From assembly GCA_050015075.1 (NCBI GenBank), contig JBEKCB010000028.1, positions 1-64,000 on the forward strand: 64,000 bases of DNA. The letters are read 5' to 3'. Within the stretch, counting starts at the first letter, position 1. Each line of letters opens with the position of its first letter. Source of the stretch: Candidatus Brocadiia bacterium. GTDB taxonomy: Bacteria > Planctomycetota > Brocadiia > CAIUPP01. The notes beneath the pieces were generated by a model, which searched no databases, was not told the origin of the DNA, and worked only from the letters and a program-made list of their open reading frames with translations. A program made the translations under genes and the position numbers. Shown here piece by piece: positions 1 to 64,000 of this stretch.

Positions 1-1
1 G

Positions 2-931
2 CAGCTTGATGTCCTCCGGCGTGCCGTCGTGGAGGATTTTGACCGCCACCTGCCGCCCCGTGCTCAACTGCCGCCCGACGTGCACGGTTGCGAATCCCCC
101 TTCGCCGGCCGGCCGGCCGACGAGGAAGTCCCCCATCAGCACCCCTTTGACCTCTTCCGGGGCCAGTTTCGACAGCAGTTTCCGGAAGTCCCTCTCCTGC
201 ACGCCCGATTTCCCCAGCAGACGCTGCAGCGCTTGAATCACCCGCGCGCCGCCTTCGGCGGAGTATTTTGGCTCGCGCCCCTCGGCGACGTATCGCGCCG
301 AGAAGTCCTCTTCCAGCCCGTTGAACGTCCAGAGCGCGGCGCCTTCGCGCTCGAACCAGGGCGGCCGATATTCCGCCGGCGCACCGAGCGACTCGATGAG
401 CGATCGGCGAGCCTGCAACTGGATCAGCGGACGCAACGCCGCCGCCAGACGCGCCCAGCCCGTCTCATCCGTCGGCGGATCGTGCGCCACCAGGTTGCGC
501 ACGCCGATGGCCATCGAGAGCGCATTCCCCGTCGTGAGCTTCCCGCCGCGCCAGCGCGTCACCTCGCACAGGGGCTTCAGCGATTCGGCGACCGGCGCGT
601 CGAGCCGCTCATCGAGCAGTTGCAGCACATGGGCTACGATGGCGGCCTGCTCGACCTTCTGGCGCTCCGAGGCGCTCCCGGCGCGCAGCGCCTCGCGCCG
701 CGCGCTCCGCAAGCCCGACAGCAGGCCGTTCCACGTCCCCCAAGCGGGACGCTGCAGGCCTCCGAGCGCGCTGAACAGCTCGCTCGACACGATCTCCGCA
801 CGCTCCCAGTCCGACAGCGCCAGCAGCGCCACGGCGCGGAAGTCTGATTCCAGGTACGCCAGGGAACGGCGGACGAAGGGCTCACTCCCCAAAGTTTCCC
901 TTAACAATCCATCATAACGGTTCGCGCTCAT
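2..931 (-). CDS. Ser/Thr protein kinase with N-terminal HEPN-like domain (5' part; continues off the window start)
   Basis: Translated by hand; absent from the ORF track because there is no stop in the window. MSANRYDGLL...RPAWGTWNGLL...GVRNLVAHD...GDFLVGRPAGEGGFATVHVGRQLSTGRQVAVKIL contains the kinase Gly-loop and VAVK. Confidence 0.8.
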   Translation of the reverse strand, partial: MSANRYDGLLRETLGSEPFVRRSLAYLESDFRAVALLALSDWERAEIVSSELFSALGGLQRPAWGTWNGLLSGLRSARREALRAGSASERQKVEQAAIVAHVLQLLDERLDAPVAESLKPLCEVTRWRGGKLTTGNALSMAIGVRNLVAHDPPTDETGWARLAAALRPLIQLQARRSLIESLGAPAEYRPPWFEREGAALWTFNGLEEDFSARYVAEGREPKYSAEGGARVIQALQRLLGKSGVQERDFRKLLSKLAPEEVKGVLMGDFLVGRPAGEGGFATVHVGRQLSTGRQVAVKILHDGTPEDIKL

Positions 932-1013
932 CGTCTGATCGCCCGGATCTTTGCAGTGAGGGTTTCGAGTGCCTGGGCCTCTTGCACGCGGTCGGTCGCT
1001 GCTGTGAACCTTT

Positions 1014-1511
1014 TCACGCGGTTCCAGGCCTGCGGGGAATAAGGTTGCGCCCCAGATTGATGACCGAGAATCCGCCGAGGACGAGCGCGAACGTCAACGA
1101 ACCGGAGACGCGCTCAGCCCAATGCTCCCTTCCGAGTTCGCGGGAACTCTTGACCTGGCGGTTCGCTCCGTACTGGTCGCTCTCGACGAACTGCTCATCG
1201 GGCGAGGAGGAGAAGAACGTATCGGGATCGCTGCGCAGCGCGGGCGCAAGGAACGCGCCTAGGATGACCACCACGAGAACCAGGGCCGTGACGTTCTTGG
1301 CCACCTGCCACGAGAACGCCCCCTTCGGGTGGAATCGGTCGAGACAAGCGGCTGCGATCAACCCCAGCAGGCCGGCGCCTAAACCAGCCCCGAGCGCCCC
1401 GCCTTCGTGCAGACGCAGCAGGACTACAGCCTGGCTGACAATGAAGGCCGAAGCCCACAGGGCCAGGATCCACAAGGGGCGCCACGAGAACCGAATCCAC
1501 GGCCGATCCAT
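1014..1511 (-). CDS. hypothetical membrane protein (about 4 TM segments)
   Basis: Several hydrophobic segments; ATG at 1511; divergent promoter upstream; co-oriented with the kinase. Confidence 0.65.
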   Translation of the reverse strand: MDRPWIRFSWRPLWILALWASAFIVSQAVVLLRLHEGGALGAGLGAGLLGLIAAACLDRFHPKGAFSWQVAKNVTALVLVVVILGAFLAPALRSDPDTFFSSSPDEQFVESDQYGANRQVKSSRELGREHWAERVSGSLTFALVLGGFSVINLGRNLIPRRPGTA

Positions 1512-1547
1512 TTGATCCCTCGATTCCAGCATGTCATTGTTCGGCAC

Positions 1548-1576
1548 ATTCTGACGAGAGAAGCCGCCGTCGTCAA
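1548..1576 (-). promoter_or_regulatory. sigma70-type promoter TTGACG-N17-CAGAAT
   Basis: Consensus-like hexamers with 17-nt spacer, upstream of the 1511 start. Confidence 0.45.
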
Positions 1577-1606
1577 GGATTTTTCGGCGGTCCGCCGAAG
1601 GATCGT

Positions 1607-1635
1607 TTGACAGCGGCGACGGGACTCTCTAATCT
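1607..1635 (+). promoter_or_regulatory. sigma70-type promoter TTGACA-N17-TAATCT
   Basis: Perfect -35 and 17-nt spacer upstream of the lyase gene. Confidence 0.55.
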
Positions 1636-1721
1636 CATGCCTCAAAGCCGGCCGTCCTTTGGAGGACGGTCGAATGGGAATTCCAGGCTGTATTCGGTGG
1701 ACCAGTTCGGAAGGGCATGTG

Positions 1722-4583
1722 ATGAAGAAACTCTTGCGGTCGGCGGCGCTGGTTTCGGCTGTGCTGGTCATGGCAGCGTCAGCGCGCGCCGAGGAAAAGA
1801 AGGTCACGTTCGATAACAAGGACGCCATCGCCGGGTGGACGGTGACCGGCGACGTGGCGGTTGACCCGGCGAAGACGCGTCCGGACGGCGCGGGCGGGTC
1901 GCTCAAGATCGGCCCGGGCGGCAAGGCTTTCTGGAAGCTCGGCGACGCCGACCTTTCGGGCAAGGTGGAGTTCTGGGTTTACGAGGACGGCAAGGCGCCG
2001 GCGGACCCGAAGGCCCACGGCTACGGGTCGCTCTGGGGCGTCATGACCGCCGACGGCCACGCCCTGGTCAGCGGGGCGATCTATGCTCCGTACCTGGGCG
2101 GCGACACGACCTACGCGGTGGGCGAATTCAATCCCGCCAAGGCGGGCGACCTGCCCTCGCTCAAGTGCCAGTACCTCGGCCTGGATCGCGCGGTCGGCTG
2201 GCACAAGTGGACGTTCAATATGGACGCCGGGACGGGCCTGACGATCCTGGTGGACGACAAGGATGTGAACGGGACCACGCCCAAGTCGCGGTTCGACTGG
2301 AACAAGACGGACCTGCCGGGAATCTCGACCATCGTTTTCATGGGCGACGCGACCAAGGACGCCGCGCAGACCCTGTGGGTCAACGGTCTGACCGTGGCGC
2401 AGGGGCCGGCGATGACGGCCAAGCTGGCGCCGCCTCCGCCACCGCCGCCGTTCCTGCCCGAGAAGGATCCGGCCGCGGCGGAAGGGCCGCAGGTCAAGTA
2501 CCTGGCTGCCACTGCCAACCAGCATCCGCGGCTGCTGTTCACCGCCGACCGGATCGCGCAGCTCAAGGCGTTTTACAACAGTCCGCAGGGCAAGACCTAC
2601 CGGACGGAGATGGAAGGATATATGGCCGGATGCACGGTGCCGGCGGATCGCAAGACCAGTCCCGCCTGGGGACAGGAGTACGGCCTATACAAGATGCCGA
2701 TGGTGGCTCTGCACTATGTGCTGACGAAGGACCCCGATTCATTCCAGAAGTCGGTGGCGTATCTGAAATGGCTGGCCGGGACGGCCGATTGGACCGAGGG
2801 CGGCGAGCCGGCCGTGGAAGACACGCCGGAAGCTTATGCGAAAGTCATGGAGAAGTTGAAGGGCCTGGGGCCGTACGACGAGCGGAATAGCGATACGACC
2901 GCTTCGTTCACGATGGTCGGGGCATCGCTCACCTGGGACTGGCTGTATAACGACCTGGACCCGGCGTTCCGGGAGATGTTCCGCCAGGTGCTCTGGGAAC
3001 ATGCCCGCGTGATGTACTATGGCGGCCATAAGAGCGGCAATCCCGAGGGCGGCTATTGGCGCGGCGTGCCGGCGTATAATCACCGCTGGTACCGGGACTG
3101 GGGCCTGACGCTGGCGGCGCTCGGCGCGGGCGAAGGCAAACCGGAAGAACAGTGGCTGCTCAGCGAGGTGGAGAAGGAACTCCAGTTCATGGCGGCCTGG
3201 TTGCCGGTGGACGGCAGCCAGCACGAAGGGCCGGGTTACGGCTCCAGCGCGGGCGCGCTGGGCATGGCCTTCGAGGTCTCGGACGATCTGAGCGGGACGC
3301 ATTTCCTCGATACGCCGTTCTTCAAGAGCGTGGCGAGCTACACGATGCAGATTTCGGGGCCGGGTATGGAAGAGAACTTCTACTTCGCCGATTCCTGGAC
3401 CAAGGGGTGCAGTTTTAATCCGTTCTTCCTGAAAACGGCGGCGGCCCACAAGCAGGCCGACGTCATGGACGGCATCCGGCACGGGCTCCAGCTCCACGCG
3501 AAAGATTGGGGCACGGAGGATTCCGCCTGGGAGCCGCTGATCTACGATGATCCGAGCATTAAAGGCGGCCACTACGCCAAACTGCCGACGTCGGCGTTCC
3601 TGCCCGACCTGGGAATCTCCATCACGCGCGATTCATGGCAGGATAAGGCCGTGGCGGCGATGTTCAAGTGCGGGCCCATGGGCGGCTACAAATCAAACTC
3701 CTGGCGCCCGACCCACATGGACGGTCAGAACCTGCCCTACCTGAACGTGGCGCACGACCATCCCGACGCCAACTCCTTCATCGTCCTGGGTGACGGCGAG
3801 TACCTGGCCGAGACGGACCGCTATTGTGAGGTGCCGGGCAAGCTGTCCTCCAGCGTCAACACGATCCTGATCAACGGCATCGGCCAGGCCGCGGACGGGC
3901 GGCCCGAAGGGGACACCTGGCAGCAGCCCGGCGGCGCCGACATGACCGATCAGGGCAAGATCACCGCCTACAAGGACGCCGGCGACGTCGTGGTGACGGA
4001 AGGCGAGGCGGCGGGATCGTACCTGGCCTACGGCGAGGCCGGCGCCAAGAAGAGTCGCCCGGCCATAGACCGTTTCCGCCGGACTTTCATCTGGGTCAAG
4101 GGCGGCTACATTCTCGTGTTCGACGACATCCGCTCGCCCAAGCCGGTCGAGATCACCTGGCTCATCCAGGGCGCCAAGCTCCAGCCGGTGAACGCGGCCG
4201 AAGGGCGCTACAAGCTGGCCAAGGGCGCGGCCCAGTGCGAGTTCCAACTTGTGGCGGACGTGCCGCTCCAATCGAAGATCGGCGTCTCGACGGCCAACGA
4301 CCACAGCAAACTGATGAACTGGCAACAGCTCCAGGCCAGCGCCCAGGGAACCGCCGCGCGGTACGCCTGCGTCGTGGACCCGTGGCACAAGAACGTGAAG
4401 GTGACGCTGACGCCTGACGGGCCCGACAAGGCGACGATCACGGTCACCGGGCCGGGCATCGCCGACACGTGGAAATGGGAGGCGGGCAAAGGCAGGTTCG
4501 ATCCGGCCACCTGGCACGGATCGCGCCAGGGCGGGTTCGACATTACGGTGGACGCGAAGACGGCTGTGCCGCCGGCGCCGTAA
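1722..4583 (+). CDS. secreted heparinase II/III-like polysaccharide lyase with N-terminal beta-sandwich module
   Basis: Signal peptide MKKLLRSAALVSAVLVMAASARA; poly-Pro linker; HPRLLF, NHRWY, DGSQHEGPGY and HDHPDANSF motifs typical of Hepar_II_III/DUF4962 proteins. Confidence 0.8.
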   Translation: MKKLLRSAALVSAVLVMAASARAEEKKVTFDNKDAIAGWTVTGDVAVDPAKTRPDGAGGSLKIGPGGKAFWKLGDADLSGKVEFWVYEDGKAPADPKAHGYGSLWGVMTADGHALVSGAIYAPYLGGDTTYAVGEFNPAKAGDLPSLKCQYLGLDRAVGWHKWTFNMDAGTGLTILVDDKDVNGTTPKSRFDWNKTDLPGISTIVFMGDATKDAAQTLWVNGLTVAQGPAMTAKLAPPPPPPPFLPEKDPAAAEGPQVKYLAATANQHPRLLFTADRIAQLKAFYNSPQGKTYRTEMEGYMAGCTVPADRKTSPAWGQEYGLYKMPMVALHYVLTKDPDSFQKSVAYLKWLAGTADWTEGGEPAVEDTPEAYAKVMEKLKGLGPYDERNSDTTASFTMVGASLTWDWLYNDLDPAFREMFRQVLWEHARVMYYGGHKSGNPEGGYWRGVPAYNHRWYRDWGLTLAALGAGEGKPEEQWLLSEVEKELQFMAAWLPVDGSQHEGPGYGSSAGALGMAFEVSDDLSGTHFLDTPFFKSVASYTMQISGPGMEENFYFADSWTKGCSFNPFFLKTAAAHKQADVMDGIRHGLQLHAKDWGTEDSAWEPLIYDDPSIKGGHYAKLPTSAFLPDLGISITRDSWQDKAVAAMFKCGPMGGYKSNSWRPTHMDGQNLPYLNVAHDHPDANSFIVLGDGEYLAETDRYCEVPGKLSSSVNTILINGIGQAADGRPEGDTWQQPGGADMTDQGKITAYKDAGDVVVTEGEAAGSYLAYGEAGAKKSRPAIDRFRRTFIWVKGGYILVFDDIRSPKPVEITWLIQGAKLQPVNAAEGRYKLAKGAAQCEFQLVADVPLQSKIGVSTANDHSKLMNWQQLQASAQGTAARYACVVDPWHKNVKVTLTPDGPDKATITVTGPGIADTWKWEAGKGRFDPATWHGSRQGGFDITVDAKTAVPPAP

Positions 4584-4608
4584 TCCGGCCGGCGATATCA
4601 ACGACGGA

Positions 4609-4643
4609 AAAGCCGGCAGCCGCCTCGGGTGGCTGCCGGCTTT
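4609..4643. terminator. bidirectional intrinsic terminator
   Basis: AAAGCCGGCAGCCGCC-TCG-GGTGGCTGCCGGCTTT hairpin between convergent genes. Confidence 0.75.
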
Positions 4644-4652
4644 GCATTCAGG

Positions 4653-5402
4653 TCACTTCCGGCCCCACTCCGCGACGCTGGAGTCGAGCCGGCGGAAGTA
4701 TTCTTTCCTCTCGTCGGTCACCGCGCGCGCCTTGACGCAGCAACGGTCGCGGTAGACCGCGCTCTCCTCGACGGCGAACTGCGCCTCTTCGATCACCGCC
4801 TTCAGTCCGGCGAGGTTCGGCCCCCACTTGTTCGTCGCGTCCTTGTTGAGCGCGTCGCGAGGATAGTACTGCCAGGCCGGAGTGCGCAGCGCCCTGAGAA
4901 TGGGGTGGCCCGTGATGTGCGTCTCGACGAACAGCAGTCCGCCCGGCCGGGCGACCTGGTGCACCTGGTCGAAGGCCAGGAGCGGGTTGCGCAGGTGGTA
5001 GAGCACTCCCAGGAACAGGACGATGTCGAACAGACCGTGTTTCTCCGGCGCGAGCCGGTAGACGTTCTCGACGACGTAAGTCACCCGGCTGCCGAGAATC
5101 CGCGACGCGATGGAGAACCCGGTGACCTCCGGCGCCGCGTAGTCCATGCCGACCACTTCCGCCCCGCGCCGCTCCATCTCGAAGGCGAAAAAGCCGTCGC
5201 GGCAGCCGATGTCGAGCACGCGGAGCTTTGAGCAATCCCTGGGAAGCCCCAGCGCGTCGAGCCGCTGGAGGCCCGGCCCGGAAAGATTGGACCCGGGCGT
5301 GACGACGCCGGGCGCCAGCTCGATCTGGTGGTACCAGTTCTTGAAGCTTCCCATCAGCGACCGGATCTGCTCCGGATCGGTGATGGGGTCATGGCGGTTC
5401 AT
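4653..5402 (-). CDS. class I SAM-dependent methyltransferase (DUF1698/CmoB-like)
   Basis: WYHQIEL, VLDIGCRDGFF and FDIVLFLGVLYHLRNP motifs; start placed at MNRHDP. Confidence 0.85.
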   Translation of the reverse strand: MNRHDPITDPEQIRSLMGSFKNWYHQIELAPGVVTPGSNLSGPGLQRLDALGLPRDCSKLRVLDIGCRDGFFAFEMERRGAEVVGMDYAAPEVTGFSIASRILGSRVTYVVENVYRLAPEKHGLFDIVLFLGVLYHLRNPLLAFDQVHQVARPGGLLFVETHITGHPILRALRTPAWQYYPRDALNKDATNKWGPNLAGLKAVIEEAQFAVEESAVYRDRCCVKARAVTDERKEYFRRLDSSVAEWGRK

Positions 5403-5563
5403 CCCGGCATTCTCGCAACTGAAACGATTCCCGTCAAGGAATCTCCCGCCGCGGCGGCTGCTTGCAAGGTCCGCGGGCGGCGGATATAATCCATCGGGTT
5501 TCCGGCGGCCTTGCCTGTCGTCAGGACCTCGCTTCCATCCTCGCGGCCGGAGCGGAGCACGGC

Positions 5564-6334
5564 GTGCGCCCATCGCAGATGATCTACTATCGCGACCTGG
5601 TCTGGGTCCTCGTCGCGAAGGAATTGAAGCTCCGCTACCGGAACACCGTCCTGGGGTACGCGTGGTCCGTGCTCAATCCGCTGGCGTTCGCCATGGTGTT
5701 CTTCGTCGTGTTCAAGATCTTCATGCGCGTCCCCATCGCGAACTACACCCTCTTCCTGATCACGGGCCTGTTCCCGTGGCAATGGTTTGCGAACACCGTC
5801 ACGTCGTCGAACTACTCTTTTCTCAACAACAGCTCGCTGATCAAGAAGGTGAAGTTCCCAAGGTACTTCCTGGTGATTGCGGGCGTCCTGAACGACATGA
5901 TTCACTTCGCCCTCTCCATCGTGGTGATCGTCGCCTTCATGATCTTCTATCACAAGGCGCCGTCGTTGAACTGGATCGTGCTGGTGCCTTTCATGGTGCT
6001 GGTGCAGTTCCTGCTCACGACGGGGATCGCGCTCGCGGCGGCCAGTTGCAACCTGTTCTTCCGGGACCTGGAGAGGATGGCCGGCATCCTGGTCATGCTC
6101 TGGTTCTACGCGACGCCGGTGATCTATTCGGTGGGCATGATTCCGCCCCGGTTCCTCTGGTGGACCTACGCGAACCCGATGACGCCGGTGATCATGTGCT
6201 GGCGAAGCCTGTTCTTGGGCGATCCCCTGTCGCTTTCGTACCTCGGAGCGGCCGCGGCGTGGGCCGTGCTGATCTTCGCGATCGGCCTCCGGATCTACAA
6301 GTCCCTGGAGTGGAGGTTCGCCGAGATTGTCTAG
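5564..6334 (+). CDS. wzm: polysaccharide ABC-2 exporter permease (Wzm)
   Basis: ELKLRYRNTVLGYAWSVLNPL, LIKKVKFPR, FFRDL, FYATPVIY and NPM motifs; GTG start with GGAG. Confidence 0.9.
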   Translation: MRPSQMIYYRDLVWVLVAKELKLRYRNTVLGYAWSVLNPLAFAMVFFVVFKIFMRVPIANYTLFLITGLFPWQWFANTVTSSNYSFLNNSSLIKKVKFPRYFLVIAGVLNDMIHFALSIVVIVAFMIFYHKAPSLNWIVLVPFMVLVQFLLTTGIALAAASCNLFFRDLERMAGILVMLWFYATPVIYSVGMIPPRFLWWTYANPMTPVIMCWRSLFLGDPLSLSYLGAAAAWAVLIFAIGLRIYKSLEWRFAEIV

Positions 6335-7082
6335 CGACGCGGTTGTCCGCTTCCACGAGGTCACCAAGTATTACCCGGCGAGCAATATCGCCTCCCGCGG
6401 TATGAAGCACCTGATCCTCCACCTCCCGCGGCACATCGCCGCGTTCTCCCGCAAGAAGACGTTCTGCGCACTCGACGGCGTATCCTTCGAAGTCCCCCAC
6501 GGCGAATGTTTCGGGATCATCGGCCGGAACGGTTCGGGCAAGAGCACCACCCTGGGCCTGATCGCAGGCGTGCTGAGGCCGAGCCGGGGCACGGTCGAGA
6601 CGCAGGGCAAGATCGCCCCGTTGCTGGAGCTGGGCGCCGGGTTCCACGCGGAACTCTCCGGCCGGGACAACATCGTCCTGAACGGGATATTGCTCGGGCT
6701 CACGCGGGCGCGCGTCATGGAGCACATGGACCAGATCATCGCGTTCTCGGAGCTGGAGCGCTTCATTGACCAGCCGCTGCGGACTTACTCCACCGGAATG
6801 ATAGCGCGGCTGGGCTTCTCGGTCGCGGTGCACCTCGAGCCGGACATCCTGCTGGTGGACGAGGTGCTGGCGGTGGGCGACGAGGCGTTCCAGGAGAAGT
6901 GCCTGCGGAAGATGGCGGAGTTCAGGTCCCAGGGTGTGACGATTATCTTCGTGACGCACAAGCTGACCGACGTCGAGAAGATCTGCGACCGCACCATGCT
7001 CCTGATGGGCGGGCGCGTCCAGCAGATCGGAAACCCGCAGGAGGTCGTCCGCGAATACCGGAAGCGGATGGCCCAGGCATAA
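6327..7082 (+). CDS. wzt: polysaccharide ABC exporter ATPase (Wzt), no C-terminal carbohydrate-binding domain
   Basis: Walker A GRNGSGKST, YSTGMIARLGFS, DEVLAVGD; 251 aa. Confidence 0.9.
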   Translation: MSSDAVVRFHEVTKYYPASNIASRGMKHLILHLPRHIAAFSRKKTFCALDGVSFEVPHGECFGIIGRNGSGKSTTLGLIAGVLRPSRGTVETQGKIAPLLELGAGFHAELSGRDNIVLNGILLGLTRARVMEHMDQIIAFSELERFIDQPLRTYSTGMIARLGFSVAVHLEPDILLVDEVLAVGDEAFQEKCLRKMAEFRSQGVTIIFVTHKLTDVEKICDRTMLLMGGRVQQIGNPQEVVREYRKRMAQA

Positions 7083-9233
7083 ATGAACGCGCGAACAAAC
7101 CGGGCATTCGTCGGCCATCTCGCGCGGACTTGCGTCGTCACGGTCGGGCTCGCGGCTGCGCTGCTTCTCGTCCACCATCCGATGATTCTCAGCGGCCTGG
7201 GGAGAGTTCAGACCGCGCTCGTCGATACGCGCTTCAACATGTACGCGGTGGAGCACACCTATCTCTGGCTCGCCTCCGCTCCCGGACATCAGAGTTTCTG
7301 GAACTGGCCGGTCTTTTACCCGCATGCGAATGTCGCGGCCTATTCGGACCTCATGCTCGGCCTGGGCCCGCTCTATTGGCCATGGCGCCTGCTGGGAGCT
7401 GCGCCGGACACAGCGTTCCAGCTCTGGATGATGGCGTGCACCGCGGCCAACTTCCTTGTCGCTTACATCTTCCTGAGAAATATCTTTCGCGTCGGGCCCC
7501 TGCCGGCCGCTTTCGGAGCGTTGTTGTTCGCGGGCGGAAGCTGTCGCGCCGCGCAACTGGGCCATCAGCAACTGCTTTGTCACCTGTATGTGATGACTGC
7601 AATTTACGCCGTGTTCCGGATGTTCGACCCGCCGTTGAGCGACGGCAAGGGCGGGATATGGTTCGGCGTATTCTGCGCGAGCGTAGCGCTCCAGCTCTAC
7701 ACGGCGTTTTATTTCGGTTTCTTCCTCATCCTCGTCCTGGGGATAGCGCTGGCCTGGTGCATGACGTTTGCCGGCTGCCGGCGCGAGGTCATTGCGTTCG
7801 CCAGGCGCCACGGGAGCGCGGTCGGAATCTGTCTGTTCGTGACCGCCCTGGCGATGCTCCCGTGGTTGAAGTACTACCTGGCGGCGTCAAGAGAGCTGGG
7901 GCCCAGACCGTACGCGGAAGTTCGGGCTTTGCTGCCGAGGATCGAGTCGTGGTTCTTCATGGGGCCTACAAGCTGGTGGTACGGCTGGATCCATAGCAGC
8001 AGCTTTTCCCCGAAAGTGCTGCCGTTGAGCGAACAGCGGATCGGGATGGGCCTGCTGACGCCGGTCATTGTTCTGACCGGCCTGGTCTGGAGCTGGCGCC
8101 GCCGTTCCGTGCGGATCCTGCTTGGAACCACGGTCACCGTGATGTTCCTGGTCACTTACATCCGCTGGTTCGGCCTTCCGGAACCCTGGCGAGCGGTGTT
8201 CGCCGCGGTTCCCGGCGCCGGCGCCATACGGGCGGTGGCGCGCATCGGCATGCTGCTCTTGATCCCCGCGTCGCTGGGGTTGGCGCTATTCCTCGAGCGC
8301 ATGCTCAGTGCCCAACGGCCTTTCACGTCAGCGGCAGTTCTGGTCGTCGCTTCCGCCTGCATTCTCGAGCAGGGACATACCACACCTTCATACGACAAAC
8401 GCGCGGTCCGGGAGGAGGTGGCTCGACTCGCCGCGAAGATTGCTCCTGAGTGCGACGCGTTCTTTTACGGCGCCGTTGAACTGGAGCCCTACCGCTGGAA
8501 GACGCAGATTGACGCGATGTGGGCCGGCTGGGTCGCTGGAAAGCCAACAATCAATGGCTATTCCGGCAATGTGCCACCGGGATGGTCTCCGATCCGTGCA
8601 GCGCTCTTCTCAGAATCGGGCCCGGACCTGCGGCGGCTGAGCCAAGAGGTCGGCCGATGGCTCCGGTTATATGGTCTGAATGCGAGCCGCATCTGTTGGA
8701 TTGGCCTGCCGCCACCGCCGCCGCTGCCGCCATTGCCTCTCGATACAGACATGGGCTTCCAGGAGGGACAGCCCGGCGTTGATTTTCTTGGGAGGGGCTT
8801 CTGGACCCCCGGGCCCGAGATGTGTTGGTCCGAAGGAGATTTTGCCGAGATCGTCTTCAGCAGGCTGGACCCTGCCGAATCCAACCAACGGTACAGACTC
8901 GCCTTGCGCCTGGTGCCCTTTGCGCCATCTGAAAAGAATCCGCAACGGTTTACGGTTCTTCTCAACGGGAAACGCCTGGCCGATTATTCGATCTCAGCGC
9001 CCGGAGAGACTCAGGTCGCGTTCGACTTTGCATCGGATGATCTCCGGGCCGAAAATGTCCTTCGATTCCGGATCGCGGCCCCTCGCTCGCCCTGGGACCT
9101 TGGCCAAGGCGACGATGCGAGACTACTCGGCGTGGGCTTGCTTTCCATGACGTTGCACCGCCTCCCGGCCGGCCCGCCGCAGGAGCTGCAGCGCATGCGC
9201 CCGGCGGACGCGAAAGAAGGGAGCGCGCGATGA
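7083..9233 (+). CDS. YfhO-like multi-TM glycosyltransferase (GT-C-like) with C-terminal beta-sandwich
   Basis: Many TM segments; FWNWPVFYPH..AYSD, GAGAIRAVAR and PTINGYSG motifs; C-terminal DARLLGVGL-type domain. Confidence 0.7.
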   Translation: MNARTNRAFVGHLARTCVVTVGLAAALLLVHHPMILSGLGRVQTALVDTRFNMYAVEHTYLWLASAPGHQSFWNWPVFYPHANVAAYSDLMLGLGPLYWPWRLLGAAPDTAFQLWMMACTAANFLVAYIFLRNIFRVGPLPAAFGALLFAGGSCRAAQLGHQQLLCHLYVMTAIYAVFRMFDPPLSDGKGGIWFGVFCASVALQLYTAFYFGFFLILVLGIALAWCMTFAGCRREVIAFARRHGSAVGICLFVTALAMLPWLKYYLAASRELGPRPYAEVRALLPRIESWFFMGPTSWWYGWIHSSSFSPKVLPLSEQRIGMGLLTPVIVLTGLVWSWRRRSVRILLGTTVTVMFLVTYIRWFGLPEPWRAVFAAVPGAGAIRAVARIGMLLLIPASLGLALFLERMLSAQRPFTSAAVLVVASACILEQGHTTPSYDKRAVREEVARLAAKIAPECDAFFYGAVELEPYRWKTQIDAMWAGWVAGKPTINGYSGNVPPGWSPIRAALFSESGPDLRRLSQEVGRWLRLYGLNASRICWIGLPPPPPLPPLPLDTDMGFQEGQPGVDFLGRGFWTPGPEMCWSEGDFAEIVFSRLDPAESNQRYRLALRLVPFAPSEKNPQRFTVLLNGKRLADYSISAPGETQVAFDFASDDLRAENVLRFRIAAPRSPWDLGQGDDARLLGVGLLSMTLHRLPAGPPQELQRMRPADAKEGSAR

Positions 9234-11812
9234 GCCGCACCGCGGTCTGCACCATCGCCTCGAAAAACTACCTCCATTATTGCCGCACGCTGATGGACTC
9301 CGTCCGGCGCGTCCATCCGGACTGGGAGCAGCACCTCCTGCTCGCGGACGAGGTCCAGGGCGCGTTCGATCCGGCGGCGGAGAAGTTCAACGTCGTCGAG
9401 GTGGCGCGCCTGCCGCTCCCGCAGCCGCGCAAGTTCTTCTTCCGCTACACCATCCTGGAACTCAACACGGCGGTGAAGCCCTGGCTGCTTGACTGGCTCC
9501 TCCACGAGAAGGGTTACGACCGCGTGCTTTACCTCGACCCGGATATCCGCGTCTACGGGCCGTTGACGGAGGTCGGCGAAGCCCTCGACGCGGGCGCGAA
9601 CATGGTCCTCACTCCGCACCTGACCGGACGGCTCGACGACGCCCGCCGCCCGACCGAGCAGGAAATCATGCTAGCCGGCGCGTACAACCTGGGGTTCATC
9701 GCCCTGCGACGCGCCGATGCCGTCCGCGATTTCCTCCGCTGGTGGCAGAGCAAGCTGGAGTACGCCTGCGTCGTGGACCTGGATGCGGGCCTGTTCGTGG
9801 ACCAGAAGTGGATGGACCTCGCGCCGGGCATGTTCCCCGGCGTCTTCAACCTGCGCCACGAAGGGTACAACGTGGCCTATTGGAATCTCAAGCATCGCAA
9901 GGTGACGAAGGAAGGCAACGGCTTCCGCGTCAACGGCCAGCCTCTCAAGTTCTTCCACTACAGCGGCCTAAACCCTGAAGATCCCTCTCCGGTTTCCAAG
10001 CACCAGGACCGTTTCAAGCTGGCCGACCTGGGCGACGCCGAGGAATTGGTGAGGGATTACTGCCGAGCCGTCATCGCGCACGGCATGGCGGAGTGCCGCA
10101 CGTGGAAATATGCCTTCGGCTCTTTCGCCGACGGCGCTGAAATCCTCGATGCCATGCGCCTCTACTACAGGAACCACCCCGAGCGGCAGGCGGACTTCGG
10201 CGACGATCCGTTCCAGCTCAGCCACGACTATTTCAACCGCCGCTGGAGCCTCGGCCGGGAGACCGACGCCCTGGTCACCATCCTCATGCGCGCCGTCTGG
10301 GAGGCGCGCCGCGACCTCCAAATCATCTTCCCGGACATCGCCGGGTCTTCCCGCCAAGATTACGCGTACTGGTTCTCCAGGCACATCGCCGCCGAGATGA
10401 AGATACCCGACGTCTACGTCGAACCGGTCCGCGGAGCCTTCCGCAGCACGGGGCCGCGCGCGCTCAAGGCCGGCGGCGCCCGGATGATGCTCCGGAGCGG
10501 CTCCGCGCGGCTGAAGGCGGCGCTCTCGCCTCGCACCAAGGCGCGCATCAAGGCTGTGCTTCGGGGCGTCAAGCGGGTTTCGCCGCAGCGGCTCGCGGAC
10601 TACATGGAACGGACGCTGCCGATGCGCGAGCCGGTCGCCCCGCTGCATCCGCCGCCGCGGGTGGGCGTCCGCATGGTCAAGCTCAGTTCCCTCGCCGAAG
10701 GCGTCAACCTCGTCGGCTACTTCGCCCTCGAGACGGGCGTCGGCCAGTCGGCCCGCAACAGCCTCGCCGCCGTCCGGGCGGCGGAGTTGCCGCATTCGGT
10801 CGTGGATGCGGGCGCGACGGCGCCTTCGCTGGCGCAGGACTACACCTGCTCTCACCGGATCGCCGGCAAGAACCCGTACTCGGTCAACCTGTTTCACGTC
10901 AACGCCGACCAGTTCCCCGTCCTCTATGACCATTTCGGCTCCAGGTTTTTCGAGGAGCGGTACAACGTCGGTTACATGCATTGGGAACTGGCGGAGTTCC
11001 CGGACGAGGTGCTCAACTGCTTCGCCCTGCTGGACGAAGCCTGGGCGCCGAGCCGTTTCGTGATGGACGCCCTGGCGGAAAAGTCGCCCGTGCCGGTGGT
11101 GCGGATTCCCCACGCCATCAGCTTTGCGCTGACGCCGGGTGTGCGGCGAAGCGACTTTGATTTGCCGGCCGACGCTTTCCTGTTCCTGATGATGTACGAT
11201 ATGCGCTCGTTCCAGGCGCGCAAGAATCCCGAGGCCGCCATCGCCGCCTTCGAGAAGGCTTTCGCCGGCAGGGAGCAGGCGGCCCTCGTCATCAAGATCA
11301 GCAACGGCCGGGAGTTCCCCGGCGACCTGGCTCGCCTGCAGGAGCGTATGAAAGGCAACCCGGGCATCCGGCTCATTGACCAATGTTTGAGCCGGCAGCA
11401 GATGTACGACCTCGAGTCGGTGTGCGATGCCTTCCTTTCCCTGCACCGGTCGGAGGGATTCGGCCTGGGCCTCGCCGAGAGCATGTTCCTGGGCAAGCCC
11501 GCCGTCGGCACGAACTGGTCCGGCAACACCGACTTCATGGATGCCCGCAACTCCTGCCCGGTGGACTGCACGCTGGTGACGCTCGCGGAGGACTGCGGCC
11601 CTTACAAGGCCGGGCAGCGGTGGGCCGACCCGGACGTTGACCATGCCGCCTGGTACCTGCGGAAGCTGGTGGATGATCCGGCCTGGCGCCGGCGCATCGC
11701 GGAGGCGGGCCGAAAGACGATCACCGAAGAGTTCTCTCCGCAGGCGGTGGGACGGAGCTATGGGAAACGCCTCGATGTCATCTTCCGCCTCCTCGGCGGC
11801 GAGCGACGGTGA
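9230..11812 (+). CDS. two-domain glycosyltransferase (N-terminal GT-A, C-terminal GT4)
   Basis: ELNTAVKP, YLDPDI (DxD), DQKWMDL, GYNVAYWNL; then RKNP and SLHRSEGFGLGLAE. Confidence 0.85.
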   Translation: MSRTAVCTIASKNYLHYCRTLMDSVRRVHPDWEQHLLLADEVQGAFDPAAEKFNVVEVARLPLPQPRKFFFRYTILELNTAVKPWLLDWLLHEKGYDRVLYLDPDIRVYGPLTEVGEALDAGANMVLTPHLTGRLDDARRPTEQEIMLAGAYNLGFIALRRADAVRDFLRWWQSKLEYACVVDLDAGLFVDQKWMDLAPGMFPGVFNLRHEGYNVAYWNLKHRKVTKEGNGFRVNGQPLKFFHYSGLNPEDPSPVSKHQDRFKLADLGDAEELVRDYCRAVIAHGMAECRTWKYAFGSFADGAEILDAMRLYYRNHPERQADFGDDPFQLSHDYFNRRWSLGRETDALVTILMRAVWEARRDLQIIFPDIAGSSRQDYAYWFSRHIAAEMKIPDVYVEPVRGAFRSTGPRALKAGGARMMLRSGSARLKAALSPRTKARIKAVLRGVKRVSPQRLADYMERTLPMREPVAPLHPPPRVGVRMVKLSSLAEGVNLVGYFALETGVGQSARNSLAAVRAAELPHSVVDAGATAPSLAQDYTCSHRIAGKNPYSVNLFHVNADQFPVLYDHFGSRFFEERYNVGYMHWELAEFPDEVLNCFALLDEAWAPSRFVMDALAEKSPVPVVRIPHAISFALTPGVRRSDFDLPADAFLFLMMYDMRSFQARKNPEAAIAAFEKAFAGREQAALVIKISNGREFPGDLARLQERMKGNPGIRLIDQCLSRQQMYDLESVCDAFLSLHRSEGFGLGLAESMFLGKPAVGTNWSGNTDFMDARNSCPVDCTLVTLAEDCGPYKAGQRWADPDVDHAAWYLRKLVDDPAWRRRIAEAGRKTITEEFSPQAVGRSYGKRLDVIFRLLGGERR

Positions 11813-11835
11813 TGGACCGGAAGGAGCGGCCGGCG

Positions 11836-13032
11836 ATGGCGGCTGAGACCAAAGACGGGTTGCGGGTCCTGCTGGGCGGCGACTGCCTTCGCCGGCGCAA
11901 GAGCGGCATCGGTTACTACACTCAGGGGCTTCTGAGCGGACTTTGCCGCGCGCCCGAAGTGGCGGAAGTGGGCGTCTGCAGCGGCGCCCGAATCCTTCCT
12001 CCGGAGAGTTTCCTGCACGCACAACGCTCCGATCAAAGCACCGCCCGGCACGACAGGCTCCGCCGGCTCGTCTCGACGGCGGCGCCCTTCGTCAGCATGT
12101 GGGAGCGCCGGTGGCGCGGCGCGCGGCTGGCGCGGCTGGTCCGAAAGGGCAACTGGTCGCTCTATCACGAGCCCAACTACATCGCTCCGTCGCTTCCCTT
12201 GCCCACCGTAATCACGATGTACGACCTCTCTTTTCTCAAGTACCCGGAATTCATGCGGGCGCGCCGCGTGGCGTTGCTGCGGCGGGTGATTCCTCCGGCG
12301 CTCGAGCGCGCGCACGCCATCCTCACCCTCACCGAGCATGTCCGCCGCGAAGTCCTGGACACCTGGCCGAGGACCGATCCCGCGCGCGTGCGGGTAACCT
12401 ATGCGGGCGTGGACCCGCGGTTCGATGCGAGCCCGGCGGACCCCGCGCGCACGGCGGAGGTCCTTTCCCGGCATCGGCTGCCGCCCCGCTTCGTCCTCTT
12501 CCTGGGAACGCTGGAGCCGAGGAAAAACATTCAGGGGATCCTTCGGGCCTTCGGCCTGCTTTCGCCCGCGCTCCAGAAAAGTTTTCCCCTGGTCCTGGGC
12601 GGGATGCGAGGCTGGCGGGAAGAACACTTTGCCGCGAGCCTCCAGGACATGAGAAGCCGAGGCGTGCTCTTCGAGACCGGTTACGTTCCCCACGAAGACG
12701 TGCCGCTCCTCATGAAGGCGGCGGCGGCGTTCTGTTTTCCCAGCTTCGACGAAGGCTTCGGCCTTCCGCCGCTCGAGGCCGCCGCCTGCGGCACGCCGGT
12801 GGTTTGCAGCGACCGCGGCGCGCTGCCGGAGGTGATGGGCGACGCGGCCGTTTACGTGGATCCCGGTTCGCCCGAGAACATCGCGGCCGGTTTGAGCCGC
12901 GTGCTGGAGGACTCCGCTCTCCAGCGCCAACTGGCTGCGGCGGGGCCCCGGCGCGCAGCGCTTTTCACGTGGGACCGTTGCATTGCGCGGACCCTGGCCG
13001 CGTACCGGCTGGACGACTGCCATGGCGTCTGA
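11836..13032 (+). CDS. GT4 glycosyltransferase (copy 1)
   Basis: GTLEPRKN and FPSFDEGFGLPPLEA; AAGGAG RBS. Confidence 0.9.
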   Translation: MAAETKDGLRVLLGGDCLRRRKSGIGYYTQGLLSGLCRAPEVAEVGVCSGARILPPESFLHAQRSDQSTARHDRLRRLVSTAAPFVSMWERRWRGARLARLVRKGNWSLYHEPNYIAPSLPLPTVITMYDLSFLKYPEFMRARRVALLRRVIPPALERAHAILTLTEHVRREVLDTWPRTDPARVRVTYAGVDPRFDASPADPARTAEVLSRHRLPPRFVLFLGTLEPRKNIQGILRAFGLLSPALQKSFPLVLGGMRGWREEHFAASLQDMRSRGVLFETGYVPHEDVPLLMKAAAAFCFPSFDEGFGLPPLEAAACGTPVVCSDRGALPEVMGDAAVYVDPGSPENIAAGLSRVLEDSALQRQLAAAGPRRAALFTWDRCIARTLAAYRLDDCHGV

Positions 13033-14206
13033 AAACAAAAACGGGTTGCGGGTCCTGCTCGGCGGCGAGCGCCTGCGCGGGCGGCTGGTGAGCATCGGCT
13101 ACTACACCCAGGAGATTCTGAGCGGACTTTGCCGCGCGCCTGAAGTGGCTGAAGTGGGCGTCTGCATCGGCGGCAGAATCCTTCCTCCGGAGAAGTTCCT
13201 CCGCGGACAGCGCTCCGATCGAAGCACCGCCCGGCGCGACCGGCTCCGCCGGCTCCTCGCGACGGCGGCGCCTTTCGTCCGCGCGTGGGAACATCGCTGG
13301 CGCGGGGCGCGGCTGTCGCGGCGGGTCCGCGAGGGCGGCTGGTCGCTTTACCACGAGCCCAACTTCATCGCGCCCCGGGTTCCCGTGCCCACCGTGGTGA
13401 CCGTGCATGATGTCTCTTTCGTCAAGTATCCGGAGTTCATGCCGGCGGACCGCCAGGCGTGGCTGCAGCGGGAGATTCCGCGGACGCTCGCGCGCGCGCG
13501 CGCCGTCCTTACGCCTACCGAGCATATCCGCAGCGAACTCCTGCGCTTGTGGCCGGCGACCGATCCTGCGCGCGTGCGGGTGACTTATGAAGGCGTGGAC
13601 GCGCGATTCGATGCGAGCCCGCCCGATCCCGCGCGCGCCGCCGAGATGCTTTCCCGGTATCGGCTGCCGCCCCGTTTCGTCCTCTACATGGGAACGCTGG
13701 AACCGCGGAAGAACATCCAGGGACTCGTTCAGGCCTTCGGCTTGCTCAAGCCTGCGCTTCAGAAAGATTTCCCGCTGGTCCTGGGCGGGATGCCCGGGTG
13801 GCGAAAGGAGCACTTCGCCGCGAGCCTCGAGGCCTTGAGAAATCGCGGCGTGCTCTTCGAGGCCGGTTACGTGGTCCACGAAGACGTGCCGCTCCTCATG
13901 AAAGCGGCGGCGGTGTTCTGTTTCCCCAGCCTGGACGAAGGCTTCGGCCTTCCGCCGCTCGAGGCCGCCGCCTGCGGCACGCCGGTGGTTTGCAGCGACC
14001 GCGGCGCGCTGCCGGAGGTCATGGGCGATGCGGCGGTTTACGTGGACCCCGGTGCGCCCGAGAACATCGCGGCCGGGTTGACCCGCGTGCTGGAGGATTC
14101 CTCTCTCCAGCGCCGACTGGCTGCGGCGGGGCCGCGGCGCGCCGCGTTTTTCACCTGGGAGCGTTGCGTCGCCCAGACCCTCGACGCTTACCGGCTGTGC
14201 GGGTAG
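13022..14206 (+). CDS. GT4 glycosyltransferase (copy 2, tandem paralog)
   Basis: GTLEPRKN and FPSLDEGFGLPPLEA; colinear with copy 1. Confidence 0.9.
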   Translation: MASENKNGLRVLLGGERLRGRLVSIGYYTQEILSGLCRAPEVAEVGVCIGGRILPPEKFLRGQRSDRSTARRDRLRRLLATAAPFVRAWEHRWRGARLSRRVREGGWSLYHEPNFIAPRVPVPTVVTVHDVSFVKYPEFMPADRQAWLQREIPRTLARARAVLTPTEHIRSELLRLWPATDPARVRVTYEGVDARFDASPPDPARAAEMLSRYRLPPRFVLYMGTLEPRKNIQGLVQAFGLLKPALQKDFPLVLGGMPGWRKEHFAASLEALRNRGVLFEAGYVVHEDVPLLMKAAAVFCFPSLDEGFGLPPLEAAACGTPVVCSDRGALPEVMGDAAVYVDPGAPENIAAGLTRVLEDSSLQRRLAAAGPRRAAFFTWERCVAQTLDAYRLCG

Positions 14207-14233
14207 CGTCCGTTGCGCGAACGGAGGCAGGAG

Positions 14234-15403
14234 ATGGTGCCAGGCCGGCGGCGGATCCTCTTTGCGGGGCTTGTCCTGCTGGCCTACGCGGCGCTTTTCC
14301 TGGTCGTGGTCCGGCGCGGAAGCGAACTGCAGAAAGATGAAATTCATTTCTGGCCCACGAGCCTGCTCTTCAGCCGGTCGCTGATCCCGGACCTTGATAC
14401 GCTGCGAAACTACAACGAACTCAACACGCCGCTGCCGTTCATGGTTTTCGGCGGTGTGGAGCACCTCTTTGGATGGGGAGTGACCGGCGGAAGGCTGGTG
14501 AACTGGCTGGCGTCGCTGATCGTGATTCTGCTGATCGGCATGCCCCGACGCGACGGCGCCTGGCGTTCCTGCCTGGCCGCCGTCGGTCTGATGCTCTGTC
14601 CCTATTTCGTCGGCGCCGGCATTTACCTGTACACCGACATGCTGGCGGTTCTCTTCGTCTGCCTGGGAGTGTGGTTCTACCTGCGTTCGCGGCATGGGCT
14701 CAGCGCGGCGGCCTTCATCCTGGGCATCGCCTCGCGACAGTACATGATCGCTTTTCCGGCGGCGATCCTGTGCTATGAGCTTTGGGCGTCGTGGAAAAAG
14801 GGCTTCTCGGTGCGCGGCGCGTGGGTGGCGCCTGCAGTCGCCGCCGCATCCATCCTGGGTTGGATTGCGCTGTTCGGCGGCCTTGCGCCGCGGGCCGCCT
14901 TGACAGCGCAGCAGGTCAGCACCGCCAGGGCGGCTCGAATTTTCCCTGACCACGGGCTGTACTTTCTCGCATGCGTGGCCGTCTACTTCGTCCTCCCCGA
15001 GGCGATCCTGTTTCGAGACTGGCGGCCGGATTTGAGGCGATGGCGAACGGCCGCAGCGTGCGCCGTGATCCTCATCCTCCTTTTCGCCGCGTTTCCGCCG
15101 CTGGAGAACGTGGAGTACCCGATTCCGAGCATGGGGTTCTTCGACGTGGCGGTGCGCCATGTCCTGCCGGATTTCTGGCGCATGGCCTTGTTCTGCGCGT
15201 GCGCGTGGATTTGCTGCCTGCGGTTCATGCGGACGGGCCTGGCCGGCGTCCTGGTCGGGATGAATGCGCTGGTCATGCTCAAGGCGCACGTCGGCTGGGA
15301 CAAGTACGCCCTGCCGCTGCTGGCCGTCCTGTGGCTGCTGCGATCGGAACAACGCCTGGGATGCGGCGATGAGGCCGGCCTCCTCAGTGCGCGTTCCGGT
15401 TGA
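14234..15403 (+). CDS. multi-TM GT-C-like membrane protein
   Basis: DE motif after TM1 (KDEIHFW), YTDML, SRQY, WDKYALP; about 10 TM segments. Confidence 0.65.
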   Translation: MVPGRRRILFAGLVLLAYAALFLVVVRRGSELQKDEIHFWPTSLLFSRSLIPDLDTLRNYNELNTPLPFMVFGGVEHLFGWGVTGGRLVNWLASLIVILLIGMPRRDGAWRSCLAAVGLMLCPYFVGAGIYLYTDMLAVLFVCLGVWFYLRSRHGLSAAAFILGIASRQYMIAFPAAILCYELWASWKKGFSVRGAWVAPAVAAASILGWIALFGGLAPRAALTAQQVSTARAARIFPDHGLYFLACVAVYFVLPEAILFRDWRPDLRRWRTAAACAVILILLFAAFPPLENVEYPIPSMGFFDVAVRHVLPDFWRMALFCACAWICCLRFMRTGLAGVLVGMNALVMLKAHVGWDKYALPLLAVLWLLRSEQRLGCGDEAGLLSARSG

Positions 15404-16787
15404 AGAACCCCATGAAGGGCGTCAGGAAGAGGATCAGCGCGTCGAAGGCCAGCGACCAGTGGTTGATGTAGTAGAGGTCGTACTCGAGCCGTTTCGTCAG
15501 CGACGTGTTTCCGCGCAGGCCGTTGACCTGCGCCCAGCCGGTCACGCCCGCCTTGACATTATGCCGGAGCATGTAGGCCGGCAGGTCCTGCGTGAACTGC
15601 TGGACGAAGTGCGGCCGCTCCGGCCGCGGACCGACGAGGCTCATCTCGCCGCGCAGCACGTTGACGAACTGCGGCAATTCGTCGAGGCTCACGCGGCGCA
15701 TCCACGAGCCGACCCGCGTGCATCGCGGATCGTCATCCTTCGCCCAGACCGGCCCGGTCTCGCGCTCGGCGTCCACTCGCATGGTCCGGAACTTCAGCAG
15801 CGTGAACGGCCGCCCGCCCAGGCCCATCCGCTCCTGCTTGAAGAGCACCGGGCCGGGGCTGCTCGCGCGGACCAGCAGCGCCAGGAACAGCATCGGCAGG
15901 CCGAATAAGGCCAGGAGCATAATCGAGCCGACGATGTCGAGCGCGCGCTTGGCCATGGCGGGCCAGCCGCAGATCGGCGTATCGCGCAGATGGATCACCG
16001 GCAGCCTCTCGATCTCCGCGATGCTGGAGTTGAGCGTGATCGCGCCGGCGAAATCCGGGACCACCGACACCGTCAACGGCAATTTCGCGAGGGCGTCGAG
16101 CACGCCTTCGAGCTTCTCCGCGCTGCGGTGCGGAATCGCGACGAAGACCGTGTCCACCGGGTTCTCGCGCATGCACTCGATCAATTTCGAGAACGATCCG
16201 CGCACCGGCAGGCCGCACAGCGGCTCCGGGCGCGCCTCCTCGTCCACGAAATACGCCGTTCGCACGCCGAGCCAGGGGTTCTCCTGCAAGCTGCGCGACA
16301 GCTCCTGCGCACGCTGTCCGGTCCCGATAATCGCGGCGCTCTGCGTGCCCACCCCGCGCGCATACAGCGCCTTCAGCACCCGCCGCACCAGCGCCCGCGA
16401 GCCGGTCAGCGCGGGCGGACTCAGGAAAAGGAAAATGGCCAGCAGTTCGCGGCTGTACAGCATGTCATGGTGGAAGTAGTAGAGCGCCGCCAGCGTGCCG
16501 AGCCAGGCCAGGACGGAGGCCTTTCCGATCGGCAGCACCTCGCGGATGAGCGAGCGCGTCCGCACCGGGCTGTACAGCCCGACGAAGGCCAGGGCGAGCA
16601 GGCTGCACACGAGGACGATCGGCAGCAGCCGGACGAACATCATCGCTTCGGGCGGCGCGGACTCCAGGACCGGCAGCAGCCCGAGGCGGAACTTGACGGC
16701 GTAGGCGATCATCCACGCCGCGGCGACGGCGACGGCGTCGCAGGCCACCGCGATGGCGAAGAAGAGATGGCCGTAGCGCTTCAGCAT
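15384..16787 (-). CDS. wcaJ: undecaprenyl-phosphate glucose phosphotransferase
   Basis: N-terminal TMs; KRALDI, KFRTM, SLDELPQF, MSLVGPRPERP, GVTGWAQVNG, DLYYI. Confidence 0.9.
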   Translation of the reverse strand: MLKRYGHLFFAIAVACDAVAVAAAWMIAYAVKFRLGLLPVLESAPPEAMMFVRLLPIVLVCSLLALAFVGLYSPVRTRSLIREVLPIGKASVLAWLGTLAALYYFHHDMLYSRELLAIFLFLSPPALTGSRALVRRVLKALYARGVGTQSAAIIGTGQRAQELSRSLQENPWLGVRTAYFVDEEARPEPLCGLPVRGSFSKLIECMRENPVDTVFVAIPHRSAEKLEGVLDALAKLPLTVSVVPDFAGAITLNSSIAEIERLPVIHLRDTPICGWPAMAKRALDIVGSIMLLALFGLPMLFLALLVRASSPGPVLFKQERMGLGGRPFTLLKFRTMRVDAERETGPVWAKDDDPRCTRVGSWMRRVSLDELPQFVNVLRGEMSLVGPRPERPHFVQQFTQDLPAYMLRHNVKAGVTGWAQVNGLRGNTSLTKRLEYDLYYINHWSLAFDALILFLTPFMGFFNRNAH

Positions 16788-17095
16788 CGCTCCGCTCCCT
16801 TCGGCGGCGACCGTAAATAGAAGCCGCCGGGCGCGCCCTCAGTCGGGTGGAGGCATCCGTATCCTAAGGAGGATAAATCACCGCAGGCTACCGGTCAAGG
16901 CAGACAGGCCTTCGAGACATACTGGAGAATCATGCGCCGGCTGTTAAAGAAGGATGCGTTCAGAGCGATGCAGTGCATCATGATGTCCATAAACCGCGCC
17001 GCGATCCAGGCAAAACGACGGGACGGCGATTTCCCGGCGACACCGCGCAGGTGGACGCCGGCTCACGCGCTGCTTCTTGCTCGAGCGTTATTTGC

Positions 17096-17123
17096 TTGAT
17101 TCGCTCGGACCGGATGATAGAAT
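17096..17123 (+). promoter_or_regulatory. sigma70-type promoter TTGATT-N16-TAGAAT with extended -10 TG
   Basis: Motif upstream of the small-protein genes. Confidence 0.4.
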
Positions 17124-17268
17124 GAATTTATCGGGGCTCGGGGATTTCAAGGGACGAAGATGGGGGTCTGCACGGGGCGCTGATGATCCTGTTTGCGCCG
17201 CTCTCTCCATCGTTCTCCTTCAGTCCATTCTCCTTACCGTCGCTTGCTCGGGGAGGAGGTGAGCGCAG

Positions 17269-17412
17269 ATGATCCGCAAAGTCAAAGGGGGGTACCAGGT
17301 CCTCAGCGAGGCGGGCAGGAACCTCGGCGGACCGTACGCGACGCGGGCGGAGGCGGAGAAGCGATTGGCCCAGGTCGAGATGTTCAAGCACATGAAAAAG
17401 AAAACAAAGTAG
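17269..17412 (+). CDS. small basic hypothetical protein, 47 aa (MIRKVKGGYQVLSEAGRNLGGPYATRAEAEKRLAQVEMFKHMKKKTK)
   Basis: Strong GGAGGAGG RBS; stop followed directly by the next gene's RBS; below the ORF-track cutoff. Confidence 0.75.
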   Translation: MIRKVKGGYQVLSEAGRNLGGPYATRAEAEKRLAQVEMFKHMKKKTK

Positions 17413-17425
17413 AAGGAGCCGTTTC

Positions 17426-17929
17426 ATGTCTGAAAAAAGAGTCATCGAGCGGGCTAAACGCGAGAAGCGCAAGGGGCGCGCGCCGAGCACGCAGGCCGGA
17501 GAGTTCGTCCGGGAGGAAATCCGGCACGTCCGCGAAGGCGTCCACGGAGCGCGCTCGATCAAGCAGGCGATCGCCATCGGACTCTCCAAGGCGCGCCGGG
17601 CCGGCGTGGACCTGCCGCCGCCGAAGCAGGGAAAAGTTCCCGAGCGCACCCGCGAGAGCGCCGAGCGCGCGTACGCGCTAGGACACGGCGCGCCGTATCG
17701 CCGGCCGCCGTCGGCGAAGCGGAAGGCCGCCATCACCCGGGCGCTGAAGCGCGAACCGCAGGGCACGGCGTCGCCTCAGGCGCTCTCGCGCCAGGCGCGC
17801 GCGGCCGCCGCGAAACGGAGCGCCGCCGAGCGTTCGGAAGCAGCCCAAAAAGCCGTGCTCACGAAGGGGCCGGGCGAGCGGGCCGCCGCCGCGCGGAAGG
17901 CCGCGCGAACGCGGGCTCGGCGCGGTTGA
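17426..17929 (+). CDS. basic putative DNA-binding protein (DUF6496-like)
   Basis: PSTQAGEFVREEI..KQAIAIGLSKARRAGV; Ala/Arg/Lys-rich tail; AAGGAG RBS. Confidence 0.75.
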   Translation: MSEKRVIERAKREKRKGRAPSTQAGEFVREEIRHVREGVHGARSIKQAIAIGLSKARRAGVDLPPPKQGKVPERTRESAERAYALGHGAPYRRPPSAKRKAAITRALKREPQGTASPQALSRQARAAAAKRSAAERSEAAQKAVLTKGPGERAAAARKAARTRARRG

Positions 17930-17979
17930 TGCGGCATGTCCATTGGGGTTGCGCACAAGCCAGGCCCTGACCCATGAGG

Positions 17980-18007
17980 TTGACAGCTTCATCGGACGGG
18001 ATAGAAT
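17980..18007 (+). promoter_or_regulatory. sigma70-type promoter TTGACA-N16-TAGAAT
   Basis: Near-consensus hexamers upstream of the 18058 start. Confidence 0.55.
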
Positions 18008-18057
18008 ATCTAGTAGAGGGAAACATGGGGCGCGTGCATCTTTGCGGAGGCCAAAAC

Positions 18058-18405
18058 ATGAGCATCACCAAACTGATAATCGGATCCATAGCGGCCGGAT
18101 GCTTCTTCGTGGCCGGTTGCTATGTCGGTGTGAGACCGGCGAGCGTGGAAGTGGCTGCACCGGAAGTGGAAGTGGGCGTTGGGGTGGAGCAGCCTCTGCC
18201 GCCGGCGGAAGTGGTGACGGCCGCGCCGGGTCCTGCAGTGGACTTCCTATGGATTCCCGGATGGTGGGGCTGGGAAGGCGGCCGATGGGCCTGGCACGGC
18301 GGCTATTGGGGACACAGGCCGAACCGGGGCGCAGTATGGGTTCCTCACCACTGGGTCCGTGGCCCGCACGGCGGCTGGGTTCACAGTGGCGGTCACTGGC
18401 GCTGA
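18058..18405 (+). CDS. YXWGXW-repeat lipoprotein
   Basis: Lipobox VAGC; WIPGWWGW, WHGGYW, WVPHHW, WVHSGGHW repeats; GGAGG RBS. Confidence 0.8.
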   Translation: MSITKLIIGSIAAGCFFVAGCYVGVRPASVEVAAPEVEVGVGVEQPLPPAEVVTAAPGPAVDFLWIPGWWGWEGGRWAWHGGYWGHRPNRGAVWVPHHWVRGPHGGWVHSGGHWR

Positions 18406-18479
18406 GCGGCCTGGCGAGTCTGCCCGGATTTCCCAAACCCATCGTTTGGGAAGTCGGGGATAAGAGGAGAAATCAACCG

Positions 18480-19592
18480 ATGGACATCTCGGACCTGTTT
18501 GCATTCGCTCAAGCGCGGAAGGCGTCGGACCTGATCCTGACGGCGGACTCGCCGCCGATCCTGCGCATTGACGGCGAAATGCGGCTCGTGAAGGCGGACC
18601 CGTTGACCGCGGAGCAGACCAAGCAACTCATCTACGGGATTCTCGACGACACCCAGATCGCCCGGTTCGAGTCCGAGCGCGAGCTGGATTTCTCGCTCTT
18701 CGTCAAGGGCACGCAGCATTTTCGCGGGAACGTCTTTCTCCAGCGCGGGTTCGTCGGGGCGGCGTTCCGGCTGATCCCGGAGCATCTGCCCAAGCTGTCC
18801 GAACTGGGCCTGCCGCCGGTCATCGAGCAGCTCTGCACGGCGCAGCAGGGGCTCATCCTCGTCACCGGGCCGACCGGCCACGGCAAGTCCACCACGCAGG
18901 CGGCCATGATTGACATCATCAACGAGCGGCGCCGCGCGCATATCGTGACGGTGGAAGACCCGCTGGAGTTCATCCACAAGAGCAAGACCTCCGTCATCGA
19001 GCAGCGGGAGGTCGGCATCGACACGAAAAGCTTCGCGTCGGCGCTGCGCCACGTGCTGCGCCAGGCGCCCGACGTCATCCTGATCGGCGAGATCCGCGAC
19101 CTGGAGACCATTTCCACCGCGCTGACGGCCGCGGAGACCGGGCACCTGGTCATCACCACGCTGCACACCAACGACGCGATGCAATCCATTGACCGGCTCG
19201 TGGACGTATTCCCGCCGCACCAGCAGGCCCAGGTGCGGTCGCAGTTGGCGCTCTCCCTTCTGGCGGTGATCGCGCAGCGGCTGGTGCCGCGGGCGGATGG
19301 GCACGGGCGCGTCCTGGCCGTCGAGCTGCTGCGCAACAACGCCGCCTCCTCGCACCTGATCCGCGAGGGGAAAACGCACAACATCTATACGGTCCTGGAG
19401 ACGCACGCTCGCGAAGGGATGTGCACGATGGACGCGAGCCTCAAACAGCTCTACCTGCAAGGAACCATCACGCGCGAGGAAGCGCGCCGACGCATGAAGA
19501 GCCCGGAACAACTGACCATGGGCGGCGTCGTTCCCGCTGCGGCCGGCCAGGACGCGCCGAAGCCGGCGGATGGGTCCGACTATCACGAGTAA
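18480..19592 (+). CDS. pilT: type IV pilus retraction ATPase PilT/PilU family
   Basis: ASDL, GPTGHGKST, TVEDPLE, EQREVG, LRQAPDVILIGEIRD, TGHLVITTLH, HLIREGK. Confidence 0.9.
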   Translation: MDISDLFAFAQARKASDLILTADSPPILRIDGEMRLVKADPLTAEQTKQLIYGILDDTQIARFESERELDFSLFVKGTQHFRGNVFLQRGFVGAAFRLIPEHLPKLSELGLPPVIEQLCTAQQGLILVTGPTGHGKSTTQAAMIDIINERRRAHIVTVEDPLEFIHKSKTSVIEQREVGIDTKSFASALRHVLRQAPDVILIGEIRDLETISTALTAAETGHLVITTLHTNDAMQSIDRLVDVFPPHQQAQVRSQLALSLLAVIAQRLVPRADGHGRVLAVELLRNNAASSHLIREGKTHNIYTVLETHAREGMCTMDASLKQLYLQGTITREEARRRMKSPEQLTMGGVVPAAAGQDAPKPADGSDYHE

Positions 19593-19651
19593 TCCTGGCG
19601 GCGCTGTCGAATGCTTCGCCGGGAATGCGGGCGGCTTGCGAGAGGCATGGA

Positions 19652-20344
19652 ATGAATCTCCGTATCGTGCTCTGGATCATCGGCATCACCGGCGCCGTCG
19701 CCTCCTGTTGCGCGTGGCGCATTGAGGGGATCGCCCGTAGCCGCGCGTTCCGATGGGGCGGATGCGCGTTGCTCGCCGGGCTGCTCCTTGTGCTGCGATA
19801 CCGAACGAAGACGCTCGTCCGGGAAGACCTGCTTCCCGTCATCGCGGCGTGCATCTGGTGGCTGCCGTTCGCGGCCTGGTTCGTCTTTCAGAATTTCGGC
19901 CGAAGGCTGACTCCGAGGCTCGTGGACACCGCCAAGCTTTCGTCGAGTTTCCGAGGGGCCGAAGCGGCCGCGAAGCGAAAGGACTACCCCGCGGCCCTTC
20001 TCCTTTATCACCAGGCGGCGGCGGAGTATCCGGAAGACCCGGAGCCGCGCCGCCGCATCGGTGAAGTGTTCCTGGAGACCGGCTTGCCGGACGACGCGAT
20101 CATCTCGTTTCGCGATGCGCAGAAACTGGTGAGGGAACCGGACGACAAGCTGCTGCTGGCCTTCGCGATCGCCGACACGCTCGTGGACTACAAGAAGGAC
20201 GTGCCGGGCGCAGTCCAGGTCCTCGAGGATTTCCTGGCGAACTATCCTGACGTCGCGGGCCGGCCTTTCGCCGAAAGACGGCTTCAGAAGATGTCCGCGC
20301 TCTTGACGAACGGCCGCGCGCGCAAACCCCCGATCACGGCATGA
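19652..20344 (+). CDS. membrane protein with C-terminal TPR repeats
   Basis: Three N-terminal TMs followed by TPR-like helices (YPEDPEPRRRIGEV, NYPD). Confidence 0.7.
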   Translation: MNLRIVLWIIGITGAVASCCAWRIEGIARSRAFRWGGCALLAGLLLVLRYRTKTLVREDLLPVIAACIWWLPFAAWFVFQNFGRRLTPRLVDTAKLSSSFRGAEAAAKRKDYPAALLLYHQAAAEYPEDPEPRRRIGEVFLETGLPDDAIISFRDAQKLVREPDDKLLLAFAIADTLVDYKKDVPGAVQVLEDFLANYPDVAGRPFAERRLQKMSALLTNGRARKPPITA

Positions 20345-21285
20345 ACCACAGAAACCGCTTTCTCGTAGTCGGACTGCATCCGGCGATAGACCGCACGCTG
20401 GAGATCGGCCGCTTCACGGCCGGCGGCGTGATCCGCGGCCGCGTTCTCATGGTCGAGGCGGCCGGAAAGGGCGCCAACCTTGCCCATTCTCTTTCCAATT
20501 TCGGGCTCAGGCTCGTCGCCACCGGCTTCCTGGGGCGACAGGATGAGGCGTTCTTCCTCTCGTCCTTTCGAAAAGACCGCGTCAGGGCCGAATTCGTTGC
20601 CGTCGAGAGTCTCACGCGCGAGAACGTCACGATCATCGAGCGGGATTTCCGCAGGGACACGCACCTGGTCGCCGGAAGGCTGCGGGTCGGCCGAGCGGAC
20701 GTGAATCGGCTGCGGAAAATCATCGCGCGCGAGGCTGCCAAGGGCCGATGGGTGGTGTTCAGCGGCAGTCGTCCTGAAGGTTTGCGCCTCTCCGACTACG
20801 CGCGCCTGCTCAGCCTGTGCCGCGAGAGCGGCGCGAAGCTTTGCGTGGACGCCAGCGGGCCGATGCTTCGCGCGGCTTTGAAGGCAAGGCCGTGGATCGT
20901 CAAGCCGAACCTCGAGGAATTGAGTGAATTGGCCGGCCGCAGGCTCTCCCGCGCCAACGAAATTCTTGAGGCCGCCGCGCGGCTGACGGAATGGTGCGAG
21001 CACGTGCTCGTCAGTCTCGGCCGGAACGGGGCGCTGCTGGTCTCGCGGAAGGGCGCCTGGCGCGCGCGCGACAGCCGGCGCGTTTCAGCGGTGCATACCG
21101 TCGGCTGCGGCGACGCGCTCCTGGCTGGATTTCTCTCCGCTTGCGCCCGCGGCAAATCGCTCCCGGAGGCGACGCGGTTCGCAGTGGCGTGCGGCTCCGC
21201 GTGCGCACGCAGCTATCGCGCCTGTCTGCTCTCCGAAAAAGAAGTGCGCCAGGTCCTTCCGGGCGTCCGCGTCGTCGAACTTTGA
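20341..21285 (+). CDS. 1-phosphofructokinase family (PfkB) hexose kinase
   Basis: AGKGAN, ATGFLG, TRENVT, VKPNLEEL, VSLGRNG, TVGCGDA. Confidence 0.88.
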   Translation: MNHRNRFLVVGLHPAIDRTLEIGRFTAGGVIRGRVLMVEAAGKGANLAHSLSNFGLRLVATGFLGRQDEAFFLSSFRKDRVRAEFVAVESLTRENVTIIERDFRRDTHLVAGRLRVGRADVNRLRKIIAREAAKGRWVVFSGSRPEGLRLSDYARLLSLCRESGAKLCVDASGPMLRAALKARPWIVKPNLEELSELAGRRLSRANEILEAAARLTEWCEHVLVSLGRNGALLVSRKGAWRARDSRRVSAVHTVGCGDALLAGFLSACARGKSLPEATRFAVACGSACARSYRACLLSEKEVRQVLPGVRVVEL

Positions 21286-21345
21286 TGCTCCTGTAAGTCG
21301 CACTCGCCGGGGTTGTTACGTCTGTCGGGGAGCTGCGGATTCCAG

Positions 21346-21374
21346 TTGACAAAACTCCTTCCGTGCGCCATTAT
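21346..21374 (+). promoter_or_regulatory. sigma70-type promoter TTGACA-N17-CATTAT
   Basis: Perfect -35 in the pfkB-dapL intergenic region. Confidence 0.45.
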
Positions 21375-21609
21375 TCTATTAGGAGCGGGCAAGTGCAAAG
21401 CGCTACGGCATCGTGATCGCGATGCGATTACTCCACAAAAAGGCGCTTCGCTCTCGCCCGCTGATGTGGGGCGCAAGAGCGCCCGTCAGCTCGAAGGCTT
21501 GCTTTAACCTTCCAGCGTAATGTTCTCCCTTGACTCAAACACGGGGAGACGTTATATCCACAAACTGCTTGCTTGGCCCGAAACCATTTCATTTGCTCCA
21601 GGAGGCGCC

Positions 21610-22779
21610 ATGTTGCGCAAGGCGACGCGACTCGAAAAAATCCCACCGTATCTTTTCATGGAACTGCGGAACAAGATCAACAAAGCCAAAGCGGCCGGCG
21701 TGGACGTGATCAGCCTGGCGATCGGCGATCCGGTCGAGACGACACCGGGACCGATCATCGAAGAACTCTGCCGCGCCGCGCACGATCCCGCGAACCATCG
21801 TTACCCGACGGACGAGGAAAAAGGGATGGCCGCGCTCCGGCGCGAAGTCTGCCGCTGGTATGCCGAGCGCTACAACGCGCCGGTGAACCCTGAAACGGAG
21901 TGCCTGATCCTGATCGGCTCCAAGGAAGGCGGCCATCACTTTGCGCTCGCGATGGTGAACCCGGGCGATACCGTGTTGGTGACTGATCCGGGCTATCCGG
22001 GCTACAGACCGAGCATCTGGCTGGCCGGCGCCGAGCCTTACGCGGTGCCGATGACCGCCGAGAACGCCTTCCTTCCCGACCTCCGCAAGATCCCCTCGGA
22101 CGTGGTCCGGAAGGCGAAGGCGTTCTACCTGAATTACCCCAACAACCCGACCGGTGCGGTGGCCACGCCGGAGTTCCTCACGCAGCTGGTGGCGTTCGCG
22201 CGGGAGCACTCCATCGCCATCTGCTACGACAACCCGTACATTGACATCGTTTTTGACGGCGCCAGGCCGCTGAGCATTCTCAGCATCGAGGGTGCCAAAG
22301 AGGTGGCCGTCGAGCTGAACAGTTTCTCGAAGCCGTTCAACATGTGCGGCTGGCGGCTCGGCATGGCGCTGGGGAACCCGACCGCCATCGCGGCCATGTC
22401 GCAGGTCAAGTCGAACACCGACAGCGGCGTGTTCAACGCGGTGCAATACGCGGGCATTGCCGCGCTCAAACTCTGCGCGCCGGAGGTGGAGAAGATGCTC
22501 CTCGTATACGGTCGCCGGCGCGCGCTGGTCGCGGACACGCTCAATTCCATCGGCTGGAAATGCGCGCTGCCGAAGGGCACTTTCTATATCTGGCTGCCGA
22601 CGCCGGACGGCAAGAGCTCGGCGGATTTCGCGGCGGAGCTTTTTGAAAAGGCCCACATCGTCGTCGCGCCCGGCAGCGCGTATGGGAAGTTCGGCGAAGG
22701 GTACATCCGGCTTTCACTCACGATCACCGACGACCGCCTGGGACAGGCGATGGATCGTCTCAGGAAAGCATTTGGCTGA
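21610..22779 (+). CDS. dapL: LL-diaminopimelate aminotransferase (class I/II PLP aminotransferase)
   Basis: IPPYLF, ISLAIGDP, LIGSKEG, LNYPNNPTG, SFSKPFNMCGWRLG, KSNTDSG; GGAGG RBS. Confidence 0.8.
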   Translation: MLRKATRLEKIPPYLFMELRNKINKAKAAGVDVISLAIGDPVETTPGPIIEELCRAAHDPANHRYPTDEEKGMAALRREVCRWYAERYNAPVNPETECLILIGSKEGGHHFALAMVNPGDTVLVTDPGYPGYRPSIWLAGAEPYAVPMTAENAFLPDLRKIPSDVVRKAKAFYLNYPNNPTGAVATPEFLTQLVAFAREHSIAICYDNPYIDIVFDGARPLSILSIEGAKEVAVELNSFSKPFNMCGWRLGMALGNPTAIAAMSQVKSNTDSGVFNAVQYAGIAALKLCAPEVEKMLLVYGRRRALVADTLNSIGWKCALPKGTFYIWLPTPDGKSSADFAAELFEKAHIVVAPGSAYGKFGEGYIRLSLTITDDRLGQAMDRLRKAFG

Positions 22780-23524
22780 AATCTTCGGGCGACTGGCCGC
22801 CGGCGCGCGTCATCTCGGCGGGGCGCTGCTCGACCTGGTCTATCCGCAGGATTGCATCGGCTGCGGCGCGGGCCCGGTCCTCTCTGACGGTTCCTGTCTT
22901 TGCGCGGCCTGCCGGACCGCGCTGCCGCGAATCGGCCGGTGGCAGTGCCCGCACTGCGGCGATGAACTTGGACCCTATGCCGCCGGCGCGGGCGCCTGCC
23001 GCAGTTGCGCTCGACACAAGGGGCGCTTTTTCCGCGGCGCCGCCGCCGTGTGTCGCTATGAAGACGTCGCCCGTCAGATGGTCTGGGAGCTGAAATATCA
23101 CGGAGACATCCGCGCAGTGGCATGGATGGGACGGGAACTGTACGGAAAACTTGCGGAAAAAGATTGGTTCCCGCAAGTGGAGGCGCTGGTTCCCGTGCCG
23201 CTGCATTGGCGGCGGCGGGTGCAGCGGCGGTTCAATCAGTCGGAGATGCTGGCGCGAGCGATTTCCCGCGTCGCCGGCAAGGAGGTTCTGCCGTGGGCCT
23301 TGCAACGCAGGCAGCACACGACGCCGCAGGTCGCGCTCGACCGTGCGCGCCGAGCCGAGAACGTCGAGGGCGCGTTTCGGCTCCGGGAGGCGAAGCGCAT
23401 CAAGGGCAGAGTCATCCTGCTGGTGGATGACGTGATGACCACGTGCGCCACCGCTGAGGAGTGCTCTCGCGCGCTCCTGGATGGTGGTGCAAAGACCGTT
23501 TATGTGGCCGTCTACGCGCGTTGA
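22772..23524 (+). CDS. comF: ComF family protein (double zinc ribbon + PRTase)
   Basis: LDLVYPQDCIGC, CxxC pairs, LKYHG, PVPLH, FNQS, LLVDDVMTT; TTG start overlapping the dapL stop. Confidence 0.85.
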   Translation: MAEIFGRLAAGARHLGGALLDLVYPQDCIGCGAGPVLSDGSCLCAACRTALPRIGRWQCPHCGDELGPYAAGAGACRSCARHKGRFFRGAAAVCRYEDVARQMVWELKYHGDIRAVAWMGRELYGKLAEKDWFPQVEALVPVPLHWRRRVQRRFNQSEMLARAISRVAGKEVLPWALQRRQHTTPQVALDRARRAENVEGAFRLREAKRIKGRVILLVDDVMTTCATAEECSRALLDGGAKTVYVAVYAR

Positions 23525-23556
23525 GCGACAGTCGCCGATGCAGGCCCGACTGTCGC

Positions 23557-23754
23557 TCACGAGCGTGCGTAGCGGTAGATCGTGCCTCGGCTGATTTTCA
23601 GCATCTGAGCGGCCTGGCTGACATTGCCATCGGCCTTTGCCAACGCCCATCTGACCACCGCGCGCCGGGCCACTTTCAGCGGCTGAATGCGTCCCTCAGC
23701 GAGCTGGTTGACCATGTGCACGATTTCCTCAGGCATTGCCAGTTTCTGCTCCAT
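23557..23754 (-). CDS. stand-alone Fis-type HTH protein (65 aa)
   Basis: ALAKADGNVSQAAQMLKISRGTIYR is an HTH_8 signature; GGAG RBS. Confidence 0.75.
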   Translation of the reverse strand: MEQKLAMPEEIVHMVNQLAEGRIQPLKVARRAVVRWALAKADGNVSQAAQMLKISRGTIYRYARS

Positions 23755-23840
23755 GTTGTCTCCTACCTGCCAAGCGAACCGCGCCACGGCCTTCAATCAA
23801 AGCCCTCAGCGCATTTGCTTCGCGGCGGCATCTTAGGATA

Positions 23841-23856
23841 AGCAAAGCACGTGCCA
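23841..23856 (-). promoter_or_regulatory. sigma54 (-24/-12) promoter
   Basis: Minus strand reads TGGCAC-GTGCT-TTGCT, an exact TGGCAC-N5-TTGCW match about 87 nt upstream of the Fis-HTH gene. Confidence 0.8.
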
Positions 23857-23918
23857 CTCTGCTTAGCGAGCCGCGACCGTCTGCCAAGCCGACGAGTTTT
23901 CTATCGCGCCGTCGGACG

Positions 23919-23943
23919 TAACATGCTGGCATTAAGCATGTTA
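23919..23943. promoter_or_regulatory. inverted repeat TAACATGCT-N7-AGCATGTTA, candidate transcription-factor site
   Basis: Perfect 9-bp arms in an AT-richer intergenic region. Confidence 0.5.
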
Positions 23944-24108
23944 TGCCCCTTTTGCATAAGCCCGGAGATGGTCGCTATTTGAGACGCCATTGTCGCGACG
24001 TATTACTGCGGCGTGATTTGCGACACTCAGGTGAAGGCAGTGTCCGAATGTAGAATTCTGCCTAGTGTTCAACCGCTTGCCGACGCATGGTCGTCCGGAG
24101 TTTTTTTC

Positions 24109-24137
24109 TTGACACTCGTGAAGAGACACGCTATTCT
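24109..24137 (+). promoter_or_regulatory. sigma70-type promoter TTGACA-N17-TATTCT
   Basis: Near consensus with a T-tract upstream. Confidence 0.6.
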
Positions 24138-24235
24138 GCCGATGCAAAACATGTCCGCTGTTACTTATGCGGATTTCGTAGTCGTCGCGGAGAAGACGAG
24201 TTTCCAGTTAACCGGGCGCACGGCCTTTGGGAGCT

Positions 24236-24994
24236 ATGACCATGCCGGGAGAGCAACCGAAGCAAGGCGCAGGAAGTGGCGGGCCGGATCGTCTGTCGGA
24301 AATCCAAGCGAGGGTTGACGAGCTGACGAAGCTGACCCAGCAATATGAGGTGGCGCGCATCGCAGCGCGACGGACGCGCACGGGCATCACCATTGTCATC
24401 CTGTTGATCGCGCTAGGCTTCGCGGCGGTGCTCATCAGCACGGCGTACAGCTTCTGGAATTCCAAGAAAGAGCGGGAGGAATTCCTGGGTCAGCTTCAGG
24501 CCCGAATGCTGAGCACCGAGAGCGGCACGCTCCATGAGGCTATCAACATGGTCCGCGAAGTGGCGCCGGTCTACGCGGATGAGGCCAAGAAACAATTCAG
24601 CCAGGAATGGCCCAGCATTCGGGCCAAAATCCATTCCGAAGCTGACCTCTTTCTGGCCGATCTTGCCACGCAGAGCCGGGAGAGACTCAAGGCCAGGCTG
24701 GAGATAGTCGCGAAGGGTGCGGAGCAGCGGCTGAAGGTCGAGTTCAAGGAACTCAACAACGAACAGACCCTCGCCACGGTGATGGACAACATGCACAAGG
24801 CCCTGGAAAACGCGGTGCTGGACGTCTTTGAAGCCCGCACGCAGAAGGCCAAGGAACGGCTGATGGCCGTGCAGGCGAAGGCCATGGACTTCGCGCCGGC
24901 GGACAACGGCGACACGTTCGTAGAACGAGTGGGAAAGGCCTGGGATCAGTTCCTGCTTTACGATGCCGGCGTTGGGAAAAAGGCGCAGCCGTGA
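24236..24994 (+). CDS. hypothetical single-TM alpha-helical protein
   Basis: N-terminal coiled coil, one TM, long amphipathic helical remainder; start uncertain (24236 or 24242). Confidence 0.75.
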   Translation: MTMPGEQPKQGAGSGGPDRLSEIQARVDELTKLTQQYEVARIAARRTRTGITIVILLIALGFAAVLISTAYSFWNSKKEREEFLGQLQARMLSTESGTLHEAINMVREVAPVYADEAKKQFSQEWPSIRAKIHSEADLFLADLATQSRERLKARLEIVAKGAEQRLKVEFKELNNEQTLATVMDNMHKALENAVLDVFEARTQKAKERLMAVQAKAMDFAPADNGDTFVERVGKAWDQFLLYDAGVGKKAQP

Positions 24995-25043
24995 CCGGTA
25001 AGGCCGTGTCCGCACTGAAAACACAATCAAGGAGGAACTGACC

Positions 25044-25811
25044 ATGGCCCAAGAATTCGACGACGAGCGCCTCAGCAAGGTGGAGAAGTCGCTGGCGGCG
25101 CTGGAATCCCATGTGCGCGAGCAGACGCTTCGCACGCAGTCCGGCACGCGGGTCGCGCTGGTGGTCGGCATCATTGTCATCGCCCTGCTTTTCGTCTGGC
25201 TCTCTTTTATCGCCTGGAAGATCAAGGAAGAGATGAGGCCGGAGCAGGCGGCGGAGACTGTGGCCGCCATGTTCACCAACCGCATCCCGGCTTTGAAGGA
25301 TGCGCTGATCGAGCACGCGCCCGAGGTCGTCGCGAACGCCCGGCAGATGGCCGTGAGCGACATCCCCGTCGTGCGCGAATGGGCCGAGAAAAAGTCGCTG
25401 GCTCTCGTGGATGACTTCGCTCAGAAGTTGGAAGATCGAGCAGACGAGATGGTCGGCAAGATCGTCGAGGCGCATCGCTCGGAGCTTCAGCCGCTCATCG
25501 AGGCCGCCGCAAACGCCGGCGACGCCGCCAAGCTCCAGGAGACCTTCAGAAGGTCCATGGAGGACCTGTTCGGGCGCCAGTTGGACGAAGTCCTCAAGGA
25601 CTTCAACTCATCCATGACCGGAATTGAGCACCGGCTCGATCGCTATAAACTGCCGGACGCCCAGTTGAACCCGGACGAGCAGCTCGAGAAAACGGCCCTT
25701 ATTGCGGTGATGTCCGTGGTTGAGCAGGCGATCCATGAGCCGGGCGCGGCTGCCGGGACCTCCAAGCCGGCCCCGACGCCCGCTCCGGCCACCCAAAGTC
25801 CGGCCCCCTGA
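25044..25811 (+). CDS. hypothetical single-TM alpha-helical protein (probable paralog of the upstream gene)
   Basis: Same size and layout; AAGGAGG RBS. Confidence 0.8.
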   Translation: MAQEFDDERLSKVEKSLAALESHVREQTLRTQSGTRVALVVGIIVIALLFVWLSFIAWKIKEEMRPEQAAETVAAMFTNRIPALKDALIEHAPEVVANARQMAVSDIPVVREWAEKKSLALVDDFAQKLEDRADEMVGKIVEAHRSELQPLIEAAANAGDAAKLQETFRRSMEDLFGRQLDEVLKDFNSSMTGIEHRLDRYKLPDAQLNPDEQLEKTALIAVMSVVEQAIHEPGAAAGTSKPAPTPAPATQSPAP

Positions 25812-25851
25812 TGTGCCGTGAGACGCACGCAGCCGTGACCGCGCGAATCGT

Positions 25852-25885
25852 CAGAACGGCCCGCTTAACCGGCGGGCCGTTTCTG
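25852..25885 (+). terminator. intrinsic terminator
   Basis: AACGGCCCGC-N7-GCGGGCCGTT followed by TCTGTT. Confidence 0.55.
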
Positions 25886-25905
25886 TTCCCGCGCCTGAGA
25901 ACCAG

Positions 25906-27198
25906 TTGAGCGGAGAGACGGCCGTGGCGTCAAAGCGGATTCTCATCGCGGACGACCATCCCCAATCCGTCGCAGCCGGGCGGGCGGCGCTGACTGCGGA
26001 TGGGTATGAAGTGATCGCCGCGAAGACCCTGCCCGAAGCGGCGCGCGCTCTCGGCGAGATGAACCCCGATCTGATCGTGCTCGACGCCGCATTGCCCGGC
26101 GGAGATACGGCCGTTTTTTGCGCCGCGCTCTCGGGGGCGCAAAGTCCGAAGCGCATTCCCGTCCTGATCCTGGTGCCGCCGCGGTGCCCGGAGCCTCTGC
26201 TGGCGGGCTTGCGTCCGTTTGGGGCCGAATGCCTGTTCAAGCCGTTCCACGCGGCCGATCTGCGGCAGCGCGTCAAGATGTTGCTGGCTGAACGGCCCGA
26301 ACGCGCTTCGGCGGGCAACGCGAATTCGGCTGAGTCGGCGCTGGGCCGCGCTTTGCGGGAAGGATCGGCCGCCTTGAACTCCGCCGGTCTTTCGGGCGCG
26401 GAATTGGGAGGCTGCAGACTTGAGCGAGCGCTCGGCCACGGCGCCACCAGCACGGTTTACCTGGGCCGGCATTTGCTGCTGGACGTGCGGGTGGCCGTCA
26501 AGGTTTTCAACGCCTCGTCGGCGCAGTGGAGCGGGGAGAACCTGCGGCGGTTCATTCGCGGGGCGCGCGCGGCCGCAAAGGTCGAGCACCCGAACCTCGC
26601 CGGCCTGCTCAATGCGGGCCGCGAAGGAGAGTTCTACTTCCTGGTCCAGCGCTACATCGAGGGCGAAACGCTGAAAGCCCGGATCGAAGCCGCGACCCGG
26701 CTGGACGAGGCGTCCGTCGTCCGCCTGCTGCGGCAGATCGCTGCAGGGCTGTCCGCGGTGCACGCGCTGGGGATCGTCCACAGGGATGTCAAGCCCGCCA
26801 ATATCATTCTCGCCACGTCGGGCGAGGCCGTGTTGACCGATTTCGGCCTGGCGCGCGCCGCCGGATGGTCGGATATCACGAGCGAAACCGGGATGGTCGG
26901 AACGCCGTTCTACATGTCCCCCGAGCAGTGCATGGGGCAGGCGGTGGATGCGCGGGCCGACCTTTATTCGCTCGGCGCCAGCGGCTATCATGCCGCCACC
27001 GGGCGACCGCCGTTCATCGGCGACACGCCGGTGGACGTGGTCCGAGGGCACACGCAGGAAATTCCACCCTGGCCGCAGGATCTGGCGCCGGCGCTCTCCG
27101 GCGAGCTGGCGCAGGCGCTTATGAAACTGCTGGCGAAATCGCCCGACCAGCGTTACGCGAGCGCCGAGGAATTGATCCGCGCGTTGGAAAGGCTCTGA
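25906..27198 (+). CDS. receiver domain-Ser/Thr kinase fusion
   Basis: RILIADD..PDLIVLD..FKPF; then GHGATSTVY, VAVK, HRDVKPAN, DFG, GTPFYMSPE. Confidence 0.85.
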   Translation: MSGETAVASKRILIADDHPQSVAAGRAALTADGYEVIAAKTLPEAARALGEMNPDLIVLDAALPGGDTAVFCAALSGAQSPKRIPVLILVPPRCPEPLLAGLRPFGAECLFKPFHAADLRQRVKMLLAERPERASAGNANSAESALGRALREGSAALNSAGLSGAELGGCRLERALGHGATSTVYLGRHLLLDVRVAVKVFNASSAQWSGENLRRFIRGARAAAKVEHPNLAGLLNAGREGEFYFLVQRYIEGETLKARIEAATRLDEASVVRLLRQIAAGLSAVHALGIVHRDVKPANIILATSGEAVLTDFGLARAAGWSDITSETGMVGTPFYMSPEQCMGQAVDARADLYSLGASGYHAATGRPPFIGDTPVDVVRGHTQEIPPWPQDLAPALSGELAQALMKLLAKSPDQRYASAEELIRALERL

Positions 27199-27211
27199 AC
27201 GAACCTTGCGG

Positions 27212-28264
27212 TCAGTCCGCCGTCGCCTTCGAGGCGTCGGCCTGCCTGCGGATCTGGCCGAGGCTGAGGTTCTCTTTCCAGAGGAAGATGAAGCCGACGA
27301 GGATGACGAAGGGGATATTGAGCGCCCAGCTCAGCCAGGAATATCCGACCCAGGCGGCCTGCTGTTCCGGATTCTGCATGCCGATGATGGCCCCGGCGGC
27401 CAGGACGGCGAACTGGTAGATGCCGATGTATCCGGGCAACGGCAGACCCGCGACGCCGAAGGCCACCACCGCGAAGATCAGCAGCGCGACCGGCACGCTC
27501 ATCTCCATGTGCGGGAAGCAGTAGCCCACCAGCAGGAAGAAGAGCACCTGCAGGCTCCAATGCACTACCGAGAGCGCCAGGATGGCCGCCACCTGCCGCC
27601 AACTGCGCAGCGTGTCCAGCTCGCGCAGGAACGTCTGGAGGAATCCTCCGATTCGATCCCGGATCCGCCGCGGAAGCACTCGGAGACACCTCTCAAGAAG
27701 TCCGGTCATCCAGTGCGGTAACAAACGGAGCAGAACGAGGAAGACGACCGCGACCACCAGGATGGCGCCCAGGAAGACTTTGGCGTCGGTCAGGCGTTTC
27801 AGCGTCTCCGCGTTGGCCGCGCTCATGGAGGACGGCCCCAGCCATTGGAGCGCGAGGATCAGGAAAACCACGACGGTGCACACGTCGAAAACGCGCTCAA
27901 GCGCGATACTGGCCAGGGCGGTGGAGGTCCGCAATTCGCCTTTGATGGAAATCACCACCGCGCGAATCAATTCCCCCAGCCGCGAGACGATGCAGTTGGC
28001 CATGAAGCCGATCATTACCGCCGAGAGCAGCGGGCGGTAGCGCGCGGTCTGATCCCGGCCCAGAATCACCTTCCAGCGGAACGCTTTGACCGGATAGACC
28101 AGGAGCCCGGCAAGCACGGCCAGCGGCGCATAGCCCCAATGCGCGGTCTGAAGCGCCATCTTCAGGTCGTGCCAGTTCCCCTTATAATGGAAAGTGACGG
28201 CCATCGCGCCGATGACGACGACGATGGTCAGAAGCACGAGAAACGTATGCCGAGCGTTTTTCAT
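27212..28264 (-). CDS. lysylphosphatidylglycerol synthase TM-like / UPF0104 flippase-like protein
   Basis: RWKVIL, IGFMAN..RLGELIR, ERVFD, PGYIGIYQ; start at 28264 or 28285. Confidence 0.85.
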   Translation of the reverse strand: MKNARHTFLVLLTIVVVIGAMAVTFHYKGNWHDLKMALQTAHWGYAPLAVLAGLLVYPVKAFRWKVILGRDQTARYRPLLSAVMIGFMANCIVSRLGELIRAVVISIKGELRTSTALASIALERVFDVCTVVVFLILALQWLGPSSMSAANAETLKRLTDAKVFLGAILVVAVVFLVLLRLLPHWMTGLLERCLRVLPRRIRDRIGGFLQTFLRELDTLRSWRQVAAILALSVVHWSLQVLFFLLVGYCFPHMEMSVPVALLIFAVVAFGVAGLPLPGYIGIYQFAVLAAGAIIGMQNPEQQAAWVGYSWLSWALNIPFVILVGFIFLWKENLSLGQIRRQADASKATAD

Positions 28265-28281
28265 CTGCGGGAATTCCGATT

Positions 28282-28851
28282 TCAACTCCGGTCGAATTCT
28301 TTGAGCATGCGCCCCAGCAACTCCAGCGGCAAGCCCACCACGTTGCTGAAACTGCCCTCGATGCGCTCGACAAAGCGGTCCGCGGTTTCCTGAATAGCGT
28401 AGGCGCCCGCTTTGCCCATCGCCTCGCCGCTGTCCACGTAGGCTTCGATCTCCGTGTCCGTCATTCGCCGCATGGTCACGCGGGTCTGGTCGGAAGCCAC
28501 CCGGCGGCGGCCCGTTCGGGCGTCCAGCAGGCAGAGTCCGGTCACGACAACATGCGGCGCGCGCGTGAGCCGTTTCAAGATCGCGATGGCGTCCGCCCGG
28601 TCAAGCGGCTTGCCGATGATCCCGTCCTCCGCCGCGACGAGCGTATCCGCGCCCAGAACGACCCCGTCCGTAAGGCGGGCGGCCACGGACTCCGCCTTTC
28701 GAGCCGCGAGCATCTCGGCGGCCTCGACCGCCGGAAGCCCCGGAGGAAGCGCTTCGTCCGCATCGGGACTGACGACCTGGAAAGGCCGCCCCAGGCGTTT
28801 CAGGAGTTCGAGCCGCCGGGGAGAACTGGAGGCGAGGAACAATTCCGGCAT
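28282..28851 (-). CDS. maf: Maf family nucleoside triphosphate pyrophosphatase
   Basis: LASSSPRR, GADTLV, IGKP, KAGAYAIQ, NVVGLP. Confidence 0.93.
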   Translation of the reverse strand: MPELFLASSSPRRLELLKRLGRPFQVVSPDADEALPPGLPAVEAAEMLAARKAESVAARLTDGVVLGADTLVAAEDGIIGKPLDRADAIAILKRLTRAPHVVVTGLCLLDARTGRRRVASDQTRVTMRRMTDTEIEAYVDSGEAMGKAGAYAIQETADRFVERIEGSFSNVVGLPLELLGRMLKEFDRS

Positions 28852-28900
28852 GCCGCTCTCGCGTCGCGCTCCCTCTAGGACTGAAGGCTCGGCCGATTCG

Positions 28901-31111
28901 CTACGGTTTCGGGGCGGCGGCAGCCGGCGCCGCCGGCGGCGCGGCCGCCTGGGTCAACGCGGCCTCGCGTTCTCCCTGCGGGATGGATGCGAGAGCCATG
29001 CCGTGAATCGCGCAGGTCCGCAGCAGTTCGTCCGGATCGCTGATCAGCGCGCGAAGCTGAGCTTGCTGCTGAGGGCTTATGCGCGGGTTCACCACGAGCA
29101 GTTTCAGGAGCGTTGCGCCGGCTTCGTGCCGGAGGTCGGCCGGTTCGCCGGAGGCGACGAAGGTCTCGAAAACCAGGTCCCGGAGCGCCGGCCGGGGCAG
29201 ATTGGCGATAGCTCGAAGGGCCAGAATCCGCATGTCGGTCGGCTGGTTCGTCAGGAAACCGGCTGTCGCGATACTGAGGTCCGGCGTCGGGTACCGGGTG
29301 GCCGGCGGCAGAACCGCCACGGCCTGGAGAATGCGGCGCACCAGGGCGACATTCTCGCGGACGTCCTCTGCGGCGAGGGTGCCGCGCGCGGAAGCGGCCG
29401 CGTTGGAGATGGCCACGTCGACCTGCGCCGGATCGGCGTTCAGGGCCATGACGCCGGCCACGCGCCCCTTGCTGTCGGCGCGAATTTTTTCGACCTCGCC
29501 GGAGGCTGCGAGCAGGATGATCGGCAGCTTGGACGACCGGACGTCCGCGTGCAGAGAATTTACCACGGCCATGGTCTTGTTCCCTTCGACGCGCACGTCC
29601 ATGACCAGAACGCTGAGAGGCGAGGCGGTTTCCTTGGCGCGCCGCACGGCGTCGCCGGTCACCTTCTGCATTTCGAAAATCACGTCGGCTTCGTGCACCG
29701 CCTTGGCCAGGCGCTGGAACAGGTCTGCGTCGGCGGTGAGGATGGCCGTTCGGGGCCGCACGGGCGCGCCGAGCGCCGCCGCAATCACCCGCACGGTCTC
29801 CTCGGCTCCGCCCAGTTCGCCCATCGGACTCAACTGGATGAGCGCCAGGGCCGCTTCGATTCTCACGAACTTGTCCGGATAAGTCATGGCGGTGACCAGC
29901 GTGTTCTCGTGCGGCGGACGCGGATCGCCGACGCTCGCGAGCGCTTCAACGCAACGGCGCGCCAGCGGCTGGTTGCTGTCCTGGAGCGCGCGGCCGAGGG
30001 CCAGGTAGAGGTACTCCGCGCCGAGGGATTCGTTCGCCGTCTTTATGGCCTGCGGGTCCGGGGCCTTGTCTTTCAAAGCGGCGGATTCTTCGAGCATCAT
30101 GTAGTTGTTGCAGACGTACAGCTCGAGCAGGCTGGGCGAGGAGTGTTTCTGCTGCATTCCGGTCAAGACCGCCTCTGCGGCCATCAGGCGGGGATAAGCC
30201 GCGGCGGACACGGGCTCGAAAACCAGGCGTTCCGCGTAGGTCTTGCCGTCAGGATTCCAGCGCCAGATGCCTCGAGCGGCATCGGAGGTCAGCTCGAGCA
30301 GCCGGGGATCCGCATAGTAATAACGCTGGGCCAGGCTGAAGTAAGCGTCCGCCGCGTTCAGTTGCGCGGCCCGGGCGGGATCGGAAATGATGGCGGCCAG
30401 CGCATCGGAGGCGGCCTTTCTCACGTTTTCGGGGCGAGCGGGATTTCCCGCGATGGCGGCGAGCGGAGCCGCCGCGCGCGCGTCGAGGTTCTTTGCGATC
30501 AGGGTTGCCAGGGTGTCGGCGTCGCTGTCGCCGGCATAACGAAGAGCGACGATCAGCGGAGGCGTGGCCGCCGTGCCCATGGAGCGCAGGGCGGTGAATG
30601 CGGCGAGCTTTCGGCTTCCGGTGGTCATGCGCTCATTGCTAAGCGCTTCGTCGAGCAATTCCGGGACGGCAAAGGCGCCGATGGCCGTCAACTGTCGCAT
30701 GGCGCCCCAGTGCACCGTAATGTCGTCGGAGGTGGCCTTCTCGATCAGGGCCTTGATGGTCGCGGGGTCGTGGGGCAAGTTGGCGGCCTCTTCCTCCGAC
30801 TTGCGCAGGAGGATGCGGATCTTGGCGCCGACTTTCGGCTCCTGGATCATTTTGATGAGGAGCCCCATGTCCGCCTTCTGGCGCAAGTCCATCGCCTCAC
30901 GCGAAGAGGGATTCATCTGCAGAAGCTTGTCCAGCTCTGCGGCGGCCTTGTCGTACTGGCCGTCATTGTAGAACTTGAGGGCGGCGTCGAACTGCTGCTG
31001 CAACTCCGGCCGGTTGGCCTTTTCCTGGGCCGAGGCCGGTATCCAGGATCCGATGCCGAACGACGCCACGACCAAGCAGCACACCACCAGGAGCCTTCGA
31101 CTGGAGCGCAT
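28901..31111 (-). CDS. exported TPR/HEAT-repeat protein with an internal receiver-like fold
   Basis: Signal peptide ending ASA-Q; TPR then HEAT helices; VLVMDVRV...LPIILL segment; AAGGAGG RBS. Confidence 0.75.
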   Translation of the reverse strand: MRSSRRLLVVCCLVVASFGIGSWIPASAQEKANRPELQQQFDAALKFYNDGQYDKAAAELDKLLQMNPSSREAMDLRQKADMGLLIKMIQEPKVGAKIRILLRKSEEEAANLPHDPATIKALIEKATSDDITVHWGAMRQLTAIGAFAVPELLDEALSNERMTTGSRKLAAFTALRSMGTAATPPLIVALRYAGDSDADTLATLIAKNLDARAAAPLAAIAGNPARPENVRKAASDALAAIISDPARAAQLNAADAYFSLAQRYYYADPRLLELTSDAARGIWRWNPDGKTYAERLVFEPVSAAAYPRLMAAEAVLTGMQQKHSSPSLLELYVCNNYMMLEESAALKDKAPDPQAIKTANESLGAEYLYLALGRALQDSNQPLARRCVEALASVGDPRPPHENTLVTAMTYPDKFVRIEAALALIQLSPMGELGGAEETVRVIAAALGAPVRPRTAILTADADLFQRLAKAVHEADVIFEMQKVTGDAVRRAKETASPLSVLVMDVRVEGNKTMAVVNSLHADVRSSKLPIILLAASGEVEKIRADSKGRVAGVMALNADPAQVDVAISNAAASARGTLAAEDVRENVALVRRILQAVAVLPPATRYPTPDLSIATAGFLTNQPTDMRILALRAIANLPRPALRDLVFETFVASGEPADLRHEAGATLLKLLVVNPRISPQQQAQLRALISDPDELLRTCAIHGMALASIPQGEREAALTQAAAPPAAPAAAAPKP

Positions 31112-31181
31112 GCGTTTGTTCCTCCTTGTTTGCCGCGCACCCTTCGCGCACAGATTCCCGGGCATCCGATCCGCGGGAGAC

Positions 31182-32459
31182 TCACTCTCCGCGGACCAGG
31201 TCCCGATAACTCTCTCGCTTGCGGATCCGCTGCGTTTTCCCGCTGTTAACCAGCACTTCGGCCGCCCGCGGCCGGGAATTGTAAGTTGAACTCATCGCCA
31301 TGCCGTAGGCCCCGGCGCCGAAAATCGCAACCAGGTCGCCGCTTTTCACGGGCGGCAGGCGCCGGTCCCGCCCAAGGCAGTCGCTAGTCTCGCATATCGG
31401 GCCGACAATGTCCATCGTTTCAAGCCCGGTTTCCGCAGCGCCCCGGCCGGGAGCGCCGAGCAGGGGAGCCACCGGCCCGCGGACCGGCCAGATGTGGTGA
31501 TAAGCTCCGTACAGCGCGGGACGGATGAGGTCGTTCATCGCGGCGTCAATAATGACGAACTTCCGGCCCGCCCAACCTTCTTTCACATAGATGACGCGGC
31601 TGAGCAGCACGGCCGAATTCCCGACGATGAACCGGCCCGGCTCGATGATCAACTGCATCCCCAGTTCCCGCGCGACCGGAAGGATTACCGCGGCGTAGTC
31701 GGCCGGCCGGATGACCTTGCGCCCGTCGTAGGAAATGCAGAAGCCGCCGCCCATGTTGAGCGTGCGCGGCCGGGCGCCCAGTTCGCGCACTTCGCGGATG
31801 AACCGCCGGACCTTCACGAGCGCGCGACGGACCGGCGCCACGGAGTAGAGCGGCGAACCGAGATGCACGTGGACGCCTGCAATCTCGAGATGGGAATACC
31901 GCGCCCGGTCCGCAAAAAGTCCTCGCGCCATCGGCAGGTCAATGCCGAACTTGTCCTCCTTGCGGCCCGTGGAGGTTTTGGTGTGGGTCCGCGCATCCAC
32001 GTTGGGGTTCAGCCGCAGCGCCACTTTGGCCCTGCAGCCTGTGCGCGCTGCGACCGCGTCAATGGCGGACAACTCCGCTTCCGATTCGACGTTGAACATG
32101 TAAATACCGGCGCGCAGGGCTGCCGCGATTTCGTCCGGCGTTTTCCCCACGCCGGCGAACACGATCTTCGACGGCGCGCCGCCGGCTTTCAGGACGCGGA
32201 ACAACTCGCCGCCGGAGACGATGTCGAAACCCGCGTTCGCCCGCGCCAGCAGGCGAAGGATGGAAGAATTGCTGTTGGCCTTGACGGAATAGCAGATCAA
32301 GGGGCGCGCGGAGCGGAACGCCTGCCGCAAGTCCTTGAGCCGCTGCGCCAGCGCAGACCGGCTGTAGACGTAGAGCGGCGTTCCGTAGCGGGCGGCCAAT
32401 AATGCGGCGGGCACGTCCTCGCAGTGGAGCTCGCCGTGGCTGTACCGAAAACCATCCAT
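31182..32459 (-). CDS. lysA: diaminopimelate decarboxylase
   Basis: GTPLYVYS, YSVKAN, FDIVSGGEL, HVHLGS, EPGR, VGPICETSD, GAYG, YNSRP. Confidence 0.95.
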   Translation of the reverse strand: MDGFRYSHGELHCEDVPAALLAARYGTPLYVYSRSALAQRLKDLRQAFRSARPLICYSVKANSNSSILRLLARANAGFDIVSGGELFRVLKAGGAPSKIVFAGVGKTPDEIAAALRAGIYMFNVESEAELSAIDAVAARTGCRAKVALRLNPNVDARTHTKTSTGRKEDKFGIDLPMARGLFADRARYSHLEIAGVHVHLGSPLYSVAPVRRALVKVRRFIREVRELGARPRTLNMGGGFCISYDGRKVIRPADYAAVILPVARELGMQLIIEPGRFIVGNSAVLLSRVIYVKEGWAGRKFVIIDAAMNDLIRPALYGAYHHIWPVRGPVAPLLGAPGRGAAETGLETMDIVGPICETSDCLGRDRRLPPVKSGDLVAIFGAGAYGMAMSSTYNSRPRAAEVLVNSGKTQRIRKRESYRDLVRGE

Positions 32460-32556
32460 GTTCACGCTGTTCTCGCGGATCGTCTTGAGCGATCGGGGCA
32501 TCGCCCCTTCGGCAAGCCCAGAGCGGCGGGCCGCGTCGAACCACATAGAAGGCAAG

Positions 32557-32586
32557 AGTATAAGGTGCCCTTCGAAGGGCTGTCAA
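32557..32586 (-). promoter_or_regulatory. lysA promoter TTGACA-N18-TATACT with a 14-bp palindrome GCCCTTCGAAGGGC in the spacer
   Basis: Read directly from the minus strand. Confidence 0.6.
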
Positions 32587-32658
32587 GCGGAAAATTGGTC
32601 ACCGGCCTGCGAACTCCGCCGCTAAGGGACCGGGCCGCCCGAAAGTGACCGTCGCGCG

Positions 32659-32687
32659 TTGACAAGTCCGGCTTCTCCAACTATACT
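32659..32687 (+). promoter_or_regulatory. sigma70-type promoter TTGACA-N17-TATACT
   Basis: Almost perfect consensus, 35 nt upstream of the 32722 ATG. Confidence 0.7.
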
Positions 32688-32721
32688 CGCCACAAAGGTT
32701 GCCCGTGTAAAAGAGAAGCCA

Positions 32722-33855
32722 ATGGCCAGCCGACCGGAAATTCCTGAACGGACTCCCATCGACAAGGTCGAGGTCGAGTACGAGCGCGCCTCGGGGGCCT
32801 CGAAGGCGCGGAGACCCGGCTTCACCCGCGTGCGGCTCCTGGCGATCAGCCAGACTGAGATCGAACTGGCCACGCGCGAGGCCATACCGATCGGTGAGAA
32901 GCTCAACTTCACTCTGGACGTCAAGGGCGTGAAGAACTTCGTGAGGGCCGCGGGCGAAATCAAGAAGAGGACGGTTCAAATCTCCGTTCTGAAGCAACCG
33001 GCGTTCTCCGTCACGGTTCAGATCGGGAAGCTCACCAGCGACCAGACGGCCAAGATGGCATGGGCCGAAGAGCAATTGATGCCGCGGCAGCGAATGGCGC
33101 CGCGGCGACGGGAAGAGGAGCCACCCGCCGCTGCCGCCCCGGCTGCGGCCGGCCAACCTGCACCGCCGGCGGCGGCGACGGCCGTCGCCGAGGGACCGGC
33201 CCCGGTGGAAACCGTCCCGGCCGCGGATGAAACAGCCCCGGGCGTCAACCGGCCCGTCGCATTGCTCCAGTTGCTCGAGGCGCTCGACAAGTTCGAAGTG
33301 AACGATGACCTGGTCATGGCCATCGTGGAAGCGGCGGAGGCGGGGCTGGACGTCGAAACGCTCTATGCGGCGAAGACGGAAGAACTCATCGAGGAGTCCG
33401 AGGAATCGTCTGTCGCGGATGTGGTCATGCCGTCGGACGGCATCGTCCGGCCGATGAACGTCTATCGCTTCGCCGACAACACGCGGCTGTATTTCTCCGA
33501 GGCGAATGCGGTCATCGGCCCGCCCTCGGGGCTTGTTTATCTTTCCCGGATTCAGACGCCGCAAACCTGCTTTGCGCTCGAACTGGGATCGGACAGCATG
33601 ATGAATGCCGCCGGCGGGCGGAGCTTCAAGCCGGGGAGCATCCTGATTTTCTCGAGCGACGCCAAGGTGGAAAACGGCGACTTTGCCTACGTCAAGACGC
33701 GCATGGGCGACGAATTCGCCCAGGTCTTCATGGAAAAGAACGAGGACTTGCGGCTTCGCCCGCTGAATCCTCAATACCGCGAACACCTGGCGCGCCGCAC
33801 TGAAATCCAGATCGTGTGCAAGCTGGTCGGCTGGTACGAGGACCTGACCGGCTGA
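32722..33855 (+). CDS. degenerate PilZ-like domain + LexA/S24 peptidase-like domain protein
   Basis: C-terminal FALELGSDSM..PGSILIF..ENGDF..LRPLNPQY..IVCKLV; N-terminal PilZ-like beta pattern. Confidence 0.75.
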   Translation: MASRPEIPERTPIDKVEVEYERASGASKARRPGFTRVRLLAISQTEIELATREAIPIGEKLNFTLDVKGVKNFVRAAGEIKKRTVQISVLKQPAFSVTVQIGKLTSDQTAKMAWAEEQLMPRQRMAPRRREEEPPAAAAPAAAGQPAPPAAATAVAEGPAPVETVPAADETAPGVNRPVALLQLLEALDKFEVNDDLVMAIVEAAEAGLDVETLYAAKTEELIEESEESSVADVVMPSDGIVRPMNVYRFADNTRLYFSEANAVIGPPSGLVYLSRIQTPQTCFALELGSDSMMNAAGGRSFKPGSILIFSSDAKVENGDFAYVKTRMGDEFAQVFMEKNEDLRLRPLNPQYREHLARRTEIQIVCKLVGWYEDLTG

Positions 33856-33875
33856 TTGCTCAAGGAGGCGAGGAC

Positions 33876-34145
33876 ATGGCAGAGGCCGAAAACCGCGAAA
33901 AGGTCATGTTGCTCACGGAGAGCTTCCGCATTCTGGGGCAAATGCGCCTGGGCCCCGACGGAACGATCTGGGACTTCAAGCATCGCGCCAGCGAAGGCTT
34001 TGCCACGGTCTACGATGCCCAATGTTTCCGCCACAGCGACGGCAAGCGCATGTACGATGCCACCGTCGTCGAGGTGAGCCGTCACGCGGTGGTGGCCGTC
34101 TTCCGGCAGCAGGATATCGCCTTCATCAGAAAGGAACCGACATGA
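33876..34145 (+). CDS. small beta-rich hypothetical protein (DUF6812-like)
   Basis: KVMLLTESFRILGQMRL..FATVYDA pattern; AAGGAGG RBS. Confidence 0.7.
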   Translation: MAEAENREKVMLLTESFRILGQMRLGPDGTIWDFKHRASEGFATVYDAQCFRHSDGKRMYDATVVEVSRHAVVAVFRQQDIAFIRKEPT

Positions 34146-34651
34146 GCGTCCGGGAATTTCTCGCGGAACACGCGACGGCGAGCCGGGCGGCGCTGGTTTC
34201 GACGGTCCTGTTCGTCTTCGGGTCGGTCATCGGCTGCAGCAGCTCGGTGAGCGATCAAGATATTGAACGGGGCATTGACCATCCCGGCAGGGAGGCAGCC
34301 ACGATCGCCGAGGCCCGCGCAATTGACATCGGCGATGAAATCAACCGGCTGAAGCAACAGCAGGATGACCTCGAAGGGAAGCGATCGGACAGCCTGAAGC
34401 TGGCCGCCTCCTATCGAACCAAGTCGGCCTCAGTCTGGTCCGACCCGTCGGTGTCCGAAGGGCAGCGTCCCGCCCTGGCGGACCAGTTCAACACGCTGGC
34501 CGACGAGAACGAGGGGAAGGCGTATCGCTACGGACAGATTGCCGACGCGTGCGCCTCGCGCATCAACCTGCTCGAATCCCGACGTCACGATCAATTGCGC
34601 CGGGCGGAAAATTATCAAAGCATGGGCGTCCCGTCGCCGGAAGCGGAATAA
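34142..34651 (+). CDS. hypothetical coiled-coil lipoprotein
   Basis: Hydrophobic stretch with lipobox VIGC; heptad-like helices; ATGA coupling to the upstream gene. Confidence 0.7.
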   Translation: MSVREFLAEHATASRAALVSTVLFVFGSVIGCSSSVSDQDIERGIDHPGREAATIAEARAIDIGDEINRLKQQQDDLEGKRSDSLKLAASYRTKSASVWSDPSVSEGQRPALADQFNTLADENEGKAYRYGQIADACASRINLLESRRHDQLRRAENYQSMGVPSPEAE

Positions 34652-34696
34652 ACCGGAATGCGGGCCGACGAGGCGCGTGCGGGGTGCCGACTTTTC

Positions 34697-35038
34697 ATGA
34701 CGACCAATCCGGTTTCGCCGGCGCGGTGGTTCCCGCCGGACGAGTTCTATACCGCCGACCTGTGCCTGCGCTGCGGCGTGTGCTGCGGATCCACCGACGG
34801 GCACCCGTGCGAACACCTGCGGCGCGACGCGGACGGGCGCTACTCCTGCGAGATCTACGAGACCCGGCTGGGATATCACCGGACGGTGGACGGTCGTGCC
34901 TTCATCTGCGTGCAGATTCGAAAAGTGATCGAGACCACCGGCGGTTACGCCGCCTGCGGGTACGTGGCGGAGATCCGGCGCGCGCGCAAGGAGCTGGGGC
35001 AGAAATCTTCCGACGTGGGGCGGCGGACGAAACCGTGA
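34697..35038 (+). CDS. CxxCxxCC cysteine-cluster protein (YkgJ-like, putative Fe-S/Zn)
   Basis: CLRCGVCC..PCEHL..CEIYETR..C..CGY. Confidence 0.75.
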   Translation: MTTNPVSPARWFPPDEFYTADLCLRCGVCCGSTDGHPCEHLRRDADGRYSCEIYETRLGYHRTVDGRAFICVQIRKVIETTGGYAACGYVAEIRRARKELGQKSSDVGRRTKP

Positions 35039-35101
35039 ACCGGGCTTGGCGGGCGTGACTGGAGTCGGCGGGCGATTCTTTGGCACGCGTTGCGACCGGC
35101 T

Positions 35102-35728
35102 TCAGCGCCTCTTCGCGAGCCGTTCCTTGACCTTCCTCATGACGATGAACTCGTCGCGCTCGCGCTCCTCCAACGCATCGGTAATGAACCGCAGCGTCTC
35201 GACGTAGGCCGGGATGAAAATCTTTTCGAGCGCGTTGACGCGGCGCTGCGTCTTTCGAACCTCGCGGGCCAGCCGGAAGACGGCGTTCTGGATTTCCGCC
35301 AGGCGGTCTATGCTCTCCATGGCGCCGGCGAAAGCCGCCGTGACTTCGTCCAGCGTGGTGTTCCCGGCCATCAGGCTGGTCGCGGGGCCGGCGGCGGGAT
35401 GGTCGGCCGAAATGGTCGGCAGATAAATGCCCATCAGCGCGCGGGTCGAGACCGCGGCGGAATGCTCGGGGCGCGGCGCGTCCGCGTCCGAGGTCAGCCG
35501 CAGCGCGCCGTTCCGGATCAGCGCCTCGCGGAGCGCCCCGAAAGCCGCATCCAGTTTCTCCTGGACTTCCTTCTGAATGTTTTTGGTCTTCTGGACCGTC
35601 CCCATCAGCTCGAGGATGAGGATCTGGCGCTTCTCCTCGAGCATCTCGTATCCTTCGCGGGCGAAGCGCAGGTCGCGCTTCAGGCGCAGCAGGCTCGATT
35701 TGGTGGGCGGAACGTCCAGCTTCGCCAT
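35102..35728 (-). CDS. atpD: V/A-type ATPase subunit D
   Basis: PTKSSLLRLK, GYEMLEEKR, KTQRRVNALE, LEERERDEF. Confidence 0.95.
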   Translation of the reverse strand: MAKLDVPPTKSSLLRLKRDLRFAREGYEMLEEKRQILILELMGTVQKTKNIQKEVQEKLDAAFGALREALIRNGALRLTSDADAPRPEHSAAVSTRALMGIYLPTISADHPAAGPATSLMAGNTTLDEVTAAFAGAMESIDRLAEIQNAVFRLAREVRKTQRRVNALEKIFIPAYVETLRFITDALEERERDEFIVMRKVKERLAKRR

Positions 35729-37152
35729 TATTTCTCTTTCCGGTAATGTTCGTCCAGATCCGCGTCGCTCAGGCGGTGCAGCTCTTCCCTGGGCAGGATG
35801 GAGATCACGTCCCAGCCCAATTCAAGCGTCTCGGTGATGGTGCGGTCGTCGTACTCCTGCTGCATCAGATATCGGCGCTCGAACTGCTCTCCGAATTTCA
35901 GATATTGCTTGTCCAGCGGCGGCAATTCCTCTTCCCCGATGACCGCCGCCAGCGACTTGATCTGCTTGACCTTGGCGTAGGCGGCGAAGAGCTGCGCGGC
36001 CAGGCGCCCATGGTCCTTGCGGGTTTTCCCCTCGCCGATGCCGTCCTTCATAATGCGCGAGAGGCTCGGCAGCACGGCGATCGGCGGGTAAATCCCATGC
36101 CCGACGAGTTCGCGGTCGAGAACGATCTGGCCTTCGGTGATATAGCCGGTGAGGTCCGGGACCGGGTGCGAGATGTCGTCCGACGGCATCGTCAGGATCG
36201 GAACTTGCGTGATGGATCCCGGGCTGCCGGTGATGCGTCCGGCGCGCTCGTAGATCGAGGCCAGGTCGCTGTAGAGGTAGCCGGGATATCCTTTTCGCGC
36301 GGGGATCTCGCCGTTGGCGATGGCCACCTCGCGCAGCGATTCGCAGTAGTTGGTCATGTCCGTGAGGATCACCAGGATGTGCATGCCGATGTCGAACGCC
36401 AGGTGCTCCGCGAGCGTGAGCGCCGAGCGGGGCGTGAGCAGGCGTTCGACGGACGGCGCGTCCGCCAGGCTCAGGAACATCGCGACTCTCGACAGCGCGC
36501 CGGAGTCCTCGAAGTTCTTGACGAAGTACTGGGCGACGTCGTGCTTGACGCCCATGCCGGCGAAGATGACGGCGAACTCGACGTTCTCACCGACGATCTT
36601 CGCCTGACGGGCGATCTGCGCGGCGACCTGGTTGTGCGGCAGGCCGTTGCCGCTGAAGATGGGCAGCTTCTGGCCGCGCACCAGCGTGTTCAAGCCGTCG
36701 AGCGCGGAGATGCCGGTCTGGATGAAGTCGCGCGGGTAGACGCGCGAGTAGGGGTTCATCGGCTCGCCGTTGATGTCGCGACGCACGCCGCCGATCGGCG
36801 CAGGGCCGCCGTCGGTCGGGCGGCCCAGCCCGTCGAAGACGCGCCCGAGCATGGATCGCGAAACTTCCAGGTGCAGCGATTCTCCCAGGAACCGCACCTT
36901 CGTCCGCAGGTTGCTCAGCCCGGTGGTCCCTTCGAGGACCTGCACCACCGCGCTGGTGTCCGCCGTGTCGAGCACGCGGCCGACGCGCCGGTTCCCGGAC
37001 GGGTCGGTGATCTCGACCACTTCGTCGAAACTGACGGCGTGCCGCGTCTGAACCATCAGCAGCGGGCCGTCAATGCGGGAGACGCCCACGTATTCCATTC
37101 CCTGATCGGAAAGGGTCGCAGGGGACGAGTCCGGCTGAGGCATTTGAGACAT
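35728..37152 (-). CDS. atpB: V/A-type ATPase subunit B
   Basis: [48 protein letters not shown]; start at 37152 or 37167. Confidence 0.95.
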
Positions 37153-37163
37153 TTCTCCTCCGG

Positions 37164-38972
37164 TCATTTCAGGTCCTTCTCGAGGGCGTCGAGCTGGCCG
37201 CGAACAAGGTTCTCCAGCGCGTCGAGTTCCTCAGGCTTCGAATTCGGGATCGTGGATTTCGCCCGGATGATTTGCTGGATGCAGGGCAGGGCGCGAATCT
37301 GGACAAGCGTCACGCCGCGTTCGATGAGACGGTTCCCGTGTTCGAGGAAGTCAATGATGATCTTGAGCAGCCGCACTTGCTTGCGGGGATCGCAGAACAT
37401 GTCCACCTCGTCGAACGCGCTCTGCTGGAGGAAACCGTCTCTGAGGATCTCCGCGATGAGCAGGATAAGGCGCTGCGAGTCGGGCAGCACGTCGGGGCCG
37501 ACCAGCTTGACGATCTCCTGGAGACGGTCCTCCTGCTGGAGCGTGTCAATGGCCTTGGCGCGCAGGGCGCGCCAGTCGGCGGCCACGCCTTCCCACCAAT
37601 GCGTCACGTCGTCCACGTATTCGCTGTAGCTCGTGAGCCAATTGATCGCCGGGTAATGCCGCGAGTAGGCCAGGTCGGTGTCCAGCGCCCAGAAGCACCG
37701 GACGAAGCGGCGCGTGTGCTGGGTCACCGGCTCGGAGAAATCGCCGCCCATCGGAGAGACGGCGCCGATGATCGAGACGGACCCGCGGCGTCCGCCCAGC
37801 GTGACGACGGAGCCGGCGCGCTCGTAGAACTGGGCCAGGCGCGTTCCGAGGTACGCCGGATAACCTTCCTCGGCCGGCATTTCCTCGAGGCGGCCGCTCA
37901 ACTCCCGCAGCGCTTCGGCCCAGCGCGAGGTCGAGTCGGCCATCACGCCCACGGCGTATCCCATGTCGCGGTAGTATTCCGCCAGCGTGATGCCGGTATA
38001 GATGGAGACCTCGCGCGCCGCGACGGGCATGTTCGAGGTGTTGGCGATCATGACCGTGCGCTCCATCAGCGGGTGGCCGGACTTCGGGTCCACCAGTTCG
38101 GGGAACGAGGTGAGCACGTCGGTCATCTCGTTGCCGCGCTCGCCGCAGCCGATGTAGATGATGATGTCCGCGTCGCACCATTTCGCGAGCGAGTGCTGTG
38201 TCATCGTCTTGCCCGTGCCGAACCCGCCCGGGATCATCGCCGTGCCGCCCTTGGCGATGGGGAAGAACATGTCAATCACGCGCAGGCCGCTGATGAGCGG
38301 GGTGGTGACCATTTCGCGCTCGCGGTACGGCCGCGTCATGCGCGAGGCCCATTCCTGGACCAGCTTCAGGGAGCGGTCGCCGGCGGACGTCTGCACGACG
38401 CAGATCTCCTGCTCGATGGTGTAATCGCCGGGCGCGACGATTTTTCGCACCGTGCCGCTGCAGTCCGGCGGCACGAGCACCCGGTGCTCGATCAGCGGCG
38501 TCTCCGGCAGCGTCCCGATGATCTGCCCGGCCTGGACTTTTTCGCCTTCCTTGACCGAAGGCGTGAAGCGCCACTGGCGCGACTTGTTCAGGGCGGGGAG
38601 TTTCTCTCCGCGCGGGATGAAGGCGCCCGCGCTCTCGGCGATCTCGCGCAGCGGGCGCTGGATGCCGTCGTAGATGTTCCCCATCAGCCCCGGGCCGAGG
38701 TCAACGGAGAGCAGTCTTCCGGTCGGGTAGACCGGCTGGCCGGGCCGCAGGCCGGAGGTGTTTTCGTAGACCTGAACGGTGCCGACGTCGTCCACGGCGC
38801 GGATGAGCTCGCCGATGAGCCGCCGCGGACCGACCTCGATGACCTCGAACATTTGTGCGCCGCGCAGGCCGACGGCCTCGACGATCGGGCCGTTTACGCG
38901 CGTGATCCTGGCGTGCGCCGTACCCGGCGCACTCTCGCTGTGCGACGTTGGCTGCGATGTCGGTGAATTCAT
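37164..38972 (-). CDS. atpA: V/A-type ATPase catalytic subunit A
   Basis: [37 protein letters not shown]; no intein. Confidence 0.96.
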
Positions 38973-39598
38973 GCTTCCTCGAATAATATCGGGATCGTGA
39001 GCCTCTGCAGGCCGGGCCGGAGCCGGCGCAGGCGCTCCTCAAAGGTATTGTCCCACCGCAATTTTCCGTCCGCCGATTCCACGACGACTCCCCTGGCCGG
39101 GCCGGGCTGCACCTTCACGCTGAGGTTGACCGTCTTGCCCTCTTTCTGGAGCGCGGCGGCGATTTCCGAGGCCAGGGAGCTTTCGTCAAGATTCGCGCCG
39201 GGCGCGGCCGTGACTTTCACGGCCAGGTCGCCCGCGGGCATCTGGCGCGCCGCTGCGACGGCCAGGCGGACCACGTCTTGTCTGTAGGCCTCGCCCGAAA
39301 TCTCCACGAGACGCGCCGCGGCTTGCTCGAGCGCCGTCTGGATCACCGTGTCTCTGGCGTGCAGCTTGCCGCGCGCAACCTGCTGCTCCACCATCCGCAG
39401 CGTCATCTCCGCGCGCTTCCCCGCGCGAGCGCGATGCTCGGCGAGGATCTTCTCTGCTTCGGACTGGGCGGTGGCCTTGGCCTGGGCCAGGATTTTCTCC
39501 GCTTCGGCCTTGGCCGCGCTCAGGATTTCGTCCGCCTTGCGTTTCGCGTCCTGCAGAATCTCGTCCGCCAGGATTTTCTGCGCATCCGCTGTTGCCAT
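38969..39598 (-). CDS. atpE: V/A-type ATPase subunit E
   Basis: N-terminal stalk helix; GVVVESADGKLRWDNTFEERL. Confidence 0.9.
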   Translation of the reverse strand: MATADAQKILADEILQDAKRKADEILSAAKAEAEKILAQAKATAQSEAEKILAEHRARAGKRAEMTLRMVEQQVARGKLHARDTVIQTALEQAAARLVEISGEAYRQDVVRLAVAAARQMPAGDLAVKVTAAPGANLDESSLASEIAAALQKEGKTVNLSVKVQPGPARGVVVESADGKLRWDNTFEERLRRLRPGLQRLTIPILFEEA

Positions 39599-39599
39599 G

Positions 39600-39908
39600 T
39601 CAGACCCTTATTCCGATCGCCTGCCGGATAACATCGCTCAAGTTCTTCCGCCCGGCGAACGGCCCTCGAGCGCCTGGGATTTCGACCACCAGCGGCAAAC
39701 CGCTGCCGAACCGGAGCGCGTCCACTTCTTCCTGCATCATCGCGGTGGCTTCCTGCGTGAGGATGACGACGCCGGCCTCGGAATCCCGCGCGCTCTTGAG
39801 CGCGGCGAGCGCTTCCGTGCGGCTGTTGACGGCGGTCCCCGCAATGCCGACGCACCGGAAGCCGAGGACGGTGTCCTCGTCGGCGATGACCAGGTACTTG
39901 TGCTTCAC
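39600..39908 (-). CDS. atpF: V/A-type ATPase subunit F
   Basis: VIADEDTVLGFRCVGI, PLVVEIP, IRQAIGI; GTG start overlapping the K stop. Confidence 0.9.
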   Translation of the reverse strand: MKHKYLVIADEDTVLGFRCVGIAGTAVNSRTEALAALKSARDSEAGVVILTQEATAMMQEEVDALRFGSGLPLVVEIPGARGPFAGRKNLSDVIRQAIGIRV

Positions 39909-40252
39909 TTGCTGATGAGCGTCCAAAGCATGATTCCCATGATGAGCCCGTAAATCGCGATACCTTCCGCGACGACGACGAAAATGAGCGACTTCATGAG
40001 CAGTTCGGGACGTTCGCTGGCCATCCCGAGCGCCGCCGCGCCGACGCGACCTACCGCCAGGGCCGCCGCAAGGCACGACAGGCCCACGACGATGGCCGCA
40101 GCCAGAGCAATGGCAGACTTGTCGCCGAAGCCCGTTGCGGCCTTGGCCGCCGCCTCCGTGTCCGCCGCCAGACAGGCCTGCGCACCGAAAACTGAGATAA
40201 CGACCAAAGCCAGCAACGCCAAGACGAAGAACTTCTTGCCGCCCTGCGCCAT
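39905..40252 (-). CDS. atpK: V/A-type ATPase proteolipid subunit K (single hairpin with N-terminal leader)
   Basis: ERPE loop and ion-binding Glu in AEGIAIYG. Confidence 0.92.
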   Translation of the reverse strand: MAQGGKKFFVLALLALVVISVFGAQACLAADTEAAAKAATGFGDKSAIALAAAIVVGLSCLAAALAVGRVGAAALGMASERPELLMKSLIFVVVAEGIAIYGLIMGIMLWTLISK

Positions 40253-40290
40253 TTTCCGTCTCCTTCCTGTGGATGAAGTCCCGTTGCGTC

Positions 40291-42228
40291 TCACCCGACC
40301 CTGAACGGATTGTATCCCTTCCCGGCGCCTTCGAAGAACTTGCTGAAGAACTCGTAGTACTCCAGCCGCAGTCCCTGGACGAACACGACCATTCCTTCCA
40401 GGAGTATGACCACGATATTGCCCAGGACGATCACCACGCCGCCCCAGATGACTCCCGCCGGCAATTGATGCACGACGTTTTCAAGGCTGAAGATGGCCAT
40501 GCACAAACCGACGTGCGCCAGCGCAAACGCCCCGACGCGCGCGAACGAGACTGTGTTGGCGAGGAACCCGGTGATCGTTTCCATCATGTCCACGCCACCG
40601 CTCATGAAGTCAACCAGCGCGCCTTCCGACTCGTGGCCTCGGTGGATGAGATGCACGTAGATCAATTCCCTGAAGAGCAGGAGCAGCAGCGGCGCGAAGA
40701 TGAGCCACACCACCAGCCAGATCGAGCCGGAACCGAGCAGGGCATAGCGCAGGCCGAGCCCGATGGCGCCCCAATAAAAGATGATCCCCACCATGCCGAC
40801 GCGGTCCATAATTCCATGAAAATAATCGCCTCGCCGGAACTTGTTGATGATATTCACCACGATTCCCAGGCTGATCAGCACGATGCCCAGCACGACCGGG
40901 ATGGCCAGCATCGTAACGACGTTTTTCATCGGCTCGAACTTCCAGCTATAGCGCAGCCATTCTTCGTAGCCGAAGACGCTGCCGTACAGGAAGCCGAAGA
41001 CCGTCGCGGCAATTCCGGCCATGCTGATGATCGTTCCGAGGTCGCGCGTCTGCGGTGTGCCGCAGCGCTTGCGCATCACGAGGCCGATAATGACCAGCAC
41101 GACTCCCTGGCCGACGTCCCCGAACATGAGGCCGTACATCACCAGGAAGCTGATCGCCACGAGCAGCGTCGGCTGAATCTCGCGGTACCGCGGGAAGCCG
41201 AAGCCGGTCACCAGGAGTTGGAAAGGCCGTATGAGCGGGTTGTCCTTCATCAGGACCGGCACTTCGTCGGGCGGCACATCCGTCTCTTTCACATCGCGAA
41301 CCTGGAGGAACAGGCGCCCCTGGGTTTCCTGAAGGAGCCGGCTGGACGCGGACGCGACCTGGTCCGTCGGCAGCCACCCGCTGATGCGGCAGGTGCTCTC
41401 GGTGCGGCTGAAGTTCAGCGACGCTTCCAGCAGGGCCTGCTCCAGCCCGAGGCTGCGCTCCAGAGATGCGATCTCCTGCGCTTCCGTCCGCGCAACCTCT
41501 TTGAGTTGCCGGGAGATGCGCTCCTGGTCGCTGCGGATCTGGTCCAGACGTTTGCGCATCTGGTCCAAGGACGTCGCCGGCGTGCCCCCGGCGAGCGGAG
41601 AAATGTCCTCGGTCACGAAGTTGTGCTGCCTGAGCTGCGCATCGAGTTCGGCCCGGCGCTCCCGACTGGTGAAAGCGACAAGGTTGCGGCGTTCGCCGGC
41701 GGCCCCGCCGCTCAGAAGAACGATGTTCTGGCCCGCGGCCGCCTCCAGTTTCGCCAGGTCCGTTGTCTTGATGCTGCCCGCGGCGAAATGGAGGAAGGGC
41801 GATTCGAGAACCTGCGACAGCGGCACCGTGACGCCGCCCAGTATATCGAAACGCACCAGCTCGTCCTGGATTCGCTCGGATTCGGACTCGATCTTCGTTC
41901 GCAGTTCGAGGAGTGGGTCAATGCGTCTTTCGAACCCGACAATCTCCTGCTCCATCGCGTCCAGAGGCTTGTAGGAATTATCCGGACTCGCCGGCAGTTC
42001 GCCCAGGCCGACTTGCTCGCGGATCGCATCGAGCCGGCCCATCAGGGCGCGGCACCGATCCAACTCCGGGCTGCGGTCTGGGAGCGCGGCCTGGTCAGAG
42101 GCGGTTTCAGGGCGGACCTTGACCAGTTCCAGCACGCCCATCCGGCCGAGCACCGTTGTGATGCGGCGCGCATCCCGGTCGAGGATGACCATGTCCAGGA
42201 GCTTCATTTTGGCCGGCGTCAGAGACAT
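40291..42228 (-). CDS. atpI: V/A-type ATPase subunit I
   Basis: PVLMKDN..PFQ, MFGDVGQG, NTVSFAR (essential Arg), LRLEYYEFF. Confidence 0.93.
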   Translation of the reverse strand: MSLTPAKMKLLDMVILDRDARRITTVLGRMGVLELVKVRPETASDQAALPDRSPELDRCRALMGRLDAIREQVGLGELPASPDNSYKPLDAMEQEIVGFERRIDPLLELRTKIESESERIQDELVRFDILGGVTVPLSQVLESPFLHFAAGSIKTTDLAKLEAAAGQNIVLLSGGAAGERRNLVAFTSRERRAELDAQLRQHNFVTEDISPLAGGTPATSLDQMRKRLDQIRSDQERISRQLKEVARTEAQEIASLERSLGLEQALLEASLNFSRTESTCRISGWLPTDQVASASSRLLQETQGRLFLQVRDVKETDVPPDEVPVLMKDNPLIRPFQLLVTGFGFPRYREIQPTLLVAISFLVMYGLMFGDVGQGVVLVIIGLVMRKRCGTPQTRDLGTIISMAGIAATVFGFLYGSVFGYEEWLRYSWKFEPMKNVVTMLAIPVVLGIVLISLGIVVNIINKFRRGDYFHGIMDRVGMVGIIFYWGAIGLGLRYALLGSGSIWLVVWLIFAPLLLLLFRELIYVHLIHRGHESEGALVDFMSGGVDMMETITGFLANTVSFARVGAFALAHVGLCMAIFSLENVVHQLPAGVIWGGVVIVLGNIVVILLEGMVVFVQGLRLEYYEFFSKFFEGAGKGYNPFRVG

Positions 42229-42239
42229 CGCTTCTCCGT

Positions 42240-43253
42240 CTAACGAACCAGCAGTAACCGGCTTTCGATATCCGCGCGCGGCAGGCTGTGCCGCACGCTC
42301 TCCGTCACCCGAACGAGATTCGCGAATTCGATGCGCCTGATGTAACAGTAGGCGACCACCGCCGGAATCGCCACGATGGACTCGAGGAAGCAGCGCGCGG
42401 CCAGCCGGTACTGCTGCACGAGCAGCGCCTTGTCCAGTTGCTGCAGCGAGAGGATGCCGCGCCGCTTTTCCTGCGAGAGAAAGTCGCGCGGCAGCGCGTT
42501 GATCACTTGCCCCAGGTCGTGGGCGGCATACAATCGCTCGACGAGAGCGGGCGTCAGGAAAAGGCCGCTCGTCACGATGAACGGCCGAATATCGGACAGC
42601 GGGCGGTCGTAGTTGAACTTCGACCGCAGAATGAAAGACAGGCTGCGGAGATCCACGTCGAACGCCACCAGTTTCCGGATCCACTCGTCCGTGCCGTCGG
42701 AGAGTTGCAGCAGTTTCCGGCAATATACGGCGTCGAGCGCCGTCTCCATCGCGGCGCTGTCAGGCGCCTTATCCGCCTTAATCGTTTGCAGCATGGCCTC
42801 GCGGAATTCCTCGACGGGCACTTGCTCGGCGAACCGGCGCAGGTCGGGCGCGTCGAAGAGGCGGCTCACCGGCAGCGCAAGCCAAGCGGGCACCGGCGCC
42901 ATCACCGCTTCGGCCTCGGCGACCGTCCCCTTGGAGAGGTACGCGCGCAGGACAACCTTCAGGTTCTCAAGCTCGAAATGCACCAGCAGCCACTGGACGA
43001 GTCGGAAGATGCGGCCGGAGAGATGCCGCGAGATTTTATCCAGGTCGCGGACCTGGTCCGCGAGCAAGTCCCGTTCAAACGCCAGGTGGCCTTCGAACGT
43101 GTCGCCGGAGCGGACGCGACGGAACAGCTCGGGCAGGCTCTTGCTGTCGGCGAGGGCCGCCAGGCGGTTTCCCTCGAAGAGCTTGCTCCGCATGCCGCGC
43201 ACCTTGGCGACAATGAAATCCTCAGAGGCTGCGGACTCAGCGCGCTGCTTCAT
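42240..43253 (-). CDS. atpC: V/A-type ATPase subunit C
   Basis: AKVRGMRSKL, ELENLKVVLR, EFANL. Confidence 0.88.
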   Translation of the reverse strand: MKQRAESAASEDFIVAKVRGMRSKLFEGNRLAALADSKSLPELFRRVRSGDTFEGHLAFERDLLADQVRDLDKISRHLSGRIFRLVQWLLVHFELENLKVVLRAYLSKGTVAEAEAVMAPVPAWLALPVSRLFDAPDLRRFAEQVPVEEFREAMLQTIKADKAPDSAAMETALDAVYCRKLLQLSDGTDEWIRKLVAFDVDLRSLSFILRSKFNYDRPLSDIRPFIVTSGLFLTPALVERLYAAHDLGQVINALPRDFLSQEKRRGILSLQQLDKALLVQQYRLAARCFLESIVAIPAVVAYCYIRRIEFANLVRVTESVRHSLPRADIESRLLLVR

Positions 43254-43318
43254 TTCTGCCTTGTCACCACCCGGCGAATCTCATCCCCGGCGGGCGGCGG
43301 ATGAAAGAAATTCAAACA

Positions 43319-43645
43319 CTATCGGCCCAGCACTTCGGCGACGATTCGTTCGACGGCCTGCGGCACTTTCAGCTTGCTGCGCTCGATGACGACCGCGTCG
43401 TTCTGCATTTCCTGCGCCACGCGCGCGTCACGTTGTTTCTCGGCGGTCTCGACCGTCTGCGCCGCTTCCTTGTGCACCCGCTCAACCGCATCGCGCTTGG
43501 CCGAAGCGATGAGGTGCTCGGCCTCTTCTTCGGCGTGGGCCAGGATTTCCCGCGCCTGCTTTTCAGCCTGGCTGACGACCTCGCGCGCCTGGCCTTCGAC
43601 GCCGAGCACCTGCTGCATGACGGTGCGGATTCCCGTAGCTTCCAC
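43319..43645 (-). CDS. V/A-type ATPase subunit G/H (peripheral stalk)
   Basis: 108-aa EA..A heptad/hendecad-like helix at the head of the operon; GGAGG RBS. Confidence 0.75.
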   Translation of the reverse strand: MEATGIRTVMQQVLGVEGQAREVVSQAEKQAREILAHAEEEAEHLIASAKRDAVERVHKEAAQTVETAEKQRDARVAQEMQNDAVVIERSKLKVPQAVERIVAEVLGR

Positions 43646-43766
43646 GCCTATTCCTCCAAGCGGGTGATGTCGTTCTGCTCAATCGAATGCGGGATTGAAT
43701 GGGGACGCGAATACCGGCCGACGCGACGGGGAAAACGATCGCAAGTTGCCCCGGAAAGCTGGTGTG

Positions 43767-44477
43767 TCAACGCAGCGAACCCTCAAAAAATTCCTCGGAG
43801 GATCGCAGGATCTCGGTGACCACGGCCGGGGACACAGCCTTCTTGATGCTCTCGATGGCCGCGAGGTGGCGCCCCAGCTGAATCACGCGCGCGAGCAACC
43901 GCAACTGAACGTCTTCGGTCGGCGCGCAGAGAAGAAAGAAGACGTACGTCCGCTGATGATCCAGCGCCTCGAAATCGGTTCCTTCGCGGCAGACCGCCAG
44001 CCCGACCAGCGGTTCCTTGAAGAGCCCCGAGATCGGCCGGCGAGGATGCGGGATGGCGATGCCGTGACCGATCGCGGTGCTGACCATCCGTTCCCGCTCC
44101 AGCACGCTTTCCAGAAGCCGGCGAGGCTGCCGAAGAATCTTCGAGGCGCGCAACGGCTCGACCAGTTGCTTAAGGACCTCGTCCTTCGTGCCCGGCATGA
44201 CCTCCAGGTTCATAGCCGTGACCGGCATGAGTTCCGTGAGCGGCGGCAGCTTGGGCGGCTCTTTCCGGGCCGGCGCGCTCCGCACGGACGGGATTTCCAT
44301 CTGCGCCATCAGCCAGTCGTCCACCACCGACCGCATGAACCGCCACTGGCTGGCCACTTTCGCCGCCGGGATCTTGCCGGACTGCGCCATGCGGAGAACG
44401 GACTTCTCGGACACTTGGAGGTATTCCGCAACTTCCTCCAGAGTCATAACCTCTCTCACGGCCTGAATCCGGTCCAT
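43767..44477 (-). CDS. excisionase-type HTH + PTS EIIA (Ntr-like) fusion
   Basis: MTLEEVAEYLQVS..GKIPAAKVASQWRF; LERERMVSTAIGHGIAIPH. Confidence 0.9.
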   Translation of the reverse strand: MDRIQAVREVMTLEEVAEYLQVSEKSVLRMAQSGKIPAAKVASQWRFMRSVVDDWLMAQMEIPSVRSAPARKEPPKLPPLTELMPVTAMNLEVMPGTKDEVLKQLVEPLRASKILRQPRRLLESVLERERMVSTAIGHGIAIPHPRRPISGLFKEPLVGLAVCREGTDFEALDHQRTYVFFLLCAPTEDVQLRLLARVIQLGRHLAAIESIKKAVSPAVVTEILRSSEEFFEGSLR

Positions 44478-44661
44478 CTCGGCTCCGTCCTTCCTGCTAT
44501 AGCGGTGTCCTTGGGGGGACATTATAGTCCATCTTCGGACAGAATCAAGCCTTTTTTTGTCAACTTCCTGAATGCTGCCCTTGACGGCCCGCCGGAGCGG
44601 TGCTAAGTTTCTGCTCGTTCGCTGTCCAACTTCAAGCGGGATTCAGTCTTTGCCAGAGATT

Positions 44662-46347
44662 ATGAAAGACCGTTCCTGGTCGGTGGGCACGCTGGCTTTC
44701 ATGGCGGCGGTGGGGGCCTTCCTGGCGGCCTTCCTGGTCTATCCGACGATCTATATCTTCAGCGAGGCGTTCTGGATCGGAGGACATTTCTCGCTCGCGC
44801 ACTTCCGCAACATCGCTCAGAACCCGCCTATCCTGCAGTCCATCCGGAACAGTATTCTGCTGGGCCTCATGACCACGGCCGCAACGACGCTCCTGGCGGT
44901 GCCGCTGGCGGTGGTGGCGGTGCGGTACGCGTTCCGCGGGAAAGGGATCCTCACGGGCCTGCTGCTCGTGCCGATGATCATGCCGCCCTTCGTCGGCGCG
45001 ATCGGCATGCGGCGGCTGCTGGCGCGGGAAGGATCCATCAATCTGATCCTTCAGCATCTGGGTCTCCTCTCGCAGGGAGTGGATTTCCTCGGAGCGAGCG
45101 GGTTCTGGGCGGTCGTTCTGCTGCAGGTGCTGCATCTCTATCCGATCATGTACCTGAACGTGGCGGCGGCACTGGCGAACGTGGACCCTTCGCTGGAAGA
45201 AGCCGCGCGCAACATGGGCGACCACGGGCTTCGATTGTTCCGGAAGGTCACCTTTCCGCTCATGCTGCCGGGTTATTTCGCCGGCGCGGTGCTGGTGTTC
45301 ATCTGGGCATTCACCGACCTGGGCACGCCGCTGATCTTCGACTACCAGCGCGTCGTGGCGTTCAAGATTTTCGATGCGGTCAACGACCTCAATACGAACC
45401 CGATGGCGTACGCGCTGGTCGTCATCGTGATCGTGCTTGCGATGGCCGCGTTCGCCGCGGCCAGGTTCTGCTTCGGCGGGCGCGGCCACGAGATGCTCTC
45501 GAAAGGGACCGTCGCTGCGCGCGAAAAGCCGGCCTCGCGGACCGCCTCGGTCCTGATCTACGGCGGCATCCTGCTCCTCGCCGCCGTTGCGCTGCTGCCG
45601 CACTTCGGCGTCTTCCTGACTTCCATCACCGCGAAGTGGTCCGGCACCATCTTCCCGACGCAAATCACCTGGGATTACTACGTGCGGGCGCTCCACAATG
45701 AGCTGGCGCGGACGGGCGTGCGCAACAGCCTTTTCCTCTCGTTCGGCAGCACGCTGATGGACGTGCTGCTCGGCGTCGGCATCGCGCTGATCCTGGTGCG
45801 GCGGCGCTTCCAGGGATCGGGATTGCTCGATGCCCTGGCCATGACGCCGCTGGCCGTGCCCGGCATCGTGCTGGCGTTCGGATATGTGGCCGGGTTCAGC
45901 GGCACGCCGCTCGATCCGCGGCGCAACCCGCTTCCGTTGCTCATGATCGCGTACTCGGTGCGCCGCCTGCCGTACATGACGCGCGCTGCGTACGCCGGCT
46001 TCCAGCAGACGAGCGTCACGCTCGAGGAGGCCGCCATGAACGTCGGCGCAAGCCCGACGCGGACGCTCTTCAAGATCACTCTGCCGCTGATCTTGGGAAG
46101 CCTCATTGCCGGGGCGATCCTCACCTTCACGTTCGCCATGCTCGAAGTCTCCGAAAGCATGATGCTCGCGTTCCAGCAGCAGCACTACCCGCTGACCAAG
46201 GCGATCTATCAACTCCAGACGATGCCTACGGAAGGGGACTTCATCGCGAGCGCGATGGGCGTTATGGCGATGGTCCTCCTGGCGGCGACGCTGCTGATCG
46301 CCGGCGCGCTGCTGGGCAAGCGGATGGGACAACTCTTCAGGGTGTGA
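44662..46347 (+). CDS. Fe3+/thiamine-type ABC transporter permease (FbpB-like, two EAA domains)
   Basis: LEEAARNMG and LEEAAMNVGA; about 12 TMs; AFTDLGTP. Confidence 0.9.
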   Translation: MKDRSWSVGTLAFMAAVGAFLAAFLVYPTIYIFSEAFWIGGHFSLAHFRNIAQNPPILQSIRNSILLGLMTTAATTLLAVPLAVVAVRYAFRGKGILTGLLLVPMIMPPFVGAIGMRRLLAREGSINLILQHLGLLSQGVDFLGASGFWAVVLLQVLHLYPIMYLNVAAALANVDPSLEEAARNMGDHGLRLFRKVTFPLMLPGYFAGAVLVFIWAFTDLGTPLIFDYQRVVAFKIFDAVNDLNTNPMAYALVVIVIVLAMAAFAAARFCFGGRGHEMLSKGTVAAREKPASRTASVLIYGGILLLAAVALLPHFGVFLTSITAKWSGTIFPTQITWDYYVRALHNELARTGVRNSLFLSFGSTLMDVLLGVGIALILVRRRFQGSGLLDALAMTPLAVPGIVLAFGYVAGFSGTPLDPRRNPLPLLMIAYSVRRLPYMTRAAYAGFQQTSVTLEEAAMNVGASPTRTLFKITLPLILGSLIAGAILTFTFAMLEVSESMMLAFQQQHYPLTKAIYQLQTMPTEGDFIASAMGVMAMVLLAATLLIAGALLGKRMGQLFRV

Positions 46348-46445
46348 GAAGGGCAGTCGGCCCTTACTCGCGATAGTCGGCATTGCCTCTGGACCGACAA
46401 ACCAGGCGCTGGTTGATCCCTGGGCAATAACGGAAGGAGAATGCG

Positions 46446-46849
46446 ATGACCGCACCGCAGTGCAATCCGGACCTGAGCCGTTTCTGGTCGCGTCTGACGG
46501 AGCTTCAATGCGGCGGGCAACCATTGCTGAGCTCGCTTCGGACCGTGGAAAAGGAATTGGCGGGCCGGCCGATGGAGGCGGTGGTCAAAGTCGTGGCCGA
46601 CGACGTGGAGAAGGGCGCGCTCCTCTCGGCGGCGTTGCGGAAGCGCACGGACGTATTCGGCCGCGCGGCGACCTGCTTCGTCGAAGGAGGCGAGTACGCC
46701 GGCATCTTGGACCTCGCGCGCTGCTCTTCATCCTCGATAGCCTCTGGCACTGCCCCGACTGCGCCTCATGGAACCCGCATTCGGAAATCCCAGCGGCGAT
46801 TCCCGAGAACAAGGAACCAGGCCGGCGTGGTCGGTTGAAGCCTGCTTAG
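46446..46849 (+). pseudogene. stand-alone type II secretion F/PilC-like domain, apparently frameshifted near 46712
   Basis: GQPLLSSL..VEKGALLSAAL..VF..GGEYAGILD, then continues in another frame as ALLFILDSLWHCPDC. Confidence 0.5.
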
Positions 46850-46871
46850 GAACTCAGGGAAAGGACGCCTC

Positions 46872-47162
46872 ATGCAGATCGGTGAATTTCAACGGAACAT
46901 CGAGAAGACGTACTACGATCGCGATTCCGCCCGCGGCATGGGCGGCACATTCATGTGGTTCATCGAGGAAGTGGGCGAACTCTCCACGGCGGTCAGGGAA
47001 GGCGATAAAGAGGCGATGAAGGGCGAATTCGCCGACGTGCTGGCCTGGCTCTGCACCGTTGCGAGCCTCGCCGGAATCAGCATGGAAGAGGCCGTACTGA
47101 AATACGCGCACGGCTGCCCGCGATGCCACAAAATGCCGTGCGACTGTTCTCATAAATCGTGA
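46872..47162 (+). CDS. MazG-like nucleotide pyrophosphohydrolase
   Basis: EEVGEL..EFADVLAW; C-terminal CPRCHKMPCDC. Confidence 0.9.
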   Translation: MQIGEFQRNIEKTYYDRDSARGMGGTFMWFIEEVGELSTAVREGDKEAMKGEFADVLAWLCTVASLAGISMEEAVLKYAHGCPRCHKMPCDCSHKS

Positions 47163-47205
47163 GCCGGCCGGCCCTGCGTGGCCTGGGCATGCCGTTATTG
47201 TGTCT

Positions 47206-50200
47206 TCACTTTGCGGGCGCCTTCGGCGCTTTTTCGGCAGGCGGCGGCAGAGGCCAGAGCGCTTTCGCGCAACGGAAGCCGACGTTGATGTAGCGCGTGT
47301 TCTCGCGGCCCGCCATGCGGGTTGCGGCGCTCACGGCGCGCTCCAGCGTCATTTCCGGCGCAGGCGGCGCGTCTTTGCACTCATTGACTTTCGCCGCCCG
47401 AGGCGCTGTGGCGCTGACCAAAGGCAACCGGCGGGTCACGCCTGAAGGGTCGCGCACGGCCAGCCACTCCTTCGCCTCCTGCTTCATGGCAATACAGCCC
47501 GTCGAGAAGTCCAGCGCGACCTTTCGCTTGGGCGCGATAGTTTCTTCCACGCGGGGCCTCGGTCCCTGTGCGGCGCGGGGCCTGAGGCTTTCTTCCACGG
47601 TGACGGCGGTCACGCTGCCGATCTCTTGATCGGGCATCACCTGAAACTTCGACTCGGCCCAGTGGTCCCAGCCCGGCACCCACCTGCGAACCAGGACGTA
47701 CGCGGAATCCTCCGTGCCGACCACGCCCAGGTACTCCATTTCGAGGTTGGAGCGATATCGAACCAGCCACTCCGGTATCTTGGAGTCGGCCGCAAGGAGC
47801 AACGTCGCATCCCTGGCCCCATTCGACAAGGGAACCGCGACCACGCGAGTCGGCCGCTGTTCCTCCATTCCGGCCCAGGAACTGCCCTTGACGATGTAGA
47901 GTCGCGATGCGGCTTTTGAGGGCTCCAGCGCTGTCGCCGTCCACTCCGCGATATTGCCCGCCATATCCATGCAGCCGAAGGGACTGCGGTCGCCCTTGGC
48001 GCTGCCGACGGGCGCGGGGCCGAGTCCCAGCACGGCGTTGTCCGGCGCCCACGTGTCGCCCCAGGGATAGATCTGGCCCGAAGGTCCGCGACAGGCGCAC
48101 TCCCATTGTTCCTCCGTGGGCAGACCGCCGCCGGCCCAGGCGGCGAACGCCGCGGCTTCCGACCAGGTGACGTTCGCGACGGGCATTTCCTCGTTGTCCT
48201 GCGGCTCCACCCATCCCGGCGGCGCCGGCCGTCCCGTCGCGTGCAGGAATTCCGCGAAGCGGCCGCACGTGACCTCCTTGACGGCGATGAAGAGTCCGAA
48301 CGGCAACTCCACCGTGCGCCGGGGATTGCCCTCGCTGCCGCCGACGATGTACTTTCCGGGCGGGACCAGCACCATCCCGGGCGGCGGCTGCAGTTTCGGC
48401 GCGACGTTCGCGAGCAGATGGCGCGCATCGGGATCGGCCGGCACCAGGTCGAGCGCCGCGACGGCGGCATGGTACGCCGCGTCCCACTGGTCAGCCCGGA
48501 ACGCCTCCTGGCCTGCCTTCACTTGAACGGCGCAGTCGCCGAGCTGTTTTTGCGCCCGAGCGATCTTCGAGGTAATGGGATCGCGATGGAATCCGAACTT
48601 CTCCGCGACCATCCGGTATCGCTCCAGCGCCGCGCGCCAGTCGCCGTTCTTCTCCTCGCGCGCTCCCAGTTCCGCCTCAGCCAGCGCGATGCTGTTGCGG
48701 ATTTCCTCCAGCCGTCGCGTGGCCGATGCCCGGCACTCGGTGACGAGCGTGACCGGGGGACCGAGAAGGATCTCCTGGTACTTGTTGAAGCCGGCGATCG
48801 AGGAATCGAGGCCGCCCTTGCCGACGATGGCTTCCGCCTCTCTGCACCGGGCATGCGCATCGTCGTTCAGTTTCTGCATTTCCGCCGACAGCTCATTCGC
48901 TTTGTCCGCGTAGTCGGGATAATCCTTGGCGATCCGGCTGCACAGCGTGATCGCGTCGGAGGGATTGCCCGCCTCCTTCAAGGCCTGCGCCTCGCTGAGG
49001 AGTTTCTCGGCCTGCTTCCCGGTCTCCTCGCGCATCCCCGGAATGTAGACGAGCAAAAACCAGAGACCCAGCGCAATGACGCCGAGGAAAACGAGCGCCG
49101 CAAGGATCGGCCTGAGATACAGCCGCTCGGAGAGCGGAGCTGCAGGTTTCACCTTGGGCAGTATCATGACCTTCGGCGCCTCGCGTGGCTTGCTCCCGGC
49201 GAGCTCACGCACCTCGCTCTCGGCGAATTCCCGCCTCTTGTCCTCGATTTCTTTAGTGACACGGAGTGCCGACGCGTCGCCGGGTTCCAGGTCGAGCGCT
49301 CTCCGGCAAAGGACCAGCGCTTCGTCGAAGTTGCCTCGCTGCGCCTCCTCGCTGGCTTCTTTCAGGTAGCTCCGCTTGAGATTGAGGTTGCCCAGTTGAT
49401 CGCGGGCGACGGCGAGGCGATTCTTGAGTTCGATGTCGCCGGGCAGGGACGCGGCGGCTTTCTCCCACTCTGCGACGGCGTGGACGATGTCGCCCTGTTC
49501 GTAAAAGCGGTCGCCCGCGGCCGACGCGACGCCGGCCGCATCAGCCCTCGCGACGAGGGCCTTCCGACGCGCGACGATATCCTCGTAGTCGTCCGGAAGC
49601 GCGCTCCAGTACTCCAGCGCGCGCTCGGTGTGCCCCTCGGCGACCATGCGCTGCCCGGCCTCGTAGGTCCGCCGGAAGAAGCGTTCGCGACGCTGGCTGA
49701 GCCGTTCGACCCAGGTGCGAGCGCTGGCCTTCATGGCGGCGTATTCCCGCGTATGGAAGCGCTCGAGTTTTTTCAACTCCAGCAGCGCCGAGTCGAATTG
49801 GTGGTCGGCGACGAACTGCCTCGCTTTCGCCTGAATCGCCTGCGCCGTCTTGCGGAGCTTGTTGCGGTGCTGGACCAGGTCCGTGCCGCAGCCGGGACAT
49901 TGCGCAACCTCCAGCCGGTTCTCGACCTTGCAGGACGGGCACTCGTCGAAGATATCCTCGAGGCTTCCCCCGCACTTTTCACATTGGCGGGCCTCCGGCG
50001 CGCTCTCGTGCCCGCAACCGGCGCAGGTCGTCAGGTTGATCACGCCTCGGACCTTGGAGGTGGCGTCTTCCTCTTTCTCGCGCTGGGCCCGCGTGATCGG
50101 CGGCGTGGTGGCCAGTTCGCGCAGCGCCTGCGCCATCTCGTCGGCGCTTGCAAAACGGTTGTTCGCGTCCTCCCTGAGCGAGTGCTGGATGATATCGTCC

Positions 50201-51054
50201 CAGCGCACGTCCAGGGCGCTGTCCATCTCCGTGGGCATCTTGAACACGCCGAGAGGAAGTTTCCCGGTGAGCAGTTCGTAAAGGCAGACGCCGAAGCTGT
50301 AGATGTCGGTGCGCTCGTCAACGTTCCTGGCGTTGGTGAGCTGTTCGGGCGCCATGTACTTGAGGGTGCCCATGGTGTGATGGTCGCGCGTGACGTCCAG
50401 GGTGCCTTGCGCCTTGGCCAGGTGTGCCAGGCCGAAGTCGGCGATCTTCACCTTCCCGTCGCGGTTGATCATGATGTTGCCCGGCTTGATATCGCGGTGC
50501 ACCACACCGCGCCGGTGCGCGTAGGCCAGCCCGGCGAGCACCTGTTCGGCGATCTGCAGCACCTGGTCCGGCGGGAGTTTTCTCTCCCGGTGCAGGCGGT
50601 CCTTGAGCGTCTCGCCCTCGACGTACTCCATCACGATGAAATAGGTCTCGCCTTCGCGGCCGCGGTCAATCACGCTGACGATATTCGGGTGATTCAGGTT
50701 GGCGAGGACCGTCGCTTCCCTGTCGAACCGCGTGATGAAGAGTTTGTTCTTGGCGAGGTCTTTCGGAAGAATCTTGATGGCGACGGTCCGGTCGAGGGAC
50801 AACTGCCGGCCGCGGAAGACGACGGCCATGCCGCCGGAGCCCAGGAGCGCCTCGATGACGTAGTTGCCGAGTTGATGGCCCGGCTTGAAGCCCAGCGCGA
50901 GATCCTCGGCCACCTCGGATAGACCTCGCACCGCCCGCCGGGGAATCTTGGCCTCGCAATGCGGACAGACGAGGTGTGCCAAGTCCGCGCCGGGCTCGAC
51001 ATTGAACTCGTGCGCGCAGCCTGGACAGGTGACGTTCTTCTCGGTCTGAGGCAT
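47206..51054 (-). CDS. membrane Ser/Thr kinase with zinc ribbons, TPRs and C-terminal FGE-sulfatase-like domain
   Basis: GSGGMAVV, HRDIKPGN, DFG, YMAPEQ; multiple CxxC; TM; LPTEEQWE, YPWG, DMAGNIAEW, VGFRC. Confidence 0.9.
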   Translation of the reverse strand: MPQTEKNVTCPGCAHEFNVEPGADLAHLVCPHCEAKIPRRAVRGLSEVAEDLALGFKPGHQLGNYVIEALLGSGGMAVVFRGRQLSLDRTVAIKILPKDLAKNKLFITRFDREATVLANLNHPNIVSVIDRGREGETYFIVMEYVEGETLKDRLHRERKLPPDQVLQIAEQVLAGLAYAHRRGVVHRDIKPGNIMINRDGKVKIADFGLAHLAKAQGTLDVTRDHHTMGTLKYMAPEQLTNARNVDERTDIYSFGVCLYELLTGKLPLGVFKMPTEMDSALDVRWDDIIQHSLREDANNRFASADEMAQALRELATTPPITRAQREKEEDATSKVRGVINLTTCAGCGHESAPEARQCEKCGGSLEDIFDECPSCKVENRLEVAQCPGCGTDLVQHRNKLRKTAQAIQAKARQFVADHQFDSALLELKKLERFHTREYAAMKASARTWVERLSQRRERFFRRTYEAGQRMVAEGHTERALEYWSALPDDYEDIVARRKALVARADAAGVASAAGDRFYEQGDIVHAVAEWEKAAASLPGDIELKNRLAVARDQLGNLNLKRSYLKEASEEAQRGNFDEALVLCRRALDLEPGDASALRVTKEIEDKRREFAESEVRELAGSKPREAPKVMILPKVKPAAPLSERLYLRPILAALVFLGVIALGLWFLLVYIPGMREETGKQAEKLLSEAQALKEAGNPSDAITLCSRIAKDYPDYADKANELSAEMQKLNDDAHARCREAEAIVGKGGLDSSIAGFNKYQEILLGPPVTLVTECRASATRRLEEIRNSIALAEAELGAREEKNGDWRAALERYRMVAEKFGFHRDPITSKIARAQKQLGDCAVQVKAGQEAFRADQWDAAYHAAVAALDLVPADPDARHLLANVAPKLQPPPGMVLVPPGKYIVGGSEGNPRRTVELPFGLFIAVKEVTCGRFAEFLHATGRPAPPGWVEPQDNEEMPVANVTWSEAAAFAAWAGGGLPTEEQWECACRGPSGQIYPWGDTWAPDNAVLGLGPAPVGSAKGDRSPFGCMDMAGNIAEWTATALEPSKAASRLYIVKGSSWAGMEEQRPTRVVAVPLSNGARDATLLLAADSKIPEWLVRYRSNLEMEYLGVVGTEDSAYVLVRRWVPGWDHWAESKFQVMPDQEIGSVTAVTVEESLRPRAAQGPRPRVEETIAPKRKVALDFSTGCIAMKQEAKEWLAVRDPSGVTRRLPLVSATAPRAAKVNECKDAPPAPEMTLERAVSAATRMAGRENTRYINVGFRCAKALWPLPPPAEKAPKAPAK

Positions 51055-51343
51055 GGGGACTTTACATATCCTGTTTCCCGGTTGCAACAACTATAGCTGG
51101 TACAACAATATCGGAAAGAAAGAGCGTCTTGTCAAGCCAGCGGCATCGCGCCTATGGCAGGCATGAGCTGACGGGCCGAACGATAAGGGCGTAATAGACT
51201 GTGGGATAGCGGCTTACAGCAAAAGCGCCATTCCGCGCCGGAGTTCTCAGAGATTTCGTAACTGCTGAAATTGCTTCCGCTCGTACAATTGGTGTACTAT
51301 ACTGCCATGCGCCAGCTCTACTCGCAATGGGTAAAAGCATCCC

Positions 51344-52606
51344 ATGTCTGCGACTCTTTACACCCTGGGCGAACATCTCAGCGCGAGCCTTCAGGCGGGC
51401 TCTATATTCGCCATCCTCGCTGCATTTGCGTTTGGGGTGTTCGTCGGGTTCACACCGTGCGTCTATCCGATCCTACCCATTACGGTTACCTACATCGGGA
51501 GCATCGCCCGCGGCAGCAAGCTCAACGGGTTCATTTACTCGCTGATCTATGTCCTCGGCATGGCGATCGTCTATGCGACGATCGGCGTGATCACGGCAAT
51601 CACGGGCGGCCAGATCGGGAGAATCTGGAACAACGGCTGGGTGCTGCTGGCCCTTGCGAATTTCTTCATCCTCCTCGCATTGTGGCAGCTCAAAGTCATC
51701 CAGATTTCGGTCCCGCAGATCATTCAAGGAGCAGGCCCGCGCCGGCGCGGGGCGCTCGGAGCGCTGCTGGTCGGAGGCGCCTCGGGCCTGGTGGTCGGTC
51801 CCTGCACGTTGCCGGGGCTCGCAGCGATGGTTACGCTGATCGGCGCGCACGCGCGCGGAGGCTCGACGGGGTCGCTGATCTTCGGCGCCGCCGCGATGTT
51901 CGCCTACAGCCTGGGACTCGGCAGCCTGGCCATCGTCTGCGGCACGTTCAGCGGAATCCTGACGAATCTGCCGCGCTCCGGCGCCTGGCTCAACGCGATC
52001 GAGAAAACCTTTGCGATACTGCTGATCGTGGTGGCGGAATGCTTCCTGATCTATCTCGGGCAGAACGCAAAATTTCCGCTGCTGAGTTCGCTGGCCGCGC
52101 CGAGTACGCCCGCGGCCGCTGGAGCCTCGCCGACATCGGCGACGCCCGGGACCGGCAGTGGAGCGGCCGTCGGCCAGCGGGCGCCCGACTGGCGGTTGAG
52201 CGACCCCGAAGGGAAGCCGGTCGCGTTGGCCGACTATCGCGGGAAGAAAGGCGTGCTCATGGCGTTCTTCGCCACCTGGTGCGCCGCTTGCATGGAAGAG
52301 GTGCCGAGCCTTATCGCATTCCAGAGCAGATACGCGGACCGGCCGGTCGAGCTGGTCGGCGTTGATAACGATCAGCCGGCGCACGTCGTCAAACAGTTCG
52401 CCGAGGCCAGGAAAGTGAACTATAAATTGGTGCTCGACCCCGACGGGACCGTGGCCACGGCCTACGGCGTGGTCGGCTTTCCCACGTTTGTCGGAATCGA
52501 CGCGGCGGGCACTATCCGCTACGTGGGCAACGTGTTGCCCGGCGACCTGGACGCTCTCGTCAAGCAGCTCGAAACCGGTGGAACGGCGGAGGCCAGGCAG
52601 CCATGA
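51344..52606 (+). CDS. CcdA/DsbD-beta + TlpA thioredoxin fusion (DipZ-like)
   Basis: FTPCVYP, VGPCTLP, LPRSGAWL; APDW..FFATWCAAC..GFPT. Confidence 0.88.
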   Translation: MSATLYTLGEHLSASLQAGSIFAILAAFAFGVFVGFTPCVYPILPITVTYIGSIARGSKLNGFIYSLIYVLGMAIVYATIGVITAITGGQIGRIWNNGWVLLALANFFILLALWQLKVIQISVPQIIQGAGPRRRGALGALLVGGASGLVVGPCTLPGLAAMVTLIGAHARGGSTGSLIFGAAAMFAYSLGLGSLAIVCGTFSGILTNLPRSGAWLNAIEKTFAILLIVVAECFLIYLGQNAKFPLLSSLAAPSTPAAAGASPTSATPGTGSGAAVGQRAPDWRLSDPEGKPVALADYRGKKGVLMAFFATWCAACMEEVPSLIAFQSRYADRPVELVGVDNDQPAHVVKQFAEARKVNYKLVLDPDGTVATAYGVVGFPTFVGIDAAGTIRYVGNVLPGDLDALVKQLETGGTAEARQP

Positions 52607-53052
52607 AGGTCGCGCTCGCGCGCGTGATCCGGAACGCGATCCGGAAGGAGCAACAAGCGCGCAACCTCTACCTGAGGGCGCGCAAGCTGGCGCAGGATCC
52701 GGCGACGGGAACGCTGCTCGACTCGCTGGCCGGCGAGGAAGCCTCGCATGCGGCGCTCCTCCGCGGCAAGGGACTCAAGGCGTTCCTGGCGTCGAAGCCG
52801 CCGCCGATTCAGGACCTTCGGATCACCGAGTTTCTCGTCCCACGGAAACTTTCCGCGCAGGCGGCGTTCCAGGACGTGCTCGTCTACGCGATGAAACGCG
52901 AGGCCGCCTCCTACTGGGCGTATCAGGCGCTCGCGGAGACGGCCGAGGACGGACCGACGCGCCGGCTCTTCCGCCGTCTCGCGCAGGAGGAGCGGCTGCA
53001 TCGCAACCGGCTTGAACGAGTGTATGACGATGTGATCTTCGCAGAGGACTGA
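52603..53052 (+). CDS. ferritin-like/rubrerythrin family protein
   Basis: AIRKE..LAGEEASH and AMKRE..LAQEERLH diiron-type motifs. Confidence 0.85.
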   Translation: MKVALARVIRNAIRKEQQARNLYLRARKLAQDPATGTLLDSLAGEEASHAALLRGKGLKAFLASKPPPIQDLRITEFLVPRKLSAQAAFQDVLVYAMKREAASYWAYQALAETAEDGPTRRLFRRLAQEERLHRNRLERVYDDVIFAED

Positions 53053-53111
53053 CGCGTCCGGTCGCGCGCAGCGGTCTGCGCGCTCGTGGTTTAACGAGGA
53101 AGGGAAAGCGT

Positions 53112-53534
53112 ATGGATCAATCCACGTCGCCGAAAGTCTTCGTCTGCCGCAACTGCGGCCGGATGGCCTCCGACAGCGGCCATCTATGCTCGCCGCGGCC
53201 GCACACCCTGATCCAGTACTGCAGCTATTGCGGCGCCGTCGCCGAAGATGCGCGGCACCTGTGCGCGCCGAAGGTGCTGCAGATCCGCTACTTCTGTAAG
53301 AACTGCGGCCGCGCCGCAACCAGCATGAATCTGCTCTGCAGCCCGGTCGCCATTCCACAGGCCAGGGCGGAGACCCTTCCGCCCAGGCAGCACGCGGTCG
53401 CGTCTCACGCCGGCGCGAAGGCCATTCATGCTCCGGCCGCTCATAAAAAAGCGGCGAAGAAGCCTGCCGCGAAGAAGGCCAAGCCGGCTTCCAGGAAGAA
53501 GCCCGCGAAGCCGAAATCGAAGTCCCGAAAGTAG
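53112..53534 (+). CDS. protein with three CxxCG..(H/N)LCxP repeats and a Lys/Ala-rich histone H1-like tail
   Basis: CRNCGR..HLCSP, CSYCGA..HLCAP, CKNCGR..LLCSP; KKAAKKPAAKKAKP tail. Confidence 0.75.
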   Translation: MDQSTSPKVFVCRNCGRMASDSGHLCSPRPHTLIQYCSYCGAVAEDARHLCAPKVLQIRYFCKNCGRAATSMNLLCSPVAIPQARAETLPPRQHAVASHAGAKAIHAPAAHKKAAKKPAAKKAKPASRKKPAKPKSKSRK

Positions 53535-53687
53535 GTTGCGGATTTATCTTGATTATGGCCGGGCGAGATGTTAGCATCCCCGCCAGAGGGGACTGAGCAT
53601 CGTACGTGGCCGCTCTCGTGTCTATAGGCCGGCGGGGCCTGTGAGGCGCAGGAGCAGTTATGGTTTGCGCTTCGAAGGAGACAGCGC

Positions 53688-54023
53688 ATGCCTTACGCGG
53701 TGCGAGTCCGAACGGGATCTGAAGAAGGCGAGATTTACCCGCTTTTTGAGAATCGCGAGATCACGATCGGAAGAAGCCCGACGAATAATATTTTCGTCCG
53801 GGACAAGAACGTCTCGCGCGTGCATTGCCAGATCGTTGTGAGCAACGGCGCCGTGACGCTGACGGACCTGCAGAGCACGAACGGGACGTTCGTGAACAAC
53901 GAGCGGACCACCGAGTGCCCGCTGAAGATCAACGACCTCATCCGCGTCGGCACGACGCTGCTGGAATTGGAAGAGATTGACGAACAGGGCCGAACCATCA
54001 CGGATACGGCGGTGATGGAGTAA
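53688..54023 (+). CDS. stand-alone FHA domain protein
   Basis: IGRS, VSRVH, DLQSTNGTFVN; AAGGAG RBS. Confidence 0.92.
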   Translation: MPYAVRVRTGSEEGEIYPLFENREITIGRSPTNNIFVRDKNVSRVHCQIVVSNGAVTLTDLQSTNGTFVNNERTTECPLKINDLIRVGTTLLELEEIDEQGRTITDTAVME

Positions 54024-54101
54024 GCCTCGAACTTTCCCGCGCCGGGTGGAGAGCAAACCGCCGGCTCCACTCGCCGATGCCGATCCGCTATTGATCCCGC
54101 T

Positions 54102-54584
54102 TCAGGAATCCGATGCCGATCTGCCGATGAGCCGCCCCAGCAGCTTGCGATATCTCGGGTCCGTTCTCAGGTTGGTCAGGTCCGGGTCTTTCGCCATGTG
54201 GGGCACGTCGTGATACCCCAGCGACACGGCGCGCTCCAGCGCGGCGAGCGACTCGTCAATATGCCGCAGGAGACAGTAGCTGCACGCGAGATTGTAATAT
54301 ACGATCGGGTCGGCCGGCCGCAGCCGCACGAGCCGGCGATCCACGTTCAGCCCCTTCTCGTACTCGCCGCGGCGCGTGTACGTGTTGCCCAGGATCATCA
54401 GCGCTTCCTCGTTGCAAGGGTCCCGCGAGACGAGTTCCTCGAAGAACTCGATCTCGAAGCGGGCGTCGTCTTCCTGACCGACCGAGGAGAGCTGAAAGAG
54501 CTGCGGCCGCAGGCTCAGGCGCGAGTCTGTGGCTAAGGCATGCTTCGTTTTCTCATTGCCGGATGCCGACGCTTTATCTTCCAT
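54102..54584 (-). CDS. TPR protein
   Basis: LGNTYTRRG, YYNLACSY, ALERAVSLGY, DPDLTNLR. Confidence 0.85.
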   Translation of the reverse strand: MEDKASASGNEKTKHALATDSRLSLRPQLFQLSSVGQEDDARFEIEFFEELVSRDPCNEEALMILGNTYTRRGEYEKGLNVDRRLVRLRPADPIVYYNLACSYCLLRHIDESLAALERAVSLGYHDVPHMAKDPDLTNLRTDPRYRKLLGRLIGRSASDS

Positions 54585-54677
54585 TGCGTCCGACTTCTCC
54601 CGTTGCGGACCCGGCCGCTTCCGGCGCTGACCTCTTCTGCGCGACTACGTCAATTATCTTCTCACCTCGGCGCGCTG

Positions 54678-56021
54678 TCAAGTGCTCGCAGGTTTCGCGC
54701 GGCACGCGACGCAGCGCGTCTCGGCGGGGATCTGCTCGTAGGGCGCGACGGTCCTGATTTTCTCGACCGTCTCCGCGTCGAGCGCCTTGCCGCAGGTCGA
54801 ACAGAGGAAGGGGTTCTCGATCGCGGCGATCGCGCCGTCGAGGTCCCCGAGCAGCGTACGGCCCATGCCGAAATCGAACGGCAGCGGCGAACCGAATTCC
54901 TTCGCCACCCACACGCCGCGCGCCACGAGTTTGCGGCATTCGTCGAGCGAGGTCTCTTTCATGCGCAGCTTCGCCCCGGACTGCGATTGCAGGAACCGGT
55001 CGAACGAGGACTTGCTCATGTCCACACGCAGGCCCGCCTGTTGAATGCCGCGCTTCCACGGGTCCACGAGCACGCTGAAGACTTTCAGCCGTCCGTTCGG
55101 CCGCGCGCGCGCGACCGTGACGAGGATCAACCCGTTCGGCGAGGGCTCGCTGGCGACCGCGCGATGCAGCGGCAGTTCGTCGTCGGCCTCGGCGGCCGTC
55201 GGTTCGAGCGCCTTGGGCTTTTCCTCGGGCACTTCGATTCCGTCTTCCCGCAGATCGAACAGGAGCTTCTTGATGAGCTTCTGAAGCTCTCGTCCGGACG
55301 TCCGCTGGAGCTCCAGCAGGAACGGCACTCCCTCGGCGAGTTTCGCAGCCGCGATCACCGAAGCCGCCGCCGTCGCGTTCCCCTCGTCGTCGCGCGCGAG
55401 GGCTTCCAGGAAGGGCAGCGCCCGCGCTTTCTCCGTCTCCGCCGCCGAGTGCATGATCAGCCAGCGCTCGGCCGGATGCAGCGTGCGGGCGTGCTCGACC
55501 GCTCCGGCGACGTCGCCGCCCTTGAGCAGTTGCAGCGCGCGGGAAGGCAGTTTCCGCTCCACCTCCTCGGCCTGCGGCGCGGGCACGGTCATCGCGAAAA
55601 CGTCGGGGTCCACGGCGGAGCCGAGTTGCGCGAGCAGGCTGTTGGCGAGCACCTTCACGTACGCTTCCTGCCCGACGTCGAAGATCAGCGCGTTGAGGTC
55701 GTCCACGATGACGGCGCCGCCGATCTTCGAGAGCACCTGCACGGCAATGGCGCGCGTGGCCGGATCGCCCGAGACGAGGCGGCCGAGGAGATACTGCAGC
55801 GAGGCGCGAGGCCGCTCGCGCATCTCCTCAGCAGCCTCCTCAAGCGCTTTCGAGTCGAAGACCGGCAGGGCCGCCGCAAAGCGGCTGAGGATCTTTTCTA
55901 TGGGCGGCGGGCTGGGCGGCGGCGCGGCAGGCTTGCCCGCCGGATTCGTGGCGGCTTTGCCGGCTGGACGGGCGGCGGTCTTGTCGAACGTCAATCCCTT
56001 GATCGGTTTCTTCAATGCCAT
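54678..56021 (-). CDS. HEAT-repeat hypothetical protein with C-terminal C4 zinc finger
   Basis: HEAT-like helices; alpha/beta domain; CSTCG...RCVAC; AAGGA RBS. Confidence 0.75.
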   Translation of the reverse strand: MALKKPIKGLTFDKTAARPAGKAATNPAGKPAAPPPSPPPIEKILSRFAAALPVFDSKALEEAAEEMRERPRASLQYLLGRLVSGDPATRAIAVQVLSKIGGAVIVDDLNALIFDVGQEAYVKVLANSLLAQLGSAVDPDVFAMTVPAPQAEEVERKLPSRALQLLKGGDVAGAVEHARTLHPAERWLIMHSAAETEKARALPFLEALARDDEGNATAAASVIAAAKLAEGVPFLLELQRTSGRELQKLIKKLLFDLREDGIEVPEEKPKALEPTAAEADDELPLHRAVASEPSPNGLILVTVARARPNGRLKVFSVLVDPWKRGIQQAGLRVDMSKSSFDRFLQSQSGAKLRMKETSLDECRKLVARGVWVAKEFGSPLPFDFGMGRTLLGDLDGAIAAIENPFLCSTCGKALDAETVEKIRTVAPYEQIPAETRCVACRAKPAST

Positions 56022-56060
56022 CGAGATAATTTCCTTGCTGTCATGATGAGGGCCGGCGGC

Positions 56061-56195
56061 TCAGCGCCGGCGCTTGCGCTTGGGAGGGCGCTTCGAGGCG
56101 GCCGCGTTCATCAGCTTGGCCGGGTCGGGTTTGGGAGCGCCGAAATCGAGGCGTTTTTTCAGCCGCTCGATCGCCGCCATGAGATTCTTCATCAT
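56061..56195 (-). CDS. putative 44-aa basic peptide (MMKNLMAAIERLKKRLDFGAPKPDPAKLMNAAASKRPPKRKRRR)
   Basis: Fills the gap between co-oriented genes; GC-rich third positions; AAGGG upstream. Confidence 0.45.
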   Translation of the reverse strand: MMKNLMAAIERLKKRLDFGAPKPDPAKLMNAAASKRPPKRKRRR

Positions 56196-56208
56196 CGGGC
56201 GATGCCCT

Positions 56209-57852
56209 TCATGTTTCCAGGCCGAAGACGTTCAGAGACAATCGGAAGACCATCAACTGGACTGCGGCCAGCGCCAGGACGGCGCCCGCAATCCAGCCGC
56301 GCTTGCCGTCCAGAGAGACCAGCGCGCAGGCGCCCGCGGCCGCCCCGAAGGGCATCAGGAACATCCAGAGCCGCGCCACTTCGCCGAGATTCCTGCCGGA
56401 GAAGTTGAGCGCGGCCAGGACGATCAGCAGCGCCCAGGGAAGGCTCGAAAGGGCGCGACGCCGTCTCTCGGGCCACCACCGGCGAAAGTCCATCGCCATG
56501 GTGGCCAGCAGCAAAAGAAACGCCGGCAGACCGGCGAAAATCGCGAACTCGACCGGATTGAACAGCGTCCACGCCCAGTATGACCTCGGAAAAAGCGCAG
56601 CGAACGTTGCGTGTTGAGACAGACACGTCCTCCACACGCTCCATACATCGTACTCAAAGTAGAGCGCCGGTAGCAAGGCACAACCCAGGAAGCCGGCGGC
56701 CCAGCCGCATATCGCGCGCAGCCATCCGCCGCGCCCGGGTCCGCCGCATCCCTCGACGGCGCCTCGCCACGCGGCCAGGAGCGAGTATGCGCCGATCAAC
56801 GCCACGGCCGCAAGCAGCGCCATGCTCCAGAGCAGCCCGGCGACCACGATTGCGCCCGAGAGCGCGGCCCAGGCCACGCTGCCGCGCCGCAGCGCGCGGC
56901 GCCACGAATAGAGAGCGGCGACTGCAAACAGCGGAAACAGCAGGTCCGGGTAAGGCGAGAAGAGATGCAAGCTCGGGATCAACGCCGAAAGCGCCAGCGC
57001 GAGCAGGGCCGTTTCGCGCGAGCAGATGTCGCGGACAAGCAGGTAAACCAGGATCAGCGCGAGCCAGAATCCCAGTCTGAATAAAAGGGCCGAGGCCCAG
57101 ATGCCAGCGAATTGCCCGTCTGAAAGATTCCATCGCGCAAGTTGCCCGGCGACCCGGCGCCACGTGGACGTGGCCGGCCCGCCTCGGCCGCCGAGGTTGA
57201 TGACTTCGTCCGCGCCCGCGGGCGTGAACCAGCGCGCCGCCGCGGGCCAGTGATCGAGCGCGCGGTTCACCGCCCAGTGAAAAACCACAGGCCCGGCGGG
57301 ATGATCGGCGATATGGCCGCGGATGGGGTCGTCCACCCGCAACCGCGGGATCATCCCGGCGTAATCTTTCAGGTACGCGCCCATGTCCGACACGTGAACC
57401 GCCTCGGCGTAGTAGCCGCCGGCCCACGGCGCGACGATGGAATTGTACGCGTCGTACGGCGCTGTCGGAACCGCCTGCGCCGTTTCAAGAATGATGCCGA
57501 GGCTCAGAGCCGCGCACAGGCCTGCCGCGAGGACCTCGCTGCGTTTCTCCGAGAGGCCGCGCCGCAGGAAAACTGCGACGACCGCGGCCATGAGCGCGCA
57601 GAGGAAGAGCGTCGGCACGCCGGCGGCGCAACTTTCCGGCCGGGGAAAATATAGCCATTGCCACTCGCGCGCGATCCCGATATGCCACGCCTGCGTCCAG
57701 ACCAGCGCGCTGACCAGGAGCGTCGAGAGCGCGACGAGGGCCAGGAGGGCGATTCTCAATGGGCCGGCCGATTGCGGGAATGGCGGGCATTCATCGGCTC
57801 GGTTCGAGGGCGAAGGGGCCGCGGTTCCATCATTGAACAGCGGATTCACCAT
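56209..57852 (-). CDS. multi-TM GT-C-like membrane protein
   Basis: HPAGP motif, PYPD, GEVARLW; about 11 TMs. Confidence 0.7.
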   Translation of the reverse strand: MVNPLFNDGTAAPSPSNRADECPPFPQSAGPLRIALLALVALSTLLVSALVWTQAWHIGIAREWQWLYFPRPESCAAGVPTLFLCALMAAVVAVFLRRGLSEKRSEVLAAGLCAALSLGIILETAQAVPTAPYDAYNSIVAPWAGGYYAEAVHVSDMGAYLKDYAGMIPRLRVDDPIRGHIADHPAGPVVFHWAVNRALDHWPAAARWFTPAGADEVINLGGRGGPATSTWRRVAGQLARWNLSDGQFAGIWASALLFRLGFWLALILVYLLVRDICSRETALLALALSALIPSLHLFSPYPDLLFPLFAVAALYSWRRALRRGSVAWAALSGAIVVAGLLWSMALLAAVALIGAYSLLAAWRGAVEGCGGPGRGGWLRAICGWAAGFLGCALLPALYFEYDVWSVWRTCLSQHATFAALFPRSYWAWTLFNPVEFAIFAGLPAFLLLLATMAMDFRRWWPERRRRALSSLPWALLIVLAALNFSGRNLGEVARLWMFLMPFGAAAGACALVSLDGKRGWIAGAVLALAAVQLMVFRLSLNVFGLET

Positions 57853-57864
57853 GCCATCTCGATG

Positions 57865-58644
57865 TCATTTGCCGAAGAGTTTCTTGACTGCGCCGCTGAG
57901 GCCTTCGCCGGTCTTCTCCAGGTTTTGCGGAAGGTCGCTGGCTTCCTTCTTGAGGCCTGGGAGAATCTCTTTCGTGAAGGTATCGGGGAGCGATTTCACC
58001 TGGCTGGTAATGCTGCCCGCGAGATTTTTCAGCACCGCCGAGAGAACCTGGTCCGCCGGGATCGCGTTGCCGTGGCCGTCGTCGAGGTTGTTGATCACGA
58101 ACGTGCCGAGCGATACGTCGAGCGACTTGCCGTAGACGATGACATGGACCTTGGCGTTCGACATGGTCAACCGGTCAATTTTCAGCTTCACCGGCTCCTC
58201 TTTTCCCTCGGCCGGCTTGGGCGCCTGTTCGCTGCCCTTCAGGTTGTCCATCAGTGCGGCGACGTTGGTCTTCGGTTTGGCGAATTCATACGTGATCTCA
58301 GGCCCCTCGAGCGTCACGAGGTAAAGATGGATCTCCTTTTTCCTCAGCTTGCCGACTTCCGCCGAAACGCTGATGAGATCGGCTTTCATAAACGACGGAC
58401 TCGTAAAGCCCTTGGGATTCGCCACGTTCAAGCCGTGCAGGGTGATGCTCTTGCCCCACAGCGAGACGTTGGCGCTATCGAGGCGCGTCTCGACGCCCAG
58501 GGCGCGCGTGCCGCCGATCTGGATTCCCTCCCGGACGAACGAGTCGAGATTGAAAAGAAGGATCAGGATCACCAGTAACGGTATTCCGATGATGATCGCC
58601 GCGATGATCCACAGCGTGCCTTTCGCCCTCTTGGAAAGAGTCAT
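57865..58644 (-). CDS. AsmA/DUF748-like membrane-anchored protein
   Basis: N-terminal TM; VANPKGF, PEITYE..TNV, LKIDRL; GGAGG RBS. Confidence 0.75.
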   Translation of the reverse strand: MTLSKRAKGTLWIIAAIIIGIPLLVILILLFNLDSFVREGIQIGGTRALGVETRLDSANVSLWGKSITLHGLNVANPKGFTSPSFMKADLISVSAEVGKLRKKEIHLYLVTLEGPEITYEFAKPKTNVAALMDNLKGSEQAPKPAEGKEEPVKLKIDRLTMSNAKVHVIVYGKSLDVSLGTFVINNLDDGHGNAIPADQVLSAVLKNLAGSITSQVKSLPDTFTKEILPGLKKEASDLPQNLEKTGEGLSGAVKKLFGK

Positions 58645-58798
58645 TTTCGTCCCTCCAAAGACCCCATCTTGATCCGAGCTTCCCCTAAGAACAGTTGTAC
58701 GGCACGCCGCGCGGCATGTCAAGTTCGAGGGATTGAAGAACGGGCGCCTTCCGACTATAGTGACCGATGCCCACAATGCCGCGAGGGAGGAAACAGTC

Positions 58799-59905
58799 AT
58801 GCCGCTGAAGTTCAGGATGCAGCTGATCGCCGACGAGCGATACGAGTCGGCCTGCGCCTTCGACGTGAACGGCGACGGCACGCTCGATATCGTGTCGGGC
58901 GCGTACTGGTACGAAGGGCCGGATTTCGTGAAGAAACATCCGGTCGGAGAGGTCAAGGCGTTCGAGGAGTACTACGACGATTTCTCGGCGATCCCGCTGG
59001 ATATCAACGGCGACGGACGGCCGGATTTCGTCACGGGCGGCTGGTGGGGCAATTCGCTTCGCTGGCGCGAGAACCCTGGCCATCCCGACAAGGCCTGGCC
59101 GGAGCACGTGATCGCCGAAACCGGGAGCATCGAGACGACCCGAGCCTGGGACGTGGATCGCGACGGGCAGTTGGAGATCGTTCCGAATACGCCCGGCGGG
59201 CCGCTGGTGGTCTACAAGCTGGTCACCGACTCCGCCGGCCATGGAACCGGCGCGTTCAGGGCGCACAAGATATTCGATCGCCCGCAGGACCATGGTCTCG
59301 GATTCGGAGACATCTCCGGCAAACGGCGCGGCGATTTCGTGATGACCCAGGGTTGGCTGGAGGCGCCGGAGGACACTTATGCGGGCGCCTGGACCTGGCA
59401 TCCTGAGTTCAACCTCGGCTCCGCCAGCATCCCGGTGCTGGTGGCCGACGTGAACGGCGACGGCGTCAACGACCTCATCGTCGGCCAGGCGCACAACTAC
59501 GGCCTGTCCTGGTGGGAGCAGCGCCGCCGCGCCGACGGAACGCGCCAGTGGATCGAGCATCCGATCGATCCGTTCAACTCGCAGTATCACGACATGCACT
59601 GGGTGGACATTGACGGCGACGGCCGGCCCGAACTGGTCACCGGCAAACGCTACCGCGCGCACAACGACAACGACCCGGGCTCGTTCGATGATTACGGCAT
59701 CCACTACTTCAAGTGGAACGGCGAATCGTTCACCAAGATTCCCATCATCTTCGGCAAGGTTCGAGAGACGAAAGGGCTGGGGATATTCAGCCAGGTGGTT
59801 GACTTGAACGGCGACGGTCGGCTGGATATTCTCGCGCCCGGCAAAGACGGGCTTGCGATTCTCTGGAATGTGCAGGAGATTGACCGGACTCCGGTGAAGC
59901 GCTGA
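58799..59905 (+). CDS. FG-GAP/VCBS repeat beta-propeller protein
   Basis: Seven DxNGDGxxD-type repeats. Confidence 0.88.
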   Translation: MPLKFRMQLIADERYESACAFDVNGDGTLDIVSGAYWYEGPDFVKKHPVGEVKAFEEYYDDFSAIPLDINGDGRPDFVTGGWWGNSLRWRENPGHPDKAWPEHVIAETGSIETTRAWDVDRDGQLEIVPNTPGGPLVVYKLVTDSAGHGTGAFRAHKIFDRPQDHGLGFGDISGKRRGDFVMTQGWLEAPEDTYAGAWTWHPEFNLGSASIPVLVADVNGDGVNDLIVGQAHNYGLSWWEQRRRADGTRQWIEHPIDPFNSQYHDMHWVDIDGDGRPELVTGKRYRAHNDNDPGSFDDYGIHYFKWNGESFTKIPIIFGKVRETKGLGIFSQVVDLNGDGRLDILAPGKDGLAILWNVQEIDRTPVKR

Positions 59906-59945
59906 AGCGGCGTCTTGCGCCGGCTGGAAGAAGCGGAGGCTTGCC

Positions 59946-61007
59946 ATGGCCGAGCAGCGAACTGTGCGGATCGGTTTTGTCGGCGTCGGCACGATGGGCC
60001 AGTGCGCCCACTTGAGGAATTACGCCACCCTGCCTGATTGCGAGGTGGTCGCCATCGCCGAGCCGCGCGAGGATGTGGGTCGCAAGGTGGCCGCGCGCTA
60101 CCAAATCCCCAAGGTCTATCGCACACATGAAGAAATGTTTGCGGCCGAGAAGCTCGACGGGATCGTGGCCGCGCAGCCGTTCACGCGTCACGGGGCGTTC
60201 ATCCCGGAGATTCTCAAAGCGCGCGTGCCGGTCTTCATTGAGAAGCCGATCGCCGCTTCGATCTCCATGGGCGAGAGAATCGTGCAGGCCGTCAAAGAGA
60301 ACGGCTCCTTTCTCATGGTCGGCTACCACAAGCGCTGCGACCCGGCCACGATGTGGGCTAAGAAGGAAATTGACGCGCTGAAAAAATCCGGCGAAATCGG
60401 CAAACTCCGCTACGTGCGCATCCTCATGCCGGCCGGCGACTGGGTGGCCGGAGGCCTCTATGACCTGGTCCAGGGCGCGGCTCACCAGCCGGCGTTCGGC
60501 CCGGACCCGAGGCCCTCGGACATGGATGAGGAGCTGTACGACTCCTACGTGGCCTTTGTGAATTACTACATCCACCAGGTAAACCTGATGCGCCATCTGC
60601 TGGGCGAGCCGTATTCGCTCAAGTACGCCGCGGCGTCGGGCGTCATGCTGGCCGGCGAAAGCCGGAGCGGCGTCGCGTGCGTGCTGGAAATGAGCCCCTA
60701 CGAGACGACGCTCGATTGGCAGGAATCGGCGCTGGTGGCCTTCGAGCATGGTTGGGTCCGGCTCGACCTGCCGGCGCCGTTGGCGATGTTTCGGGCGGGG
60801 AGCGTGGAAATCTTCAAGGACCCTTCCAGGGACGCGACGCCGCAGCGGATCAGTCCGCAGTTTCCCTCCGTGCACGCGATGCGCCAGCAGGCGATTAATT
60901 TCATCCGCGCCGTTCGCGGTGAAATGCCGCCCATGACCGGCGCGGCTGAGGCGCTGGAGGACCTGCGCGTCGCCCGCCAGTACATCCGCCTCTGGAAAGG
61001 GCGTTGA
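59946..61007 (+). CDS. Gfo/Idh/MocA family oxidoreductase
   Basis: IGFVGVGTMG, IEKP, GYHKR. Confidence 0.9.
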   Translation: MAEQRTVRIGFVGVGTMGQCAHLRNYATLPDCEVVAIAEPREDVGRKVAARYQIPKVYRTHEEMFAAEKLDGIVAAQPFTRHGAFIPEILKARVPVFIEKPIAASISMGERIVQAVKENGSFLMVGYHKRCDPATMWAKKEIDALKKSGEIGKLRYVRILMPAGDWVAGGLYDLVQGAAHQPAFGPDPRPSDMDEELYDSYVAFVNYYIHQVNLMRHLLGEPYSLKYAAASGVMLAGESRSGVACVLEMSPYETTLDWQESALVAFEHGWVRLDLPAPLAMFRAGSVEIFKDPSRDATPQRISPQFPSVHAMRQQAINFIRAVRGEMPPMTGAAEALEDLRVARQYIRLWKGR

Positions 61008-61137
61008 GCCGGCCGCCGGTCGCGGTTGAAACTTTTCCTCAAGCGGCGTATATTGAGTCTGAGAGGGCAGCGAAAGCTGCGCGATTCGCCCGCAGGCCCT
61101 GTGGCTTCGGTGTTCCCGTTTTCCTTCTTGCACTGAC

Positions 61138-64000
<2,863 letters not shown>

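What the first reader, a model, noticed from the sequence alone, without database searches (positions are those of the whole stretch)
32722..33855. Unusual fusion: degenerate PilZ-like barrel + LexA/S24 domain without catalytic Lys, cleavage site or HTH
Seen: the C-terminal S24 pattern keeps the Ser (SDSM) but has DEFAQV where (A/T)xKR is expected, and NVYRFAD where the Ala-Gly cleavage loop should be. There is no DNA-binding HTH. The N-terminus follows PilZ spacing (PERTP..RLLAISQTE..IPIGEKLNFTL..AAGEI..FSVTVQI..LT) with both c-di-GMP motifs eroded. An Ala/Pro linker and an acidic helical segment join them. Inference: a non-cleavable adaptor that could dimerise with LexA/CI-like repressors or bind RecA filaments, linking SOS-type and PilZ-type (pilus/motility) interactions. 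I do not recognise this architecture.
Basis: partly seen in the sequence, partly recalled or inferred. Interest (0 to 1): 0.72.

Follow-up and report, generated by a model that had tools for sequence, protein, structure and literature searches.

The report
Doubly degenerate PilZ–LexA-like fusion protein
This peat Planctomycetota gene joins a c-di-GMP-sensor-type barrel that has lost its ligand motifs to a LexA/lambda-repressor-type domain that has lost its self-cutting residues, so it most likely works as a binding adaptor and not as a sensor or a protease.

Summary
Window 32722-33855 (+) encodes a 377-aa protein with these parts:
- a PilZ-fold barrel (VIA Z up to 10.9 to PilZ structures);
- an Ala/Pro linker;
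- an acidic three-helix module;
- an S24 (LexA/lambda cI) domain (Pfam 38.1 bits; Foldseek E 3e-8 to lambda cI).

There is no HTH. The catalytic Lys column holds Ala333, with 0 Lys among 29 family rows. The Ser is kept in this protein but in only 16 of 29 rows. The Ala-Gly columns read Asp-Asn.

The PilZ motifs are eroded: RxxxR has become E6...R10, and (D/N)xSxxG has become A41-I-S-Q-T-E46.

The architecture is not an orphan. It belongs to a wider PilZ–S24 family: 23 of 60 scanned search hits carry both Pfam domains. Most of those relatives keep canonical c-di-GMP motifs and have Arg in place of Lys. The window's clade is a derived branch found in one order of Ca. Brocadiia. In that order the gene always lies in a cluster with a very conserved 89-aa protein and a CxxCxxCC protein.

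Best reading: a non-catalytic adaptor, probably blind to c-di-GMP.

This scan had already noted a sister clade on other DNA (e1-1149431). No paper on this fusion turned up in my searches.

The parts
32659..32687 (+). Sigma-70-type promoter TTGACA-17-TATACT for the operon. A mirror promoter for lysA lies at 32586-32557 on the minus strand.
   Evidence: 11 of 12 consensus matches. 2 sites were found in the region against a mean of 0.3 in shuffles.
32722..33855 (+). CDS of the PilZ-like / S24-like fusion protein (377 aa, P0001).
   Evidence: 26 full-length homologs at 45-91% identity.
32722..33081 (+). Residues 1-120: PilZ-fold barrel plus C-terminal helix with eroded c-di-GMP motifs. E6...R10 stands for RxxxR (32737-32751). 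A41-I-S43-Q-T-E46 stands for (D/N)xSxxG (32842-32859).
   Evidence: AF2 pLDDT is about 86-91 over most of this domain. VIA Z 7.8-10.9 to 31 PilZ entries. hhalign to canonical PilZ-S24 proteins. Motif columns. No Pfam PilZ hit.
33082..33249 (+). Residues 121-176: Ala/Pro-rich linker, predicted disordered.
   Evidence: pLDDT 31-40. A+P 30 of 56; mean pairwise identity 0.49.
33250..33387 (+). Residues 177-222: acidic three-helix module (RPVALLxLLxxLxKFxVxDDLxxAxxEAAExGxDVExLY), the best-conserved part of the protein.
   Evidence: Helices at 179-190, 195-206 and 212-222, pLDDT 81-91. Mean pairwise identity 0.76 over residues 177-216. No PDB sequence match. Not aligned to the HTH of HTH-S24 relatives.
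33388..33441 (+). Residues 223-240: acidic, poorly conserved, disordered spacer.
   Evidence: pLDDT 46-54. Mean pairwise identity 0.37 over residues 217-240.
33442..33837 (+). Residues 241-372: S24 (LexA/lambda cI/UmuD) fold, including a strand in the place of the cleavage-site region. Ser292 is at 33595-33597. Ala333, in the catalytic Lys column, is at 33718-33720. D252-N253 stand in the Ala-Gly columns.
   Evidence: Pfam PF00717, 38.1 bits. pLDDT 90-98. Foldseek 2hnf E 3.1e-8. hhalign probability 99.9 to HTH-S24 proteins. Column counts.
33876..34145 (+). s89: an 89-aa protein of no curated family, preceded by the ribosome-binding site AAGGAGG. It is co-located with the fusion gene across the order.
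   Evidence: It was found in 5 of 41 relatives, the same five genomes that hold the fusion gene. 44 clusters, all at 64% identity or more. The Atlas gives a lead to DUF6812 (0.97), but Pfam gives no hit.
34142..34651 (+). p169: a predicted lipoprotein (VIGC lipobox, read from the sequence). Its start overlaps the s89 stop (ATGA). It is poorly conserved, and in G004 a 507-aa protein with a TonB-like layout stands in its place.
   Evidence: No Pfam family.
34658..35038 (+). p126: a Cys-rich protein with a CxxCxxCC motif (CLRCGVCC), conserved in the cluster across the order.
   Evidence: 56-70% identity in L006, L002 and L007, and 59% in G004. The Atlas gives a lead to PF03692 at 0.88. No Pfam hit.

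Best explanation
The gene encodes a cytoplasmic adaptor that does not act as an enzyme. It descends from a c-di-GMP receptor fused to a LexA/cI-type domain.

**Shown**
- The protein has a PilZ-fold barrel, a flexible Ala/Pro linker, an acidic three-helix module and an S24-fold domain.
- Across the family the S24 domain has no catalytic Lys, no conserved Ser and no Ala-Gly site.
- The two c-di-GMP motifs of PilZ are eroded in this clade, while sister clades keep them.
- All three folded parts are conserved.
- The gene lies in a conserved cluster with s89 and a CxxCxxCC protein.

**Inferred**
- The S24-like domain no longer cuts. It serves as a protein-binding surface, most likely for homodimerisation, as in the C-terminal domains of LexA, lambda cI, UmuD' and phage 186 CI.
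- The PilZ-like barrel no longer binds c-di-GMP. Like the ligand-blind PilZ proteins of Xanthomonas and Pseudomonas, it has become a protein-binding module.
- Together with the acidic helical module it holds partner proteins, probably products of the same operon (s89, p126), in a process tied to the cell envelope.

The output of this process is unknown.
For: **Folds.** PilZ: VIA Z 7.8-10.9 for 31 PilZ entries over residues 11-129; the top 11 Foldseek rows are all PilZ. S24: Pfam 38.1 bits; Foldseek 2hnf E 3.1e-8, then LexA, UmuD' and 186 CI.

**Dead active site.** The Lys column holds A 19, G 6, V 2, T 2 in 29 rows of the clade. The Ser column has S in only 16 of 29 rows. No row has A-G. hhalign places the K of FKQvF opposite A333.

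**Eroded PilZ motifs.** The first Arg column is E in 22 of 26 rows and R in 1. The Gly column is G in 1 of 26 rows. A same-order homolog (G004) has RQYQR and NISQGG, with Pfam PilZ at 40.6 bits.

**Derived state.** On the S24 tree the clade is nested in a 39-row clade (support 99) together with P0033-P0035, which have Pfam PilZ hits, and P0036, which matched only my own PilZ profile.

**Purifying constraint.** Mean pairwise identity is 0.62 (PilZ-like), 0.76 (helical), 0.65-0.66 (S24), against 0.37-0.49 in the linkers.

**Not a loss of the signalling system.** The genome has 11 GGDEF matches and 4 Pfam PilZ matches elsewhere.

**Linkage.** The order fusion gene, s89, variable envelope gene, p126 is kept in G000-G003 and, with one different middle gene, in G004. 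s89 was found in exactly the same 5 of 41 relatives.
Against: - No binding partner, oligomeric state or ligand has been shown. The only complex prediction (fusion protein with s89) gave no verdict.
- R4 (25 of 26 rows) and R10 (26 of 26 rows) are conserved. Ser292 is kept in the window protein itself. A non-canonical ligand site or some residual chemistry therefore cannot be excluded from sequence.
- The five genomes that share the cluster are close kin, so co-occurrence of the fusion gene and s89 is weak evidence of a functional tie.
- Neither Pfam nor the PDB sequence search gave any clue to what the helical module or s89 does.
Confidence: 0.55

Rival explanations
1. It is still a c-di-GMP (or other nucleotide) receptor that binds its ligand through a non-canonical site. 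The S24-like domain then converts binding into a change of oligomeric state.
For: - The PilZ fold is intact.
- R4 and R10 are nearly invariant and S43 is kept in 13 of 26 rows.
- Sister clades keep canonical motifs.
- The genome has 11 GGDEF matches.
Against: - The first Arg of RxxxR is Glu in 22 of 26 rows, a charge reversal. The Gly of (D/N)xSxxG is present in 1 of 26 rows.
- The Pfam PilZ model gives no hit even at E 5.
- From established work on YcgR, Alg44 and PlzD (recalled, not read here), changing these arginines abolishes binding.
Confidence: 0.12
2. It modulates the SOS response. The dead S24 domain either heterodimerises with LexA or sits on activated RecA filaments as a decoy that cannot be cut.
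For: - The S24 fold, with a strand in the place of the cleavage-site region, superposes on lambda cI 101-229, on LexA and on RecA-bound forms.
- The genome encodes two LexA paralogs above the TIGR00498 cut-off.
Against: - No SOS, repair or recA gene lies in the conserved cluster.
- The nearest S24 relatives are XRE-HTH proteins of a Ser/Arg or Ser/Lys type, not LexA. NCBIfam lexA scores 19.8 bits against a cut-off of 110.95.
- No binding test was possible.
Confidence: 0.08
3. It is a transcription factor, and the three-helix module binds DNA in place of the lost HTH.
For: - The three helices sit directly upstream of the S24 domain, where LexA/cI proteins carry their DNA-binding domain.
- MAFFT placed the last HTH helices of HTH-S24 proteins over this module.
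Against: - The module is strongly acidic: D+E 9 against K+R 2 in 40 residues.
- hhalign against HTH-S24 proteins did not extend into it.
- There is no Pfam HTH hit and no PDB sequence match.
Confidence: 0.05
4. It keeps slow self-cleavage or trans-cleavage, using Ser292 with another general base.
For: Ser292 and the invariant Met293 are present in the window protein. K325 is conserved in the clade (K 25, R 4 of 29 rows).
Against: - Ser is replaced in 13 of 29 rows of the clade, and no row has a Lys in the catalytic column.
- The K325 column is Arg or Lys in canonical S24 proteins that also have their own catalytic Lys, so it is a structural position.
- No row has an A-G site.
Confidence: 0.03

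Closest known systems
C-terminal domains of lambda cI, LexA and UmuD (MEROPS S24, Pfam PF00717)
   Same: Same fold, including a strand in the place of the cleavage-site region. Foldseek gives 2hnf at E 3.1e-8 with TM 0.76 on the target, then LexA and UmuD'. Pfam scores 38.1 bits. The GxSM-type loop with invariant Met and the ...F-x-Q-V-F strand are recognisable.
   Different: It has no catalytic Lys (Ala333), the Ser is not conserved, there is no Ala-Gly site and there is no DNA-binding domain. A PilZ-fold domain stands at the N-terminus instead.
Phage 186 CI repressor C-terminal domain (PDB 2fkd/2fjr)
   Same: An S24-like fold that, from my recall of the published work (not read here), does not self-cleave and serves oligomerisation. 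It appears among the Foldseek hits (2fjr E 1.4e-2, 2fkd E 1.9e-2). It is the best precedent for a non-cutting S24 fold used as an assembly surface.
   Different: 186 CI is a phage repressor with an N-terminal HTH. The structural match is weaker than to lambda cI or LexA. No oligomeric state is known for the window protein.
Ligand-blind PilZ adaptors: Xanthomonas citri PilZ (XAC1133) and P. aeruginosa PilZ (PDB 4fou, 7lkm, 7lkq)
   Same: A PilZ fold that lacks the c-di-GMP motifs and works by binding proteins (FimX, PilB), as the entry titles say. VIA gives Z 5.5-6.1 to these chains.
   Different: Those are single-domain proteins of the type IV pilus system. The window protein matches ligand-binding PilZ domains better (Z up to 10.9). 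It has no pilus genes nearby and carries two further domains.
Canonical PilZ-S24 proteins of Planctomycetota, including the one in earlier scan note e1-1149431
   Same: Same architecture and collinear homology over 338 columns (hhalign probability 100). Lys is also absent (0 of 25 rows). On the S24 tree 24 of 25 fall in one 63-row clade together with the window's clade (support 85, below the tree's 95 mark).
   Different: They keep RxxxR and (D/N)xSxxG and give Pfam PilZ hits. 19 of 25 have Arg in the Lys column and 14 of 25 keep Ser. Most lack the acidic three-helix module. In the 3 loci looked at, the downstream gene encodes a ~600-aa TPR protein, not s89 and p126.

Membership tests
Peptidase S24 (LexA-like self-cleaving serine peptidases) | S24 fold / PF00717 match | tested here: met
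   Pfam 38.1 bits against a cut-off of 23.3. Foldseek E 3.1e-8 to lambda cI, then LexA and UmuD'. hhalign probability 99.9 to HTH-S24 proteins.
Peptidase S24 (LexA-like self-cleaving serine peptidases) | Catalytic Lys (general base; LexA K156, cI K192) | tested here: not met
   The column holds Ala333. Lys is present in 0 of 29 clade rows and 0 of 25 other PilZ-S24 rows, against 36 of 89 other S24 rows.
Peptidase S24 (LexA-like self-cleaving serine peptidases) | Catalytic Ser (LexA S119, cI S149) | tested here: inconclusive
   Ser292 is present in the window protein, but only 16 of 29 clade rows have Ser (T 7, N 2, and one each of H, G, I, A).
Peptidase S24 (LexA-like self-cleaving serine peptidases) | Ala-Gly (or Cys-Gly) scissile bond in the cleavage-site region | tested here: not met
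   The columns read D252-N253. 0 of 29 clade rows have A-G, against 25 of 89 other rows with A-G and 10 with G-G.
Peptidase S24 (LexA-like self-cleaving serine peptidases) | Self-cleavage at high pH or with RecA* | not testable with these tools
   This needs purified protein.
LexA / phage CI-type repressor | N-terminal DNA-binding (winged-helix or XRE HTH) domain | tested here: not met
   No HTH family in Pfam. NCBIfam lexA scores 19.8 bits against a cut-off of 110.95. hhalign to HTH-S24 proteins covers only residues 235-376. Some JGI records name homologs 'LexA' or 'phage repressor protein C'.
PilZ domain (PF07238) | Six/seven-stranded barrel with C-terminal helix (PilZ fold) | tested here: met
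   AF2 pLDDT is about 86-91 over most of residues 11-120. VIA Z 7.8-10.9, rmsd 2.4-5.4, 78-108 residues aligned, for 31 PilZ entries.
PilZ domain (PF07238) | Homology to PilZ by sequence | tested here: met
   There is no direct Pfam hit. hhalign of the clade against PilZ-S24 proteins with Pfam PilZ hits is collinear from residue 1 (probability 100, E 4.4e-40). BLASTP to the G004 homolog spans residues 38-369.
PilZ domain (PF07238) | RxxxR motif | tested here: not met
   It reads E6-I-P-E-R10. The first column is E in 22 of 26 rows and R in 1. The second is R in 26 of 26 rows.
PilZ domain (PF07238) | (D/N)xSxxG motif | tested here: not met
   It reads A41-I-S43-Q-T-E46. D or N stands in 8 of 26 rows, S in 13 of 26 and G in 1 of 26.
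PilZ domain (PF07238) | c-di-GMP binding | not testable with these tools
   This needs a binding assay.

The most novel reading that the evidence does not exclude
PilZ-S24 proteins are an undescribed output class of c-di-GMP signalling, in which a LexA/cI-type domain serves as a switchable assembly surface in place of an HTH-linked autoprotease. The window's clade would be the end point of that line: a receptor that has let go of both its ligand and its chemistry and has become a constitutive scaffold. This scaffold would form a fixed complex with the very conserved 89-aa protein s89 and the CxxCxxCC protein, and would control an envelope-anchored partner.
Probability: 0.25. Interest if true: 0.65.

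Novelty: new variant of a known kind. Interest (0 to 1): 0.5.

Why it matters
Both domain families are textbook. Their fusion was not found in print in my searches, and automatic annotation mislabels these proteins as LexA or phage repressors.

The family offers a natural series:
1. an XRE-HTH protein with a Ser/Lys S24 domain;
2. a canonical PilZ fused to a Ser/Arg S24 domain;
3. a degenerate PilZ fused to a fully dead S24 domain.

This series shows how a self-cleaving repressor scaffold can be taken over by second-messenger signalling and then turned into a pure binding module. It gives c-di-GMP researchers a new effector architecture to test. For annotators it is a caution: an S24 hit is not a LexA.

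The practical weight is modest. The organisms are uncultured peat Planctomycetota, and the output is unknown.

Tried and rejected
- **Complex prediction.** The fusion protein (alignment A2) with s89 (alignment A4) gave no verdict, score 0.00 against a mark of 0.32. This is no evidence either way.
- **Helical module as an HTH remnant.** MAFFT had laid HTH helices over the three-helix module. hhalign A2 against A6 did not extend beyond the S24 part, and phmmer of residues 175-226 against PDB gave only a chance-level row at E 1.7. The idea is not supported.
- **s89.** Pfam gave only a sub-threshold GNAT row for the window copy and nothing for two homologs. NCBIfam gave no hit for the window copy, and a PDB profile search gave none. 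The Atlas gave only a lead to DUF6812.
- **p126.** No Pfam family. The Atlas lead to CxxCxxCC scored 0.88.
- **Full-length AF2 model.** The shallow 26-row alignment left the S24 part poorly modelled, mean pLDDT 57.6. I refolded the C-terminal half with 143 rows.
- **First pass over the phylum loci.** A regular-expression filter missed most ORFs. I replaced it with HMMs built from my own alignments.
- **RNA evidence.** Contigs from two metatranscriptome runs of one study covered only 34041-34238 and 34316-34633. They did not cover the fusion gene. A part without cover says nothing, and DNA carry-over is possible.
- **Database names and accessions.** I could not see how NCBI names the distant PilZ-S24 proteins or which taxa outside Planctomycetota hold them.
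- **Earlier notes of this scan.** The look-up by place returned nothing.
- **Literature.**
  - 'PilZ' with 'Peptidase_S24': 0 papers.
  - 'PilZ domain' / 'S24' / 'domain architectures': listing only, nothing on this fusion.
  - 'PilZ' / 'LexA' / 'c-di-GMP' / 'S24': 27 papers, 12 listed, none on this fusion judging by title and abstract.
  - 'DUF6812': 0 papers.
  - The main text of the Galperin and Chou PilZ preprint has no S24, LexA or peptidase term (passages only). Its supplements are closed and might list the architecture.
Full report
**The gene.** Window 32722-33855 (+) is an open frame of 377 codons.
- The longer TTG start at 32659 is the -35 hexamer of a near-consensus promoter, TTGACA-17-TATACT at 32659-32687. 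A mirror promoter for the divergent lysA gene lies at 32586-32557.
- A word-indexed search of 5.8 billion proteins gave 29 proteins at E <= 0.001.
- I aligned the query with 25 full-length homologs (45-91% identity) as A1. I left out the fragments P0015, P0028 and P0029.
- All rows start at the same MA(I/S)R. The ATG start is therefore right and the gene is real.

**C-terminal domain.**
- Pfam gives Peptidase_S24 over residues 278-368 (E 1.4e-9, 38.1 bits, cut-off 23.3).
- NCBIfam lexA scores 19.8 bits against a cut-off of 110.95.
- phmmer against PDB finds the lambda cI C-terminal domain at E 4.1e-5.
- The first AF2 model, built on A1, was poor in this part (mean pLDDT 57.6).
- Refolding residues 170-377 with 143 rows gave mean pLDDT 86.5. 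It shows three helices (179-190, 195-206, 212-222), a disordered acidic spacer, and a beta domain at 244-372 with pLDDT 90-98.
- Foldseek puts lambda cI 101-229 first (2hnf, E 3.1e-8, 137 columns). LexA from four species, UmuD' and, more weakly, phage 186 CI follow.

**Catalytic residues.**
- The nearest HTH-S24 relatives carry G(D/N)SM and F-K-Q-V-F.
- hhalign of the family against 21 such proteins (probability 99.9, E 7.3e-34, 135 columns) sets their Lys opposite Ala333. The HMMER pairwise alignment is shifted by two residues.
- Counts on the 143-row alignment:

| Group | Rows | Lys column | Ser column | A-G at the scissile columns | Ser and Lys together |
|---|---|---|---|---|---|
| Window's clade | 29 | A 19, G 6, V 2, T 2 | S 16, T 7, N 2, one each H, G, I, A | 0 | 0 |
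| Other PilZ-S24 | 25 | R 19, no K | S 14 | 2 | 0 |
| Remaining rows (mostly HTH-S24) | 89 | K 36, R 40 | S 67 | 25 | 32 |

- The whole PilZ-S24 family therefore lacks the general base. The window's clade has also released the Ser from constraint.
- Lys325 (YVKT) stands in a column that canonical S24 proteins fill with Arg or Lys beside their own catalytic Lys (R 53, K 10 of 89 rows). I read it as a structural position. I could not measure distances in the model.

**N-terminal domain.**
- Pfam finds no PilZ in the window protein, even at E 5.
- Residues 11-120 are modelled mostly at pLDDT 86-91, as seven strands and a helix.
- The top 11 Foldseek rows are all PilZ domains: MotI, PP4397, BcsA, YcgR, PlzA, Alg44 (E 1.4e-3 to 1.9e-2).
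- VIA-align gives Z 7.8-10.9 for 31 PilZ entries over residues 11-129.
- A homolog in another family of the same order (G004; 31% identity over residues 38-369, E 2e-44) has Pfam PilZ at 40.6 bits and S24 at 23.5 bits, with RQYQR and NISQGG intact.
- hhalign of A1 against 16 PilZ-S24 proteins outside the clade is collinear over 338 columns (probability 100, E 4.4e-40). It maps RxxxR to E6...R10 and NxSxxG to A41-I-S43-Q-T-E46.
- In the clade the first Arg column is Glu in 22 of 26 rows, and the Gly column is Gly in 1 of 26 rows.
- The genome still has 11 GGDEF matches and 4 Pfam PilZ matches elsewhere. The erosion is therefore specific to this protein.

**The wider family.**
- A profile of 27 rows (A2) run against 1.84 billion representatives found 228 proteins at E <= 0.001.
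- I scanned 60 of the 150 listed proteins against Pfam, mostly the longer ones. 23 carry both PilZ and Peptidase_S24 at E <= 0.01. Most of the rest carry an XRE-type HTH plus S24.
- In 401 Planctomycetota genomes, 66 matched at E <= 1e-10 under a stricter first look, so this count is a floor. Most of the listed matches cover only the S24 part.
- Of the 29 loci I examined with my own HMMs, 5 have PilZ plus S24. All 5 come from one family, f85.
- A FastTree of the S24 part (127 columns, so many forks are unresolved) gives a 63-row clade with support 85, below the tree's 95 mark. It holds 29 of 29 clade rows, 24 of 25 other PilZ rows and 10 of 89 other rows.
- Six of those ten (P0037-P0042) fall inside the 39-row subclade. 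They are 160-268 aa long and may be cut at the N-terminus.
- The window's clade is nested in a 39-row clade (support 99) with the canonical-PilZ proteins P0033-P0035 and with P0036.
- This fits a single fusion followed by later erosion of PilZ. It does not prove that order of events.

**Context.**
- Within the order the gene is single-copy. Near full-length matches occur in 5 of 41 relatives searched (G000-G004). In G001 the gene is split over two contig ends.
- None of the 13 genomes of family f4 matched. The four other matching genomes, three of family f5 and one of f7, match only the S24 part.
- Downstream lie s89 (ribosome-binding site AAGGAGG, 20 bases after the stop), p169 (start overlapping the s89 stop) and p126.
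- s89 is 69-73% identical where the fusion protein is about 50% identical. p126 is 56-70% identical.
- In G004 the order is fusion gene, a 507-aa protein with a TonB-like layout, s89 (58%), p126 (59%).
- s89 was found in the same 5 of 41 genomes. It forms a narrow family of 44 clusters, all at 64% identity or more.
- These genomes are close kin, so the shared pattern is only suggestive.
- In the f85 clade the downstream gene encodes a ~600-aa TPR protein instead, in 3 of 3 loci by BLAST; 2 of them were scanned by Pfam. This agrees with earlier scan note e1-1149431.

**Organism and habitat.**
- Close relatives are titled Candidatus Brocadiia and Planctomycetota MAGs.
- The stretch stands in 22 peat-metagenome DNA runs, 13 of them holding half or more of its sampled words. 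Four of the 22 may be the source of this DNA.

**Mechanism.**
- Shown: the folds, the missing residues, the eroded motifs, the constraint on all three folded parts (mean pairwise identity 0.62, 0.76 and 0.65 against 0.37-0.49 in the linkers), and the conserved cluster.
- Inferred: the S24-like part is an assembly or partner-binding surface, the PilZ-like barrel is a ligand-blind protein-binding module, and the partners are operon products.
- I put 0.55 on this adaptor reading. The rivals are a non-canonical ligand site (0.12), SOS modulation (0.08), DNA binding by the helical module (0.05) and residual cleavage (0.03).

**Novelty.** The domains are known. My searches turned up no paper on the fusion. 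This scan had already noted the sister clade on other DNA. The new points here are:
- the doubly degenerate branch;
- its acidic helical module;
- its different conserved partners;
- the graded series from Ser/Lys through Ser/Arg to no dyad at all.

Noticed in passing
window 35102-39598 (-): A V/A-type ATPase gene row (subunits D, B, A, E by Pfam) lies convergent with the operon. It is syntenic in the two family relatives looked at (L048, L049).
   Followed up: partly
window 32557-32687: Two near-consensus sigma-70-type promoters stand back to back (each 11 of 12 matches) in the 166-base gap between lysA and the fusion gene.
   Followed up: partly
A5 rows outside the PilZ-S24 group (proteins P0065-P0177): Among 89 mostly XRE-HTH S24 proteins, 40 have Arg and only 36 have Lys in the catalytic base column, many of them with Ser kept. 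A large Ser/Arg subtype of S24 repressors may therefore cleave differently or not at all.
   Followed up: no
G000:C2:237130-237729 and G000:C37:20912-21502: The genome has two LexA paralogs above the TIGR00498 cut-off (193.8 and 156.4 bits). Two further S24 proteins lie on C14 (197-aa frame) and C1 (301-aa frame).
   Followed up: no
window 33876-34145: s89 is far more conserved than its neighbours (20 invariant columns in 31 rows, e.g. LGPDG..WDFKH, AQCF, DGKR). It has no Pfam, NCBIfam or PDB sequence match.
   Followed up: partly
window 34041-34633: Contigs from two metatranscriptome runs of one study cover the end of s89, the s89/p169 junction (34098-34238, no differences) and p169. This is a weak hint that these genes are transcribed together. 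DNA carry-over is not excluded.
   Followed up: partly
window 28901-31165 (-): A 754-aa protein with HEAT repeats (Pfam HEAT_2). A TPR-like N-terminal stretch can be read from the sequence. It lies upstream of lysA and is 88% identical in the same-genus relative (L003).
   Followed up: no
L047:7229-8749 (G004): A 507-aa protein with an N-terminal membrane anchor, a long Pro/Glu/Lys-rich spacer and a C-terminal globular part (TonB-like layout, no Pfam hit). It replaces the lipoprotein p169 between the fusion gene and s89.
   Followed up: no
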